Below, piece after piece: positions 1 to 62,216 of a DNA stretch of 62,216 nt (position 1 is its first letter; each line of letters begins with the position of its first letter). The translations under genes and the position numbers were made by a program. The notes beneath the pieces are model-generated. The model made no database searches and had not been told where the DNA came from. It saw only the letters and a list, made by a program, of their open reading frames with translations. This stretch comes from an uncultured Bacilli bacterium (lineage in GTDB: Bacteria; Bacillota_I; Bacilli_A; RF39; UBA660), in contig CALVRN010000006.1 of NCBI GenBank assembly GCA_944358675.1, positions 1-62,216 on the forward strand. The letters run 5' to 3'.

Positions 1-150
1 ACATAATATTAAATAAAAAAGACGTGGCACGTTTTGTTGAAACTATGTTTCAATGAAAGTGGCGATAGTCTTTTTTTGCAATATAAAAACAACACATTAC
101 CTTAATTGATAAATGTGTTGTTTTGGGTTTCCAAAGGGAAAACCCTTTGG

Positions 151-190
151 CACACATCGATATTGGCGAAGCCAATATCGTAGTGTGTTA
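151..190 (+). other. oriT: MOBV (pMV158-family) origin of transfer
   Basis: CACAC-AT-CGATATTGGC-GAA-GCCAATATCG-TAGTGTGTTA: perfect 10-bp hairpin followed by TAGTGTGTTA, the conserved nick region of pMV158-type oriT; MOBV relaxase gene 3 kb away. Confidence 0.8.
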
Positions 191-230
191 CTTATTTGTC
201 GAAAATAAGTCCTTCTAATTATAAAGAAGG

Positions 231-608
231 TTATTTTAATACTAGTTGCTTATGTGTACCTCTGACGAACATTTCTTCAGAAGTGTGGACATAATCTTCT
301 GATGAGATTTCTAAAAGTTCTTGCAATTCTTCTAAAGACAAATTATTTAGTACTTCTAATGCTAGATCATAACCAGGACCTGACCAACGACGTCCAATGC
401 TTCGTGGATCATCCTTATCTCTAGGGGTTCTTGATTTTTTATCTTTCATAAAATCATCCATATCTGCATATTCTTCATGACCATGTCCAGCAGTAATATC
501 ATCTGGTTTGGTATAAGGATACCTATCAACACGTCCATTTTGTTGAACATCAGTTTTAGCAACAACATTACCTTCGTCATCTGCACTAAACCATCCCCAT
601 TTACCCAT
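231..608 (-). CDS. Hypothetical protein (GHGH motif), element cargo
   Basis: 125-aa ORF, GGAGGTG RBS, TAATG overlap with upstream ORF; no recognised family. Confidence 0.7.
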   Translation of the reverse strand: MGKWGWFSADDEGNVVAKTDVQQNGRVDRYPYTKPDDITAGHGHEEYADMDDFMKDKKSRTPRDKDDPRSIGRRWSGPGYDLALEVLNNLSLEELQELLEISSEDYVHTSEEMFVRGTHKQLVLK

Positions 609-1237
609 TATCTCACCTCCTTTAAATCTATATAATCAACGATTTTGTTTGATTTATCGTTAATTATTTCAATTCTGTAAAAATCTGGAAGGAAACCTTT
701 ATAAACTTTCATTGCTAATTCTAAAACTTCATGAGTAGATAATTTTTTTTCATCTAAAGCATAATAATCGTCCCAATCCATAAGACCATCAAAATCATTA
801 TATAACTGTTCGGGTTTTGGTGTTGCCATACTACTGGTTTCGGTGGTTCCGTCGTTGTAATAGTACTTAAATTTATAAATACAATTATCGTAATTGTCTT
901 CAATTCTAACATCTATTGCTTCACCACTATTTGGGTCATATAACAAATGGCCTTTTTTACCATCAACTAAGCACTCACTTTTATCGACATAGCCCAATAT
1001 TTCACTAGTATCATTATCAATAATATCTATACGATAAATATCATTAAAATTTTTTTCGTATTCGTTTATTGCAAGTTCTAAAAATTTATAAAAGTCTTGT
1101 TTTTCATTTAAGGTTGTCTTAAACGCATTATTTTTAGTTAATTCTTGAATTTCATTATCAAAGTCTTCAATGTTTTTGTAAACATTATCACTTAATTTTG
1201 TACTACCATCTTTAAAATAATATTTAAACCTATACAT
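608..1237 (-). CDS. Hypothetical protein made of two tandem homologous domains
   Basis: YRFKYYFKDGST...LELA...YRIDIID repeated as YKFKYYYNDGTT...LELA...YRIEIIN; AGGAG RBS. Confidence 0.75.
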   Translation of the reverse strand: MYRFKYYFKDGSTKLSDNVYKNIEDFDNEIQELTKNNAFKTTLNEKQDFYKFLELAINEYEKNFNDIYRIDIIDNDTSEILGYVDKSECLVDGKKGHLLYDPNSGEAIDVRIEDNYDNCIYKFKYYYNDGTTETSSMATPKPEQLYNDFDGLMDWDDYYALDEKKLSTHEVLELAMKVYKGFLPDFYRIEIINDKSNKIVDYIDLKEVR

Positions 1238-1277
1238 ATAATCATCTCCTTTAATTTGATTATATATTGATTTTTTA

Positions 1278-2177
1278 TTAAAGTAAACTACCTATTTTTC
1301 TTTTAATTAATTTTTTTTCTTGACAATTATTAATAGTTATTTCATTTTCTTTTAATAAATCTTCAAGCTGTATATTTCCTAATAAAACTTCATTGATTTT
1401 TAAAATTATATTATCCTTATCGTTATTAGTTCCATATAAATATTTATTAAATAGTTTTTCCGCCTCTAAAATAGAAATAATACACATGGATAATTTAGTC
1501 TTCTGATAGAGTGATAAATTTGTATTTTTATAGCTATTTATTGCTTTAAATAATCTTATCAATCTTAATTTCTCATTAGTTTTTAAAGTTTCATAATTAT
1601 TATCTACGTATAAAGCAGTTAATTTATCAAAAAATATAGGTAACACTTCACTGTGAATATAATTATTTACTCCATTATTAAATTCTAGTTGGGAATGTAC
1701 AATTTCATGAGCATATATTCCTGGTGTTAATATAGATAATTTATTAGTAATTACAAATTCAGTAAATATAAGTTTTTCTATTTCTCCGTTAACTCCTAAA
1801 AACATAGGGTTACAATAACCACCTTCAAATCCTAATGTATCATCAGATAGTATTGGAATATTAAATGGGTCAAGAGTAGTCAAATAATTATTAATTAAAT
1901 CTATAAATGAATTAAAATCCATTTCTTTGAATTTACTAATTATTTCAAGTTTTTGTAATAAATCATAAGGTATAAAAGGTATTGATGTTAAATCAAAAGA
2001 ATTATTCAAAAACGGGAGTTTTCCTTTGTATATTAGCTCGTTAAAATCATCATCAGATAACTGTGATAGTCTAGGTTGTTTTAAATCTTGTAACATATCA
2101 GCAATATCTAACAAATCTGAAGTTAAAGATATTGGTTGAACTTCATAATATGATTTACTTTTAAAACACTTTTTCAT
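1278..2177 (-). CDS. Putative zinc metallopeptidase (HEXXH plus downstream E)
   Basis: YAHEIVH motif followed by SEVLPIFF, a gluzincin-like arrangement; GGAG RBS. Confidence 0.6.
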   Translation of the reverse strand: MKKCFKSKSYYEVQPISLTSDLLDIADMLQDLKQPRLSQLSDDDFNELIYKGKLPFLNNSFDLTSIPFIPYDLLQKLEIISKFKEMDFNSFIDLINNYLTTLDPFNIPILSDDTLGFEGGYCNPMFLGVNGEIEKLIFTEFVITNKLSILTPGIYAHEIVHSQLEFNNGVNNYIHSEVLPIFFDKLTALYVDNNYETLKTNEKLRLIRLFKAINSYKNTNLSLYQKTKLSMCIISILEAEKLFNKYLYGTNNDKDNIILKINEVLLGNIQLEDLLKENEITINNCQEKKLIKRKIGSLL

Positions 2178-2288
2178 AGCACTATTCTCCCATTTATTAA
2201 AATTTTGCTTTATATACTATCACTATAAGTTATTTTTTTCAATAGTTTTTTTTGATTTGTACCAAAATAATTATATTTTATGAAAGTA

Positions 2289-2567
2289 TTACAGCTTTAC
2301 TTTGTAAAATTGATTACGCACCTTATCAACTTGTAACAATCTTTTTCTTACATCTTCATTATCAATATAACTATCATAAAACAACTCATCAGGTTTCATA
2401 TTAAAAGCACGAGCAATTAATAAAGCATTTTTATATGATAATCGTCTTTTATTATTTATAATCTGCCATACAAAAGGTTTAGAACACCCTAAAGCATTTG
2501 CTATATATTCATAGGTGTATTTCTTTTCTTTCATAATAGATTTTAATAATTGAAAATTAACATTCAA
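2289..2567 (-). CDS. XRE-family HTH transcriptional regulator
   Basis: TYEYIANALGCSKPFVWQIINNKRRLS HTH pattern; TTG start with AGGAGG RBS. Confidence 0.85.
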   Translation of the reverse strand: MNVNFQLLKSIMKEKKYTYEYIANALGCSKPFVWQIINNKRRLSYKNALLIARAFNMKPDELFYDSYIDNEDVRKRLLQVDKVRNQFYKVKL

Positions 2568-2602
2568 TCAGTTTTCCTCCTTTCTAAAAAAGGTAGTTAT
2601 TA

Positions 2603-2664
2603 GTCATATATGACGTCGACGTTATACAAATAAAAAAGTACAATTTAATTAGTCGTATATGACT
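2603..2664. promoter_or_regulatory. Pair of palindromic operators upstream of first XRE copy
   Basis: GTCATATATGAC (2603-2614) and AGTCGTATATGACT (2651-2664), 49 bp apart; the same pair recurs at 3020/3068. Confidence 0.7.
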
Positions 2665-2708
2665 TGTAAATAACGCACAAAATAACATGAAAGGTAGGTA
2701 ATACTTCC

Positions 2709-2933
2709 ATGAATAAAATTACAAATCAAGATAGAGTATATGTAGCTCGTAATCTTGTACATTACAGAAAAATCAAAGGATGGACACAAGAACAACTAGC
2801 TTTTGAAGCTCATACGACAAATAAATGTATTAGCGATTTAGAACTTGCTAAAAGAAACGTAAAATTAGATACAATTTCTAAAGTCGCTAAAGCATTAGAT
2901 GTACAACTATCAGACTTAACAAAAATAAACTAA
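2709..2933 (+). CDS. Small XRE HTH regulator (controller C-protein-like), copy 1
   Basis: KGWTQEQLAFEAHTTNKCISDLELAKRNVKLDTISKVAKAL. Confidence 0.9.
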   Translation: MNKITNQDRVYVARNLVHYRKIKGWTQEQLAFEAHTTNKCISDLELAKRNVKLDTISKVAKALDVQLSDLTKIN

Positions 2934-3019
2934 TTACTACCTAATTACATTATATCAGATTTATTAAAAGTAGTAATTTTTTTATTGCAAAATGTATAAA
3001 AATTATATCTATCTAATTA

Positions 3020-3081
3020 GTCATATATGACGTCGACGCAACGCAAATTAAAAAGTACAATTTAACTAGTCATATAAGACT
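3020..3081. promoter_or_regulatory. Pair of palindromic operators upstream of second XRE copy
   Basis: GTCATATATGAC (3020-3031) and AGTCATATAAGACT (3068-3081), same 49-bp spacing as first pair. Confidence 0.7.
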
Positions 3082-3122
3082 AAAATAACGCACGAAACAA
3101 TGTGAAAGGTAGGTATTTTTAT

Positions 3123-3350
3123 ATGGCAAAATTAACAAACCAAGACAGAATATATATAGCTCGTAACATTTTGCATTATAGGAAAAGTAAAGGGTGGACG
3201 CAAGAACAATTAGCCTTTGAATCTAACTCAACAAATAAATGTATTAGTGATCTAGAACTTGCTAAAAGAAATGCGACAATAGATACAGTATCCAAAGTAG
3301 CTAAAGCCCTTGGTCAAAACTTATCAACAATATCAAAGCCAGTAAAATAA
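3123..3350 (+). CDS. Small XRE HTH regulator, copy 2
   Basis: Paralogue of 2709-2933; start moved to ATG 3123 because it aligns with the copy-1 start and follows the AAAGGTAGG RBS. Confidence 0.9.
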   Translation: MAKLTNQDRIYIARNILHYRKSKGWTQEQLAFESNSTNKCISDLELAKRNATIDTVSKVAKALGQNLSTISKPVK

Positions 3351-3362
3351 TTCTACTGGCTT
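3336..3362. terminator. Hairpin between convergent XRE and mob genes
   Basis: AAGCCAGTA ... TACTGGCTT inverted repeat. Confidence 0.55.
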
Positions 3363-3367
3363 AAATC

Positions 3368-4636
3368 TTATAAACTAAAATCATCTTTATCATATTCCAT
3401 ATTCATTTGATTATAATAACTAATATCTGCATAATCAAACAATTCTTTTTCACTATCAGTATCTTTAGCAATATCATAAATATCATTACTATCAAAGTCT
3501 TTATTGTCATAATAATCTTTTATTTCTTCATTTGTGGCTTTTTGAACTTCTTTATTACCGATTATGAGTAAATGTCTAAAAAACTGCTTTATAGCCTTAA
3601 AAATGGCTTTTAAATAAGAGATAAGTTTTTTATTTTCTTGGTTCAATTTTTCATTTCTATTATGCAAATATTTAATTTCTTTTTTAATATTATCATTTTC
3701 TTTTTGAAGATATTGATAACTTTGGGTATATGTATCAACTTCATTATATACTTTCTTTAAAGCAGGTTGAATTTCCATAATTTTTTTACTTTCAGAAATA
3801 ACCTTATTCATACTGTCGAATGTATCTTTTTTAATTTTAACATATTCTTTATCAAATAAGGTTTCTTTATTAGTTTTCATTTTATTATCTAAATCGCCAA
3901 TAGCAGTTTCTAATCGTTCATTCCTAATATCTAATTTTTGACTTAATTTTCTAGTAATTTTTTTATATTCTTTAATGTTAATGTGCTTGTTATCACTATT
4001 TTTAATACCCCTTTCTAAATCAAAACCTTTATCAGTTAGTCTTTTATGGTATTTGTCTTGTAGTTCGCTTAAATGTATCTTATCTTTAATATAAGCCTTT
4101 TTTGAAATGGTATATTTTTCACGTTTTGCTCTTTTGTCATATTTTCTAATCAAAGGTACTACCACACAATGAATATGTGGTGTTTTTTCATCCATGTGAA
4201 CAACAGAGTGTAGTACTTGCTCTTTAGTATAACCTAAATCTTAATATACAAACTCCATACAAGTATCAGCCCATTTTTTAATATCATCTTTGCTCATTCC
4301 TTTAAAAAAATCGTTAGTTGCTGTGAATAATAGTTCATCAGCTACTACATTTTTAGAACGATCAAGCATTTGTTTAAAAGTTCGTTTCCTATCGGCTCTT
4401 TCATGTTTCATTCTTTCATCATGTTCCTTTTTATATTCTTTAGTAAGTTCATAAAACTCTTTAACATATTTTTCATTTAAAGGTACTAGCTGAATATTAT
4501 TTTTAGATAATTCTAATTTTATATCAGGGTTACTATTATATGCTTTTTTCTCACGCTTATTGTGTGAACCAATTTGAGCTAAATCAGATAGGGTATATAT
4601 TGGTTCACTTCTAAAGATTGCATAATTTAAACTCAT
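3368..4636 (-). pseudogene. mobV: MOBV (Mob/Pre) relaxase interrupted by a single in-frame TAA at 4241-4243
   Basis: The 131-aa and 275-aa ORFs are in one frame: EFVY*DLGYTKEQVLHSVVHMDEKTPHIH; N-terminal HNKR motif, HxDExTPHxH motif, coiled-coil C-terminus. Confidence 0.9.
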
Positions 4637-4696
4637 TTATCTACCTCTCTTTCTATTTTTTAAACAAAAAAACACCGTATAGGTGCAAATGTATAG

Positions 4697-5926
4697 TTAT
4701 ATATCTTTTTCGGTTAAAACTCCATTTTTTTCGGACAACAATTTTATTACATCTTCCGTGTTAATCTTCTTTTTTAAATATTTTTCATATAATTTCAATA
4801 AAACATTAGTTTCTATTATTAATGCATTATTTCGTTTAGCCAAATCTATCTGATTTTGATGAACTTCATTTCTTTCTGAAATTTTCTTATTTCTTTGGTG
4901 ATTTATAATCAATAAACCTTTTATATTTTCGGTAATATTCATTTCATTAATTTTATCAAAGTAATTTTGCACATGTACATCCAACTGTGAAACATTTTTA
5001 TTTGAAATAGCTTGAGAAATTCCTTTTATTTCTCCAACAAATGTAATGTTATCTTTCTTAATAAGAAAATCTTCTTTTTTCTCATCCACAAATTTTGAAG
5101 AATCATTGTCCAATAAGTCATCTAATATTTTCATTACCACTTTAGCTAGTTCATCACCAGTTTCATACAAAACCTTTTTATATTCATTATTTTGTTCTAA
5201 TTCAATATCTAACTCCGAAATTTCATCATTTATTTTTTTTATTTCATTAATTTTTTCAAGTTTTGCTTTCTTTAGTTCATCATCGTTATAAAAGCTCAAT
5301 TCAGATACCCAATCAGGAATTATCCTATTTTGTTTTTTATTTGGAAATATATAAGATAGGAAACTATTTATATGTTGTGGACTTTCAAAAATATTTAATG
5401 TTGTTAAAATAATATTATTTAATTTAATAGTAGTAATTTTATTACTAGCATTGGACTCTGTTAAGATAGAAAAATCGGCAAACTCTGTTTTTTCAAAATT
5501 AAAGTCAGATTTAAACCCTAAATTGTTAATAATAGTGGTATTTTTGCTATATGAAATTTCAATGCAGTAAAACTCAAACAAATTTTTTTCAATAATTTCA
5601 AGCCATGTTGGAATTATGTCTTTCATTTTAGTGTTTCCACTATAAGTTCCATTAATTTTTTTTTCATAACTATATGTACAATTTTGGGGTAAAACAATTA
5701 CAATATCAGATTTTTTTGCGTTGCTTAGTTCAATGGACAATGTCTTTAAATCTGAAATATTATTTAAATTACCAAATTTATTTCCTTTCCACATTTTTTC
5801 ATTAGACAAATCAATAATGTTAGTATCATAATTGTCAAATGATTCAAATTCCTTTAGCTCTGATATTTTATACTTTTCTTTAAATTTCAAGAGGTCGTTG
5901 GCATTATATGTTATTATTTGTTGCAT
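4697..5926 (-). CDS. Hypothetical protein with coiled coil and C-terminal PD-(D/E)xK nuclease-like domain
   Basis: EDFLIKKDNITFVGEIKG...VSQL fits the restriction-endonuclease-like D...ExK...QL pattern. Confidence 0.6.
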   Translation of the reverse strand: MQQIITYNANDLLKFKEKYKISELKEFESFDNYDTNIIDLSNEKMWKGNKFGNLNNISDLKTLSIELSNAKKSDIVIVLPQNCTYSYEKKINGTYSGNTKMKDIIPTWLEIIEKNLFEFYCIEISYSKNTTIINNLGFKSDFNFEKTEFADFSILTESNASNKITTIKLNNIILTTLNIFESPQHINSFLSYIFPNKKQNRIIPDWVSELSFYNDDELKKAKLEKINEIKKINDEISELDIELEQNNEYKKVLYETGDELAKVVMKILDDLLDNDSSKFVDEKKEDFLIKKDNITFVGEIKGISQAISNKNVSQLDVHVQNYFDKINEMNITENIKGLLIINHQRNKKISERNEVHQNQIDLAKRNNALIIETNVLLKLYEKYLKKKINTEDVIKLLSEKNGVLTEKDI

Positions 5927-5995
5927 TATATATCACTTCCTAAATATTTAATCTATTTTTAAATAAAACATCATCTATTATAACAAAGAAGACTA

Positions 5996-6036
5996 TATTT
6001 TAAAAGGTATGAAACACAGCTCATACCTTTTAAAAT
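5996..6036 (-). terminator. Long inverted repeat downstream of rep-like gene
   Basis: TATTTTAAAAGGTATGA ... TCATACCTTTTAAAATA. Confidence 0.6.
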
Positions 6037-6038
6037 AT

Positions 6039-6689
6039 TTAATAATCTAATTCAACTACATTATTTATTTTTTCTAAATTATTAATTAGTGAGCTTTTAA
6101 AATAAGCAAATTTATTGATAATAGGTTTATTATTCTCATCTAAACCTTTGTTATCATTCCATTTATCAGCAATATAACCACAAACTTTAGCTAAATCATA
6201 ATAGTCATATTCTTTTTGCATATCATAGAGCAAATCATAATATGCAGGTACATTAATATCGTTTCCTTCTATAAAATTTCTATTAATTAATTCTCTAATT
6301 AAAGGGAAATTTTGTTTATCTTTTTTATCTTTGTTATTAGTATTTATTTGTATATGATTTTCCGTATGCGGATTAACCGTATGCAGAAAATCTATATACG
6401 GTGGTTTTTCATAAATAGTATAATCATATTCAAATTGTCCATTACTTTTTTGATGTCTAGTTCTTATTAGGTAATGATTTTGCTCTAATTCTTTTAAAGC
6501 AGACCTTATGGCACTAATATTTTCCTTACTAATCGCTACTAAACCATTCATGGAATAATCCCAGTCGTCTGGTAAACTTAACATAAATGAAAGTAGACCT
6601 TTAGCTTTATAAGTTAAATTTTTATCTTTTAAATGATAATTAGACATTACTGTATAATTATCGTTCTTATTTATTCTGAATACTGACAT
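6039..6689 (-). CDS. Replication-initiator-like winged-HTH protein of phage/ICE type
   Basis: MSVFRINKNDNYTVMSNYHLKDKNLTYKAKGLLSFMLSLPDDW N-terminus typical of Bacillota mobile-element replication proteins; internal 15-bp repeats. Confidence 0.75.
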   Translation of the reverse strand: MSVFRINKNDNYTVMSNYHLKDKNLTYKAKGLLSFMLSLPDDWDYSMNGLVAISKENISAIRSALKELEQNHYLIRTRHQKSNGQFEYDYTIYEKPPYIDFLHTVNPHTENHIQINTNNKDKKDKQNFPLIRELINRNFIEGNDINVPAYYDLLYDMQKEYDYYDLAKVCGYIADKWNDNKGLDENNKPIINKFAYFKSSLINNLEKINNVVELDY

Positions 6690-6819
6690 TTTATTACCTC
6701 CCTTATTTTCCCCTTAAAAATTTTGAAAATAAGGTAAATCATTAGCATTTTGTAGCATTCAAGTACATTTAATTTCTTGAAAAACAAAGGGAAATAAAGC
6801 ATATATAAAATGGTACGTT

Positions 6820-6837
6820 ATCCTGTTTTCCCGACCA
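6820..6837 (+). other. attR: Attachment site: duplicated 3' end of tRNA-Pro
   Basis: ATCCTGTTTTCCCGACCA differs by one base from the Bacillus tRNA-Pro(TGG) 3' end ATCCTGTCTTCCCGACCA as recalled; no rest of tRNA upstream; followed by terminator-like hairpin at about 6850-6875. Confidence 0.75.
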
Positions 6838-6927
6838 TTTAGTTTATAATCCCTTGCTATAAAGTAAGGGTTTTATTTTACTCTTTTATAATAAAATAAA
6901 TCCCCAGTTTTTAATTAGGGATTAATT

Positions 6928-7254
6928 TTATTTTCGCTCAATATCTACGACATCAGTTATAGGAATAAGTTCATTATCTATCGTAATTAAATGAGTTGCA
7001 TTTCTACCCACTATTCTTTTAGTAACCGTACCGCTTTTTAGAGTGATTTTTACATCAGCTTTATAAATATAACTGTTGGAACTAAAGATTTCATTAATTT
7101 TTTGATTAACATTCTTTCCTTTTAATTTAGGAGCATTATCAACATTTCTATCTTCATTTTTTTCAGTTGTTCCATGGGAATAATATACATCCTCGTTATT
7201 CCCAGCCTTTCCATTAACTTTATTCGCAAATACTCCTGGTAATTTTTTTTCCAT
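6928..7254 (-). CDS. Hypothetical protein
   Basis: 108-aa ORF with GAGGTG RBS and downstream hairpin. Confidence 0.75.
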   Translation of the reverse strand: MEKKLPGVFANKVNGKAGNNEDVYYSHGTTEKNEDRNVDNAPKLKGKNVNQKINEIFSSNSYIYKADVKITLKSGTVTKRIVGRNATHLITIDNELIPITDVVDIERK

Positions 7255-7288
7255 ACTATCACCTCTAAATAATCATATGAATTAAAAT

Positions 7289-8125
7289 CTATAACTTGCT
7301 AAAAATGTCATTAATTTTTTTAGTTATAAAATTCCCTACAATAAATAAACCAATCCCAATTAATAATTCTGATAAAGAAAAATTGGTACTAAATACATCT
7401 TTTAACATAATTACTAAAGATGCTATCATAAATCCTAAAACTCCAGTATAAGCTAAAACTTTATAATATTTAAATAAATAAGTTATCATTTTAGAAATTA
7501 TAATAGTACTAATAATAAAACCACTTAAAAATAGTACAAACACACTTATATCTATACTAAAATTACTCATACCTTCAAAAATATTTAATAAAGTTTCATA
7601 CCAACCTAAAGCCATAAAAATAGCTGTTCCACTAATTCCTGGAATAATTGTTGTAGCCGATTCTATAACCCCAATAAGAAAATATACAAAATTATTAATT
7701 ACATTACTACCATTATCACTTTGAATATTAATTAAATAGTAAAGAATAGTAAAACAAATAACAAAAGTAAAAACAATTTTAAAGTTCAGCTTATTTTTTT
7801 TAATTTCTTGTGTAATTTCTGGTATTCCACCAATAATTAAGCCGACAAATAGTAACATAGTTGGTAAATAATATACATCTAGACACCACTTTACACCCTT
7901 ACATAAAAGGCCAATTCCAAAAGCCGCTCCAACTAATAAGCAAAACAAAAACTTTAAATCATTAAAACTTATTTTTAAAGGCTTTGCTATTATGCTGACA
8001 AGTCTTTCATAAACCCCAAAAGAAATCGCTATAATAGCACCACTAACGCCAGGAATAATTTTTGCTATTCCTATAATAAATCCCTTACACATTAATATAA
8101 AATATTTCATATTAAAATATATCAT
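7289..8125 (-). CDS. DUF368 family membrane protein (putative undecaprenyl-phosphate translocase)
   Basis: Two IIPG(V/I)SG motifs and multiple transmembrane segments. Confidence 0.85.
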   Translation of the reverse strand: MIYFNMKYFILMCKGFIIGIAKIIPGVSGAIIAISFGVYERLVSIIAKPLKISFNDLKFLFCLLVGAAFGIGLLCKGVKWCLDVYYLPTMLLFVGLIIGGIPEITQEIKKNKLNFKIVFTFVICFTILYYLINIQSDNGSNVINNFVYFLIGVIESATTIIPGISGTAIFMALGWYETLLNIFEGMSNFSIDISVFVLFLSGFIISTIIISKMITYLFKYYKVLAYTGVLGFMIASLVIMLKDVFSTNFSLSELLIGIGLFIVGNFITKKINDIFSKL

Positions 8126-8290
8126 TTAAACAAAATAAATATTACTATTCATATAAACAAAATAATTATGCACTTATTTAACAAATTTTATAATCAAAAT
8201 GAAAATAACATCATTTAAACAATAAGAAAAGAAAAAGAAATCACCTATGATATATTCTTATGTACAGTAATAATTAGAAAGGAAAAAAAT

Positions 8291-8908
8291 ATGGATAATG
8301 ATAATATACTTTCCTCTTTAAGTGAACACATTGCTTATTGGTACACAAGTATAAAAGGAGAAAAAGACATAGTTTTTCCAATTAATAATGCAATTAGAGA
8401 GGAAGCAAATCAAATTTTTAGAGATAGGTACCATGAAGCAAATGTAATTATAAGTGAAAAAGGAGAAATATATAAAATATCTAAAGAAATTAGCTGTCAA
8501 AGTAATATGTGGTCATATTTCTATTATTTAGATGATATGAAAAAGAACTATCGTTTAAAAAAAATCTGTAAAGAAATTTTACCATATAGTTTAACTAGTG
8601 ATAATGACACCAAACTAAACATAATAATGCAATTAAAAATACCTAGCAAGGTTTTAATTATTAAAGTAAACCCCACCGAAACAAACCAAGTAAAAGAAAT
8701 AATAAAACCATATTTAAAAAATTTAACATATATAAACAGCAAAGAAAGAAAAATCATAGCCTATCCAGATGTAATGGTTATAAAAGATAACAAAATAAAA
8801 ATTTTACTCAACTATTATCACCATCATCACATGGAAAAACATATTCAAAAAATAAAAAAAGCCTTATCAAATTATAAAGAAATAGATCTAAACATATCAA
8901 AAGTGTAA
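8291..8908 (+). CDS. Hypothetical protein
   Basis: 205-aa ORF with AAAGGA RBS. Confidence 0.65.
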   Translation: MDNDNILSSLSEHIAYWYTSIKGEKDIVFPINNAIREEANQIFRDRYHEANVIISEKGEIYKISKEISCQSNMWSYFYYLDDMKKNYRLKKICKEILPYSLTSDNDTKLNIIMQLKIPSKVLIIKVNPTETNQVKEIIKPYLKNLTYINSKERKIIAYPDVMVIKDNKIKILLNYYHHHHMEKHIQKIKKALSNYKEIDLNISKV

Positions 8909-8960
8909 TGATCTTTTTCTTTTTTTTATGGTCATGTTATAATTAAAATGAGGTGTAAAT

Positions 8961-10439
8961 ATGAAAAAGGTAATTTCAAAACAAGTTATGAGAAATAGTG
9001 ATGAATATACAATAAAACATAAGAGTTCAGAACTAGAACTTATGGACAATGCCGCTAAAGCAGTACTAGAAAGTTATCAATTTAAAGGAAAAGTATTAAT
9101 TGTTGCCGGTACAGGAAACAATGCCGGAGATGGCTATGCATTAGCTTTACATTTATACAATAAACATATTGATGTAAATATATTATTGACTGAAGAAAAA
9201 TTTTCAAATTCAGGAAAATATTACTTTAATATTTGCAAGAATAAAGGAATAAAAACATTTGCTTATGATTCAAACTTTAATTTTCATAATTATGATATTT
9301 TAGTAGATGCCATATATGGAACTGGTTTTCATGGAGTGGTTTCAAATGAAACTTCCGAAATAATTGAAAAAATGAATAAATCAAATAAACCGATAATTAG
9401 TATTGATATTAATAGTGGTTTGGATTCAGATAATGGACTGGCCCAAACATGTATCCACTCTACATTAACTGTATCAATTGGTGAATTAAAACCAGGCCAT
9501 CTATTAAATATGGCAAAGGATAATATTGATAAATTAGTAAATAAAAACATAGGTATTGACATTGTTGGAGAAACTTACTATTTATTAGAAAAAAACGATT
9601 TCAAAAACTTTATACCACTAAGAAAACATTATAGTAACAAAGGAAGTTATGGATTAGTAGGAATCCTAGGTGGTTCAATAAAATATAGTGGTTCGGTAAA
9701 ACTTGCTAGTATGTCCTTCTCATCATTAACATCCGGAGCCGGTGTAGTTAGAATAATTGTTCCAAGTAGTATCGCTTCAAGCTTAATCAACTATACATTA
9801 GAACAGACAATATTTCCAATTAATGATAAAAATGGGGAAATGATCTTTGATAAAAATAAAATTGATGAATCATTAAAAAAAGTAAATGCTCTTTTGATTG
9901 GTATTGGATGGGATCAAAATGAAAATAATGAAAAAATTCTAAATTATATTTTAAATAATTATAATATTCCTATTGTAATAGATGCTGATGGATTAAATAT
10001 ATTATCTAAAACCCAAAACATAAAATCAAATCTCATCTTAACTCCACATCCAAAAGAATTTTCAAGATTAACTGGTATAAGCACTGAAGAAATTTTAAAT
10101 AATCCAATTAATATTGCCAAAGAATTTGCTAAAAAACATAACGTAATATTACTTTTAAAAGGAACAACAACTATAGTAACTAATGGCAAAGAAGTATACT
10201 TAATAGATAAAGGATGTCCAGGAATGGCTAAAGCGGGTAGTGGCGATGTACTATCAGGTATTTTAATCGGTCTTTTAGGTTATATAAAGCCAGACATAAA
10301 AACAGTTGCCTTTGCTGCATATATCAATGGTTTGGCCGGTGAAATGGCCGAAAATCACAAATCAAGTATTACAATGCTTGCCCACGATACTGTAAGTTAT
10401 CTAAAGCAAGCCATAAAACCTTTTATTCAAGAAGAGTAA
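8961..10439 (+). CDS. nnr: Bifunctional NAD(P)H-hydrate epimerase/dehydratase
   Basis: GTGNNAGDG, DAIYGTG, IDADGL, LTPHPKEF, AGSGDVLSG (YjeF N and C domains). Confidence 0.95.
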   Translation: MKKVISKQVMRNSDEYTIKHKSSELELMDNAAKAVLESYQFKGKVLIVAGTGNNAGDGYALALHLYNKHIDVNILLTEEKFSNSGKYYFNICKNKGIKTFAYDSNFNFHNYDILVDAIYGTGFHGVVSNETSEIIEKMNKSNKPIISIDINSGLDSDNGLAQTCIHSTLTVSIGELKPGHLLNMAKDNIDKLVNKNIGIDIVGETYYLLEKNDFKNFIPLRKHYSNKGSYGLVGILGGSIKYSGSVKLASMSFSSLTSGAGVVRIIVPSSIASSLINYTLEQTIFPINDKNGEMIFDKNKIDESLKKVNALLIGIGWDQNENNEKILNYILNNYNIPIVIDADGLNILSKTQNIKSNLILTPHPKEFSRLTGISTEEILNNPINIAKEFAKKHNVILLLKGTTTIVTNGKEVYLIDKGCPGMAKAGSGDVLSGILIGLLGYIKPDIKTVAFAAYINGLAGEMAENHKSSITMLAHDTVSYLKQAIKPFIQEE

Positions 10440-10541
10440 AAACAAGAAAAAATAAGTGTTTTCACCAAAATTTCATAACATAATATTGATTAAAAAATAG
10501 TAAATATGTTATTATATAAAAGGAAAGAAGAGGTACAGAAT

Positions 10542-11396
10542 ATGAATGAAAACAAAAGACTACTAATATTTTTTATTTCAATAGTTCTAGTAGTAGCAGT
10601 AATTTTAGTTATAGCCTTCTGGCCAGAACCTGATACTACATTTAGTTGTGGAGTAACTGCTGACAAAGATTACAGTAAATTAGGTAGTGTTAATTACAAA
10701 CAATATGAATGTTTAATGAAGGAAGATAATAAATTTGCGCTTGCTATTTCAGATGGTTTAAGTGATAAAGAAAAAGAAGCACTTAACAATGCCGCTGAAA
10801 AATTAAATGTGGGAATTTATTATATCAGTGATGAAGTATCTAACAGCGATTTAAAAAGCGTTGAAGAAGACTTAAAAAATGAAAACGTATCTTATGAAAA
10901 TGCAAGCTTAGTTGTCGTTGAAAATGGTAAAGTCACTGATGGGATTGACAAAAATTTAGAAGATGCTGACAAAATTTATGACTTTTTAGATAAAGCCGGT
11001 TTAGCTAAATTCGCATGTGATGTTGAAATAGATGAAGAATACACAAATCTTGCTAGATTAACATATGATCAATACGAATGTTTATATAATGGTGATAAAC
11101 CATTTGTCTTAATTATTACACAATCAACTTGTCATTACTGTGAACAATTCTTGCCAATAATGAACGAGTATGTTGGAGAAAATAATCTTCCTGCTTACAT
11201 TTTAGAAATTGATACTATGGATCAAGAAGATGTTCAAAAAATATTATCTTCATTAAGTTACTTCGATGATAATTCTGAATGGGGAACACCACTTACATTA
11301 GCTATCAAAGATAAAGAAGTAGTTACTGAACTTAGTGGTTACACTTCAGATACAGCACAAATTGAAAACCTATATAAAGAATTAGGATTAAAATAA
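10542..11396 (+). CDS. Membrane-anchored tandem thioredoxin-fold protein
   Basis: N-terminal TM helix, two repeated units, CHYC and WGTP motifs in the second; start set to ATG after GAGG RBS. Confidence 0.75.
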   Translation: MNENKRLLIFFISIVLVVAVILVIAFWPEPDTTFSCGVTADKDYSKLGSVNYKQYECLMKEDNKFALAISDGLSDKEKEALNNAAEKLNVGIYYISDEVSNSDLKSVEEDLKNENVSYENASLVVVENGKVTDGIDKNLEDADKIYDFLDKAGLAKFACDVEIDEEYTNLARLTYDQYECLYNGDKPFVLIITQSTCHYCEQFLPIMNEYVGENNLPAYILEIDTMDQEDVQKILSSLSYFDDNSEWGTPLTLAIKDKEVVTELSGYTSDTAQIENLYKELGLK

Positions 11397-11442
11397 TGGG
11401 CAATAGCTCATTATTTTTTCAAAAAAAAACACCATAAAGTGT

Positions 11443-11871
11443 TTACTTACAAGTATAATCATCATCTTCTAAAGATTTTTTAACCTCATCATAAGATGAC
11501 TTTTTATCAATTCCTAAACTATCTTTAGTTTCATCATCCATTTTATCATAATCGCCACTAAACTTAATAGAAATAACATCATCTTTTTTAGAAGTTTCGT
11601 ATTCTATACCATCTTTATTTTTATAGTCCTTAAATGGCTCTTCTAAACTTTCAAGCAAAACATCCGCATAATCGTTAAAATCATCATTAAGTTTAATAGA
11701 CATCTCTGCACTATATAATGTAATTTTATTATTACTAAACGAAAAACTTTGGCTCTCACTAATTTTTCCATAGTCAGTATCTTCTGTTTTTGTGCAGCTT
11801 AAACTCTGACTACTACATCCAGTTAAAACAAAAATTATAGAAAAAATAATTATAAATTTAAACTTTTTCAT
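11443..11871 (-). CDS. Lipoprotein (DUF1307/YehR-like)
   Basis: LTGC lipobox, C-terminal YTCK. Confidence 0.7.
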   Translation of the reverse strand: MKKFKFIIIFSIIFVLTGCSSQSLSCTKTEDTDYGKISESQSFSFSNNKITLYSAEMSIKLNDDFNDYADVLLESLEEPFKDYKNKDGIEYETSKKDDVISIKFSGDYDKMDDETKDSLGIDKKSSYDEVKKSLEDDDYTCK

Positions 11872-11913
11872 TTAATCACCCTAAATAAAGTATAACTATT
11901 ATTTTCAGATTAA

Positions 11914-12255
11914 TCAATGATTTTGGGTAAAATATAATTTAATTTCAACTAAATTTGTATCAATATATTTATTTTCAATTCCATAATCAAAAATATTTTT
12001 TAAAATATTCATAATCATTTTTATATAACTTTGGCTGTATAAATGACCATTATAAGTTTTCTTTTTTAAATACACATAAAAATAATCAATATCATTACTA
12101 GTTAAATCACGAATATTTTTGTGCCCTAGCATCTCCCTAATAAATTTATTGTATATTCTATCGTAAACATTTTTATTTTTGTGATTAATTATCATCTTTT
12201 GATATACCTTATTTAAAGTCATATTATCATCTGTAATGGTAAATATTTTTAACAT
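11914..12255 (-). CDS. Stand-alone integrase core-binding (SAM-like) domain protein
   Basis: LGHKNIRDLTSNDIDYFY...YSQSYIKMIMNILKNIFDYGIENKYIDTN; AGGAG RBS; no catalytic domain. Confidence 0.7.
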   Translation of the reverse strand: MLKIFTITDDNMTLNKVYQKMIINHKNKNVYDRIYNKFIREMLGHKNIRDLTSNDIDYFYVYLKKKTYNGHLYSQSYIKMIMNILKNIFDYGIENKYIDTNLVEIKLYFTQNH

Positions 12256-12355
12256 CTAACTACTCCTTTTACTGCATGATTTGAAAAATGTCCATCCTTC
12301 AATACAATAAAATTATAAACCTTTATTTTTCTTTTTCGTTAGCACATAACAAAAA

Positions 12356-12388
12356 AATTACATGAAACCTCAAAATAATTACATGAAA
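12356..12388 (-). promoter_or_regulatory. Perfect 12-bp direct repeat with 21-bp period, candidate LytTR binding site
   Basis: AATTACATGAAA at 12356-12367 and 12377-12388; TATAAT on minus strand at 12312-12317. Confidence 0.55.
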
Positions 12389-13110
12389 TGAATTTGAGTT
12401 TGTTGTAACCTTATTTTTTTAACAAAACTATCAGAAAGTAAATCAATTAAAGTTCCATCTTTAAACTTAATAACTTTAATTACTGTATCAATATATATTA
12501 CTTGTTCATGATTAATAATACAACTTCTATGAGAATACTCAAACCTATAATCTAAAATCTGCTTTAATTTCTTTAAAGTAATTCTAACCTCTGTAGTTCC
12601 ATCCAAAGTATGAATAATACTTCTTCTTCGCTTACCATCAGCTTCAATATAAGTAATATGCCTCATATCAAAAGTATATATAATTCCCTGATCCTTAAAC
12701 CTAATCACATTTTTTTGAAACCCAAGTTTAAAAATATTTTTAAGTTTCTTTAATAATTCCTCACGATAATTCTTCCTTTTAGAAATATAACCGATAAACA
12801 TCGTATCACTAAAAGCCACCTGCTTGATATATTTAACTGTATAAGAACTTATAAATATCAAAAATGAATTTAAATCTCTACTTCTAATCTTTCTCGCAAT
12901 ATCAATACCATTCCCACTGGGTGTTTCAATATCTAATATATATACCTTATTATCTAATTCCTTATGCATTATCTCATAAAAATTATTATCATAACTTTTA
13001 AAAACATGTATTTTAAAATTAAATTTTTTACTTAAACAAAAGTTACTGACAACATTATAAATTTCCATTAAAAAAAATTCATTGTCATCACAGATGATAA
13101 AATTAATCAT
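12379..13110 (-). CDS. LytTR-family response regulator (AgrA-like), no adjacent kinase
   Basis: ICDD, ILDIETP receiver motifs; SHRSCIIN LytTR motif. Confidence 0.9.
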   Translation of the reverse strand: MINFIICDDNEFFLMEIYNVVSNFCLSKKFNFKIHVFKSYDNNFYEIMHKELDNKVYILDIETPSGNGIDIARKIRSRDLNSFLIFISSYTVKYIKQVAFSDTMFIGYISKRKNYREELLKKLKNIFKLGFQKNVIRFKDQGIIYTFDMRHITYIEADGKRRRSIIHTLDGTTEVRITLKKLKQILDYRFEYSHRSCIINHEQVIYIDTVIKVIKFKDGTLIDLLSDSFVKKIRLQQTQIHFM

Positions 13111-13232
13111 ATACTTCGCCCCATACTATACTTTTTTAATATAACAATAATTATTAAATAAAGCAACATAAAAACATAAGTGAATAGTTATATGTTTTAA
13201 AAACATATTATTTTTCATATATTGAAATATAG

Positions 13233-14015
13233 GTGATAAATATGGATACAAAATTAACCTTCAATTTAAACAAATTATATATTATAGCTGATTTTGATCA
13301 CACATTAACAACTAAAGAAAGTCAAAACTGTTGGGGTATTCTATCAAACATTCCCGATATCTCAACAGAGTATATTAAAAAAAGTAGCTCCAACAATAAT
13401 TATTATTTTCCAATCGAACAAGATGATAAATTAGATTATAAAATTAAAAATAAAATGATGAAAGAGTGGTATCAAAAACACACTGAGTTATTAATTAAAT
13501 ATAATTTAAAAGAAGATGACATCAGTGAAATTGGTAAAAGTCATGAAATTATTTTAAGAAAAGGAGTTATAGAATTTTTAAAATTCACAAATAAAAAAAA
13601 CATTCCTGTCATAATAATATCCGCTGGTATATCTAATATAATTGAAAGTGTTTTAAAAAGAAATAATTGCTTTTACAGTAATGTATATGTAATATCAAAT
13701 ATCTTTAAATTTAAAAATGGTAAATTAAAGTCCTTAAGAAATAGTATAATTCATTCTTTAAACAAAAATAAGGTAGAAATACCTCCTAAAATTAAAGAAA
13801 TTATAAAAGATAAAGATGAAGTAATTATAATTGGTGATAATATAGGAGATACTTTAATGAAATTAAAAGATAATAAAAAAACATTTAAAATAGGATTTTT
13901 AAATTATAATAATAAAGATAGACTTAGTAATTTTAAACAATATTTTGATATTGTATATAAAAAAGATGATTCATTTTTAAAAATTAAAGACTTGATTGAT
14001 AAAAATTCATTATAA
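13233..14015 (+). CDS. HAD-family pyrimidine 5'-nucleotidase (cN-III/UMPH-1-like)
   Basis: IADFDHTLT, MKEWY, IISAG, IIHSLNK, IIGDNIGD, KIGFLN. Confidence 0.85.
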   Translation: MINMDTKLTFNLNKLYIIADFDHTLTTKESQNCWGILSNIPDISTEYIKKSSSNNNYYFPIEQDDKLDYKIKNKMMKEWYQKHTELLIKYNLKEDDISEIGKSHEIILRKGVIEFLKFTNKKNIPVIIISAGISNIIESVLKRNNCFYSNVYVISNIFKFKNGKLKSLRNSIIHSLNKNKVEIPPKIKEIIKDKDEVIIIGDNIGDTLMKLKDNKKTFKIGFLNYNNKDRLSNFKQYFDIVYKKDDSFLKIKDLIDKNSL

Positions 14016-14036
14016 ATAAGGTATAATTATTTTAAG

Positions 14037-14450
14037 GTGATATTAATGAAAGTACTAACAATCAAAGAACCATATGCGACATTTATAATGAATAATCTAA
14101 AACAAATAGAAACACGTAGTTGGAAAACAAATTATAGAGGAGAAATATATATACATGCTGGAAAATCCAAACAATTTATAAAAAATATACATAGTGAAAA
14201 AGTAATTTCTTTAATGAATAAGTATGACATGAATTATGGTAAAATAATTTGTAAAGCAAAGTTGGTTGATTGCGTATATATGACAGAAGAATTTATAAAT
14301 AAGATAAAAAAAGAAAAAACTGAAGAATTTGAACTAGGTATATATCAAGTTGGAAGATATGCTTGGATTTTAAAAGATATAGAAAAAATAAATCCTAGTA
14401 TAGAAGCAAAAGGAAAATTAAATATATGGACTTATAATGAATTAACGTAA
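14037..14450 (+). CDS. ASCH domain protein
   Basis: LTIKEPYA...KQIETRSWKTNYRGEIYIHAGK...KGKLNIW. Confidence 0.9.
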   Translation: MILMKVLTIKEPYATFIMNNLKQIETRSWKTNYRGEIYIHAGKSKQFIKNIHSEKVISLMNKYDMNYGKIICKAKLVDCVYMTEEFINKIKKEKTEEFELGIYQVGRYAWILKDIEKINPSIEAKGKLNIWTYNELT

Positions 14451-14469
14451 TATGAGGAGTATGATTTAA

Positions 14470-15548
14470 ATGAAACTAGTAAATCCAACAGTTAAATATA
14501 AAAATTCATATCTAAAATTAATTGAGTGTGCCAAAGAAAAAGGCGATATAAATGAAATGGGTAATGCTTATAGAGAAAATGAAAACTTTGATACAATGAT
14601 TAAACGCTTGAAAGATCGAGCCAAAGGAAAGAATATATCTAAACTTGATGTACCATCATCTATGAAGTGGATAATTGAAAAAGATGAGGTTTTAGGTACA
14701 ATAGATTTGAGACATGTATTAAATAAAAACTATTTTGAAAGACTTGGACACATCGCATACTATATTCATCCATTAAAGAGAAATAATGGTTATGCTACAA
14801 AAGCATTAAGTCTTGCTATAAAGTGGTATAAAAAAAGACCAATTAATAAAATATTAATTACTTGTTACAGTGATAATGAGGCATCAAAAAAAGTTATTTT
14901 AAAAAACGGTGGGCAATTTAAAAAAATGTTCTAGATAAAATCAGCAATAAAACAATCAGTCGTTATCTAATCAACGTTAGCAATTCAAATCTATATGTAT
15001 ATCATGGAAGCACACAAAAAGGACTTAAAAAAATAGTAAAAAATAAAAGCACGCATGGAGAAAGTTGGGTATATGCATCTTATTCCAAAGTGATTGCTAC
15101 TATTTTCATAAGTAATAAAGGTAATGATTTATATTATTATTTAAGTGGTAATGGAACTATAAATAGCCCCATAATTTTAGTAGAAAGAAAAGAAGGAATG
15201 TTTAAAGACATTTTTAATATTTCTGGATCGTTGTATACATTAAGTGCCAAAAATTTTTCTTCAGAAAAAACTCAATGGTCTGGGGAAGTAGTTAGTTCAT
15301 TTGATGAAAAAGTCATTCATGAGGAGTCTATCAATAATGTTTTGGCCAAACTTAAAACTTTAAATGAAATGGGAGAATTAGAATTGTATTTATATCCGAA
15401 CAGGCCTGATTTTATTCCTAAAGATAATAGAGATTTAATACCGAAAGTTATAAAATGGGAAAAAAGAGGAGTAAACATCGAACCATTTTTTAAATTGTAT
15501 CCAGAGCTAAAAGAGCAATATTTAAAACAAAAAGAAGATGAGAAATAA
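14470..15548 (+). pseudogene. GNAT acetyltransferase fused to an ADP-ribosyltransferase-like domain, split by a frameshift in the A7 run at 14920-14926
   Basis: Adding one A gives a continuous 359-aa frame GGQFKKNVLDKISNKTISRYLINVSNSNLYVYHGSTQKGLKK...WVYAS joining both ORFs. Confidence 0.75.
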
Positions 15549-15945
15549 ACTCATCTTCGTTATTTTTTACTTTCCTCTCGTTCTTTTCTTTTTTTCTATT
15601 TTCTTCCCTTAATTTTTTGACATAATTTATATGATTTTCCCTTTTTAATTCAAAAAATATAGGATCAAACAAATTATTTAAATCAAACAAATCTTCATAT
15701 TTCTGATCTAAATAATTTAAATCTTTATCTACCTCATCAAGGAACTCATTTGTAATATCTCTGTCATCGTTCAATATATTATTTATTTGTCGAATTAAAT
15801 CACAAATTAAAATATTATCATTGCTATATTGTTTGTCGTCTTTTATACTATTTAATATTTTTATCATTTTATTTAAATAATTTTTTATAATGTTAACCAC
15901 CACCTTACAATTAAGTAATTTTATATATCTAAATGTTAAATGCAT
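15490..15945 (-). CDS. Hypothetical protein (true start probably downstream of 15945)
   Basis: Only long ORF in the interval; GGGTGG RBS-like sequence near 15900; 3' end overlaps the convergent gene. Confidence 0.5.
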   Translation of the reverse strand: MHLTFRYIKLLNCKVVVNIIKNYLNKMIKILNSIKDDKQYSNDNILICDLIRQINNILNDDRDITNEFLDEVDKDLNYLDQKYEDLFDLNNLFDPIFFELKRENHINYVKKLREENRKKEKNERKVKNNEDEFISHLLFVLNIALLALDTI

Positions 15946-16080
15946 TTATAATAGTAAATAATAAGAACTACATAATTTATAAAATTAAAGCAAATGTTAT
16001 AAAAATATATAATTCCAGTTTTGTTTCGTGTTCAAATAAGTAAAAAAAATTTAAAATTAAAGTAAGAAAGGAGTATAAAA

Positions 16081-16824
16081 ATGGATCAAGAAAAAATAGG
16101 AAAATTTATTGCAGAATGTAGAAAGTCTAAAAAACTTACACAAGCCGAATTAAGTGAAAAATTAGGAGTAAGTGATCGTTCTATTTCAAATTGGGAAAAT
16201 GGAAAATGTATGCCCGATTTATCATTGTTTGGAGATTTATGCAAAGAACTTGATATTACAGTAAATGAATTATTAAGTGGAGAAAAAATAAAAAAAGAAG
16301 AGTATCAAGGTAAATTAGAAGAAAATATTATAAAAGTTGTAGCCACAGTAGAACAAAAAAATAAAAAAAACAATAGATTAAAACTCATTTTAATTTCATT
16401 TATTAGCTTGGTATGTTTATTTGTTCTTCTTGTTATATTTTCTAATACAGTATATTTTAGCCAAAAATATGATAAAGAAAATATGTATATTGAGAAAACA
16501 GATAATGGAATACGATTTACTGCTAAAAATAATTGCGCTTTATATAGTGGTAATGTAAAACATATTATAACTTCATTAAATAAAGAAAATATCATTTTTG
16601 TAAATGTTAAATGTAATATTAATGATATTTATCTATTATCTAAAGAACACAGCAAAGAAATAAATTTAAACAGTGATAGTTATCGATATGATAACATAGA
16701 TATATCTTCTTTAAAATCTTATAAAATATATTATACAACTTATTCTCTTGATAAAATATATAAAACAAGCAATAAAAAGTTAGAAGAAATAATAAAAAGT
16801 TCAACACTTATATATAAGGCTTAA
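16081..16824 (+). CDS. XRE HTH regulator with transmembrane helix and extracellular domain
   Basis: MDQEKIGKFIAECRKSKKLTQAELSEKLGVSDRSISNWENGKCMPD then hydrophobic segment. Confidence 0.9.
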   Translation: MDQEKIGKFIAECRKSKKLTQAELSEKLGVSDRSISNWENGKCMPDLSLFGDLCKELDITVNELLSGEKIKKEEYQGKLEENIIKVVATVEQKNKKNNRLKLILISFISLVCLFVLLVIFSNTVYFSQKYDKENMYIEKTDNGIRFTAKNNCALYSGNVKHIITSLNKENIIFVNVKCNINDIYLLSKEHSKEINLNSDSYRYDNIDISSLKSYKIYYTTYSLDKIYKTSNKKLEEIIKSSTLIYKA

Positions 16825-16833
16825 TTAGAATGT

Positions 16834-16867
16834 ACCCCCTAAATTTATAAAGGGGGTTTTATTTTTT
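16834..16867 (+). terminator. Rho-independent terminator
   Basis: ACCCCCT...AGGGGGT followed by T-tract. Confidence 0.7.
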
Positions 16868-16925
16868 ACAAAAAATGATATTACAAAATAAAAAACTGTT
16901 GAAAATCAACAGTTAAATACAAAAA

Positions 16926-17002
16926 TGGTGGAGAATAGGAGACTCGAACTCCTGACCCCCTGCGTGCAAAGCAGGTGCTCTAGCCAACTGAGCTAATTCC
17001 CC
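16926..17002 (-). tRNA. tRNA-Ala(TGC)
   Basis: GGGGAATTAGCTCAGTTGGCTAGAGCACCTGCTTTGCACGCAGGGGGTCAGGAGTTCGAGTCTCCTATTCTCCACCA; G3:U70 pair, encoded CCA, terminator AACTGTTGA/TCAACAGTT downstream. Confidence 0.98.
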
Positions 17003-17094
17003 ATCAGACAAATTACTCATTAAGTATACCATTAAATTCTATGAAAAGTCAATATATTTTATTCTTTTTATGAAAAAAAGGTGATAAATTCATA

Positions 17095-18210
17095 TCATCC
17101 GTATTGTTCTTTTAATTTGTTCTTACATTTAATAGCTAATAATAACAGTATAATTAGAATTACTAATAGAAAATAATAGTATATATTTTCATTGCTAGTT
17201 TTCTTATTTATAGGTTTGTTTTTAACATTAACAATTTTCCCAGATTGAGTAGGAATATTATTTTTAGAACTACTACTTACACTTTCTTTAATTTTATTAT
17301 CAGTATTACTAGGTTCATTATTAGTTTTAACAATTTCATTTGTTTCAGGTTTAGTCTGAATATCTTCACTTACCTTATTATTCACTAAAACTAATTCATT
17401 AGTATTTGAATCAATAGTATTGTTAATTAAAACATCGATGAAATCATCTTCATCTTTATAAATATAATCTTCAAAAGGTTCCGTTAAATATTCATCATAA
17501 TATTCACGAACTAATTTATATGATTGATATTTATAATCTTGATATTGATAAAGTTTTACAGGACCTTTATAAATTAAATCATCTAATTCATTAAGTGTAT
17601 AAATATCTTCATAAGCATTCTCTTTAATATTACCGTAAGTTCCAGGTACCTTGATATTTTTAGAAAGAGTACTTATTGCAATTTCACTAATAACCTGATC
17701 ATTATACTTAAAACATATATAAAACGTCTGTATATCCTTATCATTACCTGGATTGGCCTTTATAGTTAAATCACGAAAATCATATAATTTATTTAATTCA
17801 TATGTATTAGTAGAACCACCATTTATAGTTGTCGCATCCTTGTTACTATAATAAACTTCACCATCAGAACTTTCAATACTAACATTCTTTAAAGCATAAC
17901 CTTCACTAACCTTAATTTCAACCTTGTTGGCCTTAAGTAACCTTGCATAATGAAAACCGTCATATTCATAAATTTTTCTTCCTTCTTTTTCCTCTGGTTT
18001 ATCAATAGAAAGTTCGCTCAAAGCTTCTTCAATATAACTTTCCTCATCAATTAAAGGATATTCCTCGTTTTCTTCCGTTTTTAAAACAAATGGGCCCTCA
18101 ACCTTTTCTAGTCGGTAGTACTTATACTTTCTAATTGTATTTTCATTTTCTAAACCTTTAACCGGAATGACCAACATAAACATAAAAACAAATAATAAAA
18201 ACTTTTTCAT
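17095..18210 (-). CDS. Surface protein with signal peptide and C-terminal membrane anchor
   Basis: N-terminal signal peptide, N/S/T-rich stalk, C-terminal TM helix with basic tail. Confidence 0.8.
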   Translation of the reverse strand: MKKFLLFVFMFMLVIPVKGLENENTIRKYKYYRLEKVEGPFVLKTEENEEYPLIDEESYIEEALSELSIDKPEEKEGRKIYEYDGFHYARLLKANKVEIKVSEGYALKNVSIESSDGEVYYSNKDATTINGGSTNTYELNKLYDFRDLTIKANPGNDKDIQTFYICFKYNDQVISEIAISTLSKNIKVPGTYGNIKENAYEDIYTLNELDDLIYKGPVKLYQYQDYKYQSYKLVREYYDEYLTEPFEDYIYKDEDDFIDVLINNTIDSNTNELVLVNNKVSEDIQTKPETNEIVKTNNEPSNTDNKIKESVSSSSKNNIPTQSGKIVNVKNKPINKKTSNENIYYYFLLVILIILLLLAIKCKNKLKEQYG

Positions 18211-18445
18211 ATATCTCCTTTCTAGCCCCTTCTATAGATAAACATACGACGTCAAATATCAAAATTCCTTCTTTTTTTCGTAATTTTTTCATTTTTTCAT
18301 AAAAAACTTAATATAATTGTGAAAAAATATGTAAATTTATAAATAGATAATAAAAAAATATACTAAAGTGATATAATTTAAGTGATTACTTTGTATATTA
18401 AGGTGAAATATGCTATAATAACAAACATTCAAAGGAGACAGAAAC

Positions 18446-19357
18446 ATGGATAATTTAGAAATTATAGAAAGCTTAAAACAAGATATGCCAGACACAGTGG
18501 CTGTTATTGGATATGGATCAGGTATATATAAACAGACAGGCTATAGTCCAGAAGAAAAACCAGACAAAGATGTGATTGTTGTAGTAGACGACTTTAAAGA
18601 TTTCTTAATCGAAGACTTTGAAAAAAATCCAAACCACTTTTCTGATGATTTTGATAAGCGTATCCTTTTAAGAAAAAAAGAAAAAGAAAAATTTTATAGT
18701 AATGTTGGATGTCTAAAATTCTATCATGATAACATTCATTTTAAAGCTATGGTTATCTCTAAAAAAGCATTAGAAGATGACATGAACACTTGGAAATACT
18801 TTGGGATGGCTGGACGTTTAACCAAACCAATACTTTATCAAAACATTCCAGATAAATTAGAAGAAGCTATTCAAACAAACCGTAAAAAAATATTAATTAC
18901 TGCATTACTTCTAAATCCCAATGACAAGTTAACTCCAAATGAACTTTATAACACTATTTCAAGATTAACTTACATGTATGACTTCAGAACAATTGTCCCA
19001 GGTGAAAAAAAGAGCAAGTCAGAAGATATCGTAAATGGCGCATATGACTTCTTTGAAAAAACATATGGACAAAGTGATATCATCTCAATAAATAACGGAA
19101 TAATTCATAATCCACATCCAATAGAACAAATTTATTTTTTACCTGATAATTTAAAAAAATATATAATCAAAAGCCTAACTCGTTATGACTTTGATAGAGA
19201 AAGCATACAAAAAATCAGTAAAGCAGTTAATAACTATTTTAGAAAAACTAATTTTCCAAATTCAATTAGACTTGCTTTAAGCAGCAGTACAACACTAGGA
19301 AAAAAAGAAACCATAAAACATGGTTTAAGTAAGGTTAAAAGACATTTTCAAAGATAG
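18446..19357 (+). CDS. tam41: Tam41/Mmp37-type phosphatidate cytidylyltransferase (CDP-DAG synthase)
   Basis: GYGSGIYKQ, DVIVVVDD, NPNHFS, DMNTW..GMAGRLTKP, LTYMYDFR, GEKKSK..DIV match Tam41 motifs. Confidence 0.85.
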   Translation: MDNLEIIESLKQDMPDTVAVIGYGSGIYKQTGYSPEEKPDKDVIVVVDDFKDFLIEDFEKNPNHFSDDFDKRILLRKKEKEKFYSNVGCLKFYHDNIHFKAMVISKKALEDDMNTWKYFGMAGRLTKPILYQNIPDKLEEAIQTNRKKILITALLLNPNDKLTPNELYNTISRLTYMYDFRTIVPGEKKSKSEDIVNGAYDFFEKTYGQSDIISINNGIIHNPHPIEQIYFLPDNLKKYIIKSLTRYDFDRESIQKISKAVNNYFRKTNFPNSIRLALSSSTTLGKKETIKHGLSKVKRHFQR

Positions 19358-19418
19358 GAATCCTTTACTTTTAACGGAAAATTTGCTATACTTTTAAAGT
19401 ATAGACAGGTGATAAAAT

Positions 19419-20000
19419 ATGAAAATTAAATCTGTAGATTTAACAATTTCGGCTATTCGCCGAAGTCAATATCCTACCGATAATAAACCAGAATATATGT
19501 TGGTAGGTAGATCTAACGTTGGGAAAAGCAGTTTTATAAATACAATTATTAATCGTAAAAACTTCGCAAGAACCTCTAGTAGACCAGGAAAAACACAAAC
19601 AATAAACTTTTATAACATTAATGATGAATTTTATTTAGTAGATGCCCCTGGATACGGATTTGCTAAAGTTGGTAAAACAAAAAGAAAAAAATTTGGTTTA
19701 ATGATTGAAGACTATTTAGTAAATAGAAAAAATTTGAAAGGTGTATTTCTCTTAATAGATTTCCGCCATCGCCCAACAAATGATGATATATTAATGTATA
19801 ACTTTTTAAAATATTATAAATTACCAGTAACCATTGTTGCAACAAAAGTGGATAAAATAGGAATTACCTCTAGACAAAAACAGAGAAATATGATTTTAAA
19901 TGACTTAGACTTGGTTGTTGGTGATGAATTTGTTATGTTTTCTAGTGTAACTAAAGATGGAAAAGAAGAAATTCATAAAAAAATTGAAAGGACAATGTAA
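19419..20000 (+). CDS. engB: Ribosome biogenesis GTPase YihA/YsxC
   Basis: GRSNVGKSS, PGKTQTINF, DAPGYG, TKVDK. Confidence 0.97.
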   Translation: MKIKSVDLTISAIRRSQYPTDNKPEYMLVGRSNVGKSSFINTIINRKNFARTSSRPGKTQTINFYNINDEFYLVDAPGYGFAKVGKTKRKKFGLMIEDYLVNRKNLKGVFLLIDFRHRPTNDDILMYNFLKYYKLPVTIVATKVDKIGITSRQKQRNMILNDLDLVVGDEFVMFSSVTKDGKEEIHKKIERTM

Positions 20001-20049
20001 TTTTATAACATTCTAATAAAATGTCTCATAAACTATTTTAGGTGATAAA

Positions 20050-20535
20050 ATGAGACTTATAATAGATGAAAACATTGTCATTTTTTTAGATAAAATTTAT
20101 TTACAAAACCTTAATTTAAATGATAAAAATATCATAGAAAAAAAGCTAATTAAACTGATTAATAAAATTCAAAATAAATGTACCATAGATTTAAATGGTT
20201 ATTATAATGTAAGTATATATAAAGATGAAAGTTATGGAATTATTATAGACATGCAAAAAGAAGAATTAGAGTATTTAGATTACTTTAATAATCAAATAGA
20301 ATTAAATATCGAAGTAATTGAAGACTCTTTTTTATATAAAATAGAAGACATATTCAATTTAAATAAAACATTGTTAAAAAAATTCACAATATATAAAAAT
20401 GGTGAAACAATATACTTAAAAGCTAATGAAAACATAAATAATATTGAACTTGGTATAATTTTAGAAAATGGTGAAATTATTTATGGAAAAACAGCAAATA
20501 GTATTAAGAAAAAAAGTGAAATAATAAAAGTGTAG
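20050..20535 (+). CDS. Hypothetical protein, weak resemblance to MecA/YpbH adaptors
   Basis: 161-aa ORF with AGGTG RBS in operon position; family call is tentative. Confidence 0.6.
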   Translation: MRLIIDENIVIFLDKIYLQNLNLNDKNIIEKKLIKLINKIQNKCTIDLNGYYNVSIYKDESYGIIIDMQKEELEYLDYFNNQIELNIEVIEDSFLYKIEDIFNLNKTLLKKFTIYKNGETIYLKANENINNIELGIILENGEIIYGKTANSIKKKSEIIKV

Positions 20536-20543
20536 GTGATAAT

Positions 20544-21857
20544 ATGCGAAAGCCAATTGTTGCTTTAGTTGGAAGACCAAATGTCGGAAAATCAACAATA
20601 TTCAATAGACTAGTAGGAAGTAAAATAGCTATAATTGAAGACACACCAGGAGTTACAAGAGATAGACTATATGGAACAGTTAATTATTTAGATTATAGCT
20701 TCCACTTAATAGACACAGGTGGTATTGATATAACTACAGGAAATTTCAATACTGAAATTAAAGGACAAGCCGAACTTGCAATAGATGAAGCCGATATTGT
20801 TATTTTTGTTGTTGATGGTAAAGAGGGATTAACTGCCAATGATTATACAGTTAGAGATATACTAAAGAAAAGTGGTAAACCGGTAATAGTAGCTATAAAT
20901 AAAACAGATTCAAAAGCTTATGAAGAACACAAGTATGACTTTTATGATTTAGCTTTTGATAATTATATAGAAATGTCAGCCGAACACAATCTTGGAGTAT
21001 CAACCTTACTAGATGAAATAACTAAAAACTTTAAAGAAATAAAAGAAGAATATGATGAAGAGATAATAAAATTTTCGATAATAGGTAGACCTAATGTTGG
21101 AAAAAGTAGTTTAGTTAACGCTTTATTAAACGAAGAGAGAGTCATTGTAAGCCCAGTTGCTGGAACAACTAGAGATGCTATAGATACACCATTTAGATAT
21201 CATGACAAAGACTTTGTTGTTATCGATACAGCTGGTATGCGTAAACGAGGGAAAATATATGAAAACGTTGAAAAATACAGTCTACTTCGTTCATTAAAAG
21301 CCATAGATAGATCTGATGTCTGTGTAATTGTTATAAATGCTGAAGAAGGTATTATCGAGCACGACAAACATATTGCTGGATACGCCATAGAAGCAGGTAA
21401 AGCTGTAGTTATCGCTGTTAATAAATGGGATACAGTAGAAGATAAAGATAAAGCTATGAAAGAGTGGAAAGAAGAAATAAATTTTCAATTTCAGTTCATG
21501 CCATATGCTAAAGTTGTATTCCTATCAGCTTTAACTAAAAAACGTATTCATACACTAATGCCGGAAATAATTAAAGCAAACGAAAATGCTCATAGAAAAA
21601 TTTCAACAAGTAGCCTAAATAATGTTATAACTGATGCCTATGCTTTAAACTTACCACCTTCATATAAAGGAAAAAGACTAAAAATATATTTTTCTAACCA
21701 AAGTAATATTTGTCCGCCAACCTTTAACATCCAAGTAAATAGCAAAGGATTAATTCACTTTTCATATGAAAGGTATTTAGAAAATAAAATCAGAGAAAGC
21801 TTTGATTTCACAGGTACTCCAATTGTCTTAAACTTTAAAAACAAAGGAGAGCAGTAG
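20544..21857 (+). CDS. der: Ribosome biogenesis GTPase Der
   Basis: Two GRPNVGKS G-domains and C-terminal KH-like domain. Confidence 0.98.
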   Translation: MRKPIVALVGRPNVGKSTIFNRLVGSKIAIIEDTPGVTRDRLYGTVNYLDYSFHLIDTGGIDITTGNFNTEIKGQAELAIDEADIVIFVVDGKEGLTANDYTVRDILKKSGKPVIVAINKTDSKAYEEHKYDFYDLAFDNYIEMSAEHNLGVSTLLDEITKNFKEIKEEYDEEIIKFSIIGRPNVGKSSLVNALLNEERVIVSPVAGTTRDAIDTPFRYHDKDFVVIDTAGMRKRGKIYENVEKYSLLRSLKAIDRSDVCVIVINAEEGIIEHDKHIAGYAIEAGKAVVIAVNKWDTVEDKDKAMKEWKEEINFQFQFMPYAKVVFLSALTKKRIHTLMPEIIKANENAHRKISTSSLNNVITDAYALNLPPSYKGKRLKIYFSNQSNICPPTFNIQVNSKGLIHFSYERYLENKIRESFDFTGTPIVLNFKNKGEQ

Positions 21858-21900
21858 CCTAATAAAACCTCCCGCATATATTAATGTAGGAGGTTTTAAA

Positions 21901-22143
21901 ATGGCATTTTCAGATAGCTTTTTCAAACGTGTAGAAAAGAAAACCAATGTAAATAAAGAGACAATTCTAGATTTAGCAAAAAAACTTCAAGAAGGGAATT
22001 TAAAAGATGAAGGAACCTTAAGAGAAGTAATTGGAGAATTAAGTAAAATGACTGGTAGGGAAGTTTCCGAGGAAAACAAAAAGAAAATCATTGATGCAGT
22101 TGTCAATGATCAAGTACCAAAAGACATTGATAAAATGATTTAA
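21901..22143 (+). CDS. spoVIF: Stage VI sporulation protein F
   Basis: FFKRVEKKTNVNKETILDLAKKLQEGNLKDEGTLREVI pattern. Confidence 0.85.
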   Translation: MAFSDSFFKRVEKKTNVNKETILDLAKKLQEGNLKDEGTLREVIGELSKMTGREVSEENKKKIIDAVVNDQVPKDIDKMI

Positions 22144-22158
22144 TCAATGTCTTTTATA

Positions 22159-23124
22159 TTATAATTTCTTATGCAATTTTAAAAGTGAAATAAGCATTTT
22201 ATCGCGGTATTCTGCTAAAGAAGCATCATCGTTACCAATTTCTTTAGGACGATTTTTCAAAGCCTCTTCGACACCTTTTCTAGCTATTTCTGGAAAATTC
22301 TCAGGGAATTCCTTAAAATCAGCCATATCGTTAAGCCACAAAGTTATAGAAGAATTCAAATGTTTCATAAGTCCATCTATATGTCCTTCACCACCACCTA
22401 ATTCAAATACTAAACTAGGTCCCATAATAGCCCATCTGAGTCCAGGACCATATGTAACAGCTTTATCAGCATCTTCAATTGTACATACACCTTTCATCAC
22501 AAGATTGCACACTTCTCTATAAACAGCCATTTGAATACGATTACATATAAAACCTAAAGCCTCTTTTTGTAACACAACCGGTTCTTTATCAATTGATTGA
22601 TAAAAATCCTTCGCACACTTTAATACTTCATCTGTAGTTTTGTCGCCCTTAGTAAGTTCAACTAACGGAATTAAATGTGGTGGATTATAAGGGTGTGCTC
22701 CGATAAACCTTTCAGGATGTTTCGCATTTTTAGCAATTTCACTAACAAGTAATCCAGATGTTGATGATGCAATTATTGTTTCACTAGATGTATATGTCTC
22801 CATCTCTTCAGCCATCTTTTGTTTAATCTCATAATTCTCAGGACCAGATTCTGTAATAAATTGTACATCTTTTACAGCCTCTTCCATCACAGTAGTGTAA
22901 TTAATTCTTCTTTCAATTTCTACAATTTCTTCCTCACTTACAACCTCGTTTTTCATTAAATTAAGTAAACTATCATGAATCCTTGTTTTAGCTAGTTCTA
23001 ACTTTTCATCGGTTAAGTCATAAACATTTACTGATAACTTTTTTAAAGAAAAATATAGAGCCCAGCTATAACCAATAACGCCTGCCCCAACACAAGCTAC
23101 TTTTCTAATATCTTTTGCATTCAT
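22159..23124 (-). CDS. 3-hydroxyacyl-CoA dehydrogenase family protein (L-gulonate/carnitine dehydrogenase-like)
   Basis: VGAGVIG, ASSTSG, AHPYNPPHLIPLVE, GPGLRWAIMGP. Confidence 0.9.
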   Translation of the reverse strand: MNAKDIRKVACVGAGVIGYSWALYFSLKKLSVNVYDLTDEKLELAKTRIHDSLLNLMKNEVVSEEEIVEIERRINYTTVMEEAVKDVQFITESGPENYEIKQKMAEEMETYTSSETIIASSTSGLLVSEIAKNAKHPERFIGAHPYNPPHLIPLVELTKGDKTTDEVLKCAKDFYQSIDKEPVVLQKEALGFICNRIQMAVYREVCNLVMKGVCTIEDADKAVTYGPGLRWAIMGPSLVFELGGGEGHIDGLMKHLNSSITLWLNDMADFKEFPENFPEIARKGVEEALKNRPKEIGNDDASLAEYRDKMLISLLKLHKKL

Positions 23125-23227
23125 ATCATCGCCTCCATTATAATTGTAGTTCCAAGCTAGAAATAAAGCAAGAAATAAAATAAATATAAATGTTAAGAAA
23201 TGTCTATTATTATTTTATAAACTTTGT

Positions 23228-23255
23228 TCATATTTAAAAATCTACCTCATATATT
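23228..23255 (+). promoter_or_regulatory. Candidate sigma-E promoter of spoIVA
   Basis: TCATATT-13-CATATATT resembles the sigma-E consensus; spoIVA is sigma-E dependent in Bacillus. Confidence 0.45.
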
Positions 23256-23278
23256 TAAATGAAGAAAGTAGGGATAAT

Positions 23279-24754
23279 ATGGAAAAAATAGACATTATCA
23301 AAAATATCACCGAACGAACTGGTGGTGATATTTATTTAGGCGTAGTAGGTGCAGTAAGAACAGGTAAATCAACCTTTATAAAAAGATTCATTGAAAATCT
23401 AGTTGTTCCTAATATTGAAGATGAATATGAAAGAAAAAGAACATTAGATGAAATTCCACAATCTGCTCAAGGTAAAACAATCATGACAACAGAGCCAAAA
23501 TTCGTTCCAAGTTCAGCTGCAAAAATTAAAATAGATGATTTTACCGCTGATGTTAGATTAGTAGACTGTGTCGGCTACGTTATTGAAGGTGCCAAAGGCT
23601 ATGAAGATGAAAATGGCCCAAGGATGGTGCACACACCTTGGTATGAAGAATCAATACCATTTGTTGAAGCTGCTGAAATAGGTACTGAAAAAGTCATTAA
23701 AGACCATTCTAGTATTGGCGTTTTAGTCACAACTGATGGCTCAATTGGAGAATTTGAAAGAAGTAACTACATCGATGCTGAACAAAGAATTGCCAAAGAA
23801 TTAAAAGAAATAGGCAAACCATTTATCGTTATAATAAATTCAACACATCCAATGCTTCCAGAAACCGAAAATCTAGCCGAAAGATTAAAAGAAGAATATG
23901 GCGCACCTGTAATCCCAATGAATGTCGATAATATGAGTGAAAGAGATGCTTATAACATCTTAAGAGAAGCATTATATGAATTTCCAGTTGTATGTATCGA
24001 TGTTGAAATGGCTGATTGGGTAGCTTGCCTAGAACCAAATAATTGGCTTAAAAAATCATATATAGAAACCATTAGAAATAGTGTTCATGAGATAGATAAA
24101 TTAAGAGATATTGAACAAATTACAACTAAATTAGAAGAATGCAAATATATTGAAAAGGCATATTTATCAGAAGTAGATACTGCAACTGGTAACGTTAGAG
24201 TAACTTTAAAAACTCCATCTAATTTATACAACGAAGTATTAAAAGAAATTATTGGAGTTGATATAACAAGTAGATCGCAGCTTTTAAGCCTATTTCAAGA
24301 TTTAGGGGAAGCAAAAAGAGAATATGATCAAGTAAAAGATGCTTTAAAAATGGTCAAACAAACAGGTTATGGAGTAGCCTCACCAACACTAGCTGATATG
24401 ACATTAGATACTCCAGAGATAATCAAACAGGGTAGTAGATATGGTATAAAATTAAAAGCTGTAGCCCCTTCAATCCACATGATTAGAGTTGATGTTGAAA
24501 GCACCTTTGAACCAATAATCGGCTCTGAAATCCAAAGTAAAGAATTAATAAATTATCTTATGAAAGATAAGGATTCTGGTAGTGAAAATATATGGAAAAG
24601 CGAAATCTTTGGTCGTAGTTTAGATGTTATAGTTCAAGAAGGAATTCAAGCAAAACTATCATTAATGCCTGATAGTGTACGTTTTAAATTAAGACAAACT
24701 TTATCAAAGCTTGTCAACAAAGGATCTGGTAATTTATTCGCCATTGTAATTTAA
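23279..24754 (+). CDS. spoIVA: Stage IV sporulation protein A
   Basis: RTGGDIYLGVVGAVRTGKSTFIKRF, IMTTEPKFVP, LVDCVGY. Confidence 0.98.
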   Translation: MEKIDIIKNITERTGGDIYLGVVGAVRTGKSTFIKRFIENLVVPNIEDEYERKRTLDEIPQSAQGKTIMTTEPKFVPSSAAKIKIDDFTADVRLVDCVGYVIEGAKGYEDENGPRMVHTPWYEESIPFVEAAEIGTEKVIKDHSSIGVLVTTDGSIGEFERSNYIDAEQRIAKELKEIGKPFIVIINSTHPMLPETENLAERLKEEYGAPVIPMNVDNMSERDAYNILREALYEFPVVCIDVEMADWVACLEPNNWLKKSYIETIRNSVHEIDKLRDIEQITTKLEECKYIEKAYLSEVDTATGNVRVTLKTPSNLYNEVLKEIIGVDITSRSQLLSLFQDLGEAKREYDQVKDALKMVKQTGYGVASPTLADMTLDTPEIIKQGSRYGIKLKAVAPSIHMIRVDVESTFEPIIGSEIQSKELINYLMKDKDSGSENIWKSEIFGRSLDVIVQEGIQAKLSLMPDSVRFKLRQTLSKLVNKGSGNLFAIVI

Positions 24755-24874
24755 TATTCAAAAATATTACCAAATAAACAACATAAATAAAACAGCTTGA
24801 AAAACAAAGGCAAATAGGCATTAACCATTTAACATCCCTTTCACAATAAAACCTTAAAAAAAGCTCAAAATATA

Positions 24875-24903
24875 TTGATTTTTCTAATCAAACATGGTAC
24901 TAT
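24875..24903 (+). promoter_or_regulatory. sigma-A promoter of hbs
   Basis: TTGATT-17-TACTAT with TG extension. Confidence 0.6.
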
Positions 24904-24950
24904 GTAAATGTAAGCAAGATAGCTTAACAATACAAGGGAGGTATATTTAA

Positions 24951-25223
24951 ATGACAAAACAAAATTTAGTAAACTATATTGCCGAAGAAACAGGAATGAC
25001 TAAAGCAGATGCTACTAGAGCATTAGATGCTGTATTAAATGGAATTGTAGAAGGATTAAAAAGTGAAGGAAAAGTTACTTTAACTGGTTTCTGCACATTT
25101 GCTACTCAACATAAAGATGCTAGACAAGGTCGTAACCCAAGAACTGGTGAAGCCGTAACTATTCCTGCAAGAACAGCTGTTTCTATTAAAGCTGGCGCAA
25201 AATTAAAAGATGCATTAAACTAA
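24951..25223 (+). CDS. hbs: HU DNA-binding protein
   Basis: ARQGRNPRTGE motif; follows spoIVA as in Bacillus. Confidence 0.97.
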   Translation: MTKQNLVNYIAEETGMTKADATRALDAVLNGIVEGLKSEGKVTLTGFCTFATQHKDARQGRNPRTGEAVTIPARTAVSIKAGAKLKDALN

Positions 25224-25266
25224 GGCTTCATGCCTTTTTTTAATATATATTTATGGAGATGAATTA

Positions 25267-26364
25267 ATGTACGAAACAGCAATTAGACTTTTAGAAAAAA
25301 TTAGTAGTTATGGATATACTGCTTATATGGTTGGTGGATATCCGAGAGATTTATACTTAAAAAGAACCTTTACAGACATTGATATTTGTACAGATGCTAC
25401 TCCTATGGAATTACATCAGATTTTTTCAGAAGTAGTCACAACAAATTCAGAATATGGTTCAGTAACAATTGTTTTTGAAAAAGTTAAATTTGAAATAACA
25501 ACTTTTAGAAAAGAATTCAAATATAAAGATCATAGAAGACCTGAAAAAATAGAATATGTTGATACTTTAGAAGAAGATATCAAAAGAAGAGATTTTACAA
25601 TCAATACACTATGTATTGACAAAGATGGTAATCAAATCGATTTAATAGGTGCTAAACAGGATTTAGATAATAAAATAATAAGAACCGTTAGTAATCCTAA
25701 AATAAGCCTTAAAGATGATGCACTGCGTATTTTAAGAGCTATTAGATTTGCTACCACATTAAATTTTACTCTAGAGCCAAAATTAAAAACATACATACGT
25801 AAATATGGTCATTTATTAAGAAAAATATCTAGAGATAGAAAAAAAGATGAACTAGATTTAATCTTCTCTAGTCCTAATAAAGCTTATGGCATTGAATTAT
25901 TAAACACTTTAAAACTATCTGAACACCTAGAAATACCAAACTTAAAAAAAGCAAAAATAACTCCATCTATGATTGTCACTTGGTCACAGTTAGATGCATT
26001 AGATAAATATAATTTTAATGCTATAGAAAAAGAAAGTATTAGAAAAATTAATGAAGTTAAAGATAAAGATTTATTAGATAATCATGTGCTCTATAATTAT
26101 GGCTTATATATATGTACAATGGCAGCTGAATTAAATGGTACAGACAAACAATCAATAAATGAAAAATATTCAAAAATACCAATCAAAAGCAGGCTAGATA
26201 TAGCTATATCACCAATTGAAATATGTGAATTATTAAACAAAGAAGCAGGATCATTCCTAAAAAATATTTTATCTGATATAGAAAGTGAAATATTAGATGG
26301 AAACTTAAAAAACAATAAAGAAGATCTAACAAATTATATAATAAATAAATATCAAGAATTATAA
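25267..26364 (+). CDS. cca: CCA tRNA nucleotidyltransferase
   Basis: VGGYPRD, DIDI, RRDFTIN, DALRILRAIRF. Confidence 0.92.
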   Translation: MYETAIRLLEKISSYGYTAYMVGGYPRDLYLKRTFTDIDICTDATPMELHQIFSEVVTTNSEYGSVTIVFEKVKFEITTFRKEFKYKDHRRPEKIEYVDTLEEDIKRRDFTINTLCIDKDGNQIDLIGAKQDLDNKIIRTVSNPKISLKDDALRILRAIRFATTLNFTLEPKLKTYIRKYGHLLRKISRDRKKDELDLIFSSPNKAYGIELLNTLKLSEHLEIPNLKKAKITPSMIVTWSQLDALDKYNFNAIEKESIRKINEVKDKDLLDNHVLYNYGLYICTMAAELNGTDKQSINEKYSKIPIKSRLDIAISPIEICELLNKEAGSFLKNILSDIESEILDGNLKNNKEDLTNYIINKYQEL

Positions 26365-26444
26365 GTCCATTTTTTGGACTTTTTCTATATATTTTCTTGT
26401 AAATTATTAAACATTTAAGTTATAATAAAAGACAAGGTGGTTTT

Positions 26445-27074
26445 ATGACAGGAAAGATATTAGAACTTATGAAAAATGGACATATTATGGTTCCAAGAGC
26501 CTTACTCACAAATTACAAAAAACTAAAATTAACCGATAAAGAATTAATAGTTTTAATTTATCTACTTGGAACAGCCGAATTTGATCCAGAAAAAATATCA
26601 GAAGATTTAAATATTAAATTACCTGATGTATTAAAATTAATAGACAATTTAACAAGCAAAGATATATTAAAAATATCTGTTAAATCAGGTAAAATATGTG
26701 AAGAATATATTGATTTAGATGAGATGTATAATAAACTAGCTATGACAATGATAAATGAAAAAAAAGAGGCTCCTAAAACCACAATATATGATAAGTTTGA
26801 AAAAGAATTTGGTAGGACATTAAGCCCAATGGAATATGAAATTATTGGAGCTTGGTTAGATGGTAATTATACCGAAGAATTAATTGAATTAGCGCTCAAA
26901 GAAGCTGTATATAATGGAGTATCTAATTTAAGATATATTGATAAAATTCTATCTGAATGGTATAAAAAAGGTATTAAAACTGAAAGTGACATAAAAAAAG
27001 AAAGAGAAAAAAGAAGTAAACAAAAACCAAAGAAAGAAGTATTTGATTATGACTGGCTCAACGAAAAAGATTGA
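26445..27074 (+). CDS. dnaD: DnaD primosome protein
   Basis: FEKEFGRTLSPMEYE, YIDKILSEW, YDWL; upstream of nth. Confidence 0.93.
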   Translation: MTGKILELMKNGHIMVPRALLTNYKKLKLTDKELIVLIYLLGTAEFDPEKISEDLNIKLPDVLKLIDNLTSKDILKISVKSGKICEEYIDLDEMYNKLAMTMINEKKEAPKTTIYDKFEKEFGRTLSPMEYEIIGAWLDGNYTEELIELALKEAVYNGVSNLRYIDKILSEWYKKGIKTESDIKKEREKRSKQKPKKEVFDYDWLNEKD

Positions 27075-27684
27075 AAATTTTTTAGATGAATTATTTCCAA
27101 ATCCAAGGTGTGAATTAAACTATACCAAAGATTATGAATTACTTCTCGCAACTATGTTGAGCGCTCAAACAACTGATAAAAGAGTAAACTCTGTCACAGA
27201 CATACTATTTAAAAAATACCCAACATTAAAAGATTTATCAGAAGCTGATATCATGGATATTCAAAATATAATTAGACCTATAGGTACTTACCATAAAAAA
27301 GCTCAAAACCTAATTGAAATAGCTAAACATTTACAAGAAGATTATAATGGAAAATTACCTAATAATAGAGAGTATCTAGAAAGCTTACCTGGAGTAGGTA
27401 GAAAAACCACCAATGTAGTTTTAAGCAATATATTTAATGTTCCTTGTATAGCTGTAGATACTCATGTTTCTAGAGTAAGTAAAAGATTAAATTTAGCAAA
27501 AGAAACAGATAATCCTTTGCAAATAGAAAAAAAGCTAAACAGAAAATTTAAAAAAGAAGATTTATGCAAAAGACATCATCAATTAGTTTTATTTGGTAGA
27601 TATCACTGTCTAGCTAGAAACCCTAAATGTGATGAGTGTAAATTAAAAGATATATGTAAATACTATAAACACCTAAATAAATAG
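27043..27684 (+). CDS. nth: Endonuclease III
   Basis: LSAQTTD, LPGVGRKT HhH, AVDTHV, C-x6-C-x2-C-x5-C cluster. Confidence 0.97.
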   Translation: MIMTGSTKKIENFLDELFPNPRCELNYTKDYELLLATMLSAQTTDKRVNSVTDILFKKYPTLKDLSEADIMDIQNIIRPIGTYHKKAQNLIEIAKHLQEDYNGKLPNNREYLESLPGVGRKTTNVVLSNIFNVPCIAVDTHVSRVSKRLNLAKETDNPLQIEKKLNRKFKKEDLCKRHHQLVLFGRYHCLARNPKCDECKLKDICKYYKHLNK

Positions 27685-27726
27685 GTGTTTTTTTAGCAAA
27701 AAAAAGGAATAGTTTAAATACTATTC

Positions 27727-30700
27727 CTAACTAACAGTCACTGTTCTAGTTAATGTTGTAACGGTTTCTCCTTGATAAGTAACTTTATAACTAAATGTGT
27801 AACTTTCAGCAGTTTTACCAACTACAGTTTTCCAATTACTAACAGGAGTACCACTTGAATCGGTAACAGTTAAAGTAATTTCACATTCATCAGTAATGTC
27901 TTCACCATCTAAAGTAACAGTAACAGGTTTTACCGGTTCAGTATAAATTGCATTAATATCAAGTGATATATTTGCATCACCATTCAAAGTAGCTTTAACA
28001 TCAGAAATTGCAACACCTTCATAATCCACCTTAACTTCAGTGCCAGAACTTTCAGCTCCACTAAAGTTGGAATAACTTGCCTTAACAACTAAAGTAGGTG
28101 AAGAAGTATTTGGTAATTTAACAGTTGCTGAAGTGCCACTTACAGTTGTAAGTAATGTAAGTTTATCACCAACTTTACTATAAACATTATAAACAACATT
28201 ACCAAGTCTACCACTATTAAATGACATAATATAAGATAAGTAAGTATTTTGATCTTTAGATAAAGCAAATGCTTTTTCTACAAGTGGACTCCAATAACTT
28301 CTATTTAATGCATCAGGGGTATCAATTGCTTTCCAACTTACAGTAGCTCTATTACCACTTACAGTAGCTTTTAAATCAGATACATTGGATAAAGTATTAA
28401 ATCTAGCTGAAACCTCAGTTGGTTTACTATCTTCCTTAAATAATTCAGTAGTTTTCATATCATTTGGAGTATTTTCACTAGGAAGCATTGAATATCCTGT
28501 GTTTCTTTCAACTGTAACTTCTACAACGCTATCTGGTTTTTCAAATGTTACATCTTTATCAAAGAAATTTTTAGCAACAGTTTGGAAAAGTCTTGAATTT
28601 TGACTAGAACCAAATCTATTATAACCATCATTCAAATTTTCATAACCATACCAAACAGCAATTGAATACTCTGAATTATATCCAGCAACCCACAAATCAT
28701 TAACTGCATTACTTGGTAAATTTCTAGCTTCCATAGTAGCTTCATCATAGTTAGAAGTACCAGTTTTAGCAGCAAACTGTGCACCATTAATATTATTATA
28801 TCTACCTAGTGCATCCTGTCCGGTGTCAACTAACATATCTGTAACCATATAAGCTGTTTCAGGACTCATTACTTTTGTTTTCTCATAATCATTTTCATAA
28901 GTTTCTCCACTTTCATCAAATACAACTTTAGTAAATGTATGAGGCTCATTATATGTACCACCATTTCCAAACGCCGCATAAGCAGCTGCTACAGTCATTG
29001 GAGATTCACCAGTATCTTTACCATCACCATAACCACCAATCGCATGAGCTTCATGTAATTTACCATTACTTTGTACTTCTGGAGATAATCCTAATTTAGT
29101 AACAAAATCTTTTATATCTGAATTAGGAACACTTTGGAATGTTTTCAAAGCCGGAATATTTCTAGATTCAACTAAAGCTTGTCTAATAGTAATAATTCCT
29201 TTATATCTACCATCCCAGTTATTAATTTCTGTACCATCACTATAAGTAGTTTTATCATCGATAATTGGATGATCAGTATTCCAATCTAAATATTCTATAG
29301 CCGGGCCATAATCGTATAATGGTTTAGCCGTTGAACCAATTTGCTTATGAATATCAGTAGCATTATTATATGATCTAGCAACAGTTTTATTTCTTCCACC
29401 ACCGATAGCTACAATCTCACCAGTTTTAGTTTCCATAGCAATAATACCTGCTTGAACTTTATCGTTTTCCCAGTCATAATTATATCCATTCATAATAGCT
29501 GAAATTTTATCTTGTTGTTCCCTATCCATCGTTGTATAAATCTTCATTGAATATGAATAAGGATCATAACCAGTTTTATCACTAACTTCTTTAGCAACTC
29601 TATCGATAAATGATTGATATTTTGCATTACTTGTATTTGCACTTTGTCCTTTAATAACAATTTTATCGACTGTCATTTTTTTCGCTATTTCATATTCTTT
29701 ATCAGTAATATATCCATGCCTTTTCATTAAACTTAAGACAACTAATCTTCTAGATTCTGTTTTTTCAGGATTAATGTTAGGATCGTATGAAACAGGTGAT
29801 TGGAATAAACCTGCAATCATAGCTGCTTCTGATAAATTCAAATCTTTAGCCTCTTTGTTAAAATATGTTTCAGCAGCTTGCTCAACACCATAAGCACCAC
29901 TACCTAAATAATAAGAATTAGCATAAAATTCTAAAATTTCTTCTTTAGAATAATTAGGCTCTATTTGGAACATTGAAATATAAATATCAGTAAATTTACG
30001 TTTAATACCGGCAAATCCACTTGACACAGCTGATGTATATTGGTTTTTAGAAACTTGCATTGTTAAAGTTGAAGCCCCACCAGCATTTTGACCTAAAAGT
30101 TGACCAAATGAAGCTTTCATAAAACGAGGCAAATCAAAACCATTATGTTCAAAGAAACGTGAATCCTCAGTTGCTACAATTGCATTAACAAGCTCTTCAC
30201 TCATATCTTCATAATCAATTTTTTGTCTCATCTGAGTACCAAGTTTTGCAAAAACTTCTCCATCGCTATCGAGTAAAGTACTAGCCTCTTTAGAATATAA
30301 TTTATCAGGATTAAATTTACCAGCTGTTACTGCAATAAATATAAAGAAAGCAATACCAGCAATAATACAAATAAGAAAGAAAATCAAAAATCCAAGTAAA
30401 ATCTTTTTGTCTAATTTTTTCTTACCTTTTTTCTTACCTCTACCTTTCTTAGCCATCAAATCACTTCTTTCTTCTAAAGCCACACTTATTTTCTCTGCTT
30501 CATCGCCTTCATCAATTAAGGATGAATCAGCATCTTTTTTCTTAACCTTATTTTCTTTTTTCTTTTTCTCTCTATCATCTAATTTTCCTCGCCATTTTAT
30601 AAATGGAATAAACCAAATCAAATTAACTGCAACAAAAGTAATAAATGCAATTAAAAAATTAACGACAAATATTCCAATAACTAAAATAACAAATGATAGA

Positions 30701-30756
30701 ATGAGTACCAATAAATTAAATGAATCTTTTTTAAAAAAAGCTTTCAAATCTTTCAT
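27727..30756 (-). CDS. ponA: Class A penicillin-binding protein 1A
   Basis: EDSRFFEHNG and GASTLTMQ transglycosylase motifs; GSTAK, SRN, KTGT transpeptidase motifs; downstream of recU. Confidence 0.95.
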   Translation of the reverse strand: MKDLKAFFKKDSFNLLVLILSFVILVIGIFVVNFLIAFITFVAVNLIWFIPFIKWRGKLDDREKKKKENKVKKKDADSSLIDEGDEAEKISVALEERSDLMAKKGRGKKKGKKKLDKKILLGFLIFFLICIIAGIAFFIFIAVTAGKFNPDKLYSKEASTLLDSDGEVFAKLGTQMRQKIDYEDMSEELVNAIVATEDSRFFEHNGFDLPRFMKASFGQLLGQNAGGASTLTMQVSKNQYTSAVSSGFAGIKRKFTDIYISMFQIEPNYSKEEILEFYANSYYLGSGAYGVEQAAETYFNKEAKDLNLSEAAMIAGLFQSPVSYDPNINPEKTESRRLVVLSLMKRHGYITDKEYEIAKKMTVDKIVIKGQSANTSNAKYQSFIDRVAKEVSDKTGYDPYSYSMKIYTTMDREQQDKISAIMNGYNYDWENDKVQAGIIAMETKTGEIVAIGGGRNKTVARSYNNATDIHKQIGSTAKPLYDYGPAIEYLDWNTDHPIIDDKTTYSDGTEINNWDGRYKGIITIRQALVESRNIPALKTFQSVPNSDIKDFVTKLGLSPEVQSNGKLHEAHAIGGYGDGKDTGESPMTVAAAYAAFGNGGTYNEPHTFTKVVFDESGETYENDYEKTKVMSPETAYMVTDMLVDTGQDALGRYNNINGAQFAAKTGTSNYDEATMEARNLPSNAVNDLWVAGYNSEYSIAVWYGYENLNDGYNRFGSSQNSRLFQTVAKNFFDKDVTFEKPDSVVEVTVERNTGYSMLPSENTPNDMKTTELFKEDSKPTEVSARFNTLSNVSDLKATVSGNRATVSWKAIDTPDALNRSYWSPLVEKAFALSKDQNTYLSYIMSFNSGRLGNVVYNVYSKVGDKLTLLTTVSGTSATVKLPNTSSPTLVVKASYSNFSGAESSGTEVKVDYEGVAISDVKATLNGDANISLDINAIYTEPVKPVTVTLDGEDITDECEITLTVTDSSGTPVSNWKTVVGKTAESYTFSYKVTYQGETVTTLTRTVTVS

Positions 30757-31325
30757 AAATTACCTCCAAAATATACATTATCTAAAACTTCTAAATAATC
30801 CACCCTTGGGTTATATTTATCTTTAATTATATATCCATTTTGCTCAAAAAATGAAAGTGGAATAGATTTACGTTCATTTTCATTCAAAAACTCAAGTAAA
30901 ATTTCTATTGGTAGCAAAAAAGTTTTATTAATAACCGTAAACCTAACAATTAAAAAACCAATCCCTCCATGTTTATAAATTCTTTCCAAATGTTTAATTT
31001 GATGGGGATGAATATTACTTAAAGGAAAAGAAGTTTTTAGCTTTGTTTCTTTTGCTTCAAAATCAATATATTTTCCCTTATATATACCATTGTAATCAGT
31101 GGTTGATGGTGTTTTAAAATATCCTTCCTTAATAACTGCTTCAGCTCTCGAAGGATAATTAACTTTTGAAATAGTAATAGGTGTTGGTTTTTTATATATA
31201 ACTGCTATATCATTTACTAGATAATAATCATTGCTAGCTTTTAAATCCGCTTCTAATGTCATTCCTCTATTAGCGTATGTATTTATGTTTTTAAAATTGT
31301 ATCTAGCCCCTATAATTTTTCTCAT
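30753..31325 (-). CDS. recU: Holliday junction resolvase RecU
   Basis: NRGMTLE, KKPTP, STTDYNG, DFEAKET, HQIKHL. Confidence 0.97.
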   Translation of the reverse strand: MRKIIGARYNFKNINTYANRGMTLEADLKASNDYYLVNDIAVIYKKPTPITISKVNYPSRAEAVIKEGYFKTPSTTDYNGIYKGKYIDFEAKETKLKTSFPLSNIHPHQIKHLERIYKHGGIGFLIVRFTVINKTFLLPIEILLEFLNENERKSIPLSFFEQNGYIIKDKYNPRVDYLEVLDNVYFGGNL

Positions 31326-31468
31326 AATAACACCACTATAATTATACTATAATTAAAATAATTTGCCAACTTCAAAGTAAAAAATTAAGAAGTTCTAATT
31401 ATAGCTAGTATTGTCGAATTTATAGCCAAATAAGATTCGTAATGTTATCATAAAAACGGTGAAAATAT

Positions 31469-31555
31469 ATGGATAGAAATAAAATCAATGAAATATTTAA
31501 AGAAATGCTTGAAGATGTAAAGTATATTAAATTAAAATCATACCTAAAAAAATAA
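31469..31555 (+). CDS. Possible 28-aa small protein MDRNKINEIFKEMLEDVKYIKLKSYLKK
   Basis: GGTGA RBS-like sequence upstream of ATG; not in ORF track; divergent from recU. Confidence 0.35.
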   Translation: MDRNKINEIFKEMLEDVKYIKLKSYLKK

Positions 31556-31600
31556 TTCCGTTGCACAAACCACAAATATAGTGTAAAATTTCTCAAAAAG

Positions 31601-32260
31601 GTGGTAAGTTGTATGCTTAAGTATTTTTATATCTTTATAATATATTCTATAATTGGTTGGATAATGGAAGTAACAATAGTTTCTGCTCAAAAGAAAAAAA
31701 TCACAGCTCGCGGTTTTCTAATCGGACCGTGGTGTCCGATTTATGGTTTTGGAGCTTTATTTATAACCTTATTATTAAGAAAATATTATGAAGACCCATT
31801 AGTTCTCTTTATTATGTCATTTTTATTAGGTACAATATTAGAGTATGTAACTAGCTACTTAATGGAAAAATTATTTCATGCTAGATGGTGGGATTATAGT
31901 GATCATAGATTTCATATAAATGGAAGAGTAAGCCTAACAACCTCTTTGGGTTTTGGAACTTTAGGCCTTATATTAGTTTATATTTTTAATCCATTTTTCT
32001 TAAAAATAATAAAAAACGTTCCTACACTAATTTTTAATATTATAATGATTATTATTTTTCTAATTTTTATATCGGATGTAATTACATCATATAAAATAAT
32101 TTCTAAGCTTAAAAAAGATGGTTATGAAAACATTAGAGATATTACTGAAAAAGCCAATGAAGAAGTCAAAAAAGTTCTTAAAAATAAATCTATATTCAAC
32201 CGCCGATTACTTAATGCCTTCCCACACTTAAAATTTATAGGAAATAGGAAAAACAAATAA
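31601..32260 (+). CDS. Putative ABC transporter permease (CmpB/DUF1113-like membrane protein)
   Basis: YSIIGWIME, RGFLIGPWCPIYGFG, RWWDYS. Confidence 0.85.
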   Translation: MVSCMLKYFYIFIIYSIIGWIMEVTIVSAQKKKITARGFLIGPWCPIYGFGALFITLLLRKYYEDPLVLFIMSFLLGTILEYVTSYLMEKLFHARWWDYSDHRFHINGRVSLTTSLGFGTLGLILVYIFNPFFLKIIKNVPTLIFNIIMIIIFLIFISDVITSYKIISKLKKDGYENIRDITEKANEEVKKVLKNKSIFNRRLLNAFPHLKFIGNRKNK

Positions 32261-32323
32261 ACTTTTGCTCCTTGTTTGTAAAATATAAAAATGATATAAT
32301 AAACTAAAGTAGGAGGGGCTAAT

Positions 32324-33484
32324 ATGTTAAAAAAAATAGAAAGAAAAATTCTAGATTTCACTTCTTTACCAAATGTCATCCAAAACATGATTGAAGATAG
32401 TGCCGAAGCTGCATCAGTCATTGATGAACTAATCGAACTAAAAGGTGATACAAATAGTTTAGCCACATTAATATTATTAGATGATATGAACATTAGAGGG
32501 GTTCAAATATATACTTTATATAAAATGTGTGATAAAGATATCGATAAATTTTATAATAAAGTTACAAACATGACAAAAGATGACATAAAAAAATTAAATA
32601 AGCTTTCAGCCCCTTTATGTGTTTATAAAGCAATATTTGAAGGAACAAGTGATGAAAGAACAAAACATCCTGATAAATATATCTTTAAAGAAATTGAAAG
32701 AGAAGAGTTTATAGAACATAAACAAAGTAATGCTATGGAAAAAGACTTATCCACAACAATAAAAATTAATGATGCCTTAGAATTTCTTAAAACTAAAGGT
32801 TTTAAATGTGGATATAAAAAAGAATATATAAATAACCATGACAAAGAAATATACCGTGTATTTTATAATGAATATGGAGATATTCTTTATACAACCTCTT
32901 TAGAAAGTAAAAACATCTTCCTATGGAAGGATTCAAAATTAAAAGTTTTTACCCCAAACGATTTAGCCTATAATCTAGACTTAAAGAATCATCCTTTTAA
33001 AACATATGATAAATTAGAAAAAAGTAATTCAAAAACAATTAACCCTAATTTATTGCCAATAATTAAAACCATAAAAAGCATGAAATATAAAGAAATAAAT
33101 CATACATATACCTCATGTGTTACAGCTGATATTTATGATTTATTATTATTTGAACAAACATATAACGAATTAGATGATAATCTAAAGAAAATATATGAAC
33201 CATTATTAAAAGTTTCAAATGATAAAGCCTACGATGAAATCATAAATCATCTAGCTCAAGATGATGGAATTCAAATAGCTATAAACCTTCAAAATATATT
33301 AGGTTATAGTTTAAATAAATCCAAACTTTTATCAGCTAAAGAACGCTATTGTAAGGCTAGGGGACATAAAGTAGAAAATAAAAACAAAAAATTTGTAAGC
33401 GATTTATTTTCTGATGATCCATATACTAAAAACATGAATTATAAAATTATAAATGTATTGGGTCATGACATAGAAATAGAATAA
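32324..33484 (+). CDS. Hypothetical protein
   Basis: 386-aa ORF with AGGAGG RBS. Confidence 0.8.
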   Translation: MLKKIERKILDFTSLPNVIQNMIEDSAEAASVIDELIELKGDTNSLATLILLDDMNIRGVQIYTLYKMCDKDIDKFYNKVTNMTKDDIKKLNKLSAPLCVYKAIFEGTSDERTKHPDKYIFKEIEREEFIEHKQSNAMEKDLSTTIKINDALEFLKTKGFKCGYKKEYINNHDKEIYRVFYNEYGDILYTTSLESKNIFLWKDSKLKVFTPNDLAYNLDLKNHPFKTYDKLEKSNSKTINPNLLPIIKTIKSMKYKEINHTYTSCVTADIYDLLLFEQTYNELDDNLKKIYEPLLKVSNDKAYDEIINHLAQDDGIQIAINLQNILGYSLNKSKLLSAKERYCKARGHKVENKNKKFVSDLFSDDPYTKNMNYKIINVLGHDIEIE

Positions 33485-33495
33485 CACTTCAGAAA

Positions 33496-34596
33496 TTAAT
33501 CTGAAGTGTTTTCTATATAATAAGCATAATATTCTTCTAGTGTAATATCATCTTCATAAATTATTTTAGCTGCTTCTAACCCGACATATCTATAATGCCA
33601 TGGTTCATATTTATAACCAGTAATATCTTCTTTACCTTTTGGAAACCTTAAAATAAATCCATATTTATAAGCATTATTTTTAAGCCATATAGCCTCATCT
33701 GTTCCTTCAAAAGAATCACTTATCTCATTTAAATCAGAACAAAGTCCACTTTGGTGTTCAGAATATCCTGGTCTAGCCGAATATTTATCAGCCGCTTCTT
33801 TGCCATCTCTTTTAATATATTTATCATATAAATTAACTTGATAATCATAGCTTCTAAAAGCCGACATATTATAAATAATAATATTTTCCAAACGAGCCGC
33901 ATCTACCATCTTCATAAAGGCAGAAGCTGCTTCTTCTCTCATTTTATTATTCGCCCCACGGTTATATTGCCCAGATAATGTAACTAAATCAGAAGGAGTA
34001 TAATCTTCTTTCAAATGATAAAACTTATTAACCAAAATCAAATTATTATCATTTAAATTACTATCATAAATATTGCTATAAAAACCTAAATCTGCTTTAG
34101 AATTCACTACCCCAATAATTTTTTTACTATCTTGATTATGACTATTTCCATAATCTAAATAACGAGCCACATTTTCATTAATATAATATTTTTCTTGAAC
34201 TAACGAAGCAAGTAAACTAGATGCTGGATAACTCATTAAATCATATCCGGAATTAACAATTGTAATAATATCATTTATATTAGATTTCTTATTTTTCAAA
34301 TAATATTCAATATAATCATTAAACTTATTTTCATCGTAATTACTAGAAGATAAAATATCAATTAAACTCTTATCATAACCTAAATTTAAAATATAATCAT
34401 AACTATCTTTAGGAACCTTATCTAAAATAATAGTCACCTCACTAGGAGAATATCCATTATCTTTAAACTTATCTTCGTAATTTAAATCATCTTCATCATT
34501 TTTAAAATATAAAAAGAAGAGTAAAAATAATGAAAGAAATAATATAACTCCTATAATTATCAATATCTTTTTCTTCATATTCTCACCCTTAATCAT
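33496..34596 (-). CDS. M15B D,D-carboxypeptidase (VanY-like)
   Basis: SAFRS, SARPGYSEHQSGL, EPWHYRYVG; N-terminal TM anchor. Confidence 0.93.
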   Translation of the reverse strand: MIKGENMKKKILIIIGVILFLSLFLLFFLYFKNDEDDLNYEDKFKDNGYSPSEVTIILDKVPKDSYDYILNLGYDKSLIDILSSSNYDENKFNDYIEYYLKNKKSNINDIITIVNSGYDLMSYPASSLLASLVQEKYYINENVARYLDYGNSHNQDSKKIIGVVNSKADLGFYSNIYDSNLNDNNLILVNKFYHLKEDYTPSDLVTLSGQYNRGANNKMREEAASAFMKMVDAARLENIIIYNMSAFRSYDYQVNLYDKYIKRDGKEAADKYSARPGYSEHQSGLCSDLNEISDSFEGTDEAIWLKNNAYKYGFILRFPKGKEDITGYKYEPWHYRYVGLEAAKIIYEDDITLEEYYAYYIENTSD

Positions 34597-35542
34597 CTAA
34601 ATAATAAGCGTAATATTCATCATAAGTTAGACCACTATCATAAACCTTTTTAGCAAGATCTTTACCTAAATATCTATAGTGCCAAGCCTCATAACTATAC
34701 CCAGTAATATCCTCTTTACCTTCAGGATATCTCAAAATAAATCCATATTTATAACAGTTCTCACTGAGCCATTTAAATGTCTCCGTATCTGCAAAATTAC
34801 TCATATTAGCCCCAGGAGAGAAGACATCTAGTGAAAGCCCTGTTTGATGCTCAGAAAAGTCAGGTCTAGCCGCATACTTATCCGCATATTCTTTACCTCG
34901 GTTATCTTCATAATCATCATAAATTTCTTTTTGTTCCTCATAAGATCTATATGAAGAATTAACAATTAAAGTATAGCCATCCTCTTTAGCCGCTTCACTC
35001 ATTTCCTTAAAAGCATCATATACATCTTTTCTAATTCTATTATTAGGATAAGCATACCAGTTACTCATCTCAACAATATCATCGGGGGCATATTTTTCTG
35101 GTAAAGAAGTGTATTTATTAACCAATATCGCATATTCCTTATCCATATCAGTTTTTTTAGTGTTAGTATAAGGTTCACTATCTGCTCCAACATTTACCAA
35201 AGAAATAACCTTACTATAATCAACCTTTGTATTTCCATATACATCATCTATATATTTAATATACCTATCATAATTTTTCCAAAGAAAATATTTTTCATTA
35301 ACTAAAGGAATAAAATCATCTTCATAATCATGTTCTATCGCGTAAGTGATATATTTATCATCAAACTTTAAAATTTCTTTAATTTCATCTTCACTATAAC
35401 CAACTTCACCAAGTTTATACTCATCACTTGTATACTTTTTATATAAGTTTATGCCTATTATTATCAAAATAATTAATAAAATAATTATCCCAAGAACAAT
35501 AATAGGACCTTTTTTAATTCTTCTTTTCTTTGTATAATACAT
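34589..35542 (-). CDS. M15B D,D-carboxypeptidase (VanY-like), tandem paralogue
   Basis: SSYRS, AARPDFSEHQTGL, EAWHYRYLG. Confidence 0.93.
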   Translation of the reverse strand: MYYTKKRRIKKGPIIVLGIIILLIILIIIGINLYKKYTSDEYKLGEVGYSEDEIKEILKFDDKYITYAIEHDYEDDFIPLVNEKYFLWKNYDRYIKYIDDVYGNTKVDYSKVISLVNVGADSEPYTNTKKTDMDKEYAILVNKYTSLPEKYAPDDIVEMSNWYAYPNNRIRKDVYDAFKEMSEAAKEDGYTLIVNSSYRSYEEQKEIYDDYEDNRGKEYADKYAARPDFSEHQTGLSLDVFSPGANMSNFADTETFKWLSENCYKYGFILRYPEGKEDITGYSYEAWHYRYLGKDLAKKVYDSGLTYDEYYAYYLDD

Positions 35543-35728
35543 ACCATCACCACCATCATTATATCATTTTTCTTTCATTTATACTATTAAGAAAACCTTA
35601 AATTTATCATTTACACATTGTCAAACATTGTGAGTCTTTGGAGAATGTTACATATCATTATATATGAAGGTAATATTTAGGTAAGATAAGATAACAAAGT
35701 CAATAAATAAAACTCTTCAAAATGTAAA

Positions 35729-35745
35729 TTTACATTTAATTTACA
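35729..35745 (-). promoter_or_regulatory. Candidate WalR-type box
   Basis: Minus strand TGTAAA-TTAAA-TGTAAA matches TGTWAH-N5-TGTWAH, upstream of cell-wall peptidase genes. Confidence 0.35.
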
Positions 35746-35819
35746 TCAAACCAAATTTGCACATTTCACTATACAAAAAATAAAATAAATGGTATAATTT
35801 TTATATACATAAATAGAGG

Positions 35820-36248
35820 GTGGTTATATTGAAATACATAGGTTTAGATTTAGGTACCCGTACACTTGGTGTTTCTATATCTGATACAACAAAAACTATC
35901 GCAACCGCTTATGGAACCATTAGATTTGATGAAGACAATTATGATGAGGCCATAAGTAAACTATCAACTATTATGGAAAAAGAACCTATTGAAAAAATTA
36001 TTTTGGGATTTCCCAAAAATATGAATGGTACAGTAGGACCAAGGGCTTTAGTAACCTTAAACTTCAAAAAAAAGTTAGAAGATACCTTTAAAATACCTGT
36101 TGATATGCAGGATGAAAGGTTATCAACTAAAGAAGCCAGTGGATATATGATAAAGGCAGATATATCTAGAAAAAAAAGAAAACAAAAAATAGATAGTCTA
36201 GCTGCTAATATCATTTTACAAACATATTTGGATAAAAGAAAGGAATGA
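35820..36248 (+). CDS. ruvX: YqgF/RuvX pre-16S rRNA nuclease
   Basis: GLDLGTRTLGVSISD, DERLST, IDSLAANIILQ. Confidence 0.95.
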   Translation: MVILKYIGLDLGTRTLGVSISDTTKTIATAYGTIRFDEDNYDEAISKLSTIMEKEPIEKIILGFPKNMNGTVGPRALVTLNFKKKLEDTFKIPVDMQDERLSTKEASGYMIKADISRKKRKQKIDSLAANIILQTYLDKRKE

Positions 36249-36589
36249 AAAATATGCAAGAAAATGAAACAGTAAAATTCAAAGCGATTGATGATGAAGG
36301 AAGACAATTAGATTGTGAGGCACTATTCTTATTCGAATCTCCAGAAACTAAAAAAAATTACATAGTTTATACAGACCACTCAATTGATAACGAAGGAAAT
36401 ACAAAAGTATATGCATCAATTTATGATCCAAAAGATTTAAAATCTGATGAAAATAATGAATTTGCAGCTTTACCTTTAAAACCAATTGAAACTGAAAAAG
36501 AATGGAAAATAATTGAAACAATACTAAATGAAATGCAATCACAAATTGAATCCGCTAGCAATCCTTCAGCAACTTCTCAAACAGAGTAG
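36245..36589 (+). CDS. DUF1292 protein (YrzB-like)
   Basis: LFLFESPETKKNYIVY, LKPIETEKEW; position between ruvX and mltG. Confidence 0.9.
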   Translation: MKNMQENETVKFKAIDDEGRQLDCEALFLFESPETKKNYIVYTDHSIDNEGNTKVYASIYDPKDLKSDENNEFAALPLKPIETEKEWKIIETILNEMQSQIESASNPSATSQTE

Positions 36590-36598
36590 GTTTTTACC

Positions 36599-37681
36599 TT
36601 GAAAAAAGTTCGTAAATTTAAAGTGGGTAAATTCTTACTCTTTTTATTGCTCCTCATCATAGTATTAATACTAATCTTATTAGGCATTTATAAATATCAA
36701 ACAAGTGCGGTTAGTTCAAATACTGACCCTAAAACAATTACTGTTGATGAAGGAGATAACTATTTTTCGATTGCTAGTAAATTAAAAGAAAAAAACCTAA
36801 TTCGTTCAGAAACATTTTATAAATTATATTTAAAACTTGCTAAACCAGACTCTCTAATTACTGGAGACTATGAATTAAATGAAGCAATGAGTGTTAGAGA
36901 AATAGTCAAAGTATTAAGTGACAAAGATGGTGGAAAAAATAATACAATCAAATTAACATTTAGGGAAGGATTAAATATTACCCAAATGGCGAAAATTGTC
37001 GAAGAAAAGACTGATATCACCGCAAATGAATTCATAAACAAAATAGCTGATAAAACATTTTTACAGAGTCTTCAGCAAGATTATTGGTTCATAACCGATG
37101 ACATATATAATACAGAAATATATTATCCTTTAGAAGGATATTTATACCCTGACACTTATCACTTCGAACCAAGTGAATTAGATATTGAAACAATAGTTAG
37201 AAAAATTTTGGATAATACAAAAGTAAAACTAGAACCATATAAAAATCAGTTGCAAAATGGATCATACAGTATTCATCAAATATTAACTTTAGCATCTATA
37301 GTTGAACTAGAAGCCGTATCCGATTCTGATAGAGCTATGGTTGCTGGAGTTTTCTATAATAGATTAAATAATAATTGGTCATTAGGAAGTGATGTTACAA
37401 CATACTATGCTTCTAAAAAGGCAATGACTGAAAGCTTAACCCAAAGCGATTTAACTGCCTGCAACGGATACAATACAAGATGTACATCAATGATTGGTCT
37501 TCCAGTTGGACCTATTGATAATCCAAGTATTAGTTCTATTAATGCCGCATTAAACCCAACTGAAAGTGATTATTATTATTTTGTTGCTGATACCAATAAA
37601 AAAGTTTACTTTACAAAAAATGCAACTGAACATGATAGAATAATTTCAAAATTAAAGGATGAAGGAATATGGGCAGCTTAG
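36599..37681 (+). CDS. mltG: Endolytic transglycosylase MltG
   Basis: LEGYLYPDTY, LASIVELE, VFYNRL, GLPVGPI. Confidence 0.95.
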   Translation: MKKVRKFKVGKFLLFLLLLIIVLILILLGIYKYQTSAVSSNTDPKTITVDEGDNYFSIASKLKEKNLIRSETFYKLYLKLAKPDSLITGDYELNEAMSVREIVKVLSDKDGGKNNTIKLTFREGLNITQMAKIVEEKTDITANEFINKIADKTFLQSLQQDYWFITDDIYNTEIYYPLEGYLYPDTYHFEPSELDIETIVRKILDNTKVKLEPYKNQLQNGSYSIHQILTLASIVELEAVSDSDRAMVAGVFYNRLNNNWSLGSDVTTYYASKKAMTESLTQSDLTACNGYNTRCTSMIGLPVGPIDNPSISSINAALNPTESDYYYFVADTNKKVYFTKNATEHDRIISKLKDEGIWAA

Positions 37682-38250
37682 ATGAATTAGAAAAATATGC
37701 AAAAGAAAATAATGTTCCAATTATTCAAAAAGATGGACTAAATTTTCTAATAGAATACATTAAAGAAAATAATATTACAAATATTTTAGAAATAGGCACA
37801 GCTATTGGTTATTCTGCTATAAACATGGCTTTAATAAATGAAAACATTAAAATAGTAACCATCGAAAGAAATGAAGAAATGTATAACCTAGCTAAAATAA
37901 ACATAAGAAAATTTAACCTAGAAAACAGAATAACTGTAATATTAAGCGATGCCTTAGAAACCGAAATAAAAGACACCTATGATTTAATATTTATTGATGC
38001 TGCTAAAGCTCAATATACTAAATTCTTCGAAAAATATAAATATAATTTAAAAAAATCAGGAACTATAATAACTGACAATTTAAACTTTCATGGATTAGCA
38101 GCCCACCCAGAAGAAATCCACAGCAAAAATTTAAGAGCCTTAGTAACTAAAATAAATAATTATAAAGATTTTCTAAAAAATAATAAAGAATTCATCACTA
38201 CATTTTATGAAATAGGTGATGGAATAGCGGTTAGTAAAAAAGATATATGA
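37669..38250 (+). CDS. trmR: tRNA 5-hydroxyuridine O-methyltransferase (YrrM)
   Basis: LEIGTAIGYSA, FIDAAKAQY; synteny mltG-yrrM-yrrN-yrrO. Confidence 0.88.
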   Translation: MGSLDELEKYAKENNVPIIQKDGLNFLIEYIKENNITNILEIGTAIGYSAINMALINENIKIVTIERNEEMYNLAKINIRKFNLENRITVILSDALETEIKDTYDLIFIDAAKAQYTKFFEKYKYNLKKSGTIITDNLNFHGLAAHPEEIHSKNLRALVTKINNYKDFLKNNKEFITTFYEIGDGIAVSKKDI

Positions 38251-38415
38251 AAACACATAAAAAACAATCACATACTTTATTTACCCTAAAATACATACTA
38301 AATCTTGACAGTAAATTAAATTTCAAAACGAAAACTATCTAAATAGTTTTCATTTTTTTGTCTAAAAATGTCATACATATGATATAATTGTAATAGTAGA
38401 AAAGGGGTATGTATT

Positions 38416-39144
38416 ATGCACGAAAGTGTTGATATAATTAAAATCAAAACCAAAGCTAGAAAAAGTTTAACAGGAAAATATACCGATGTTGTAATTGCTA
38501 TTTTAATTTATGGGCTTTTAATGGGTATGTGTTACGCCACTGCAGCATTTATAAAAGAACCTCCAATGATAATTTTTTTGGGATTAATTATCACTAGTTT
38601 ATTTTATATGGGACTACTTCAAATAATGATAAAAATAGCTCGTAATAAAAAAACATCATTTAATGAATTATTTCAAAGAACAGATACTTTCTTTAGATGT
38701 GCAGCAATAACAATTGTCTTTATTGCTATTAATGCTGTATGTGCACTATTAGAATTCACAGCTATTAATTCATTATCCGTTTTCATTTCATATCAAACAG
38801 ATTTAAACATTGCTTTATCATCATTTATGATAGTGGTGGGAATTATTTTAAGTGCAGCTATTATGGTTTTTTGGATTGTATTATTGTTATGTCTTTCCCA
38901 AAGCTATTTTATATTATATGATAATGAAGATATGCCCCTAGGAGATATCTTTAGATTGAGTATGGATATGATGGATGGACATAAAACCGACTATTTACTT
39001 TTATGTTTAAGCTTTGTAGGATGGATATTTTTAGGAATATTCACCATGGGAATTTTGTATTTATGGTTAATTCCTTATATGGGGGTTAGTATGGTTAACT
39101 TCTATGATAAAATAAAAAGAGATGTTAAAATAATCGATGAATAA
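38416..39144 (+). CDS. DUF975 family membrane protein
   Basis: LSFVGW...TMGILYLWLIPY...FY motif. Confidence 0.85.
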   Translation: MHESVDIIKIKTKARKSLTGKYTDVVIAILIYGLLMGMCYATAAFIKEPPMIIFLGLIITSLFYMGLLQIMIKIARNKKTSFNELFQRTDTFFRCAAITIVFIAINAVCALLEFTAINSLSVFISYQTDLNIALSSFMIVVGIILSAAIMVFWIVLLLCLSQSYFILYDNEDMPLGDIFRLSMDMMDGHKTDYLLLCLSFVGWIFLGIFTMGILYLWLIPYMGVSMVNFYDKIKRDVKIIDE

Positions 39145-39237
39145 AGTCATTACAAGTGACTTTTTCTTTTAAAAAAATATAAAGGTGGAAAAAAACACCT
39201 TTTTCTGATATAATCTTTTATTGATTGGAGGCATAAT

Positions 39238-40041
39238 ATGAGTAAAGTTGCAGCTATAATTAATAATATAGATGAGGCTAAAAATATACAAAACTATATT
39301 AATGCCTATCTTTTACCTCTTAAAGATTTAAGTATTAATTATATTCATACATTTTCACTAGAAGAAATAATAGAAATAAAAAAACTAAATAAAGAAATTT
39401 TTGCCATTATAAACAAAAATATTCATAATAATGAATTAAAAAAATTAGAAAAAGCTTTAAAAGAAATAGAAAAACTAAACATTAATGGAATCATTTTCTA
39501 TGACATCGCCCTAGTTAACTTAAAACAAAAGTTAAATTTAAAAACCCCATTAGTATGGAACCAAGAACATTTAACTACCAATTATGGAACAGTAAATTAT
39601 TGGTATAACAAAGGGATAGAATATGCTTATTTATCTTCAGAACTAACTAAAAGAGAAATAGATGAGATAAAAAATAATACAAAAGCTAAATTATTTGTTA
39701 ATATATTTGGTTATATTCCAATGTTTACTTCTAGAAGACATTTGGTCAAAAACTATTTAGAAACCTTTAATTTAGATAGTAAACAAAATAATACAATTAA
39801 AAAAGAAGGAAAAACATATCCTATCAATGATACTAATTTAGGTACAACAGTTTATTCAGATTATATTTTAAATGCAGTAAATCTTGATTTTTCAAACATT
39901 GATTACTTAGTTTTTAATAGTAATTTAATAGATAATAAAGATTTTGAAGAGGTATTAAAAGACTTTAAAGAAAACAAAGAAAATAAATTTTTAAAAGAAA
40001 CAGGTTTTCTATATAAAGAAACAATATATAAGGTGAAGTAA
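39238..40041 (+). CDS. trhP1: U32 family tRNA hydroxylation protein (YrrN-like)
   Basis: HLTTNY, LSSEL, MFTSRRHLVKNY; directly upstream of yrrO. Confidence 0.8.
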   Translation: MSKVAAIINNIDEAKNIQNYINAYLLPLKDLSINYIHTFSLEEIIEIKKLNKEIFAIINKNIHNNELKKLEKALKEIEKLNINGIIFYDIALVNLKQKLNLKTPLVWNQEHLTTNYGTVNYWYNKGIEYAYLSSELTKREIDEIKNNTKAKLFVNIFGYIPMFTSRRHLVKNYLETFNLDSKQNNTIKKEGKTYPINDTNLGTTVYSDYILNAVNLDFSNIDYLVFNSNLIDNKDFEEVLKDFKENKENKFLKETGFLYKETIYKVK

Positions 40042-40042
40042 T

Positions 40043-41224
40043 ATGAAAAAACCAGAGTTATTAGCTCCAGCAGGAGATTTAGAAAGATTAAAAATAGCTT
40101 TATTATATGGCGCGGATGCGGTATATATAGGTGGTGCATTTAATTTAAGAGCCAATGCCGACAATTTCAAATTAGAAGAAATTAAAGAAGGTGTAGACTA
40201 TGCCCATAAATTAAATAAGAAAGTTTATGTAACAGTAAATATAGCAATGCATAATAAAGAATTAGAAAAAATAAAGGACTATTTATTTAAACTAGATGAA
40301 ATAGGCATTGATGCCATTATAGTTAGTGATCCTGCAATTATTAAAATTGCTAAAGAGACAAATTTAGAAATACATCTTTCAACCCAAGCTTCAACCTTAA
40401 ATAAAGAAGCTATAGAATTTTGGAAAAAAGAAGGAGTAACTAGAATAGTTTTAGCTAGAGAATGCAGCAAAGAAGATATTATAGATATTAAAAATAATAT
40501 TGATATCGAATTAGAAGTATTTATTCATGGAGCCATGTGCGCATCATATAGTGGAAGGTGTGTCCTTTCAAACTTTCTAACCAATAGAGATTCCAATAGA
40601 GGTGGATGTAGTCAAATATGCCGTTGGGACTTTGATTTATATGATGAAAATAAACATTTAGAAGGGGAAAAACCTTTTACTTTTTGTACCAAAGATTTAT
40701 CAATGGCAAATCATATCCCAGAATTAATTAATATAGGTGTAGATAGTTTAAAAATAGAAGGACGTATGCGTTCAATTTATTATATCGCCACTGTTGTCAA
40801 AGTATATAGAAAATTAATTGATGATTATTGTCACAATTCTAAAAATTATGAATATAATTTAAAATATGAAGGCATATTAAGAAGGGTAGCTAATCGTGAC
40901 TCCATCACTCAATTTTTTGATGGAAACTTTGGGAAAGATGTTCAATATTATAATGGTAGACAAGAAATAACTAATCAAGATTTCCTAGGACTAGTATTAG
41001 AATATGATGAAAATATGAAACTCGCTAAACTTGAGCAAAGAAACTACTTCAAAAAAGGCGATAAAGTAGAAATATTTGGTCCAAATAAAACCTTCAAATT
41101 CATAGTTCAAGAAATATATGATGAAGATAAAAATCCTATAGATATTGTTAGACATCCTAAACAAATAGTATATCTAAAAGTGCCTGAAAAAGTAAGTGCA
41201 AACGATATGATGAAAATATGTTGA
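40043..41224 (+). CDS. trhP2: U32 family tRNA hydroxylation protein (YrrO-like)
   Basis: KPELLAPAG, HGAMCASYSGRC, NRGGCSQICR, SLKIEGRM. Confidence 0.92.
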   Translation: MKKPELLAPAGDLERLKIALLYGADAVYIGGAFNLRANADNFKLEEIKEGVDYAHKLNKKVYVTVNIAMHNKELEKIKDYLFKLDEIGIDAIIVSDPAIIKIAKETNLEIHLSTQASTLNKEAIEFWKKEGVTRIVLARECSKEDIIDIKNNIDIELEVFIHGAMCASYSGRCVLSNFLTNRDSNRGGCSQICRWDFDLYDENKHLEGEKPFTFCTKDLSMANHIPELINIGVDSLKIEGRMRSIYYIATVVKVYRKLIDDYCHNSKNYEYNLKYEGILRRVANRDSITQFFDGNFGKDVQYYNGRQEITNQDFLGLVLEYDENMKLAKLEQRNYFKKGDKVEIFGPNKTFKFIVQEIYDEDKNPIDIVRHPKQIVYLKVPEKVSANDMMKIC

Positions 41225-41284
41225 CAAAGCATAAAATATGTAGTAATATTTTATGGAGTAAATAGAAAACTGAGGTGAAAAACA

Positions 41285-41755
41285 ATGACAAATACAGATG
41301 AAGTTTATGTAACTGAACAAGGTTTAGAAGACATGAAAAAAGAACTAGAATACCTAAAAATGGAAAAGAGACCGGCAGTTATTGAAGCTTTAAAAGAAGC
41401 CAGAGCCTTGGGCGATTTAAGTGAGAATGCCGAATACGATGCAGCTAGAAATGAACAATCAGAAACTGAAAATCGTATAGCCACTTTAGAAAAACAAATA
41501 GAAAAAGCAATCGTTATTAAAAACGTTCAAACCGATAAAGTTTCAGTTGGTAACACTGTTGAATTAGAATATGTTGGTGATAATGATACTGACACTTACA
41601 CTATCGTTGGTGTTAAAGAAGCAGATCCATTTGCTAACAAAATTTCTAATGAATCACCAATTGCTAAAGCAATTATGGGTGCTAAAGTTGGCGATGTAGC
41701 TACTGTTGCCAGCCCAAATGGTGAATACCAAGTTAAAATTGTAGCTATAAGCTAA
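41285..41755 (+). CDS. greA: Transcription elongation factor GreA
   Basis: GDLSENAEYDAA, ISNESPIAKA. Confidence 0.98.
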   Translation: MTNTDEVYVTEQGLEDMKKELEYLKMEKRPAVIEALKEARALGDLSENAEYDAARNEQSETENRIATLEKQIEKAIVIKNVQTDKVSVGNTVELEYVGDNDTDTYTIVGVKEADPFANKISNESPIAKAIMGAKVGDVATVASPNGEYQVKIVAIS

Positions 41756-41908
41756 GGACTATTATGTCCTTTTTTTCATATAAAAATATGATTAATTATT
41801 TAGTAATTGATAACAGTAAAATAAGAAATAAATATCGTTGGAAAAGCATATTAGCATATTTGAAGGAAAATTAGAATAAAAAAAACAATCAAATATTTAC
41901 TTGTTCGC

Positions 41909-41937
41909 TTGTATAACTATTCGTTATATTATATAAT
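41909..41937 (+). promoter_or_regulatory. sigma-A promoter of putative toxin mRNA
   Basis: TTGTAT-17-TATAAT. Confidence 0.65.
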
Positions 41938-41992
41938 TTATATAGGGGATACATTAACAGTTGAGTGCTTGCCTCCGAAAGGAGGTGGTGAA

Positions 41993-42067
41993 ATGACTAA
42001 AAAAGATTTTTTAATCTTTGCTTTAATCATTATCATCCTTCTACTTATAATTTTATTATTTCAATAA
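41993..42067 (+). CDS. Putative type I toxin, 24-aa membrane peptide MTKKDFLIFALIIIILLLIILLFQ
   Basis: Strong AGGAGGTG RBS locked in CCTCC-GAAA-GGAGG hairpin; single hydrophobic helix; convergent antisense unit. Confidence 0.75.
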   Translation: MTKKDFLIFALIIIILLLIILLFQ

Positions 42068-42076
42068 TGAATTATA

Positions 42077-42193
42077 AAAAGAAAAAGCACTCAATTTACA
42101 TTCAGTAGATTAAGTGCAAACCCAATTTGGGCAAGTACTCAACATGAGCATGTTAAGTATTCCCGTTTTTATTTTATGAGAAATCTCTCATCC
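42077..42193 (-). ncRNA. Putative antisense antitoxin RNA (about 115 nt)
   Basis: Minus-strand TTGAAA-17-TATGAT promoter with TG extension (about 42200-42228); terminator GCACTTAAT...ATTGAGTGC-TTTTTCTTTT at 42077-42117; overlaps toxin 3' UTR. Confidence 0.65.
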
Positions 42194-42249
42194 ATATACA
42201 TCATAACATAAAATTAATTTTTTTTCAATATTTACAAAATTAATTTCTC

Positions 42250-42278
42250 TTGACTTCTGGTTATATTCCATTTACAAT
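42250..42278 (+). promoter_or_regulatory. sigma-A promoter of rny
   Basis: TTGACT-17-TACAAT. Confidence 0.65.
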
Positions 42279-42314
42279 AGAATTAGGGAGGAAGTTCCCG
42301 TATGGAGGTTAAAT

Positions 42315-43868
42315 ATGAATAATATTGTGTTCTCCATATTGCTAATCTTAATTGGCCTTTTTGTTGGTATTATCTTTATGATAATTTTAAATTCTATTAA
42401 ATTAATGAATGCTTCTAAAAAAGTTCAAAATTTGCTTGATAATGCAAAAAAAGAAGCAGATAAATTAAAAAGAGATAGTATTTTAGAAGCTAAAGAAGAA
42501 AATCATAGATTAAAAGCTGAATTAGATAAAGAAACAAAAGAAAAGAAACAAGAAATTAAAGACTCCGAAGACCGTCTTTTAGCACGTGAAGAGAGTATGG
42601 ACCGCCGAGACCAAACCCTCCAAAATCGCGAGCAAATGCTAGAAGATAAAGAAAACAATTTGATACTTAAGCAAAAAGAAATTCAAGAAAAGCAAATGGA
42701 GTTAGAAGAAACAAAAAATGAACAATTAAAATTATTAGAAAAAATTGCTGGTTATACAAAAAAACAAGCAAGAGAACTAATAATGAAAAAAGTCGAAGAT
42801 ATGATGAATTTAGAAATAACTTCATATATCAAAGATCGTGAGGCTGAAGCAAAACTTCAAGCCGACAAAAACTCTAAAGAAATGTTAGTTGGAGCAATGC
42901 AAAGATATGCTGCCGATATAGCTGGAGAACAAACAGTTACTGTAGTTACTCTACCAAACGATGAAATGAAAGGTCGAATTATTGGTAGAGAAGGAAGAAA
43001 CATTAGAACAATTGAAGCTGTGACAGGGGTTGATTTAATTATTGATGATACTCCAGAAGCTTTAGTTCTATCAAGTTTTGACCCATATAGAAGAGAAATA
43101 GCTAGACTTACTCTAGAAACATTAATTAAAGATGGTAGAATTCATCCTAGTCGTATTGAAGAGGTTTACGATAAAACCGTTAAAGAAATGAAAGCTAATT
43201 TAATTGAAATCGGTAATAATGCCTTATTTGAATTAGGTATTACTAAAATGGAACCTGAGTTAGTTGAAACTATTGGTAAATTACAATTTAGAACAAGTTA
43301 TGGACAAAATGCCTTAAAACATTCATTAGAAGTTGCTAATTTAGCAGGACTTTTGGCTGGTGAATTGGGTGAAAATATAACATTAGCTAAAAGAGCAGGA
43401 CTTTTACATGATATTGGTAAAGCAATCGACCACGAAGTTGAAGGTAGCCATGTTGAATTAGGCGCTAATTTAGCTAGAAAATATGGTGAAAATGAAATAG
43501 TCATCAATGCTATTGAATCCCATCATGGCGATACTGAACCAACTAGTGTTATTAGTACTCTTGTTGCTATTGCTGATACTCTTTCAGCATCAAGACCAGG
43601 AGCTAGAAATGATTCATTAGAAAATTATATCAAAAGATTAACTGAACTTGAAGAAATTGGTAATGATGTCGAAGGTGTCGAAAAAGCCTATGCTGTTCAA
43701 GCTGGTAGAGAATTAAGGGTAATAGTAAAACCAGAAGAAATAGATGACTTAGAAAGTCATAAGATTGCCCGTGACATTAAAAATAAAATCGAAGAAAACT
43801 TACAATATCCTGGAACTATTAAAGTTGTTGTTGTAAGAGAAACTAGAGTGACTGAAGAAGCAAAATAA
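42315..43868 (+). CDS. rny: Ribonuclease Y
   Basis: N-terminal TM, coiled coil, [14 protein letters not shown] domain, LLHDIGK HD domain. Confidence 0.98.
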
Positions 43869-44035
43869 TGCTTCTTTTTTATTTACACTTTTCGCGAAAA
43901 ATGAAAATCTTTGGAGAATGTGGTAATTAATCAAATAAAACAAGTCATAAAACAATCCTATAAGAAACATAATCTAATAAAAAACTTATTACCTTTACAC
44001 TTTTAAAAAATATGGAAATCTTTGAAGAAAATTAC

Positions 44036-44419
44036 TTATATAGTAGGGTTTTCATTAGAAGTTATATTACTTCCAGATTTAATTCCTACATAAAGTACAA
44101 TTAAAGCCGCAATAAAATTAAACAAACTCGCATCTATTTGCAAATCCGCAAACTCATCTTCTAAATTATATTTCTCCTTAACACTTTTATCTCTAATATT
44201 AATATAAATAAAGATAGCTGCAACAACAAACATAACAGTCCTATTAAAAAGCAAAATATCATAGCTTTCTTTCTCAGTATAAATTGTTTTTTTATCCTCA
44301 AGTCCAAGTAAAAAATTATATGATAGAGAAATAGATATAATTGTTGTGAAAAGTAATATAACTGATAACACGATTTGAACTTTAACAAGCTCCGCTTCTT
44401 CTAAATTGTAATTTGTCAT
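44036..44419 (-). CDS. Hypothetical membrane protein (3 TM)
   Basis: ATGA overlap with upstream deacetylase gene. Confidence 0.75.
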   Translation of the reverse strand: MTNYNLEEAELVKVQIVLSVILLFTTIISISLSYNFLLGLEDKKTIYTEKESYDILLFNRTVMFVVAAIFIYINIRDKSVKEKYNLEDEFADLQIDASLFNFIAALIVLYVGIKSGSNITSNENPTI

Positions 44420-45648
44420 TCACTTTCCCTTAATTTTTTAAGTTCTAAAAGTTCACTAACTGTCACAAATTTGTAACCTTGTTTTTTCAAATTTGAAATG
44501 ATGTCCTCCAAAGCATTTAAAGAATACTCGTGATTATCATGCATTAAAATAATACTTCCGCTTTTGACATTTGGCAAAACATTTTTCAAAATTTTATCTT
44601 TAGTTTTAACTTGCCAATCTCTAGAATCCACATCCCATAAAACAAATTTTAAATCAGTATAACTTTTTAAGGTGTTAGTATAACCACCATATGTTGGTCT
44701 AAATAAAGTTGGAGAAAAACCTGTTACACGTTTAATAGCTTCTTGTGTTTTATTTATCTCTTCTTGAAATTCTTCCTTAGATAACCTTGTAAGTAATTTA
44801 TGATCATAAGAATGATTTCCTATTTCACTTCCTTCCTTAAGCATCCTTATCAAAGTGTCGCCATAAAAATCCACCTTGTTTCCTATTAAAAAGAAAGTCC
44901 CACATGCATTATATTTTTTCAAAACATCCAAAATCTTTTCTGTATACTTACTAGGTCCATCATCAAAAGTAAGTGCAACCACCTTATCATCCAGTGAAAC
45001 ATTTCTTTTCTTTATAGATAAATAAGTATCATTTCCTTCATTTTTATCAATATCTACTAGCATTTTTAAACTATCTAAAGGAATATCTAAATAAATAAGT
45101 TCATCGTGTTTACTCTTAATCTCCGCCGGATTAAAATATAAAGTTAAATTTTCATCATCTATTGTAAAATAATCATAACTAACATTACTTAAATAATCCA
45201 TATCCGCATCTTGGTATTTTTCTAAAAGCTCTTTTTTTATTTCATAATCTAAGCCATTTAAATCCTCAACTAAATCTTCCATTGATAAAAACTTATCATT
45301 TGTTTTATTGTAAGTAAAAGTCTTAATCTTATTTATTACTTTATCAGTAACTATTTCCGTTTGTAAACTTACATTGATAATATCATTATTTATTTCTTTA
45401 TATGTATAAGAAATATTAAGTTCTGGTGTAGAAGAAGACTTCATATTTTTAAAATTATAATATGTTTGATTAACATACGCACTAATTTTGTCATCCAAAA
45501 CATTTATATTAGTAACCGGGTAGTTAATTGACACAAATCCATCTTCCGCATTTATATAACTTTCGACACTTTTTTCTTTTTCACAGCCACAAAGTAATAA
45601 AATAATTATCAATAGCACAATTATTTTTTTCATCAAAACCACCCTCAA
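44416..45648 (-). CDS. Polysaccharide (peptidoglycan) deacetylase, PdaC-like lipoprotein
   Basis: ALTFDDGP, GNHSYDH, FRPTYG, ILMHD; LCGC lipobox. Confidence 0.92.
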   Translation of the reverse strand: MRVVLMKKIIVLLIIILLLCGCEKEKSVESYINAEDGFVSINYPVTNINVLDDKISAYVNQTYYNFKNMKSSSTPELNISYTYKEINNDIINVSLQTEIVTDKVINKIKTFTYNKTNDKFLSMEDLVEDLNGLDYEIKKELLEKYQDADMDYLSNVSYDYFTIDDENLTLYFNPAEIKSKHDELIYLDIPLDSLKMLVDIDKNEGNDTYLSIKKRNVSLDDKVVALTFDDGPSKYTEKILDVLKKYNACGTFFLIGNKVDFYGDTLIRMLKEGSEIGNHSYDHKLLTRLSKEEFQEEINKTQEAIKRVTGFSPTLFRPTYGGYTNTLKSYTDLKFVLWDVDSRDWQVKTKDKILKNVLPNVKSGSIILMHDNHEYSLNALEDIISNLKKQGYKFVTVSELLELKKLRESE

Positions 45649-46022
45649 ACAAGTATATGTTTAGCAAAAAAAAATATACATAAAAAGCGAACATTTTACC
45701 TTTCGCACTTACAAAATATCCATCAATTTCAAAAAAACAAAAAACGTAAAAATCAAAAAAACAAAAAAACAGAAAATTTAAAAAAAGTTATTTTAATCAA
45801 AAAACAAAAAAAGAAAAGAAAAATATAAAAACTATAAAAAGCATTATAAAATAAAGGAAAAAATCAAAATAAAAAAACGTACAGAGGACACCAATATTTT
45901 AAAAAAATTAAAAATCACAAAAACGTAAAACTTTACAAAATAAATTTTTTTGAATTTTCCTTTAAAAATAAAGGACTGTCAAAAGCCACTGAAAAAAGTT
46001 TTAAAAAAACGAACATTTTCTA

Positions 46023-46051
46023 TTGACTCAAGCTATCTAGCGGTATATAAT
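46023..46051 (+). promoter_or_regulatory. sigma-A promoter of nrdD with possible NrdR box in spacer
   Basis: TTGACT-17-TATAAT; spacer CAAGCTATCTAGCG partly matches the NrdR consensus CACWATATATWGTG. Confidence 0.6.
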
Positions 46052-46077
46052 CAAGTTAGAAAATATGGGAGGTACTT

Positions 46078-48375
46078 ATGACAATTGAAGAAGAAAAATT
46101 AGATTACCTGACTGTTATTAAACGAAGTGGTAAAAAAGTAGCTTGGAACGGTACAAAAATCGCTCTAGCTATTAAAAAGGCTTTTGATAGTCTAGAAAAA
46201 GATGAAGAAAATCATTATTCTGAAAAGGATGTAAACAAAGTTTATAATGCTGTTATTAAACACATTGAAAAAGATTATAAAAATGAAGAAAAGATCAAAA
46301 TTGAAGCAATACAAGATTTAATAGAAGCTGAACTTCAAAAACAAGGTTATCCAGATGTATATAAAGCATTTGCTGATTACCGTGAAAGAAGAAACATTTC
46401 AAGACAAGTTTTCTTTGGTGAAAAGAAACAACACAAATTTTTAAAAGCTCTAGAAAGCTTGGGACTAAAATCTGCATCTGAAGTAAATGACAAAAGGGAA
46501 AATGCCAATGTTGATGGTGATACAGCTATGGGTACAATGCTTCAGTATGGATCTACAGTTTCTAAAGAATTTGCCAAAGCATATTTAATGAAACCAAGAT
46601 TTGCTGAAGCTCATGATAATGGTGACATTCACATTCATGACATGGACTTTTTACCAATGGGAACAACAACTTGTTGCCAAATCGATTTAAATAAATTATT
46701 CAAAAATGGCTTTTCAACAGGACATGGTTATTTGAGACAACCAAAAGACATTATCAGTTATACAGCTTTAGCCGCTATAGCTATTCAAGCAAACCAAAAT
46801 GATCAGCACGGTGGTCAAGCCATCCCAGCCTTTGATTATTATATGGCACCAGGTGTTCTTGCAACTTTCAAAAAACAATTAAAACAAGCAATTTACGATT
46901 ATCTTGATTTAACTGATTTAGAATACTATATAAATATGGATAGAGTAGCCAAAGAAATCGATAAAATTAAAACTATTGAAATTGACTTAAGTATGTTTGA
47001 TCCATTCACAAAAGATTCAGAGCAAGTAAAAAGGTTATTTAAAAAAGCCTATGAAAAAGCTTATGAAAAAACCGATAGACAAACATATCAAGCTATGGAA
47101 GCATTTATTCATAACTTAAATACCATGCATTCAAGAGCTGGTGCTCAAGTTCCATTTTCATCAATTAATTTTGGAACTGATACATCACCAGAAGGAAGAA
47201 TGGTTATGAAAAATTACTTGTTAGCCACTGATGCTGGATTAGGTAATCATGAAACTCCAATATTCCCAATATCAATATTCAAAGTAAAAGAAGGAGTTAA
47301 TTATAATAAGGAAGATCCAAACTATGATTTATTTAGATTAGCTTGCGAAGTGTCAGCAAAAAGATTATTTCCAAACTTCTCATTTATAGATGCTCCATTT
47401 AATCTAGAATATTATGACCCAAATAATTTTGAAACCGAAGTAGGTTATATGGGATGTAGAACAAGAGTTTTGGCAGACATTACATCAGATTATCCAGTAA
47501 CCCCAGGTAGAGGAAATCTATCATTCACATCTATTAACTTACCAAGATTAGGTATTAAACACGGAATTGTCAGTGGAGAAACAGATTTAGATGGCTTTTT
47601 CAAAGAATTAGAAGATTTAATGGACTTGGTAAAAGATCAATTACTCGAAAGATTTGAAATTCAATGTTCAAAAAGAATATACAATTTCCCATTCTTGTTA
47701 GGTCAAGGTGTATGGATGGATAGTGAAAAATTAAAACCAAATGATAGATTAAGAAAAGTCTTAAAACATGGCACATTAACAATAGGGTTTATTGGTTTAG
47801 CTGAATGCTTAAAAGCTTTAATAGGTAAACATCATGGAGAAAGTGAAGAAGCACAAGAATTAGGATTAAAAATAATTGGATTTATGAGAAAGAAGTTAGA
47901 TGAATACTCTAAAGAATATAATTTAAATTTCTCATTAATTGCAACCCCAGCTGAAGGTTTATCAGGTAGATTTACTAATATCGATAAAGCTATATATGGA
48001 AAAATAAAAGGAGTTACTGATAGAGAATATTACACTAACTCATTCCATGTACCAGTTTATTATAATATATCAGCTGTCAAAAAAATACAACTTGAAGCTC
48101 CATATCATGCCTTTACTAATGGCGGACATATTACATATGTTGAATTAGATGGTGATACAGCTATGAATGTTGATGCATTTGAACAAATAATAAGAGTTAT
48201 GCATGATAATGGTATTGGTTATGGCGCAATCAATCACCCAGTAGATAGAGATCCAGTATGTGGTTATACCGGTGTTATTGGTGATTTTTGTCCGGGATGT
48301 GGACGTAAGGAAGGCGAAGGCGTTCCAATGGAAAGAATAAAAAACGCAAGTTTAAACACTTGTGGTGGAAGATAG
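46078..48375 (+). CDS. nrdD: Anaerobic (class III) ribonucleotide reductase, large part lacking the glycyl-radical loop
   Basis: ATP cone VIKRSG, IHIHD, TTCCQI, YMGCRT, ATPAEGL, YYTNSFH, DPVC/CPGC; no RxxGY motif before the stop. Confidence 0.95.
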   Translation: MTIEEEKLDYLTVIKRSGKKVAWNGTKIALAIKKAFDSLEKDEENHYSEKDVNKVYNAVIKHIEKDYKNEEKIKIEAIQDLIEAELQKQGYPDVYKAFADYRERRNISRQVFFGEKKQHKFLKALESLGLKSASEVNDKRENANVDGDTAMGTMLQYGSTVSKEFAKAYLMKPRFAEAHDNGDIHIHDMDFLPMGTTTCCQIDLNKLFKNGFSTGHGYLRQPKDIISYTALAAIAIQANQNDQHGGQAIPAFDYYMAPGVLATFKKQLKQAIYDYLDLTDLEYYINMDRVAKEIDKIKTIEIDLSMFDPFTKDSEQVKRLFKKAYEKAYEKTDRQTYQAMEAFIHNLNTMHSRAGAQVPFSSINFGTDTSPEGRMVMKNYLLATDAGLGNHETPIFPISIFKVKEGVNYNKEDPNYDLFRLACEVSAKRLFPNFSFIDAPFNLEYYDPNNFETEVGYMGCRTRVLADITSDYPVTPGRGNLSFTSINLPRLGIKHGIVSGETDLDGFFKELEDLMDLVKDQLLERFEIQCSKRIYNFPFLLGQGVWMDSEKLKPNDRLRKVLKHGTLTIGFIGLAECLKALIGKHHGESEEAQELGLKIIGFMRKKLDEYSKEYNLNFSLIATPAEGLSGRFTNIDKAIYGKIKGVTDREYYTNSFHVPVYYNISAVKKIQLEAPYHAFTNGGHITYVELDGDTAMNVDAFEQIIRVMHDNGIGYGAINHPVDRDPVCGYTGVIGDFCPGCGRKEGEGVPMERIKNASLNTCGGR

Positions 48376-48387
48376 GAGGAAATTAAA

Positions 48388-48555
48388 ATGAAAGCAGATG
48401 AAAAAAAAGTAGGAGAAGGAGTTAAATTCGAAAGAATTAGAAGAATTACTGGTTATTTAGTAGGAACTACAGATAGATTTAACAATGCCAAAAGATCTGA
48501 AGAACATGATCGTGTAAAACATAGTACTGCTGGTCTTATGAAAGCCGCTAAATAA
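48388..48555 (+). CDS. Separate 55-aa NrdD glycyl-radical segment MKADEKKVGEGVKFERIRRITGYLVGTTDRFNNAKRSEEHDRVKHSTAGLMKAAK
   Basis: RRITGYL and DRVKH NrdD C-terminal motifs; own AGGAGG RBS 8 nt before ATG; TAATG overlap with nrdG. Confidence 0.9.
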   Translation: MKADEKKVGEGVKFERIRRITGYLVGTTDRFNNAKRSEEHDRVKHSTAGLMKAAK

Positions 48556-49106
48556 TGCAAATACGTTTAGCCAGCGACTTACAACCAGATAGTATAGTCG
48601 ATGGACTAGGAATAAGAACCGTCATTTGGACTCAGGGGTGTAGCCATAATTGTGAAGGTTGTCACAATCCAACCACCCATGATTTTCAAGGCGGCTTTTC
48701 TGTAGGTGTAGATGAAGTAAATAAAGAGTTAGATACTCTTTTGGGCCAGCAAGGCATCACCTTATCAGGTGGTGATCCGATGTTTCAAGCTAAAGCCTGT
48801 GCTAAAATAGCCAAACATGCCAAAGAACTTGGTTTAAATGTTTGGTGTTATACCGGCTTTACTTATGAAGATGTACTAAAAAGTAAAGATATGATGGAAC
48901 TTTTAAAATATGTTGATGTTTTAGTTGATGGCAAATTTGATATTAAAGAGTTTAGCTTAAACCTCGACTTTAGAGGTTCTAGAAATCAAAGGATTATTGA
49001 TGTTCAAAAAAGTTTAAAAGAAGAAAAAGTTGTTCTAATTGATAAATACATGAAAGAACGTACTCATGTGATTGAAGTTCCAAGAAAAAAACATGTATAC
49101 ATATAA
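48555..49106 (+). CDS. nrdG: Class III RNR activating enzyme
   Basis: SIVDGLGIR, CSHNCEGC radical-SAM motif, SGGDP, FRGSRNQR. Confidence 0.97.
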   Translation: MQIRLASDLQPDSIVDGLGIRTVIWTQGCSHNCEGCHNPTTHDFQGGFSVGVDEVNKELDTLLGQQGITLSGGDPMFQAKACAKIAKHAKELGLNVWCYTGFTYEDVLKSKDMMELLKYVDVLVDGKFDIKEFSLNLDFRGSRNQRIIDVQKSLKEEKVVLIDKYMKERTHVIEVPRKKHVYI

Positions 49107-49114
49107 GGAGAAAT

Positions 49115-49717
49115 ATGAATAAAGAAGGATTAAGAAAATTAAGCTATGGTGTATATCTTATAAATACAGTAAATAGTGGCTGTGTTGTAAACACATTAAT
49201 TCAAGTTACAAATGATAAAGTAATAGTTGCTATAAATAAAGATAACTACACCAATAAAATGTTAAAAGAAAACAAAAAATTCAATGCCACAGTTTTGACA
49301 AAAGAAACTGATATGAAGGTTATTCAAACATTTGGTTTTACAAGCAGTAAAGATAATGACAAATATAAAAACTTCCAAATAGAAAAAGATTCCAATAATA
49401 TTCCTTATATAAAGGATCACATGGCATCTTTAATCGAATGTGAAGTCATAAACAAAATAGATTTAGATACACATACCATATTTATTGCAACTGTAACAAA
49501 TACTAAAAATCTATCAGATGAAGAAGTAATGACATATGATTATTATCACAAAGTAAAAAATGGTGTAACCCCACCAAAAGCTCCGACATATGAAAAACCT
49601 AAAAAAGGTTATAGATGTCCAATTTGTGGTTATATCTATGAAGGAGAAAATTTACCTGATGATTTTGTATGTCCAATCTGTGGAGCTCCTGCTAGTATAT
49701 TTGAGAAAATAGAATAA
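49115..49717 (+). CDS. Flavin reductase domain fused to rubredoxin
   Basis: LSYGVY, THTIFIA, MTYDYYH; CPICGY...CPICGA. Confidence 0.92.
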   Translation: MNKEGLRKLSYGVYLINTVNSGCVVNTLIQVTNDKVIVAINKDNYTNKMLKENKKFNATVLTKETDMKVIQTFGFTSSKDNDKYKNFQIEKDSNNIPYIKDHMASLIECEVINKIDLDTHTIFIATVTNTKNLSDEEVMTYDYYHKVKNGVTPPKAPTYEKPKKGYRCPICGYIYEGENLPDDFVCPICGAPASIFEKIE

Positions 49718-49785
49718 ACTATTTTCTTTTTCATTGACAATTTATTTTACCTTTGATATTCTAAAAGAGAAGGTAGGCGAGAACA

Positions 49786-50820
49786 TTGAAAAAATTTTTT
49801 AAAATATTATGTATAATGTTAGTGGTTTTTACAATGTCAGGTTGTATGAAAATGAATGCTGATATGAGTATTCATAAGGATAAAAGTATGGATTATTCAG
49901 TTACATTTGCCTTTGATAAAAGTATGTGGCAAAGCCATAAAGGGCAGTCTTTTATAAGTGGTGATGAATTAGATAATATTGAAGAACAAGGTTTCAAAAT
50001 GACAGAATATTCTGATGACTCAATGACAGGATATACATTTACTAAAAGCTTTAACAACATTGATGATATTAGTAGTGAAAATGAAACCACAATGAACTTA
50101 AATGAAAGTATAGAAGATAGTAAAGATTCTGATATGTTCACTGTTAAAAAAGGATTCTTTAAAAACACTTATACTTTAAAAATGGAAAATAGTACATCTA
50201 GTGAAGTTCAAAGTGAAGCAGAAATTCAAAGTGGAAGTGGAAACCCTGAACAAAGTACTGATACATCAAATGTAGATTTATCTGCACTCACTAGTAGCCT
50301 AGATATGAAATTCAATGTCACTTTACCATATAAAGCTATAAGTAGTAATGCCACAACAACAGAAAATGATGGAAAAACATTAGTATGGAATTTAATGGAT
50401 ACAAATCTTAAAAACATCGAATTTTCTTTTGAAATATACAATATGACCAATATTTATATCACAATTGGAATTGCTATTATCATAACTATTATAGTAATAA
50501 TAATTATAAAGAAAAGAAAGCCAAAAGCTCCAGTAGCTACTCCAGTTCCAGTTAACGATAATCGGGTAAATATAAGTGAACCAACTTTAGAGCCAGTAAC
50601 ACCAATAACTACAGAAACTCAAATGCCAACGAAGGAACTAAATCAAAAGACTTTAACTGATAATCAAGAAGATAACAGTTCTGTAGAAATTTTGATGACA
50701 TCAGAAGAAACAAACGAACCAGAAAATACAGTTGAAACACCTGAATCTACAGAAACACTAATGCTCGATAATGATTCAAATATCATTTTTGATGAAGAGC
50801 CAAAAGGTGAAATCAAATAG
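49786..50820 (+). CDS. LppM/DUF3153-like lipoprotein with TM helix and acidic cytoplasmic tail
   Basis: MSGC lipobox, VTLPYKAISSNAT...LVW. Confidence 0.75.
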   Translation: MKKFFKILCIMLVVFTMSGCMKMNADMSIHKDKSMDYSVTFAFDKSMWQSHKGQSFISGDELDNIEEQGFKMTEYSDDSMTGYTFTKSFNNIDDISSENETTMNLNESIEDSKDSDMFTVKKGFFKNTYTLKMENSTSSEVQSEAEIQSGSGNPEQSTDTSNVDLSALTSSLDMKFNVTLPYKAISSNATTTENDGKTLVWNLMDTNLKNIEFSFEIYNMTNIYITIGIAIIITIIVIIIIKKRKPKAPVATPVPVNDNRVNISEPTLEPVTPITTETQMPTKELNQKTLTDNQEDNSSVEILMTSEETNEPENTVETPESTETLMLDNDSNIIFDEEPKGEIK

Positions 50821-50918
50821 CACGAAATTTAAGAAAGTCTAATTATAGACTTTTTCTTATTAATATCTTTGAAAAAAATAACAGATGTGCTAAAATGATA
50901 ATATAAAGGGGTGATTTA

Positions 50919-52241
50919 ATGAGAAGAAAAACATACGTTGATGAAGAAGGAAATACAATTGATCAAAACTTTGAAAATAAAAAACCACTATTACGTTTTT
51001 TCTTCGTTTTTGGAACTCTTTTGCCGATAGTAATAATTGTATTTATTGTCATGGCAGTTGTTCAAAACAATAACTGTACACAAATATATGATACTTTAAA
51101 AACTACAAGCTTAAATTATGCAAAAGATCAAGGAACTCTTCCAACAATAGAAGGTGAATATGTTAATGTAAGGTTAGATGATCTATATGATGAAGAATAT
51201 TTAAGCAGCACAAGCACAAATAATTCATTATGTTCAGGTAGTGTAAAAATTACAAAATACAAAGATGAATATGTTTATACAATAGATGCTAAAAACTGTG
51301 GAGAATGTTCAGTTAATAAAAAATATGGCGCATGGAGTAGTGAACAGTCATCATATCCTTCTGGTAAAGCCATTGTTGATGTTATTCCTTATTATAATTA
51401 TTATGATAGAGAAGTAAGTATAACCAGCTGGTCTAATTACTATGATGATTCCGAGCTATCTGATGAAACATCAGAATATGGTATTAGATTACCCCTTGAT
51501 GAAACAACATTACCATCAATTCCAAAAGAAGGAACAATCACTAATATAGAAAATGACACCACATATTATTACCGTTATCGTGATCGTAGATGGAAATGGT
51601 ATGACATAGAAGGAGATTATTCAGATTTTTCTTCAGAACAACCAGCCAACTATGCTAATAAAGATGAAAATACTGAACAGTATACTGATTGGTCGGAGTA
51701 TTCATTAAATTATCCAGAAGAAAAAGATTATCGTACAATTCAAAGTGCTACCGGTTATAAATTTTACTATTTAAATGATAAAAATGAAAAAATTTACTAT
51801 AATAGCGGAAAATATAGTGCTAGAGATGATGTCAACACAACAAAATATAATAGAACCGAACAAGAGACGGCCACCTTATATCGCTATCGTGATAAGCAGT
51901 GGCGATGGTATAATGGAACCAAACGTAGATATAGTACATTAACATCTAGTCAGCCAACAGGACTTCCATATAAAGATATAGAAACCGAAACCCTTGGAAA
52001 TCCGACATCTTGGGATGAAAAAAGTCATGTAACATCTGAAAATCAGGAATATAGAGTTGAAGAAAGAAAAATAATGACCAGATTTAGAGTAGAATATGAA
52101 ATCTTATCATTAAAGGTACTTAAAAATCCTTTAAATCGTAAAGATTTTGAAAATAAAGTTAAAATGACTGTACAAGAATTTTATTCAAACAAAAATTACA
52201 AATTAGAAGTAACATATAAATTCAAATATCGTAAAAGCTAG
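50919..52241 (+). CDS. Membrane-anchored surface protein, pilin-like N-domain plus YRYRD-W-WY repeats
   Basis: TM helix, Cys-bridged N-domain, YYYRYRDRRWKWY and LYRYRDKQWRWY repeats. Confidence 0.75.
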   Translation: MRRKTYVDEEGNTIDQNFENKKPLLRFFFVFGTLLPIVIIVFIVMAVVQNNNCTQIYDTLKTTSLNYAKDQGTLPTIEGEYVNVRLDDLYDEEYLSSTSTNNSLCSGSVKITKYKDEYVYTIDAKNCGECSVNKKYGAWSSEQSSYPSGKAIVDVIPYYNYYDREVSITSWSNYYDDSELSDETSEYGIRLPLDETTLPSIPKEGTITNIENDTTYYYRYRDRRWKWYDIEGDYSDFSSEQPANYANKDENTEQYTDWSEYSLNYPEEKDYRTIQSATGYKFYYLNDKNEKIYYNSGKYSARDDVNTTKYNRTEQETATLYRYRDKQWRWYNGTKRRYSTLTSSQPTGLPYKDIETETLGNPTSWDEKSHVTSENQEYRVEERKIMTRFRVEYEILSLKVLKNPLNRKDFENKVKMTVQEFYSNKNYKLEVTYKFKYRKS

Positions 52242-52274
52242 ATTTATTTCTAGTTTTTTTTCATATAATTAAAT

Positions 52275-53036
52275 ATGAAAAAAATTCATTTAAAAAGAAA
52301 AAATAGATTATATAAAATGAAACCAATAAATATTATTGCCATTTTTATTGTAATTACTTTATTGTGCTTATATTTAATTTTTGGCTATATAAAAAATAGA
52401 ATTATGCCATCTCTTTTTGAATATGGAAGTTTAGAAGCAAAAAAATTTTCAAGTATCATAATTAATGATGCTATTGATAAATATATAACAGATAAAATAG
52501 ATGTAGAAAATTTGTTTATATTAATCAATGATAATAATGGAGAAATTAAATCAATTGATTTTAATACATCTTTAATAAATAAATATCTAACAAACGCTAC
52601 AAAAAGTATTCAAAAAAACTTAAAATATGTTGAAGAAGGCAATATAAAGAAAGTTGAATATAAAGCTGACCTTTTAGATTCTTATGATGAAAAATCATTA
52701 AAAAATGGCGTAATTTATTATCTGAACAGTGGATTTATCTTTAATAATCCAATATTCGCAAATTTTGGCGCTCAAATACCTATTAAAATTTCACTAACAG
52801 GTGATGTTATAAGTAATATATCAACAGAAATAACTAATTATGGAATTAATAATGCTTTAATAAAAGTATATGCCAATATAAAAATAACAGAAAACATAAT
52901 ATTGCCGTTTTATGATAAAGAAATAGAGGTAGAGAGTAAGGTTCCGGTTGCCTTAAAATTAATTAGTGGCACTGTTCCAAGTTATTATGGTAACTTAAAT
53001 ACAACCACACCATCTTTAACTCTTCCAAGTGATTAA
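52275..53036 (+). CDS. yunB: Sporulation protein YunB
   Basis: N-terminal TM, IKSIDFNT, GAQIPIK, YGINNALI, ISGTVPSYY. Confidence 0.88.
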   Translation: MKKIHLKRKNRLYKMKPINIIAIFIVITLLCLYLIFGYIKNRIMPSLFEYGSLEAKKFSSIIINDAIDKYITDKIDVENLFILINDNNGEIKSIDFNTSLINKYLTNATKSIQKNLKYVEEGNIKKVEYKADLLDSYDEKSLKNGVIYYLNSGFIFNNPIFANFGAQIPIKISLTGDVISNISTEITNYGINNALIKVYANIKITENIILPFYDKEIEVESKVPVALKLISGTVPSYYGNLNTTTPSLTLPSD

Positions 53037-53065
53037 ATTATGGTATAATATTTATAGGTGATTAA

Positions 53066-53347
53066 ATGAAAACATATCAAATAAATGAAAATACATATGA
53101 ATTAATAAAAGATTATAAAAATGGTTTTGACTATGAAGCTATAAAAGAAAGATACACTGAATATTTTGATGATTATGATTACATTTTAGGTGATTGGTCT
53201 TACGGAAAATTAAGATTAAAAGGATTTTGTAATAAAAATAATTCAAAATTTAAACCCATAAATGATATAGACAAAGCCGAAGAATATATTAAGACAAATG
53301 GAGCTTATGACTGCAAATACTTTATTTTAAAAAAAATATACAACTAA
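53066..53347 (+). CDS. yutD: YutD/DUF1027 family protein
   Basis: YDYILGDWSYGKLRLKGF, AYDCKYFIL. Confidence 0.9.
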   Translation: MKTYQINENTYELIKDYKNGFDYEAIKERYTEYFDDYDYILGDWSYGKLRLKGFCNKNNSKFKPINDIDKAEEYIKTNGAYDCKYFILKKIYN

Positions 53348-53427
53348 TTGTATATTTTTTCCATATAAATTAACTAGTCAAATATCTAATAATCTGATAT
53401 AATTAATAAATGATAGGAGGCACATCC

Positions 53428-54526
53428 ATGGAACTAAAAGAAACTATAAATTTATATGTAAAATACCAAAGCAAAATAAATGAATTATGGAGGTCACTTT
53501 GACCCTGAAAACAAACAAAAACATATAAAAGAATTAGAAGAAGAAATTACAAACCCAAATTTTTGGAATGATAAAAAACATAGTGAACAAGTAATATCAA
53601 TATTAAATAGTGAAAAAAAAGTTTTAGAAGATGTCAAAAACCTATTAAATGAAACAAATGATTATTTAGAAATGGCTAAATCCATAGAACCAAATGATGA
53701 AGAAAGTTTAAAATGGCTTGAAAATGAAAGTAAAACTTTAAGTCAAAGAGTAGATGAACTTGAGACATTGATTTTATTAAATGATGATTATGATAAAAAT
53801 GATGCGGTTTTAGAAATTCATTCAGGCGCTGGTGGAACAGAAGCCTGTGATTGGGCTAATATGTTATATAGAATGTATACAAGATATGCTGAAAAAAAGA
53901 AATACAAATTAGAAGTAATTGACCAGCAACCAGGACTTGAAGCCGGAATAAAAAGCATTACTGTCATAGTTAAGGGACTATATGCCTATGGATATTTAAA
54001 AAATGAAAAAGGAATTCATAGATTAGTCAGAATATCACCATTTGATTCGGGAGCTAGAAGACATACATCATTTGCTTCAGTAAGTGTCACCCCAGTAATT
54101 GATGACAAAGTTAAAATAGACATCAATGAGAAAGATTTAAAAATCGATGTTTTCCACAGTAGTGGAGCTGGCGGTCAAAGTGTAAACACCACTGATAGTG
54201 CTGTTAGAATAACTCATTTACCCACAGGAATTGTTGTAACCTGTCAAAATGAAAGAAGCCAAGTTCAAAACAAAGCTAAAGCCATGCAAATATTAAAAAG
54301 TAAGTTGTATGAAATAGAATTAGAAAATAAAAGAAATGAATTAAAAGAATTAAAGGGTGAACAAAGAGATATTAATTTCGGTTCCCAAATTAGAAGTTAT
54401 ATTATGCATCCATATTCTTTAGTAAAAGATCATAGAACAAACTGTGAAGAGACCAACGTCACTAAAGTAATGGATGGAGATTTAGATAAATTTATAAACG
54501 CTAATTTAAGGAGGAATGCCGGATGA
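53428..54526 (+). CDS. prfB: Peptide chain release factor 2, programmed +1 frameshift at CTT-TGA-C (53497-53503)
   Basis: ATG 53428 with AGGAGG RBS reads MELKET...LWRSL*, +1 frame continues DPENKQ; internal GGAGG before slip site; SPF and GGQ motifs. Confidence 0.97.
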
Positions 54527-55410
54527 TATTTGCTAAAAAAAAGCAAATAGATAGTACTAATTTGTTGAAAGAAATTACTAGTAGTAAAAAACTAAAAAGA
54601 TATATTCAGTTTTTTATCGGTGTTTTTTTATCAGCTGCTGCCTTCAACATTTTTCTAAAACCATGTAATTTAATCTATGGTTTAAGCGGATTATCAATTA
54701 TAACTGAAAAATTTTTAAATATTGATCCATCATTAGTAATTTTAATCGGTAACGTGCTTTTATTAATTGCTAGCTTTGTATTTCTTGGATTAGAAAGGAC
54801 AAAACCAACAATCGTAGGGTCCATTTTATACCCACTATTAGTTAAGGCTACTGAATTTTTTCCAAACTACATTGATTTGGGTGATACAGAGATGATAGTC
54901 ATTGCCCTTTGTGGAGCTCTTGTAAGTGGTATTGGCACAGGCTTAGTTTTTAAAAACAACTTCACAACAGGTGGCACGGATGTATTAAAACAAATCTTAT
55001 CTCATTATGGTAAAATGCCTTACAGTAAAGCTAATATATATTCTGAAGGTCTAATTATGTTAGCTGGTGGTATTTTCTTTGGGTGGCAATCATTTATATA
55101 TTCATTTATAAGCTTATACTGTTCAGGAATGATTAGTGATAGAGTAATATTAGGTATTTCAGAATATAAAACATTAGAAATTATAACTACTGAAGAAAAA
55201 GCCATCAAAGAATTTATTATGGAAACCTTAAATCATGGTGTAACTGAAATAGAAGCTCAAGGAGGATATACCAATAAAAAGAAAAAAGTATTATTATGTG
55301 CAATACCAACAAGAGAATATTTTGTTGCAACAGAAGCCATAAAAAAACTAGACCCAGAAGCTTTTGTAATAGTAATTGATACTTATGAAATAAAGGGACA
55401 TAAATCTTAA
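54523..55410 (+). CDS. YitT family membrane protein
   Basis: TTGGTD motif, C-terminal DUF2179 (HGVT...GGYT...DPEAF). Confidence 0.92.
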   Translation: MIFAKKKQIDSTNLLKEITSSKKLKRYIQFFIGVFLSAAAFNIFLKPCNLIYGLSGLSIITEKFLNIDPSLVILIGNVLLLIASFVFLGLERTKPTIVGSILYPLLVKATEFFPNYIDLGDTEMIVIALCGALVSGIGTGLVFKNNFTTGGTDVLKQILSHYGKMPYSKANIYSEGLIMLAGGIFFGWQSFIYSFISLYCSGMISDRVILGISEYKTLEIITTEEKAIKEFIMETLNHGVTEIEAQGGYTNKKKKVLLCAIPTREYFVATEAIKKLDPEAFVIVIDTYEIKGHKS

Positions 55411-55428
55411 GTAGAAAGAAGTGATATT

Positions 55429-56124
55429 GTGGATTTAATTAGAATGACAAATGTTAAAAAAACATACAAAACAGGTGTCACCGCTATACAAGACTTAAAT
55501 CTAACCATAGCTAAAGGTGATTTTGTCTTTATAATCGGTTCAACTGGTTGTGGAAAAAGTACCTTAATAAAAATGCTTTATAGAGAAGAAAAACCATCAT
55601 CAGGACAAATAATAGTTGGTGGAATAGATGTTGGTAAACTAAGAAATAGGAAAGTATATAAAATAAGAAGAAAAATAGGTGTTGTATTCCAAGACTATAA
55701 ACTACTTCCAAAATCAACAGTCTATGAAAATGTTGCTTTTGCTCTAGAAATATTTGGACTTCCAAAAGAAGAGATACATGCCAAAGTCATTAAAGTTTTA
55801 GAATTAGTTGGATTAAAAAACAAAATAAAAAATTATCCATCACAATTATCAGGTGGAGAACAACAACGTGTGGCTATTGCTAGAGCCATTGTCAATGGCC
55901 CAAAATTATTAATCTGTGATGAACCAACAGGTAACTTGGACCCATCAACTGGTATGGAAATTATGGAAGTATTAGAAGAAATCAACAAATTAGGCACAAC
56001 AATTATTATGGTTACTCACGATATAAACATTGTTAAAAGAATGAATAAAAGAGTTATTGTATTAGATTCTGGTAGAGTCTTAAAAGATTATGAGAAAGGA
56101 ACATATAGTAATGAAAACATTTAG
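55429..56124 (+). CDS. ftsE: Cell division ATP-binding protein FtsE
   Basis: GSTGCGKST, GVVFQDYKLL, LSGGEQQR; upstream of ftsX. Confidence 0.95.
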   Translation: MDLIRMTNVKKTYKTGVTAIQDLNLTIAKGDFVFIIGSTGCGKSTLIKMLYREEKPSSGQIIVGGIDVGKLRNRKVYKIRRKIGVVFQDYKLLPKSTVYENVAFALEIFGLPKEEIHAKVIKVLELVGLKNKIKNYPSQLSGGEQQRVAIARAIVNGPKLLICDEPTGNLDPSTGMEIMEVLEEINKLGTTIIMVTHDINIVKRMNKRVIVLDSGRVLKDYEKGTYSNENI

Positions 56125-57010
56125 AATTATTGGAAGAAACTTTAGAGATGCCTTTAAAGGTGTCTTCAGAAACTTTTCACTATCATTTGCCTCTATCTCA
56201 TGTATAACTATAACTCTAATTGTTGTTGCCGTATCCATGGTTTTATCTAATAATGTTGATAATTTCACAAAACTGGTTGAAAGGGATGTCACAATAGTTG
56301 CCTTTATAGACAATGAATTAAGTGATGATCAAATTGATGAAATAAAGGATAAAATAAGTGTTATTGATAATGTTGATACATATGAATTTCGTTCTAAAAT
56401 GGATATAACTAAAGAAATGCGTGAATCATCAGAAGTCTTTGATAGTATAATGAAAAATTGGACTGATGATGAAAATCCAATTCAAAATACTTTCCAAGTA
56501 AAAGTGAAGGACATTGAAAAAATTGACAATGTTGCTAAGCAAATCGAAAAAATTGATGGTATAACCTTAGTTAAATATGGTGAAGGAATGGTTGAACAAT
56601 TAATTTCTACATTTGATTTTGTTCATAAAATCTGTATTGGTGCGGTTATTGCCCTAATCTTAGTTACCGCTTTCTTAATTTCTAATACTATTAAAATTAC
56701 AATTAATTCTAGACAAAGAGAAATTGGTATCATGAGATTAATTGGAGCATCTAACTTAAATATTAGAATTCCATTCATCATCGAAGGTTTATTACTTGGA
56801 GCATTAGGCTCAATAATACCAATCTTAACTACAGTTTATGGATATAATGCACTATATAGAAACTTTGATGGTCATTTATTCTCACCATTTATTAAATTGA
56901 TTGAACCAGTACCGTTTGTCTATACAACCTCATTAATATTATTAGGTATTGGTATTGCCGTTGGTATGTTTGGTTCATGGCGAGCAGTAAGAAAATACTT
57001 AAAAATTTAA
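56090..57010 (+). CDS. ftsX: Cell division permease FtsX
   Basis: FLISNTIKITINSRQREIGIMRLIGA, PFIIEG. Confidence 0.95.
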   Translation: MRKEHIVMKTFRIIGRNFRDAFKGVFRNFSLSFASISCITITLIVVAVSMVLSNNVDNFTKLVERDVTIVAFIDNELSDDQIDEIKDKISVIDNVDTYEFRSKMDITKEMRESSEVFDSIMKNWTDDENPIQNTFQVKVKDIEKIDNVAKQIEKIDGITLVKYGEGMVEQLISTFDFVHKICIGAVIALILVTAFLISNTIKITINSRQREIGIMRLIGASNLNIRIPFIIEGLLLGALGSIIPILTTVYGYNALYRNFDGHLFSPFIKLIEPVPFVYTTSLILLGIGIAVGMFGSWRAVRKYLKI

Positions 57011-57016
57011 TTTACA

Positions 57017-57042
57017 AACTCTGGTTCATTTCAGAGTTTTTT
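57017..57042 (+). terminator. Rho-independent terminator after ftsX
   Basis: AACTCTG...CAGAGTT followed by T-tract. Confidence 0.65.
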
Positions 57043-57095
57043 CTATACTTTATGAAAATATTGTGATATGATTAAAGTAGAGAGTAGGGGTTAAA

Positions 57096-59612
57096 ATGAT
57101 TGAATTTAAAAATGTCAGTAAAATCTATAAAACTAAAAAAGGAGTAGAAACTAAAGCCTTAAATAATATCAACTTGAAAATTGGTAATAAAGGCCTAGTT
57201 TTTATAGTAGGTAAATCTGGTAGTGGTAAATCAACTATGTTAAACTTACTAGGCGGACTAGATAATATAACAAGCGGTAAACTATTCATAAATAATAAAG
57301 ACATAAGTAAATTTAAAAACAAGCAGTATGATGCATATAGAAATACTTATGTTGGTTTCATATTCCAAGAATTCAATATTTTAGAAAATTATAATGTTTA
57401 TGAAAATATTGAACTAGCTCTAAGACTTCAAAACAAAAAAGCAGAAAAAGAAACAATTGATAACTTACTAAATAAATTAGGGCTAGAAAATTTAGATGAA
57501 AGAAAAATAAATGAATTATCAGGAGGACAAAAACAAAGAGTAGCTATCGCTAGAGCCCTAATCAAAAACCCTGAAATAATCTTAGCTGATGAACCAACAG
57601 GAAACCTTGACCAAACATCTAGTAAACAAATCTTTGATTTATTAAAAGAAATATCTAAAGAAAAACTAGTTATAGTCGTATCTCATGACATGGAATCCGC
57701 AAAAAACTATGCCGATAGAATAATCGAAATATCAGATGGAAATATAATAAATGACACAAATCCAGAAATAGAATTAACCGAAGAAAAATTCAATCTAAAA
57801 AAATCTAAACTACCATTTTCTTATAGTATTAAAATGGCTTTAAAAAGCTTAACCATTAAACCATTTAAACTATTAATGACCTGCATTCTAACCGCTATGG
57901 CCTTAATATTTATGGGCTTTACCATTAACTGTTATTTATTTAATGAACCAGAATTTATAGCTAAAACATTAAATGATAATAATAGACATGTCTATAGTAT
58001 ATCTAAAACAAAATTTGATGGTGACGGAGGTTCTTATCCCACACCTCTTACAGATAAAGATGTAAAAGAAATAGAACAAATAACTGGTTCAAAAGTAAAT
58101 AAAGGGTATAACTTAAAAAATAATGAATACCCTTTAGACTTTGAATTTGGAGAAGTAGATCTAAATAATAGACCTCATTATTATATTAGAACTCCATTTA
58201 TAATTAATTATATTGAATTAGAAGATAAAAAAATTCCAGGAAAAATTATTGGTAATCTTCCAACAACTGATAGAGAACTTGTAATCCATAAATATTTAGC
58301 TGAATACATGATAAAATACGGTGTTGTTGATAGTGATAATAACCTATATAAACCAGCAACTATCGAAGACTTAATAAACTCAAAACATGAATTAAAATTA
58401 GGTGAAAATAACGTAACAATAAGTGGGGTTGTTGATGATGATAATTCACCTTTAGAAAAATACAAAGATGGCTCTAATATATATGACTTTGATTTAAGAA
58501 CTTTTTATAGTGATATATATGCTGATGCATCAAGTAATGTTTATGTAAAAGGTTTTACTAAAACTGTAAAATTAAATAATACTGCCATTAATCTTTTAGA
58601 TGGAATATATATAGAAAAAGTAATTGATAAAAAAAATGAATACGATCAGTGGAATGGCGAAAGCGGTTTTAAAAATATTAAAGATAATGCCAAAGAAGTA
58701 ATAACTAAAGATGGATTAAAGGTTATAAACACTTTAGCTAAAAATGAAGTGGTTTTATCTATAAAAGCCATGCAGAAAATGGACTCTAATTATGAACAAG
58801 GACTAGCACATTATCTTAAGCAAAACATGAATATCTCTTATAATATGGCTGTTCAAACATATACTCAAAATTATATGCAAACAGAAAATTTTGATAATAT
58901 TAAAATTAAATTATATGATAACCGTGAAGGAATAGATGAAACTAGAGATGTTAAAATCATCGGCATCATCATTGATGAAAACTCTTATATCAGTAATGAA
59001 TATGCTGAAGAATATGATATCCAAACAAAATATTTAAATAGCTTATTTGTTTATGATGATGATCTAAATCATCTAATAAAAATGTTTAAAAACTTTAAAT
59101 ACGATAATGGATTAAATATGACCCATGAAGGAGTAGAGTACACCTACAACGTTTATGGTGTAAGTGCAAACGATCTTAATGAAATCATTAGTACGTATAT
59201 AGTTTTAAAAAATTATATTTTAATAGTAAGCCTAGTTTTCACAATCTTTGCTATCTTACTATTCTCAAACTTTATTGGTGTATCAATCTCATATTCTAAA
59301 AAAGAAATCGGAATATTAAGAGCCTTAGGAGCTAGAAATAAAGACACCTTAAAAATATTTGCTTATGAAGCTCTAATTATTGGAATTATATCTTGGATTA
59401 TATCAATAATTGGTTGGAATTACACTTGTGATTTATTAAATAAAAGTATGTTTGGTAACGCATATTATATTTTAAATGGCTTTGTTAAAAGTTCACTAAT
59501 ACCTATTGGAATGTTTATTTTCACCATAATCATATCAGTAATTATAACCGCAATTGCTATTAGAAAAACAAATAAAATAAAACCAATAGATGCTATATTA
59601 AATAAAAGGTAG
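57096..59612 (+). CDS. MacB-like ABC transporter, fused ATPase and permease, copy 1
   Basis: [25 protein letters not shown]; FtsX-type [12 protein letters not shown]. Confidence 0.93.
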   Translation: MIEFKNVSKIYKTKKGVETKALNNINLKIGNKGLVFIVGKSGSGKSTMLNLLGGLDNITSGKLFINNKDISKFKNKQYDAYRNTYVGFIFQEFNILENYNVYENIELALRLQNKKAEKETIDNLLNKLGLENLDERKINELSGGQKQRVAIARALIKNPEIILADEPTGNLDQTSSKQIFDLLKEISKEKLVIVVSHDMESAKNYADRIIEISDGNIINDTNPEIELTEEKFNLKKSKLPFSYSIKMALKSLTIKPFKLLMTCILTAMALIFMGFTINCYLFNEPEFIAKTLNDNNRHVYSISKTKFDGDGGSYPTPLTDKDVKEIEQITGSKVNKGYNLKNNEYPLDFEFGEVDLNNRPHYYIRTPFIINYIELEDKKIPGKIIGNLPTTDRELVIHKYLAEYMIKYGVVDSDNNLYKPATIEDLINSKHELKLGENNVTISGVVDDDNSPLEKYKDGSNIYDFDLRTFYSDIYADASSNVYVKGFTKTVKLNNTAINLLDGIYIEKVIDKKNEYDQWNGESGFKNIKDNAKEVITKDGLKVINTLAKNEVVLSIKAMQKMDSNYEQGLAHYLKQNMNISYNMAVQTYTQNYMQTENFDNIKIKLYDNREGIDETRDVKIIGIIIDENSYISNEYAEEYDIQTKYLNSLFVYDDDLNHLIKMFKNFKYDNGLNMTHEGVEYTYNVYGVSANDLNEIISTYIVLKNYILIVSLVFTIFAILLFSNFIGVSISYSKKEIGILRALGARNKDTLKIFAYEALIIGIISWIISIIGWNYTCDLLNKSMFGNAYYILNGFVKSSLIPIGMFIFTIIISVIITAIAIRKTNKIKPIDAILNKR

Positions 59613-59620
59613 GAATTAAA

Positions 59621-62134
59621 ATGATAGAGTTTAAAAATGTCAGTAAAATCTATAAAACAAAAAAAGGTGTAGAAACCAAAGCCCTAAACAATATCAATTT
59701 AAAAATTGGTAATAAGGGTATGGTTTTTATAGTAGGTAAATCTGGTAGTGGAAAATCTACCATGTTAAACTTACTAGGTGGACTAGATAATATAACAAGT
59801 GGTAAACTATTCATAAATAATAAAGACATAAGTAAATTTAAAAACAAACAGTATGATGCATATAGAAATACTTATATTGGTTTTATATTTCAAGAATTCA
59901 ATATCTTAGAAGAGTATAATGTTTTAGAAAACATTGAATTAGCTCTAAGACTTCAAAATAAAAAATCATCTAAAGAAGAAATTGATAATTTATTAAAAAA
60001 ACTCGGACTAGAAAATTTAGATCAAAGAAAAATAAATGAACTATCAGGAGGACAAAAACAAAGAGTAGCTATCTCGAGAGCCCTAATCAAAAACCCTGAA
60101 ATAATTCTAGCCGATGAACCAACTGGAAACCTTGACCAAACATCTAGTAAACAAATCTTTGATTTATTAAAAGAAATATCTAAAGAAAAACTAGTTATAG
60201 TCGTATCTCATGACATGGAATCCGCAAAAAACTATGCCGATAGAATAATCGAAATCTCCGATGGAAATATAACAAACGATACTAATCCAGAAACTGAAAC
60301 AAAAGAAGAAAAATTCAATCTAAAAAAAGCAAAACTACCTTTTTCATATAGCTTTAAAATGGCCCTAAGAGGCTTAACCCATAAACCATTCAAGCTAGTG
60401 ATGACCTGCATTTTAACTGCCATGTCTTTAATCTTTATGGGTTTCACTATAGGCTGCTTAATCTTTGATAAAGAAACATTTATAACAAATACCATGAAAG
60501 ATAATAATAAATTTGTTTATATTATAGGTAAAACAAAATATTATGGACGCAGTGATTCTAAAATATTACCTCTTAATAATCAAGATATAAGTAATATAAA
60601 AAAAGCCACCAACTCTACTTTAAATCAAGCATATAGCTTATATGATAATGAACAAATGCTAGAATTTACTTATGGTAATCAAGATGAAAATACACAACAG
60701 TATTTTAGTATCTCTCCTATAATTAGAGATTATGTTGAAATAGAAGATAATAAACTTCTAGGAAAAATTATTGGAAGTCTTCCAACAACCGATAGGGAAC
60801 TTGTAATTCATAAATACTTAGCTGAATATATAATAAAATTTGGTGTTATGGATAATGAAAATAAAATATATAAACCTAATAGTATTGAAGAGTTAATAAA
60901 CTCAAACCATCAAATAAAATTAGGAGGTAATTTTATCACTATAAGTGGAGTTATTGATGATGACAATAGTTTATTTAAAGAGTATAAAAATAAAAAAGAA
61001 TTTAAAAACGATAATTTATATGCTCACTATGAACAAACCTATGCAAGTTTAAGTTCTACCGCCTATGTAAAAGGATTCACCAAATCAGCTAAACTAAATA
61101 ATAATAAAGAATTAATTTTAGATAAAATGTTTTTAACAGAAGTTATGAATACATATGGAATGTCATCAGAAGAAATGTCTACCGGCAATCTTAAAAATAT
61201 AAAAAAGCCAGTTCAAGTGTTAACTTCAAATGGCATACAAACCTTTGATAATTTAAATAAAGATGAAGTAATAGTATCAGTAAATGACCTACAAACATTA
61301 GATTATAATTACAATGAAGGTCTGCAAAATTATTTAATTCAAAGTAATAATATATCCCAGTTAGAAGCTATTCAAACATATACCGAAAACTATATAAAAA
61401 ATGATGAAAGATTTCAAAATGTAAGATTAAAACTAAGAGTATTTAATTCTGAAACTAATAATTATGATGATACTCCAGTTACAATTAAAGGTATTACCTT
61501 GGAAGATAACTCTTATGTTAGTAATAAATATGTTGAAGAATATACTCCTCGTGAAAAAGTCCAAAACTATATTTACATATATGATAACGATGTAAATCAT
61601 CAAAAAGAAGTATTTAATAATTTAAAATATAGATATGTCCGCGATTTTCCAAATGGCACATACTATTCCTATGAAATATTTGGATTAAATAATAGTGATC
61701 TTTCAAATATTATAGGAACATATAAAGATTTATATATATATCTTCTAGTTGTAAGTCTAGTCTTTGTCCTATTTACTATTTTATTATTTTCAAACTTCAT
61801 AGGTGTATCAATTTCATATGCCAAAAAAGAAATCGGAATATTAAGAGCCTTAGGAGCTAGAGGAAAAGACACCCTAAAAATATTTACTTATGAGTCTCTA
61901 ATAATTGGATTCATATCATGGATTTTATCAGTAATTGGTTGGCTTTATACTTGTAATATTTTAAATCAAAATATGTTTGGAAGTATGTATTATAAAGTAA
62001 ATGGAATGCTAATAACCCCACTAGTACCACTAGGAATGTTAGTATTCACCATTGTAATTGCCTTGGTGGTTACCTTTACTATAATGAATAGTGTTAATAA
62101 AGTTAAACCAATAGATGCTATATTAAATAAATAG
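59621..62134 (+). CDS. MacB-like ABC transporter, fused ATPase and permease, copy 2
   Basis: Tandem paralogue of 57096-59612 with the same motifs. Confidence 0.93.
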
Positions 62135-62187
62135 TTCCCATGTGGAACTTTTTATGATAAAATAAAAAACTAAACGGAGGAATAATA

Positions 62188-62216
62188 ATGGAAAGATATG
62201 TTTTAAGCAAAATGTC
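62188..62216 (+). CDS. 5' fragment of a gene running off the window
   Basis: GGAGG RBS then ATG GAA AGA TAT GTT TTA; too short to identify. Confidence 0.5.

Follow-up and report, generated by a model that had tools for sequence, protein, structure and literature searches.

A gene for a class III (anaerobic) ribonucleotide reductase that stops short of its glycyl-radical loop, followed a few bases later by a very short open reading frame that carries such a loop, could be one interrupted protein, a gene in decay, or one half of an enzyme built from two separately translated chains. The nrdD-nrdG locus described here raises this question, and a second one behind it, namely what an enzyme might gain from keeping its radical glycine on a separate peptide. 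The locus very probably encodes a working two-chain class III reductase in which a 55-residue peptide supplies the radical loop; the two-chain nature of the enzyme is well supported, and the reasons that might lie behind it are argued below with less assurance.

Layout of the locus

The features below are given in coordinates of the window, which is the whole stretch of DNA analysed (62,216 nucleotides).

46023-46051, + strand: promoter-like site ahead of nrdD (TTGACT, 17 nt, TATAAT; score 11/12)
46068-46073, + strand: GGGAGG ribosome site upstream of nrdD, from sequence inspection
46078-48375, + strand: nrdD large chain, 765 aa, an open reading frame with ATP-cone, catalytic barrel and zinc-ribbon cysteines, without the glycyl-radical loop
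48310-48339, + strand: large-chain copy of the junction segment, EGEGVPMERI (residues 745-754), from base comparison with the peptide copy
48340-48372, + strand: additional tail at the end of the large chain, KNASLNTCGGR, absent from fused enzymes
48373-48375, + strand: TAG stop of the large chain, overlapping the AGGAGG of the small chain
48374-48379, + strand: AGGAGG ribosome site of the small chain, from sequence inspection
48388-48555, + strand: small chain, 55 aa, ATG at 48388, from open reading frame and profile matches
48409-48438, + strand: peptide copy of the junction segment, VGEGVKFERI, within the small chain
48451-48453, + strand: codon of Gly22 in RRITGYL of the small chain, with DRVKH and then a variable tail downstream
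48555-49106, + strand: nrdG, radical-SAM activase (TIGR02491, 158.8 bits against a cut-off of 126.1)
49115-49717, + strand: flavin reductase fused to a rubredoxin-like domain, from Pfam matches

An earlier, sequence-only reading of this DNA had pointed to an unlisted 55-residue open reading frame carrying RRITGYL and DRVKH, with its own AGGAGG and a TAATG coupling to nrdG, and all of these elements were found again in the sequence (the ATG of nrdG overlaps the TAA of the small chain, forming TAATG). The large open reading frame ends in ...CPGCGRKEGEGVPMERIKNASLNTCGGR, directly before the TAG. Both nrdD pieces lie in frame 1 of the window, 12 nt apart, and this spacer holds no intron, intein or endonuclease gene and no open reading frame. 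The site at 46023-46051 is only suggestive as an nrdD promoter, because the promoter and terminator scan of the window as a whole ran at chance level (23 sites against 23.9 expected); the same scan has no site on the + strand from 47410 to 49734. A contig from an RNA library spans all three genes and could derive from DNA. The flavin reductase-rubredoxin gene was considered as a fixed partner and rejected, since only 4 of 19 same-genus loci have it after nrdG; it is probably a neighbour rather than a fixed part of the system. Nor was a special NrdG for split systems found: the protein has about 171-191 residues, and neither its length nor its C-terminus sets the 21 split loci of the family apart from the 14 fused ones (a pattern search found no nrdG in locus L071).

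Two chains that probably make up one NrdD

Single-chain class III enzymes have been solved from Prevotella copri (8P23), phage T4 (1H78) and Thermotoga maritima (4U3E). The two open reading frames in the window hold the same parts in the same order (ATP-cone, barrel, zinc ribbon, radical loop and C-terminal stretch), with nrdG adjoining. Pfam NRDD (PF13597) matches the large frame over profile positions 1-532 of 562 (E 3.6e-192), where the chain ends with no glycyl-radical motif at its C-terminus, and matches the 55-residue peptide over positions 532-562 (E 9e-08, 31.6 bits, cut-off 26.2). NCBIfam NF005497 is divided in a similar manner, with positions 3-714 of 746 in the large frame (1035 bits against a cut-off of 764) and 710-744 in the peptide, which in Pfam and NCBIfam matches NrdD models only and none of pyruvate formate-lyase. 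The ATP-cone lies at large-chain residues 12-106 (Pfam). Large-chain residues 12-744 align to 8P23 at E 7.8e-185, and the two chains jointly align to its residues 8-705 and 707-738, the latter through small-chain residues 14-45.

The catalytic parts are kept across both pieces. The radical-cysteine loop of the large chain, MGCRTRV (C460), aligns to 8P23; C199 and C460 are invariant in 22/22 split large chains, and among 22 small-chain sequences 22 columns are invariant, G22 included. It had been claimed that the large chain keeps its ATP-cone, its catalytic cysteines and its metal site. The first two of these stand, and the third stands in part: C728, C738 and C741 of the zinc ribbon are invariant in the same 22 chains, while the first zinc-ligand position of 8P23 is an Asp in the alignment, as it also is in the fused relatives examined, L043 (DRDAIC) excepted.

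In this enzyme, unlike the single-chain ones, the break falls after the zinc ribbon and before the radical loop, which leaves the glycine on a separately translated peptide; the junction segment is doubled, and each piece has an extra terminus absent from fused enzymes. The two copies of the junction segment agree at 22 of 30 bases. Its presence in both genes, each with a terminus of its own, had been noticed in the window, and the duplication recurs in every split locus whose junction was examined and in 0/24 of the fused chains examined. Most relatives have cysteines in the large-chain tail that corresponds to 48340-48372.

Distribution of the split

The split layout is far commoner than one genome. 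In the same genus the peptide is present in 20 of 25 genomes (the source genome of the window, G000, included), always in an open frame of 55-70 aa, and the two-gene layout for which relatives were to be searched appears in every one of the 20 loci, each with a large chain, its stop, a ribosome site and the peptide. In 19 of them that stop is TAG (L021 has TAA), and TAGGAGG is kept in 17 (L013 and L014 read GGTAGG). In a sample of the family comprising 201 genomes, about one per genus and again including G000, 108 match; 78 of the matches lie in small frames of 54-76 aa and 27 in frames of 783-827 aa, the rest being cut by contig ends (2) or weak (1). All 21 split genomes retrieved from other genera have an adjoining large chain. 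The same split was found in records titled Clostridia and in other gut anaerobes, and the genome of the record titled Acutalibacter caecimuris strain M00118 has the split nrdD only, with no match to PF02867. The suspicion that short NrdD-annotated proteins already exist in databases proved correct.

The sole reductase found

In G000 and four single-contig relatives, PF02867 (class I/II reductase) matches 0 of 5 genomes, and PF13597 finds the split locus alone in G000, G009, G012 and G210 and the split locus plus one orphan small gene in G236. A full-length nrdD, the absence of which was the point to be checked, was thus found neither in the organism's own genome nor in these four relatives. 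The split enzyme is the only ribonucleotide reductase found in the genomes searched, which are rated 85-95% complete (most genomes of this analysis are metagenome bins), and since no full-length nrdD was found in the genome, the peptide is read here as an obligate subunit. Both pieces are under purifying selection: in 190 pairwise comparisons within the genus, pN/pS stands at 0.14 for the core, 0.20 for the end of the large chain (CPxCGR up to the stop) and 0.27 for the peptide.

Complex model and proposed working

When the large chain and the peptide were modelled together (the sequence-only reading had proposed a model that also includes NrdG), the peptide docked with a score of 0.75, against 0.01 for the best of three controls; 58/80 solved complexes reach this mark, as do 2/110 mismatched pairs. 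At least 94% of contacts are shared between runs, and the partner has a pLDDT of at least 75. Modelled contacts involve large-chain residues 459-461 (the cysteine loop), 722-727 (with peptide residues 12-17) and 746-748 (with peptide residues 9-12). The model places the peptide in the barrel beside the radical cysteine, which may be recall of the solved single-chain NrdD structures; because P. copri 8P23 aligns so closely (E value above), the docking pass shows likeness, not binding. That the reductase uses Gly22 on a small carrier in trans, the central claim made from the sequence, is something we infer from the enzyme being the sole reductase found, from purifying selection, from the docking model and from the free-standing copies in phages.

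Docking, activation (on the free or the bound peptide) and activity are likewise what we infer. In the scheme proposed, nrdD would yield a 765-aa large chain ending right after the zinc ribbon, and the 55-aa small chain, translated from its own ribosome site in the same operon, would bear the Gly22 loop together with the C-terminal stretch, which in single-chain enzymes winds around the barrel. The small chain would dock non-covalently, its loop entering the barrel next to Cys460 and its N-terminal strand resting on the beginning of the zinc ribbon, where the large-chain copy of the junction would clamp it. NrdG with S-adenosylmethionine would place the radical on Gly22, and catalysis would then resemble that of ordinary NrdD. 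The split probably originated in a small tandem duplication at the junction, with stop, ribosome site and start between the copies, and has probably been inherited and widely transferred among gut anaerobes since.

Small genes on their own

The orphan of G236 is a second small-chain copy among phage-type genes. Of the viral-contig loci the 80 best were examined, and 72 of them carry the loop in a small frame and lack any NrdD core; because these 80 loci, like the 80 genome loci examined, are the best matches to the peptide, a selection that favours small forms, neither this 72/80 nor the 61/80 obtained for genomes is a frequency. For 44 of the 72 there are at least 2.5 kb on both sides, with no nrdD remnant there. 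In 5/5 viral loci tested the neighbours include terminase, endolysin, integrase, RusA or other phage-family proteins (in L083, methyltransferase and endolysin only). The phage small genes are intact open reading frames with very different flanks and G+C; all start near the junction segment, and all keep the radical motif. Ten genomes were also checked, nine of them chosen for an orphan small gene and the tenth being that of L217: the large chains stop at profile position 531-547 in nine of the ten, and in three of these nine, G594, G599 and G600, there are 2 to 4 small genes for each complete large one. INPHARED phages give 17 matching records. One of them, H1, has a fused NrdD and is an unverified record of 5.9 kb; in five records of Clostridioides phages the matches fall within features labelled nrdD and nrdG.

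Other genomes have, next to an intact nrdD, genes for proteins of about 90 aa that bear the same loop and form an unannotated family. Its model has a mean pLDDT of 68.5, with a beta-alpha-beta-beta N-domain at pLDDT 74-81, and a Foldseek search against the PDB gave 0 matches at E <= 0.001. New here are the split in Clostridia-titled and other gut-anaerobe records, the small gene alone in phages and prophages, and this family of about 90 aa.

Comparison with known systems

Oxygen destroys glycyl-radical enzymes by cleavage at the radical glycine. To our knowledge, pyruvate formate-lyase is the only glycyl-radical enzyme known with a spare-part protein. GrcA/YfiD of E. coli and Y06I of phage T4 are such spare parts (PMC8683613, PMC13450708), and the 2021 paper raises the question whether further enzymes have them (PMC8683613). 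The peptide shares with them a small free-standing form that carries the radical glycine motif of a large enzyme, phage-borne versions and the activase of the parent enzyme as presumed activator (PMC8683613, PMC13450708). The differences are as clear: GrcA is homologous to the C-terminus of pyruvate formate-lyase whereas the peptide matches NrdD models only, GrcA backs up an intact enzyme whereas the peptide's own genome has no full-length nrdD, and the peptide is shorter, 55 aa against 14.3 kDa (PMC8683613). The family of about 90 aa, which coexists with a full-length parent enzyme, is a closer analogue of GrcA than the peptide is.

Split reductases are described in class II (NrdJa/NrdJb of Pseudomonas aeruginosa) and in class I (NrdA-a/NrdA-b of the Aeromonas phage Aeh1), and there are nrdD genes of phages that introns, inteins or homing endonucleases interrupt (PMC3267527, PMC3653736). 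As in these, one catalytic chain comes here from consecutive open reading frames whose products must assemble (PMC3267527, PMC3653736). Those cases, however, belong to other classes or are mobile-element interruptions, whereas the cut in the present enzyme isolates exactly the radical-bearing loop, and the small piece also circulates alone in phages. In a literature search outside which lay subscription journals and supplements, where a report may exist, we found neither a split nrdD whose radical peptide is separate nor any spare part for NrdD described.

A replaceable part or an accident

Given a radical carrier that is a separate small molecule, there is about an even chance that a fresh peptide can take the place of one that oxygen has cleaved, which would account for phages and some genomes carrying extra small genes alone. 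It is a plausible hypothesis that the split owes its existence to the low price of oxygen damage, which would then be no more than one peptide; the additional small-chain genes of prophages and genomes add to its appeal but are no test of it. We put forward tentatively, and with somewhat less than even confidence, the joint proposal that the peptide of about 50 aa is a consumable, exchangeable cofactor swapped after oxygen or radical damage, that temperate phages carry its 150-base gene alone to boost or take over the host reductase, and that the family of about 90 aa serves intact NrdD as GrcA serves pyruvate formate-lyase. If true, this would for the first time extend spare-part systems to a glycyl-radical enzyme outside the formate-lyases. 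The split enzyme itself suggests a way in which strict anaerobes of the gut, many uncultured Bacilli and Clostridia with small genomes among them, may cope with exposure to oxygen. The phage gene would be a very small auxiliary gene, of a kind that current annotation misses or labels a fragment. The split enzyme offers a natural class III reductase with its radical loop always on a separate small chain, the sole source of DNA precursors found in some genomes, and a ready experimental system for the radical loop in trans and its exchange. In annotation, split-type nrdD should not be labelled truncated or pseudogene.

A substantial rival, whose probability we place not far short of one half, accepts both chains as real and takes the split for a neutral accident locked in without gain in repair or regulation, the phage small genes being remnants of decayed nrdD. 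Split reductases without known benefit do exist (NrdJa/NrdJb and Aeh1 NrdA-a/NrdA-b; PMC3267527), NrdG is the same in both forms, and when the class of G586 was sampled evenly, only 8 of the 81 genomes with a match had a frame of 56-84 aa. Fused and split forms are also intermixed on a core tree (37 rows, trait columns removed, quick method) that needs 4 changes of state between them, although only 1 is required by branches with good support; for a single split clade, the AU test has p 0.058. Against this rival, the phage small genes are intact, of varied flanks and G+C, with a common start and a preserved motif, and are set among terminase, lysis and integrase genes with no trace of nrdD within 2.5 kb at 44 loci. 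Several genomes with 2-4 small genes per large gene, and a separate family with the same loop beside intact nrdD, likewise speak against the accident.

One protein or a broken gene

Read-through or recoding of the TAG, or a frameshift, would give one full-length NrdD and make the two open reading frames an annotation artefact, a formal alternative from the outset given their shared frame and 12-nt spacing in the window. We give it almost no credence. The two frames differ in 8/20 same-genus loci (spacers 7-21 nt) and in 12/21 loci from other genera; the spacer measures -1 to 39 nt across the family and reaches 178 nt in the wider loci, counting those with a large chain recognisable as NrdD, with TAG, TAA or TGA as the stop and, in L197, two stops in the same frame. 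A ribosome site and ATG precede the peptide throughout the loci compared, and TAG is an ordinary stop that ends 14/52 long frames of the window.

A broken gene or assembly error, in an organism living on salvaged deoxynucleosides while the locus decays, is barely credible for all that the genome is small (1.2 Mb), the metagenome bin is rated 85% complete and the organism is host-associated, given the identical layout in 78 of 108 matching family-sample genomes, pN/pS of 0.14-0.27, invariant catalytic residues, an intact nrdG and close relatives in which no frameshifts or loss of catalytic residues were seen. Contigs from three other studies (X16 record 10, X6 record 20 and X10 record 3) span 48373-48375 with no change or indel. 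Together with the split in all 20 same-genus loci and the varying frames, this agreement bears out the view that the split evolved and is neither a point mutation nor a read error. A joint in an X6 DNA contig that skips 270 bases (48159 to 48430) has only 20 letters on its shorter side and was taken as another organism or chance.

Division of NrdD between two open reading frames

Two co-oriented, tightly spaced open reading frames in the window jointly make up a complete NrdD, and the activase gene nrdG lies next to them. The coordinates that a sequence-only reading had assigned to nrdD, the 55-aa ORF and nrdG hold good on rechecking:

46078-48375, + strand: nrdD large chain, 765 aa, with its C-terminus 11 residues past EGEGVPMERI, itself after the CPGCGR zinc-ribbon motif
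48373-48375, + strand: TAG stop of nrdD, overlapping AGGAGG
48374-48379, + strand: AGGAGG ribosome site of the small chain, eight bases before the ATG at 48388
48388-48555, + strand: small chain (55-aa ORF), carrying VGEGVKFERI, RRITGYL and DRVKH in that order
48451-48453, + strand: Gly22 codon of the small chain, within RRITGYL
48555-49106, + strand: nrdG, its ATG overlapped by the small chain's TAA

Profile searches agree that NrdD is cleanly divided between the two ORFs. Of the 562 positions of the Pfam NRDD model, the large chain accounts for 1-532 (E 3.6e-192) and the peptide for 532-562 (E 9e-08, its score clearing the family's cut-off), and the NCBIfam model NF005497 (746 positions) finds positions 3-714 in the one and 710-744 in the other. 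Pfam places an ATP-cone at large-chain residues 12-106, and NrdG clears TIGR02491. Against the solved Prevotella copri NrdD (8P23), the large chain aligns with residues 8-705 and the peptide with residues 707-738. Taken together, the profile and 8P23 alignments put the cut site directly past the second CxxC of the zinc ribbon, ahead of the buried radical loop. The short junction segment found in both pieces is a genuine duplication, with 22 of 30 bases identical between the copies.

Several features of the locus are recorded here as observations in their own right. The first of the four zinc-ligand positions of 8P23 is Asp in the window's NrdD subfamily, split and fused (single-chain) forms included (DRDPVC...CPxC; window 48259-48300, large-chain residues 722-741). 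Many split large chains end in a Cys-x-Cys or Cys-Cys tail, and cysteines also end some of the peptides. A very A-rich stretch of about 370 nt (window 45650-46020), with no ORF longer than 43 aa, separates the minus-strand upstream gene from the promoter-like site of nrdD. Directly 3' of nrdG (window 49115-49717) is a flavin reductase fused to a rubredoxin-like domain, which might donate electrons to the activase or serve in oxygen defence; this gene is retained in only 4 of 19 same-genus loci.

Conservation of the split within the genus

The window's nrdD is the only nrdD of its own assembly. The sequence-only reading had taken the arrangement for an evolved split rather than a point mutation or read error, and both the relatives and independent DNA bear this out. 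Of 24 congeneric species besides the window's own, 19 encode the peptide, each in an open frame of 55-70 aa, against 614-796 aa for the five matches that the same draw gave beyond the genus; every one of the 20 genus loci, the window's included, is split, with the end of the large chain followed by a ribosome site and then by the peptide start 7-21 nt on. Contigs from three other studies cover the stop at 48373-48375 and show neither a change nor an indel; an RNA-library contig among them extends over the end of nrdD, the peptide and nrdG, which is no proof of transcription. Read-through or recoding into a single chain, suggested by the frame that the two ORFs share across the TAG in the window, is ruled out, since the peptide frame differs from the nrdD frame in 8 of the 20 loci and TAG, closing 14 of 52 long frames in the window, is an ordinary stop there. 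In 190 pairwise comparisons within the genus, the peptide has a pN/pS of 0.27, the large-chain tail 0.20 and the core 0.14, values that are upper estimates because synonymous differences are close to saturation. An evolved two-chain enzyme is strongly supported, and we regard it as very probable.

Among the five genus members with no peptide match, three carry an E. coli-like fused NrdD, one carries none and one gives a weak hit only. The fused NrdD of the three (genomes G015, G001 and G004; loci L027-L029) belongs to another subfamily (CxxC...CxxC, RRTCGY) and stands without a split nrdD; it looks like a foreign gene that has replaced the split one.

Probable need for a working enzyme

The split layout is conserved and under selection, and it is the only reductase found in the window's own genome and four single-contig relatives. 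PF02867, a detector of class I/II reductases that is positive in 12 of 14 control genomes, has no match in the window's own genome or in four single-contig relatives. PF13597 finds in these same genomes only the split locus, besides one orphan small gene (a radical peptide gene without nrdD nearby) in genome G236; full-length nrdD is absent by this model. The genome behind the Acutalibacter caecimuris record likewise has split nrdD only and no PF02867 match, while four other Clostridia-type genomes have a fused nrdD in addition (two) or a class I/II enzyme in addition (two). Deoxynucleoside salvage in place of a working reductase is a formal escape; all 22 split large chains compared keep the catalytic C199 and C460 and the zinc-site C728, C738 and C741, and all 22 peptides keep Gly22 and 21 other positions unchanged.

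Distribution among bacteria

The family was sampled at about one genome per genus, 201 genomes in all with the window's own, and 108 of them have a match. The match lies in a frame of 54-76 aa in 78 genomes and of 783-827 aa in 27; in 2 a contig end cuts it, and in 1 it is weak. All 21 small-frame genomes fetched from other genera have an adjacent large chain, with differing frames in 12, spacers of -1 to 39 nt, and TAG or TAA as the stop. A class-wide sample (401 genomes) confines the mini form to the window's family. An all-prokaryote scan, one genome per species, was followed through its best 80 matches to the peptide, a sample biased to small forms: in 40 loci the large chain is adjacent, another 21 have an NrdD core in the locus (19 of these are classed as split, with frames mostly overlapping), 13 have a small ORF with no core within 3 kb, and 6 are fused. 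Split loci, with G+C from 0.26 to 0.64, appear in records titled Oscillospiraceae, Lachnospiraceae, Ruminococcaceae, Hydrogenoanaerobacterium, Acutalibacter caecimuris strain M00118, Holdemanella, Fibrobacter, Treponemataceae, Desulfovibrio and Anaerobiospirillum, some of which are bins whose titles are possibly wrong. An even sample of the class of the Acutalibacter genome (300 scored genomes) has 81 matches, 8 of them in frames of 56-84 aa and 6 in frames of 91-104 aa, with large-chain adjacency established for genome G586 alone. From the family and class samples, the split form prevails in the window's family and is in the minority elsewhere.

Short proteins of this kind are already in the databases, as the sequence-only reading had guessed: at least 8000 of 30-97 aa match at E <= 0.001, some of them named anaerobic ribonucleoside-triphosphate reductase. 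Four loci in records titled Holdemanella biformis, Anaerobutyricum and Lachnospiraceae (L202, L205, L211, L214) share a near-identical small chain and large-chain tail, a likeness that suggests either recent lateral transfer of the split nrdD operon between families or binning errors.

Origin of the split

Both junction copies are present in every split locus with a printed junction (Clostridia-type loci have a longer large-chain tail), and each of the 24 printed fused chains has a single copy and a short link that joins CPxC to FERIRRITGY. The simplest origin, judged from these sequences, would be a tandem duplication whose copies came to be separated by a stop, a ribosome site and a start. 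The signature common to split loci favours a single origin and subsequent spread, both vertical and lateral. This finds no confirmation in the core tree, which requires four state changes, one of them forced by well-supported branches, and the AU test of a single split clade is borderline (p 0.058). Deletion between the repeats would plausibly provide a route back by re-fusion.

Orphan small genes in phages and genomes

The second small gene of G236 (L032:1869-2060, minus strand) has a DNA invertase-like gene at 0.3 kb and a RusA-like gene at 2 kb, and neither nrdD nor nrdG nearby. IMG/VR contains 567 stretches coding for relatives of the peptide. In 72 of the best 80 of these (loci L083-L162), a small frame of 47-166 aa carries the loop and the locus lacks an NrdD core (ORFs in the small-frame loci run from 44 aa upwards, and the orphan genes noted among phage genes measure 44-70 aa); the others are 3 fused, 4 with a core nearby and 1 without the motif by the pattern used. 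For 44 of the 72, at least 2.5 kb is available on both sides, with no nrdD within it. Neighbours in four of five tested viral loci belong to terminase, endolysin, integrase, RusA, replication or exonuclease families; the neighbours of L083 give methyltransferase and endolysin family matches only. The phage peptides begin a few residues ahead of a GxGVxFERI segment that the cellular small chain shares.

Ten genomes were checked, nine picked for an orphan small gene plus that of locus L217. Large chains end at profile position 531-547 in nine, and one (titled Roseburia) has fused genes only; G594 carries four small genes per one large, and G600 carries three. The large chain of G592 (record titled Bilophila; L236) runs to position 547 with no adjacent small gene listed, and the sole small gene found, similar to phage copies (L154, L155, L159), lies on a different contig; the partner of this enzyme may be unlinked or phage-borne. 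Eggerthella phage EL753P1 (L047, OP172808.1 2039-12169; locus 1703-5137) has a 952-aa nrdD with a split-type tail, followed by a 102-aa ORF and then a radical piece broken over two frames at the radical motif, which could reflect sequencing error, decay or something else.

Predicted fit and possible mechanism

Modelled as two chains from alignments of our own, the pair scores 0.75 and the best of three controls 0.01. Of the solved complexes, 58 of 80 attain the mark that the pair passes, as do 2 of 110 mismatched pairs; contact agreement between runs is at least 94% and partner pLDDT at least 75. In the model the peptide contacts the cysteine loop (459-461) and inner barrel residues; this pass marks likeness, not binding, and may be recall, since the halves belong to a protein with solved relatives. 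Peptide residues 12-17 are predicted to lie on large-chain 722-727, at the start of the zinc ribbon, the place of the equivalent strand in single-chain enzymes. Peptide residues 9-12 are paired with large-chain 746-748, and since residue numbers run oppositely, the two junction copies are modelled as adjacent antiparallel strands, which suggests that the large chain's copy may act as a clamp for the peptide.

By class III chemistry, NrdG and S-adenosylmethionine would take hydrogen from the small chain's Gly22, the loop in its docked position would hand the radical to Cys460, and oxygen would cleave the small chain at Gly22. The radical domain of P. copri NrdD is described as highly mobile in the accessible text of PMC11226230, which makes a detachable radical loop plausible. 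After damage the fragments might depart and a new peptide bind, at a price of 55 residues rather than 820, and phages might furnish an extra small chain that sustains dNTP synthesis. That prophages and genomes carry extra copies is consistent with this possible repair rationale but is no test of it; a neutral split that has become locked in is a serious alternative and may quite possibly be the right one.

In every tested respect save the radical motif lying off the main chain, the system is like a class III reductase. It is alike in principle to GrcA/YfiD (the spare-part radical protein of pyruvate formate-lyase) and T4 Y06I, to which the peptide is not homologous; these are backups, whereas the window's peptide is an obligate subunit in its own genome. 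Split reductases are known (class II NrdJa/b, class I Aeh1 NrdA-a/b), as are phage nrdD genes interrupted by introns, inteins or endonucleases (PMC3267527, PMC3653736), but as described in the accessible text of these papers none isolates the radical loop. The full-text papers within the search's reach yielded no description of the split-nrdD layout or of an NrdD spare part. Interest in the split is high because it is widespread, can be tested in a cultured organism, and has links with a phage gene that had gone unnoticed and with another free-standing family.

A separate family of about 90 residues

The class sample contains 14 genomes of other families that encode the same loop preceded by an unrelated N-terminal domain, some 50 aa long (beta-alpha-beta-beta), in proteins of about 85-95 aa (loci L049-L062; for example L054:2782-3051, plus strand, and L049:2964-3224, minus strand). 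Neither nrdD nor nrdG adjoins the gene in the seven loci with neighbours listed, and Pfam and NCBIfam have no model for the family except the NrdD C-terminus. Database proteins of 49-158 aa, a range that includes the mini peptides, form 5228 clusters at E <= 0.001, called "hypothetical protein" where named. A full-length nrdD is also present in 13 of the 14 genomes, and the family is a candidate GrcA-like spare part for NrdD.
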